A DNA stretch of 64,000 nt from Pavona decussata. Lineage: Eukaryota. Shown here one piece after another: positions 1 to 64,000 of the stretch (positions within the stretch are counted from its first letter, which is position 1; the number at the start of each line of letters is the position of its first letter). The DNA lies in the NCBI GenBank assembly GCA_977016875.1, contig CDRNST010000022.1:372001-436000 (forward strand), given 5' to 3'. Made by a program: the position numbers and the translations under genes. The notes beneath the pieces were generated by a model. The model saw only the letters and a list, made by a program, of their open reading frames with translations, was not told the DNA's origin and made no database searches.

Positions 1-48392: not shown

Positions 48393-48851
48393 CATAGGGG
48401 GCCCACACAATGTGTCTGTGTAGCCGATTGTTATTATATAGTAAATGCACTGGATTTACCGTTTGCTTCACCTATAGCGATATATCGCTAACTATGTATA
48501 TAAATCAATGATAAATAAACGTTGAATTACCTTATCAGTGGTATATAGTCGTCCTTTTACCTCAAAAGCGGTTTTTTGAGCGATTTTGAAGGAGTTTGAG
48601 TTCGCCGTTGACTGTTCCTATATATGGAACAGTCAACGGCGAACTCAAACTCCTTCAAAATCGCTCAAAAAACCGCTTTTGAGGTAAAAGGACGACTATA
48701 TACCACTGATAAGGTAATTCAACGTTTATTTATCATTGATTTATATACATAGTTAGCGATATATCGCTATAGGTGAAGCAAACGGTAAATCCAGTGCATT
48801 TACTATATAATAACAATCGGCTACACAGACACATTGTGTGGGCCCCCTATG
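48393..48851. mobile_element. 459-bp fold-back transposon with CATAG termini and 7-bp TSD (P-element-like MITE)
   Basis: 226-bp arms that appear to be exact reverse complements around a 7-nt loop (48619-48625). TSD GTGTTTG at 48386-48392 and 48852-48858. Inserted in the NACHT coding region. Confidence 0.92.
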
Positions 48852-49633
48852 GTGTTTGTTGCTGTTATATAAACTGTGGCACCGCGGAGAAGCTTTCTGA
48901 TGCTACTTTGTTGTAAAGACAATGGAGAGGCATCCTCGCTTCCACAGTGTTCTTGTAATCTGACTCATCTTCAGTGGCGATGTCTGACTTTGCAGCAAAT
49001 TCGTCAATCCCATCAAAAATCAAAAGAACTTCGGTTGGGTTTCTAATAATGTAGTCCCAGACCTCATCATTCAAATGTTCCACTGTTTCTGAGCGGCCCA
49101 ACAGCTCATGAATGTTCAGGTCTGTTTCCGAGTTTTAAAAGCGCCTGAGTTTCAGAAGGAAGGCTACACCAAAATGCGTTTCTACATTTTGTTCTTCTTT
49201 GAAAACGTCATCAGAAGCCCACATTCGAAGAAGCTTAGTACACAACATTGTCTTGCCAATGCCTGGACGACCGACAACGAGAACATTCTTGTTTCGAGCG
49301 TCAATAATATGTGCTATTGGTACACACTCAGACCGATTGGCATTGGGTTTTGGGTAAACTGTAAGTTGTTCCTATCTCTCTGTAGGAAAGTCATATTTAG
49401 CCCTGCTTTCATGAATCTCCAAATTGACATAAATTCGATCGATATTTAAATCTTTAGGTGTCGGCCCTTCACCTGTATTAGGGCGGAAAGGTTGCTTAAG
49501 ATCTCTAAGTTGCTCTTTGCCTTCCACAGCACCATTTTTTATGTTCTTGAGTAGTACTTGTAGCTGTGATTGTTTGCGCATGCACTGTTCAGATTGCACT
49601 GTATCTGGCTCTTGTTGGAGTCCTCTTATCATC

Positions 49634-49664
49634 CTGGGCTGAGTTGCTCGAAGCTTGGTTAGCG

Positions 49665-49700
<36 letters not shown>

Positions 49701-49765
49701 CGTCATGGTATTTAACCCGGGTTAGCGGTAACCTCGGTAACCATGCTTCGAGCAACTGGGCTCTG
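49634..49765. mobile_element. PIF/Harbinger-like MITE family B inserted in the NLR linker
   Basis: Homologous (inverted) to 6829-6947, with CTG flanks. Confidence 0.8.
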
Positions 49766-51800
49766 GTGTTCTTGGCCTTCAACAGCTTGTGGCTCTTGTT
49801 GAGCCTGACTGAACGGAATTTGTTAGTGCTACAATTTTTCTTGTGGGGAAACAAGGGTCGGTTTTAAATGATGCGAAAAAACTGCGCGTTTCCCATGCCT
49901 ATTTTTTCCATCTCTAGCTCGTTAAAAGATCCAGACAACCTCAAAAAAAAAAAAAAACGAGAAAGCCATTCATTCCATTTACCACAGTCACAGTCTCGGT
50001 CCAGAAGGTTTTCTTAGTTGCTCTCTGATTGTGACATTCGAAAGTAGCAGGTACTGAAAATCTGTGAGCCAGTGTGTGATTTTGGCAGACGGATGAGACG
50101 AATTATTGCCTTCTCTTCGCGCTAGATTACACTTAAAATTTGAGGGAATGTTACTGGGATAAAGAAATTGAGTCTTAAAAACGATAAAAAAGGATCCCTA
50201 GAAAAAATCTGGTGGCAAGTTGACAACAGTACGCGATAAACAGCCGTCTTCGAGTTCGGTTTCCTTGTTGAAGTTGTCCTTCGGCATCTTCGAGTGCATG
50301 AACTGTTGACTGGATGCAGTGGGAGTAAATCACAGACACAATCGCAACCACAGAGAAGTTAGCAATAACGAAGCCATAAACTGGAATACCGAATTTGTTG
50401 CATTGCTTCTCGTATTTATCGAAACACTTTCCTCGGACGAAGTCCTTGCCGCTAAGTTTCGCATCACAGCGGAAATCAAACTTCAACTTGCTGTTTTCCA
50501 TGTCTGCAAAGATTCCAAACAGAGTCACTCCGAATAGAATCCAAAAAAAAAACTGCTACAAAAGTTTGTTTGTTGAAGATTATATGAGACAACAATTCTT
50601 TAAGAGATTCCATTTTTTTGTTTGGCCGTTTTCGCTTGTTTTATGTTGACACAAAATCGCGGGAGATTGACATCAACTCAGTCTTAAGACATTTGCATAA
50701 AGGAAAGAAACATTTTTAAGAGGGAAAAAGCTTTCAGTTTGCCGCTATGAATATTTACTTTTCACTCGCGCTCGATCCTTGAAAGCCATGGATGGTGACT
50801 GTTAAGTGTTTGCTTGCTGAATGAACTGTGCTATTTCCTCGTCTGGTTGTGTCCTAGAGTGAGATAACGTCGTCTATATAGCGTTGGTTTTGACGCGCTT
50901 CGGTTTAGAATTTCAGTTTCAATTTTTGCCTTTTGTACCCATGGCAGTACCATGAATCTGCAGACAGTCTTTCCCTTTGTCTGCTGCCTCTCTCAGTTTC
51001 TCCCTCGGGAAGTTGGCTCGCTCGAGCTTGCTTTGCTCGTTCACCCGTTTAGCTTGAACTCTCGACCATCACTGCCTTTTTTTTCAAGGCACCAAATTTT
51101 TGTAGAACGCTTTGCGCGTGGCTCAAGACATTGTATATATACTATGACTTTCTCCTTGTTAGCTATTCGAACCCTGGTCCCTTGCGTTCAAGGCAGGTGT
51201 GATAACCACCACACTACAGGCGAACCTACAGTGACATAGTACGTTATATCTTGCTTTTACACAATAACTTACTTTATTCCTTTGATATAACAGCTCATTA
51301 CAGTGATCCTATGTGAAAATATGGCTGATTCAATTAGTATGAATATTTCCTGCTGTCTTTGTTTCTCTTCGTTAGCTATCTCCACCCTCTAATCCCGTGG
51401 CTGGTGGATCCATGGGTGGGGAGGGAGTGACACGTAACTATAATAATTCCCCACTCCAGGAACTGTGAGAAGACAAGTAAAGGATTGCGTATTTACCCCT
51501 CCGAAAACTAAAAGAATTAGTTTTTCAGTGTTGCAAAAGTTTCAAACGCGTCTTGCTAGTGATTTATGCCGACGCTGCTACTTCATCGTTTTTCATTCGT
51601 TTTTGCTGTTTTATCGGAGATTAACTTTTTGCAGCCCCTGAAGAAGGTTAATTTTGTCTTACCGAAATATTGTGCAATAAAATTACCCTTTTTAGCTGTC
51701 CGATCAGCCTTGCATTTGGTTTTACGTTTTATGTTTGAAAATCACTGTTTCCAAAGGCTTTTCAACCGTTTTCAATCTCGTCCGTGTGAACGAAAGCCTA

Positions 51801-51967
51801 TAGACCTATCACTCGGCGGCCATGTTGAGTCTCGGAAGAACAAAAAGCCTTCGGGTTTTGCAAGGCAAGCCTCGGCCAGACGCGAATTCAGTGCGAGTCT
51901 TGCCGTGCAAACACAAAATTTCTTATTCTCCTGAGACTCAACATGGCCGCCGAATGATAAAGGTCTA
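51801..51967. mobile_element. MITE with TAG...CTA termini
   Basis: tagacctatcactcggcggccatgttgagtctc / gagactcaacatggccgccgaatgataaaggtcta. Confidence 0.75.
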
Positions 51968-52274
51968 TCGGGATAAAAGGCCTGGGTTTTCAAATAAAAC
52001 AAAAAAGGATATGCGTGGACGGTGCCCAACGGCCAGTGAGTTGCTTTGTAACATGAACTTAAGCGCAAGTACGGGGAAAAGCGAAATTTTTATCCAGTCA
52101 TGCTTGTGCAACTGCTTCAAATTGTGTCGAAATCGTTTTGTCGTTGCCATACTGGTCGCTGCTATTTCGCTTGTGCTTGTATTAAAAAAAATAGCTGGTT
52201 GAGAAAAAGTCAACGAATTGAAGGTATCCAGTTGGTCATCGCGTCACTTGAGCGATATACAAATGGTCAAAGAG

Positions 52275-52460
52275 GGGTTGTTTCTAGAGAAACTGCTGTG
52301 CTGCGTCGGTGGGGAGTAGAAACGAATGTTTGGTTTATCAACAGAGTTGATAACTAAAGGTAAATTAATCACCGTAAAGAAATTCGAGTGCTGACGTTTC
52401 GAGCGTTAGAACTTCGTCAGAGCGAATCCTTTAGTTATCAACTCTGTTGATAAACGAAAC
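52275..52460 (-). repeat. Penelope-associated short repeat carrying a minimal hammerhead-like core
   Basis: gaaactgctgtgctgcgtcggtggggagtagaaacgaatgtttggtttatcaac is shared with ~46165-46320 and ~30445-30530. The reverse strand at 52390-52425 reads gct-CTGACGA-agttctaacgctc-GAAA-cgtc-agc. Confidence 0.6.
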
Positions 52461-53907
52461 ACCTGATCAGTATAGGCGTCGTGACTGCACGGGTTTTCTA
52501 AAACCTAATCAAAGGTGTAAGCGAAAATCTTTCAATTTTTTCCAATGACCAACGCAAAAATATAACAATCAAAATAGAGTGTATGGTAGAATCAGGAATA
52601 AGGAATTTCTCTTTCGGTAGACCAACCAAAAGTGGAAGTCTGAAAACCTGCTCATAAACGCACTGTCAGACGAGTGTCAAGTTTCCGTCAACCATTACCA
52701 CCATTGAAAATATTCTGTGATGTTTTGGTTTATTGTTTACATATTTGCAGTCTTTGCCATTTTTGAACTGCCCAGTTAAACTACGGCTGATTGACTGCAA
52801 CGTTACTTTCCCCGGTATGCAGATACCTTTAATTAAATAACCTAAACCATGAGTTTAGAAGTGGATCAAAACTTTTTAATGATATCCAAATGAAATGAAG
52901 ATTTTTAAAACTCGTATTTTAGAATTCTATAGTTCACGAGCTTTTTTAATTATTTTTAAAGTTACTGGCTGTATTTACGCTTTTTAGGTTTTTTAGGCTC
53001 TTTTCTTTTTTGCAGGGCCCTTCAGTATTGATATCAGCATTTTATGCTGAAGAGGTCACCCTGGTTAAATCAAGTCTCTGGTTTTTAATTTTGAGAGTCA
53101 GGCTGAAATCAAATGATCGACCAAAGGAGACAAAAACTTTGAACCGGGCTTGTTAACTGTAATTCTGTGAAACACTCTCGTTTACCTGAACGCAGAATTT
53201 AGCCAAGGTATCTCAAGGTGATACAAAGGGTACCAGCGACGGTTTAGGAACCAGACGTTGCGTCTGCCGATGGTCGCGATCGCAAAAAGATCGGCGATGC
53301 TAGCTTCTGGTTTCCTAGGCTATCACTTTAGCTTGACCGGAAATTTTTGGCGCCCTAATCAATCCGTTGCCTTGTACGTTCTCACAGATGAGAATGGACA
53401 ATTCCTACTCGCATAATTTAATGTGCGCGCGGGCTGTCAAATCGGATACTCATGCGCTTAAAATTCACAGCCACTCCGGTTCTTATTTGCCCAAGGCTTT
53501 TCTTGAAGGCGAATTATGCACCGTCCACACATATTTATTTTCGATCGTTTTATTAACTTGAAAACGAATATTTTTTATTTATTTTATTTTTTAAAGAAAG
53601 ATTCTAGTCCACATGAATGCGTGTTCATTCATTTTCATTATCCTGCCACGACTACTTTCTGGTCCAACCTCGTTCCCAGGGTTCTGGGAACGAGGTTGCC
53701 TTCTGGTCTTGCTTCGTCATTGTTTACGTCAGCCTCGGTTTTCATTCGCTTTTGCCGTCCTCTTGCCTGCGAATGCAGACGTATTTTCGGATGTCGCTTC
53801 TGATGAGAAGCGACAACCAAAAATACGTCTGCGTTCGCAGGCTAGCCGTCAAACCTTCGGACAAAATTTTGACCAAACAAAAACACGTTCCGAAACATTT
53901 TCGATTA

Positions 53908-54340
53908 CAGTATTTATTCGATTAACTGCCCACCTTCGAATTAGCGCCCACCTCGTATAACTGCCCACCCTGAAAGCCCAAAAAGTAAATAAGCACCCAC
54001 CTTCGAATAAGCGCCCACCCTACCCCCTCCCAACAAAAAACATATCTGTGCTAGCCCAGCGTGAAGTAAGAAGAGAGTCAGTTGTGTTTCAAAATCGGTT
54101 TTAGATACGGTAGTCAATGAACTTTTATATTGTTTATGGCTTGTTTAAAGCTTTTGCACATTGTTTTGTCTTGTTGAAGCGAAATAAACTTGTTATCCCT
54201 TGTATGGTTATTCTTTAAAAATGTCCTCGCGTGCGGAAAATGTTGGGAAAATAATAAGCGCCTACCCTTGAATAAGCACCCCACCCTTTATGGGCCCAAA
54301 ATTAAATAAGCGCCCAGGGCAGTTAATCGAATAAATACGG
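53908..54340. mobile_element. Tc1/pogo-like MITE with internal ataagcgcccacc repeats
   Basis: cagtatttattcgattaactgccc / gggcagttaatcgaataaatacgg. Confidence 0.7.
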
Positions 54341-54598
54341 CATGTATATTTGAGTGAATGTACAAGCCGCGGCTGCTGAATTTTACAACATGCAAACTTT
54401 ACAGTGTGACACCATTTGCACGCGTAATAAATTTAAAACACTTCAATTTTTCCATGTCCTATGCTCGTGACATAACTGATAAACCACGCACTCTTCACTT
54501 TGCTTTGTTTTGTTTTTTTGTTCTTGCTTCCAAACTGAACGTTCTCAACATAACTCTGTTCAATAAATTGGACGTTATTAACACGTTGTATCGAATAA

Positions 54599-55038
54599 TA
54601 GGGAGTTTAAGAAACGAGGACGGCAACGGTAACGAGAACGTCATTTAAAAATATAACTTCTCGTCTTTGTAACTCTTTCGCAATCATTTAAATTTGTTTA
54701 ACTTGGAAAATGCTGGCGAACTCTCCAGGAACTAAATTAGTATGAACGACGTCAAAGTAAGGAAAAATAAAGAAGATTTTGCGTCATACGCTCCCGTTCT
54801 CGAGAAATTGAAAATGAGAGAAAAACACCTTTCTTTCACAAGGTTCTTGGTTATTCTGTTTCTCTTTTTCTTTTGTTGAGATCAATGCAAATAATAAGAC
54901 CTAAAATTTGGTCATTTCACGTTGTTGTTTTGCAGAGGACGGTAAAGAAATGTACCAAAATGTAAAACGCACGTGCAAAGAGATTGTTTTTGCTCATTAA
55001 GCCCATTGTTTTGTGGCGTTCTCGTTACCGTTGCCGTC
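54599..55038. mobile_element. MITE with TAGGGAG termini (Academ-like)
   Basis: About 43-bp TIR tagggagtttaagaaacgaggacggcaacggtaacgagaacg / cgttctcgttaccgttgccgtcctcgtttcttaaactcccta. Confidence 0.85.
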
Positions 55039-58000
55039 CTCGTTTCTTAAACTCCCTAATGTTCAGTACCTGAACAATGCCCGAAACTTGATGTGCCAAA
55101 ATAGCGCCCGAAAGGTTTTCTTTCTCGAACTGAATTTCGTCCGGAAATTATAAATCCAAACATTTTCGTAGATAAAGTATTTGCGTCTGCTATGTGGATA
55201 AGGATTGCAAACCGATTAAATGCAAATTGTTTTGGCCTGGAATCAACCGATGGGAACTTGTGAGAGTTGCTATCGATTCTGTGTAGTTTCCTCCGAGTCG
55301 GAAGGATAGCTGCATTTCCAGGCCGAACTTAGAGTCGAACTGAAGCGAGAGTTAGTCAAAGCTGGCCAGATTTAAACATTTCTTAAAGTACGTCGAGGTA
55401 CGCGTTTGCTAGAAACCAGCGCAAATTACCAGCGGTTGATGGAGAGATCGAACGAGAAGAACACACAACAGCCGGTAAAAGTGTTTTTCCGTGTGTCGAA
55501 TTTTGCGCAATTTCGCGTGCATTCGAGTGTTTTGATCTTTTGCGGATTGCGCACGTTCGTCCTTTTTTTTTTTTTTTTTTCACAGATTTTATTCAGGAGC
55601 ACAAATATAGAAATTATGTAAATCAACAGGGAAAAATGAGGAGGGATTCTTCGCAGTTTCGCCAGTCATTAATTCAGAAGCCCACGCTGAAACAATTTGG
55701 TCTCAGTCTGTTCTCCTCGCTTTGCTCTATGGCGGCGTTATACACTTGATGCCTACGCACGGTGCCCAAGCATTAGCGCGAAACTGCATTCTGTTCACCT
55801 TTGATCATCAGACCATTTGTAGGTAAAATGAAAAGAATAATAATGATAAATAAATAAAAAGAGCAGAAGCCTATGGATAAATTGCCTGGATACTAAACTC
55901 ACGGAATCTTGTGCCGAGAACCTAACTTAATTTTTGGTGCGAGCACAGAGCTGGGACACAAAGTGTGAACGCCAGCTAAGAGAAAAACCTGTTGGTTTGT
56001 ACAATACAACGCTGAATGATTTTCAGTTTAGGAATACGTAAGTTCGCCTATTTTTTCTGCGTGTCTATGTAATTTAGGACAGATTACCTCATTTGGTAAA
56101 AGTTATAAATAGCTCTCCTTTGAACCATACATCCCATAATTTCACGGCGATCGCTCTGAACTTTGGGATAACACTGGGCGCGCTAACTTGTAAATTTTAT
56201 GCAAATCTCATTTCGTTTTGCGTTTGGATATTCTTTCTCAGTTCCCTTGTCACCAACACCCTTCCGCGTCTGTAGTCCGCTAAACGAAGAAGCTTGAGAG
56301 CACGAAGGCAGTGAATTACAGCGGTGTAATGGCGCTCGATTCTGCGAAGAAGAAACGGTTCGTCTTTTGCGGAGTTTCCGCACCAGAGTTTCCGTGTTTC
56401 GGTTTTGTGACGTCGCTTTCTAACGCTTACATTATTTGTGTGTTTTTTCGCGTTTTCCAGAACGAACCTTCTGAACATCGTAGACAGGCTCGTCGAAAAG
56501 ACTGAAGAGAAAAATGCTGCCATCGCACGGAAAAAAGAGGTATGGTTTGGTAGTTTTTGAGTGTGGCGCACCGCGCAAACCGAACTACAGAACGAGCGGA
56601 ATTTCGCAGCTTTGAAAAGTTGGCCGGTTCGCGACGCGCTTTTCGCTTTCTTGTTGCTATATTCGCTGTAAATCATTTGCGCACGTAAAGATTACGGCAA
56701 AATCGATTCGCTTTTAACTGTTAGACTTTTACGCAACGTTTTGCGTCGAAAAAAGTAAGATTTTCTTTTGCGAAATGTTTAGAATGATTGCGACCGTGTC
56801 CATTTCGCGTTGGCCTTGGGCCTGGATTGCGACTAAAATTTTACAGTTCGGCCGCATTTTCAACCCATTTTATCCCACATTATAATAGTTGTCGCCTAGA
56901 ATAGGCCTTTATTGCTTGTGCTTTCATTTTTAGCGTACGATTTCTTGTTGCGCACCGTCCTAAGTGCTTTCGAGAGCTTGTTAAGGCCCGCACAAGTTTG
57001 GTCAAGCCGGCTGTTACCGTTCTTCTGAAAGATGCGTATCGTCTTTGTACTACTGTGCGAGCAAAAATGGGCAAGTGGATAGCTGTCTAGAGCTTCCTAA
57101 TTAATAAATCCATTATTTTCAATGTGCGCAGCCTTTCTAAGCGGATTCCTGAGCGAAAACTCTTGCGACGCACATCAGCTGTAAAATTCTAGAATCCATT
57201 TCTTTCAGGAACATGGCGCTTAGCCGCCACGAGAAAATGAAACGAGCGCGCGCGGCCTGTGCTAAGAAAAAGAATAAGTGGTGAGTTGAAGATAATAATT
57301 TATCCCTGGCGGAGAATTTTCTTTTTCAAATCCAACTGGTTTTTGCATTGGCGCAAAGCAAATAAATGCGAAAAAGTACTGTTAATTTGGTTGCGTGCGC
57401 CTCTTGTACTTTAAAATATGTTGAGAGAGCGTCGCGAATTTCCGCCTCAGTGCTGTGCGCTTTGTCGTTATTGTGCGTAGGAAGCAATTTATGGATCGTA
57501 TTTCTTTTCTACGATCCAGTTTGGGGTTTTTTGTCGAAAGTTTCGATTGTTCCAGCACAGTACATGGCGAAATCGAGGACGCACTCAGTACAACGCATAA
57601 AATTTTGCGTTAATTATCGCACGGTTTCACGATTCGTTGTTTAGATAGAACGGAGTCTTCGTGCTGAAAAAAGAATCAAATTCGAAGTTAAGGCGACTAT
57701 TCTCGTATTTAAACATCTTCAGATTATTCTTTGTCTGCGCAACACGTTTTGGGGGAGGTGGTGCGAATTTTGTTGCGACAAGTTTAGTTTAAAGTTTCGT
57801 CCCAGGAGGCCAAGAGAAGACTGTTTATTTGGGGGCGGTCGTTGAAACGCAACTACTTGAAATTATGTCTGTTTTCTTTTTTCTTTAATCTGTAAAGTCG
57901 TGATGCAATGTCTTACGATCTTTGAACCGTTAAGCCTGAAGGCTGAAGTATTAGCTTTATTGCCAACTATACCAAGAGAAAAATAAAATTAAAAGTCTTA

Positions 58001-59053
58001 ATGAAAGCGTTTAAGGAAAAATGTCCAGCTACATTTCTCGCCATATCGGTTTCAAATTATTCAAAATAGCGATTTTTATACTGTTAGACTTATTTTTCAA
58101 TATTACTTTGAATGCATTTGAAAGGCTGTTGGCATTCACTGCACATCGTGTGAAAAATTACAAAGTAGATTTGGTCATCATATATTACATTCCGTCCAGT
58201 GACTCACCCCCTCCCTTCCCCTCCCTACCTTCTGAGCTTGTACTTTGCAAAGCAGAGTTTACTTCACCTCAAGGCGTTTCTGATTTTGTTAGAATTGGCG
58301 TAAAAACTGCCCCTGGTCTCTGATGTCCCTTAAAAAATCCAAATTCCATTCTAAAAATCCACTTTTTTGTAGGAATTAATAAGCTATTGTGTTGTATTTG
58401 TGTTTGTTTTTGTTTTTGTTTTTTTTTTTTTGTATTGTATTCCATTGTTTTACATTGTAGAAACAAATGTTGTTTAGCGGTGGTGCCCCTTCTTAGAGCA
58501 AAGAATTTTCATTGTTGGTTATGTCGTTACTCTTAATAACCAATCTGGTACCTGGTCCATCGGGTCGAAAATCCCAGAGGTTAGCGAGAAAACACGGAAT
58601 CCATATTCGTATAAGAATCTTTAATGATTAATATTCGATCTGGAATTGAATTAGCAAATACATACGATGATTAAAGACGAAACTAGTTACTATAAAGGAA
58701 AGTAAAAATACACGCAGTTGCGTAACATACGCTGGCAATGATCCTTGCTTTAAACCGAATATATGAAACTACGAAGCTTAGAATAACAAATGAAAAGATC
58801 AAACAAACTTACTTCATGACAGGATTCTATGTTAACAAAAACAGATCACGTCCAAAACCAAAACTTGTAAACCGAAAACGCTCCGAATAGCAGCAATACT
58901 AAAATCTAATCCGATGTCCGACCTATTGAAATTGCAGACTAATTAGTTACATATTTAGACAGCATTTGGTATGATCAAACGGAAATCAGGTCTCTTATAA
59001 AGTTATTTAAAAAGTCACGCAATCGTCAAACAGTCACAGAAACAGTACCCATA

Positions 59054-59240
59054 GGGGAGCAGGGATGATGCAGTGGTGAGGGCTCTTGCCTTTCACCAAT
59101 GTGGGCTGGGTTCAATTCCCAGACTTGCCATCATATGTGGATTGAGTTTTTTGTTGGTTCTTGTCCTTGCTGTGAGAGTTTTTTCTCCGAATACTCCAGT
59201 TTTCCCCTCTCCTCTAAAACCAACATTTCCAAATTCCAAT
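59054..59240 (+). mobile_element. tRNA-derived SINE with V-domain-like core
   Basis: Homologous to 23312-23545. Confidence 0.75.
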
Positions 59241-60820
59241 CTGGAATCTAAGGGCTACAGGTCTGTAGGTCATTACAGACTGTTTAGTGTCACCCTAGTT
59301 AAACAAAGTTGATTGATTGCCTTATGTATGTTTATTGTCCTCAGGCTCTTTGTCCAGCAGTCAGTCTCCTGGAGAGACTTAAAATGTTTTGGATTGCCTT
59401 CCTTGTTAATGGCTCTGTGTTTCACTTGCACTTATTTACTGCAGGATTTCTGTGGTGAAAAAAAATGAGTATCCAGGGCTGAGTCTCTCTGGGCAACCAA
59501 CTGTGGGCAAAGAGCCTGAGGGCTTTGGTGTGGGACTGCTTTACACCAAGTTAAAAGCTTACCAGTAATTCTCTGCCCCATACATCAACTGACCATGGCA
59601 AAGAACAAAACACGTTCCTCATTTCTGCTTATGACTCACTAGGCAAAACTTATTTTGTACACCCATTGTTGGAACTGGTGAAAATCTCCTTGTATGCCTA
59701 CTACTGCTATAGCCATTTTTACGAATAGTTTTGATGACCAGGAAGAGTGACTTAAGACATTGATTTAATAATTCAGTAATTAAATTTGCTCATGGTTTTG
59801 TGAAAATTTTCAACAATCACCTAGTGTACCCCTTCATACAGCAAAATCTGAAAATTGCCACTGATCACTGGTGATAATTTCACCACCCTCAGCATAGACA
59901 TTAATTTTGTCTGGCACAATTTCAAAGACATTACGAAATCGCGCCCATTGAAACACGTCGCTCGTAAATGCAAATGAGCTTCATTTTGGACGTCAATCAC
60001 AACAGTCTTTTGTGTATGGTATTGTTAAAGTGACAATTCGCAGAACGCATCTATTCATTGAAACACAATAGAAAAATAACGCAACACAAAAGAACGAAAG
60101 GTGAAGTTTATCAGTGGAAGTTTCGTGACTAAACTAAAATAAATAAAAAATTGCCCTGCACTATCAAGGAAGCGATGTTTTGTAGGTTATTCGATGACAA
60201 ACGACAGTTCCCAATAAGAATGGGCATTATGTATGCTATCATTGCGATAAAAAAGGAGGAAAACAGATAATCACTGTCTCCAGTGAAATGAAAGTAATTT
60301 GCATAATCGAGCAGCACGGCAGAATCAAGCAAATGTAATTTTCAATCAACGAAGCGTTTTTTACGGCAATATACTGTGATCCCAAATCAACCACATTCGA
60401 TGTTAGAACTTTTATAGGTTCCTTTCAAAGGGCGCTGCTACCGTTTCCTTTTGTAAACTCCTTCGTGTGCAAACAAATAAACTAACACTCTTGAGGATTC
60501 ATGCTGCGAGACCAAAGATACCACCACTAGCGGCACGCTTTGTAATGCTCGCAAAGCATCATGGTACCCCACTTTTATTGAGGGACGTGTTTCAATGGGC
60601 GCGATTTCGTAAAGGCTTTTCATCTTCAATACACTGCGAAGCAGTTAGGCTTCGTCACTAACAGGAAATAGAATTTCCCATGTTACCATTGCAAGAAGAG
60701 CCTTCAAAATCAACAAGGAGTCAGTTCATTGTTAAATAAACAATTATTATGGTAGTCTTTATTGCTTTTGAAGCTTTTCTGTTTTGTTTCTTATTTTGCT
60801 TTCACAATTTTGTTTTCTAG

Positions 60821-63707
60821 GAAGATGTTTTGTTTCCCTCTCCCAGACCTGGGGTTTCTATAAGGTAAGTAAAAAAGAATCCAGCCTTCAAAGTAGGTTT
60901 ACTTGCTTACAACCTTACTGCCTACCTTATTGTGGGATTATGATTGGTAACAATACAGCAAACACCCGCATATAAGAACAAGCGGATTTAAACAACCTTC
61001 AGGCTGAAATTCGTCCTTTTAGACACCTGTTTTATAAGAACCTTACAATGAATATATGAAGATTTATTCAGACTGACCTTGAAACAAGTAGGTTCTTAAA
61101 TGTGGATGTTTACTCTATGCAATTGCTGCTGATTTAAGCAGAAATTTGTGAGGGATAAAAAATAGTCTCTGCATAGGAAGTTAGTTTTACCAGGAGGTCA
61201 CAAGACAGGTGTCAAATCATGTTAAATTTAGCCAAGTTTGATTTCCAGTTATGATACATTCAATGTGTGTGCATTTGGTTGCTATCTTTTGATTTTGTTT
61301 TATTGATTGTGAAATGATTGTGGTATTAACTCTTTCAGGTCGTATTTACTGCCACCCACACCATCATCAGGTCCTGCATCGCCTTCCATTAGTGAAGAAA
61401 GTGGCGCCAGTGAGGAAGACATGGCTAATGAGAAGGGATCAACCATAGATGATAGCAATGAGGAAATCAAGAAAGGTAAATACAATAGGTTCCCCTCTTT
61501 TAACCCTTTAAGCCTTAACATTGATCAGCATCCCATCTCTCCTTAAAATATCAGTACAGTCAACTCTCGTTATAGCGGACACCCTCGAAAAGTCATTTAG
61601 TGTCCGTAATAGCGGGGTTTGGGATCAACAGAGGTGGTGGCCTGGGGCTTGAGATTCCAGTGATGTATGAGTTACATGGCGTCCCAAATATCTTGTAAAA
61701 CTTGACAAGCTTATCAACAGTAGCGAATCTGCTAAGCAGTCATTGGGAATGGAGGTGAGGGCTTGGTCTCTCCTAAAGAGTCTGGAAGGAAAAGGCAAAA
61801 GCTAACACAGAGTCTGTTGTACAGCCACTAAAGAGATTGGTACGAAAATAAACATTCCAGAAATCTTTTGAAGTGTGTTTTGACAAATGATGAACATCAG
61901 ACTGCAATATTTATGTTACATGCAAAATTCATGGTGTCCGCTTTATCGAGAGACAAAACGATAAAATTATTATGTTTGTACCACAAAAGTGTCTGTAATT
62001 CTGTAATGTGCAGTTCCAGAAAAAATCCATACCCACCCCAAGGAAGGTCATTGGAAATTCCTAGGGGGAGGGGGGTCTTAAAAGTCAAAATTTTAGAAGC
62101 AATATATGAAGCTAAACTGGAATTTCCTGGGGGGAGGGAGGGTGCAACACAAAAAACCTTCCGTGGGGGGAGTATGGATATTTTCTGGAACTGCACAATA
62201 TAGCAGGAGTCAGTTTCAGTCAAACCCGTACAGCTTTCACCTGGGATCTAGATTTTGTCCATAATAGCGGGATGTCCGCAACGCAAGAGTTGACTGTAGT
62301 TGTTTTAAACAAGTACATCATAAGAATAAAGGAAATTATCACCAAAGGTTGTTGCTACTGAAGGCTTTTAGAGTTACCTAGAACACTTTTGGAGCTGTTT
62401 ACAGTGATTTACTCCTGGTTACAGAATCTTGATCTCTTGGTTTCTTCAACAAATTTTTGCATTCAGTACCCATAACTTTTGTAAAGAAATACCCCTGGAC
62501 CCCAGACATTATAGGTACCATACCACCTTTTAACAGGCCTGTACAATTTTTTGCCTTCCGTGTAAACAGCCTATAAATGTCTCTAAAGGCAGGTACCATG
62601 TTCAGAGTAAATAGTGCGGTAACCCGGGTCCAACCTTGTAATAAAACCCCTTGAAGTATTGTTATCAGTGATGAATACCCTTGACACAGTTTTAATGAGA
62701 ATTTCAAAGTCCTCAGCCTGAGGGAGTATTTTTTGAGAATTAAAGTGAGAAGATTAAAACTTAATACAAGTTGTATTTGTTTTGTCTTTTTTCAGATCCT
62801 GGTGTTCCAAAGCAGCCTCAAAGGTGTGCGGTTTGTGGACTGAGAGTGTACAAATCATACCGTTTTGTCAACCGAACCAGTGCACCTCCACACCTAAAGA
62901 GCTTTGTCACCCCAGACAATGACCGCATTAGGGTGTGCAAACGATGCTTCAGCTCCCGAGAGCGCTGCCGAGAAAACCTGGCCCTTGTTCTGCTGCGATC
63001 CAAGACGAGCCAGATGATCCACGTGCGCACTCCCCTTGGTGTAACATACAACCGTGCAACCAAAGGTATTGATTACGTCGCACGAGATCTGAGGAAAAAT
63101 TTGAAGAGGCCTTATGAAGACTTGCTGTGTGACGAAACAATGGCTGATGAAGATGAAATGGAGGTTGATGATGAGAGGTTCTTGTTGAATGGCGACACAG
63201 CTAAGAACCAGGATACAATGCCCAAACATTTAGCGGCAGAAAAAGGGAATGCTAAACAAGAAAGAGTTTTGCCAACATCTGCCCAATTAAAGAATGTTGG
63301 CATTGTGACTGTGGTGAAACAGCAAAGTGGAAAATTCACCTCAACGTCAAATTGTTTTACAATCTATGGAGAAGTTGGTACCTTGAAGGTTCATGAGACT
63401 GTTACAGCTGCTAAAGTTGGTGAACAGAGCATAGATGGACCTGCTATAGACGTCACTGAAAATCTTAAGAAACTTGTGGATCAAAGTAGTTCCTTGCCTT
63501 CAGCTGTGAACAACACAACGAGTTCAGAGATTAATAATATAAACAATAAGCTGACGTTCTTGGACCATGCATACGCTCTACCACCCCCCAAGGGCAAGGT
63601 GTCACCAGTTGCCAGGAATCAAACTGTCAGTAAGATAAAGTCACCTGTCTCCAAGGTGGCCAAACCAACAAACACATTGACAAAACAACAGCCACAGAAG
63701 AAAACAG
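60821..63707 (+). CDS. Partial gene for an uncharacterised, probably nuclear protein with a C-x2-C...C-x2-C zinc finger and an HCF-1-binding-like motif
   Basis: Phase-consistent exons 60821-60864, 61339-61475 and 62796-63707 (CAVCGLRVYKSYRF...VCKRCF; LDHAYA). The gene continues beyond the window. Candidate upstream exons in the CpG-rich 55.1-57.9 kb region (e.g. 57213-57280 MALSRHEKMKRARAACAKKKNK) could not be joined confidently. Confidence 0.65.
61557..62296. mobile_element. Tc1/mariner-like MITE with a nested second MITE (62008-62197)
   Basis: Outer: TA-cagtcaactctcgttatagcggacac / tgtccgcaacgcaagagttgactg-TA. Inner: tgtgcagttccagaaaaaatccatac / gtatggatattttctggaactgcaca, a family also present at ~12474-12676. 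Confidence 0.75.
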
Positions 63708-64000
63708 GTGTGTATTAAAACAATTACTTTGTAATATTTCAAACTAGATATCCACTGCTATTGAAAAATTAGCCTGCATAGCAAGCGTTTCCATGGGATT
63801 CTGTGCCTTTCTGCTCTTCTGTTTGAGCTCCACTCCCCCTCCCACCAGGGAGACACTTAGGTCTGTTAGTAACAGGGAAGAGCGAGTCCTACTGAGTTTG
63901 AAAATAGCAATTGCCAATTTTTTTTTTTTTTTTTTTTTGGTGGGGGGGGGGGGGGGGGGAGCGGAGTGGGGGGTAGAAATTTTCTGGTGGACTTTCCGGA

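Follow-up and report, generated by a model that had tools for sequence, protein, structure and literature searches.

A decayed gene copy, very probably of a NOD-like receptor with an N-terminal connexin-like domain, in a coral genome

Organization of the locus

The window, that is, the whole stretch of 64,000 nucleotides that was analysed, carries on its minus strand the remains of a gene, in which a connexin-like (CxL) domain with four transmembrane segments (TM1 to TM4) and two extracellular loops (EL1 and EL2) is followed by a linker, a NACHT domain, helical domains and leucine-rich repeats (LRRs) (Table 1). The CxL domain is read from 50613 to about 49862, and its reading is continuous only across frame changes. 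The original prediction, made from the letters of the DNA, had placed a connexin-like domain at 49860-50613 as the N-terminus of a NOD-like receptor (NLR), and all of its peptides were recovered on the minus strand with the same order and coordinates. These peptides are spread over three frames, so that the frameshift correction on which the prediction depended was indeed needed. Moreover, a NACHT domain and LRRs were found downstream on the same strand, down to about 46706, in agreement with the proposed place of the domain at the N-terminus of an NLR.

When the product of an intact paralogue (L021, 1358 aa) was compared with the window by tblastn, the HSPs were collinear, contained stops and were distributed over three frames between 50613 and 46706. 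Reading the CxL remnant in the frame of this paralogue, 166 out of 255 codons were identical to L021, and the family profile A1 matched the remnant with an E-value of 3.4e-67, the match containing 8 stops. The reading that begins at the start ATG with MESLKELL stays open for 22 codons. Further downstream, the Pfam NACHT model matched the piece of the window at 48865-49101 (E 2.8e-6), and the LRR region showed an open frame from 47293 to about 46860, with a spacing of 87 bp between LRR units.

Two transposable elements are inserted in the gene. The first is a MITE-like element of 134 bp, for which more than 1000 candidate places were found in the genome, about 50 of them being scored and showing 87-91% identity; the depth of contigs over this element was very high. 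This element also forms tandem arrays on two other contigs (C2 and C233) and was found in RNA-type runs with the same species label. The second is a foldback element of 459 bp, whose copies are dispersed over many contigs with 88-98% identity, and a lone foldback arm was detected at many places of the genome with 95-99% identity. That its two arms are perfectly complementary suggests either that the insertion is very recent or that the arms have been homogenised with each other.

Elsewhere in the window, three long open frames of 393, 670 and 313 aa, overlapping or adjoining each other, were found on the plus strand. The 670-aa frame matched RVT_1 (E 3e-12) and the 313-aa frame matched Phage_integrase, a tyrosine recombinase (E 1.5e-6); judged by these predicted domains, the pair is that of a DIRS-like retrotransposon. 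On the minus strand, two exon-like frames match thrombospondin type 3 (four repeats, E 4e-36) and, weakly, Sushi (E 9e-4); they probably belong to an extracellular matrix gene that has no relation to the NLR.

Table 1. Coordinates of the features in the window and, in the last rows, of related loci on other contigs
Feature	Position	Strand	Remarks
Whole pseudogene (CxL domain, linker, NACHT, helical domains, LRRs)	46706..50613	-	Broken throughout; collinear with L021 in tblastn
Connexin-like four-TM remnant	49862..50613	-	N-terminal helix, TM1, EL1, TM2, loop, TM3, EL2, TM4
Start ATG	50611-50613	-	
Peptide MESLKELL	50590-50613	-	
+1 T, first frameshift	50552	-	Inside TM1, in T10 run (50543-50552); alignment to paralogues
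Longest unbroken piece, 117 aa	50175..50528	-	End of TM1, EL1 with both Cys, TM2, cytoplasmic loop, TM3
Peptide FDFRC	50466-50480	-	
Peptide GKCFDKYEKQ	50403-50432	-	
15-bp deletion, in frame	after 50290	-	Alignment to paralogues
Extra C, second frameshift	50193	-	Inside TM3; X1 and X2 contigs span it without gaps
Peptide NFKC	50129-50140	-	
3-bp insertion, in frame	50117-50119	-	Alignment to paralogues
20-bp insertion, frameshift	50053..50072	-	EL2; alignment to paralogues, contigs
Peptide FECHNQRATKKTFW	50001-50042	-	
7-bp insertion, frameshift	49965..49971	-	TM4; adjoins T15 run of the coding strand
Peptide EVVWIF	49925-49942	-	
TAA nonsense codon	49922..49924	-	End of TM4; Ser codon in paralogues
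+1 base, frameshift	49901	-	Alignment to paralogues
-1 base, frameshift	after 49876	-	Alignment to paralogues
MITE-like insertion, 134 bp	49633..49766		Linker between CxL domain and NACHT; 32-nt terminal inverted repeats
Linker and first part of NACHT	48898..49623	-	In-frame stops at 49372-49374 and 49135-49137
Walker A (GRPGIGKT)	49249-49272	-	
Walker B (LLIFDGIDE)	49000-49026	-	
Foldback element, 459 bp	48393..48851		Inserted in NACHT; two 226-nt arms, 100% complementary, 7-nt spacer
Rest of NACHT and helical domains, then LRR repeats	46706..48378	-	More frame changes and stops
LRRs	46706-47293	-	
Three open frames, 393, 670 and 313 aa	24658-28545	+	RVT_1 and Phage_integrase
Exon-like frames	35416-36012; 37361-37828	-	Thrombospondin type 3 repeats, weak Sushi
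Three-Cys copies on contig C219	L017:1150-1926; L018:1147-1923; L019:1150-1923; L020:1147-1797	-	
Tandem array of CxL-NLR genes	C206:496000-554000	-	Seven genes
Copy passing the Pfam Connexin cut-off	C206:496746-497159		In the tandem array
Match to the Pfam Innexin model	C134:466035-466505	+	33.9 bits

Decay of the copy in the window

The lesions of the gene were called by aligning the DNA of this stretch of the window to two intact paralogues. In the CxL part, six frame-shifting indels and one TAA codon were identified. The NACHT region contains stops beyond the two given in Table 1, and to these the two transposon insertions are added. The copy in the window is a pseudogene without function, its in-frame translation ending after residue 22. 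The reading of the domain as the effector channel of an NLR, as originally proposed, consequently fails for this particular copy, which is dead through indels, stops and transposons.

The lesions were also followed in Logan contigs. These come from two samples, X1 and X2, that belong to the same study; they run gap-free over most of the CxL stretch and reproduce most of the lesions. The samples may be those used for the assembly. The gap-free cover extends over 49739-50317 in X1, and over 49739-49935 and 49969-50660 in X2. In particular, the X1 contig showed zero differences over its 49739-50317 stretch, so that the 7-bp insertion is reproduced, and the X2 contig spans position 50552 without a gap. 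As contigs built from reads carry the indels, these are not assembly slips.

That the copy works as a gene, its frameshifts being homopolymer assembly errors or somehow bypassed, is therefore very improbable. Two of the breaks do lie at long homopolymers, namely the T10 run and, near 49945-49960, a run of 15 bases. A second X1 contig, which is a variant of the 5′ end, also presents a shorter T run (T9, one base fewer at 50543). However, that same contig has an extra T behind 50564 that compensates for the missing base, leaving the frame closed. Moreover, the remaining breaks (the 20-bp and 7-bp insertions, the extra C and the TAA codon) are off homopolymers, more stops follow in the NACHT region and the coding sequence is interrupted by two transposons, all this with the gap-free agreement of read-built contigs from two samples. 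RNA-type runs with the same species label covered the gene only at the MITE, apart from a trace depth at 50192-50265, which speaks neither for transcription of the pseudogene nor against it.

Intact paralogues and size of the family

The longest unbroken piece of the window's CxL domain (117 aa) was searched against the 602-Mb genome, and 20 other loci were found, with E-values from 1e-52 to 4e-6. With the family profile, a total of 21 loci appeared in the whole genome, mostly clustered on four contigs (C206, C331, C42 and C219), and about 15 of them lie within open frames of 1000-1400 aa that join the CxL domain to NACHT and LRRs. Each of the four paralogues that were fetched consists of one open frame (1358, 1342, 1292 and 1047 aa), in which the CxL domain is followed by NACHT with E-values of about 1e-29 (3e-29 in one of them), and strong LRR_6 matches were present in three of the four (1.5e-45 in one case). 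Thus, the features by which an NLR is recognized, namely NACHT followed by C-terminal LRRs in the same polypeptide, were found in the paralogues, and intact genes joining the connexin-like domain to a NACHT in one open frame, which the original prediction had proposed to look for, turned up many times.

Against 1.84 billion proteins, the family profile matched 362 clusters at 50% identity, the best 150 of which all had E-values <1e-27, and the closest named relatives in the database belong to the stony corals Desmophyllum pertusum and Oculina patagonica, which places the genome among anthozoans and not among chordates. Given these clusters, together with the 20 loci found with the 117-aa piece, the similarity is not due to chance. 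In addition, seven CxL-NLR genes were observed in tandem, each of them on the minus strand, within about 57 kb of contig C206; in one copy of this array the CxL domain contains a TAG, and the sole copy that passes the Pfam Connexin cut-off also belongs to it.

Sequence similarity to connexins

In a domain-by-domain Pfam scan, the Connexin model (PF00029) was matched by 34 out of 35 family domains at E≤0.01 (best 4.2e-9), and no family other than Connexin recurred in more than three of the 35. Conversely, with the Innexin model no match was obtained, either among the 35 domains at E≤0.01 or, at E≤1, among the four full-length paralogues; among the family sequences searched, no profile matches were found for Innexin, Pannexin_like, LRRC8, CALHM or claudin. 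The comparison of Connexin with the other tetraspan families, which had been suggested as a check, hence gave similarity to connexins and to no other of them. The scores themselves are low, as most copies in this genome fall below the Pfam Connexin gathering cut-off: the closest intact paralogue reached 30.1 bits against a cut-off of 31.3, and the model was found in three of the four full-length paralogues under the cut-off. When the model was run over the whole genome, the best match was a family member, with 45.3 bits and above the 31.3 cut-off. The sole match of the Innexin model in the genome, with a score over its cut-off, lies on contig C134 (Table 1), as compared with 21 connexin-like loci, a ratio equal to that given for corals in a recent preprint (bioRxiv 10.64898/2026.06.13.731801). 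Regarding the 117-aa piece of the window, its search alone against Pfam gave no Connexin match but only a chance-level DUF6251, because the signal needs the half formed by TM3, EL2 and TM4, which is frameshifted in the window.

A profile built from the 35 domains was then compared with all PDB sequences, yielding 31 matches at E<1, of which 29 were connexins. Cx31.3 ranked first (E 9.7e-6), followed by Cx26, Cx32, Cx36 and Cx43, and the non-connexin matches (2 out of 31) corresponded to the TRH receptor (E 0.028). In the alignments, the residues of the loops were in register with those of Cx26 and Cx31.3, with F-x-C and C-F/Y-D/E in EL1, and the motif C-x3-R-x-T/S-x-K-T from EL2 to TM4 also aligned with connexins.

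It might be argued that hydrophobic helices produce such a similarity by their composition alone and that the domain is an unrelated membrane anchor, given that the E-values against single connexins are modest (from 1e-5 to 1e-3) and that the TRH receptor appears among the matches. This explanation is hardly credible, as the best-conserved aligned positions are those of the loop motifs and not of the helices, almost all members point to one and the same family, and the fold search described below agrees independently. Homology of the CxL domain to connexins is thus supported at the level of sequence profiles.

Predicted structure

The AlphaFold2 model of the CxL domain of L021 (L021:1726-2490) had a pLDDT of 75.9 and a pTM of 0.67. 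It presents a short N-terminal helix (residues 2-7), four long helices (15-40, 78-114, 128-155 and 194-229) and an extracellular beta-sheet (strands 47-49, 163-169 and 185-192). In the Foldseek search against the PDB, the best 50 matches were all connexins, with E-values from 3.8e-6 and target TM-scores of 0.61-0.71, so that the structural comparison envisaged in the original prediction pointed to the family that it had named.

By contrast with this ranking, an exhaustive structural alignment gave tied scores for LRRC8A (Z 14.5), connexins (Z 12.5-14.4) and pannexins 1 and 2 (Z 12-14), with innexin-6 at Z 10.8. The predicted fold is that of a large-pore tetraspan channel and alone does not separate connexins from LRRC8 or pannexins; since the exhaustive search ties these families, the family assignment rests on the sequence profiles. 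An origin of the domain in a different family of large-pore tetraspan channels, be it innexin/pannexin, LRRC8 or CALHM, or its independent invention, with a convergent likeness to connexins, would be in line with these Z-scores and with the presence of two Cys per loop, which is the innexin/pannexin pattern. Nevertheless, such an origin is very improbable, as the profiles matched connexins and never Innexin, Pannexin_like or CALHM, and the identity in the structural alignments was 15-20% to connexins versus 9-13% to the other families. Moreover, the motifs of the loops match Cx26 and Cx31.3 position by position, and the one Innexin-model match of the genome is a separate locus. In the same direction, a HHpred probability of 99.95% to Cx31.3 (6L3U), with innexin links that were not significant, has been reported in a recent preprint (bioRxiv 10.64898/2026.06.13.731801), of which the available part of the text is considered here and below. 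The domain is accordingly regarded as homologous to connexins.

Cysteines and extracellular loops

Four invariant or near-invariant Cys were found in the family, at positions 49, 63, 166 and 190 of the closest intact paralogue. Their counterparts in each connexin triad are the first and the third Cys (C53, C64, C169 and C180 of Cx26), the correspondence of the first EL2 Cys (C169) being taken from the alignment with Cx31.3. In Cx26, the disulfides are C53-C180 and C64-C169, and the middle Cys of the two loops pair with each other (C60-C174). Judged by the alignments, exactly one predicted disulfide has been lost from the family or was never present in it. Two Cys in each loop were counted in 150 out of 161 domains examined, and the absence of the middle Cys from each triad, as first read from the window, is therefore correct for this clade. 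The canonical connexin pattern, C-x6-C-x3-C in EL1 and C-x4-C-x5-C in EL2, was not found; as the three-Cys signature of each loop is lacking, the domain is named connexin-like, in the sense of homologous, rather than canonical connexin. It should be considered that vertebrate connexins of the epsilon clade also have two Cys per loop (bioRxiv 10.64898/2026.06.13.731801), so that the three-Cys signature is typical of connexins and not universal.

The number of residues between the two Cys ranged from 12 to 17 in EL1 (8 in one three-Cys copy) and from 19 to 32 in EL2, and at least one N-x-S/T sequon was present in the EL2 of 33 out of 35 members. Such long loops bearing glycosylation sequons would fit a non-docking channel, by analogy with the glycosylation argument made for pannexins and chordate innexins (PMC8769644).

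A divergent CxL-NLR clade with three Cys per loop was also observed, comprising four tandem copies on contig C219 (Table 1) and a database protein (P0096). Three Cys in each loop were found in only 4 of the 161 domains examined. In this clade, EL1 reads C-x4-C-x3-C, near the connexin C-x6-C-x3-C, and EL2 reads C-x2-C with the third Cys about 30 residues further. A profile made only from this clade retrieved nothing from the PDB at E≤10, so that the clade is not demonstrably closer to connexins. It is rather unlikely, though worth stating, that the triad is ancestral instead of a secondary gain. If it were, the full disulfide signature of connexins would be older than chordates, most anthozoan CxLs would have come to their two Cys by loss, and the picture of the ancestral connexin would become sharper than the statement given in the preprint (bioRxiv 10.64898/2026.06.13.731801), whose available text makes no mention of a three-Cys clade.

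Interpretation and relation to published work

Overall, the stretch is best explained as the 5′ end of a single-exon gene, now decayed, that encoded a membrane-anchored NLR of the anthozoan CxL-NLR family, to which a probability of about 0.9 is assigned. In the intact paralogues, the first ~250 residues would form a connexin-fold four-helix domain with a short N-terminal helix, whose two extracellular loops are held together by two predicted inter-loop disulfides. Both termini would be cytoplasmic, and hence the NACHT ATPase and the LRR sensor would hang in the cytosol beneath the CxL domain. By homology, and following the preprint, intact members may lie in the plasma membrane as large hexameric or heptameric pores, in the form of undocked hemichannels, which would release small molecules such as ATP or glutamate instead of making gap junctions. 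The putative role of the NACHT-LRR part would be to control how the pore is assembled or gated, through the sensing of a ligand by the LRRs and the oligomerisation of NACHT. We infer such a hemichannel function for intact members of this clade from homology and from work published on other species.

The broader idea at stake is that connexins predate chordates and that, at their origin or early in their history, they supplied innate immune receptors with a membrane pore. The view of the textbooks, still held in a 2022 survey in eLife in which no connexin-like proteins were found in any non-chordate searched (PMC8769644), is overturned by this idea. That connexins are chordate-specific, which the original prediction had taken as established, is a view already overturned by Butler et al. 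(bioRxiv 10.64898/2026.06.13.731801, June 2026), and the CxL-NLR fusion family is already known from that work, with electrophysiology and release assays. What is added here is an independent confirmation by sequence and fold in one more coral genome, together with a genome-wide count of the loci (21, of which most stand in tandem clusters). Moreover, birth-and-death turnover is documented by a copy that indels, stops and two transposons have put out of action, and near-universal EL2 N-glycosylation sequons are described, as well as one subclade with a third Cys pair.

Comparison with known systems

The closest known system is that of the CxL domains described by Butler et al. at the N-termini of anthozoan NLRs. 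According to the available text of this preprint, CxL-NLRs occur in 4-100 copies per coral genome, alongside 0-1 innexins; their genes are typically single-exon, with two Cys per loop, and a five-family analysis groups CxL with connexins. The members localise to the membrane, and in HeLa cells they were voltage-gated, some of them CO2-gated, and released ATP and glutamate, the channel function being kept with NACHT attached. Dye coupling was reported as absent for three cnidarian members, members of the family were shown to be hemichannels and not gap junctions, and hexamers or heptamers were the most plausible assemblies with AlphaFold3. The published function comes from a single preprint with peer review pending and from species other than this one. 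The non-docking hemichannel proposed in the original prediction agrees with those experiments on other anthozoan members. The family analysed here shares with the published one the CxL-NACHT-LRR order, the single exon, the two Cys per loop and the multi-copy state (21 loci, with one innexin locus), the difference being that the copy in the window is a pseudogene.

With chordate connexins (PF00029; Cx31.3/GJC3, 6L3T; Cx26/GJB2, 2ZW3), the family shares the four TM segments, the N-terminal helix, the beta-sheet of the loops, the positions of the outer two inter-loop disulfides, the motif from EL2 to TM4 and the single-exon coding sequence. In contrast, it is without the middle Cys pair (C60-C174 of Cx26), and it has longer loops, sequons in EL2 and a C-terminal NACHT-LRR module of ~1100 aa. 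Furthermore, most of its members remain under the Pfam cut-off, and the cnidarian members that were tested showed no gap-junction coupling, according to the available text of the preprint.

Innexins and pannexins (PF00876) and LRRC8 present the same large-pore four-helix topology, two Cys per loop and comparable Z-scores, and pannexins are likewise release channels that carry glycosylation and do not dock, the argument from glycosylation being that of PMC8769644. However, they have no similarity to the family in sequence profiles, and the innexin-like gene of this genome is a separate locus.

Finally, in the resistosomes of plant CC-NLRs such as ZAR1, the N-terminal part of an NLR makes a membrane pore by means of a helix that is released on activation. 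The likeness to the CxL-NLRs would be a functional analogy, with sensing and permeabilisation combined in one polypeptide, whereas the pore parts are unrelated and the anthozoan family has a predicted four-TM channel fold that is constitutive.
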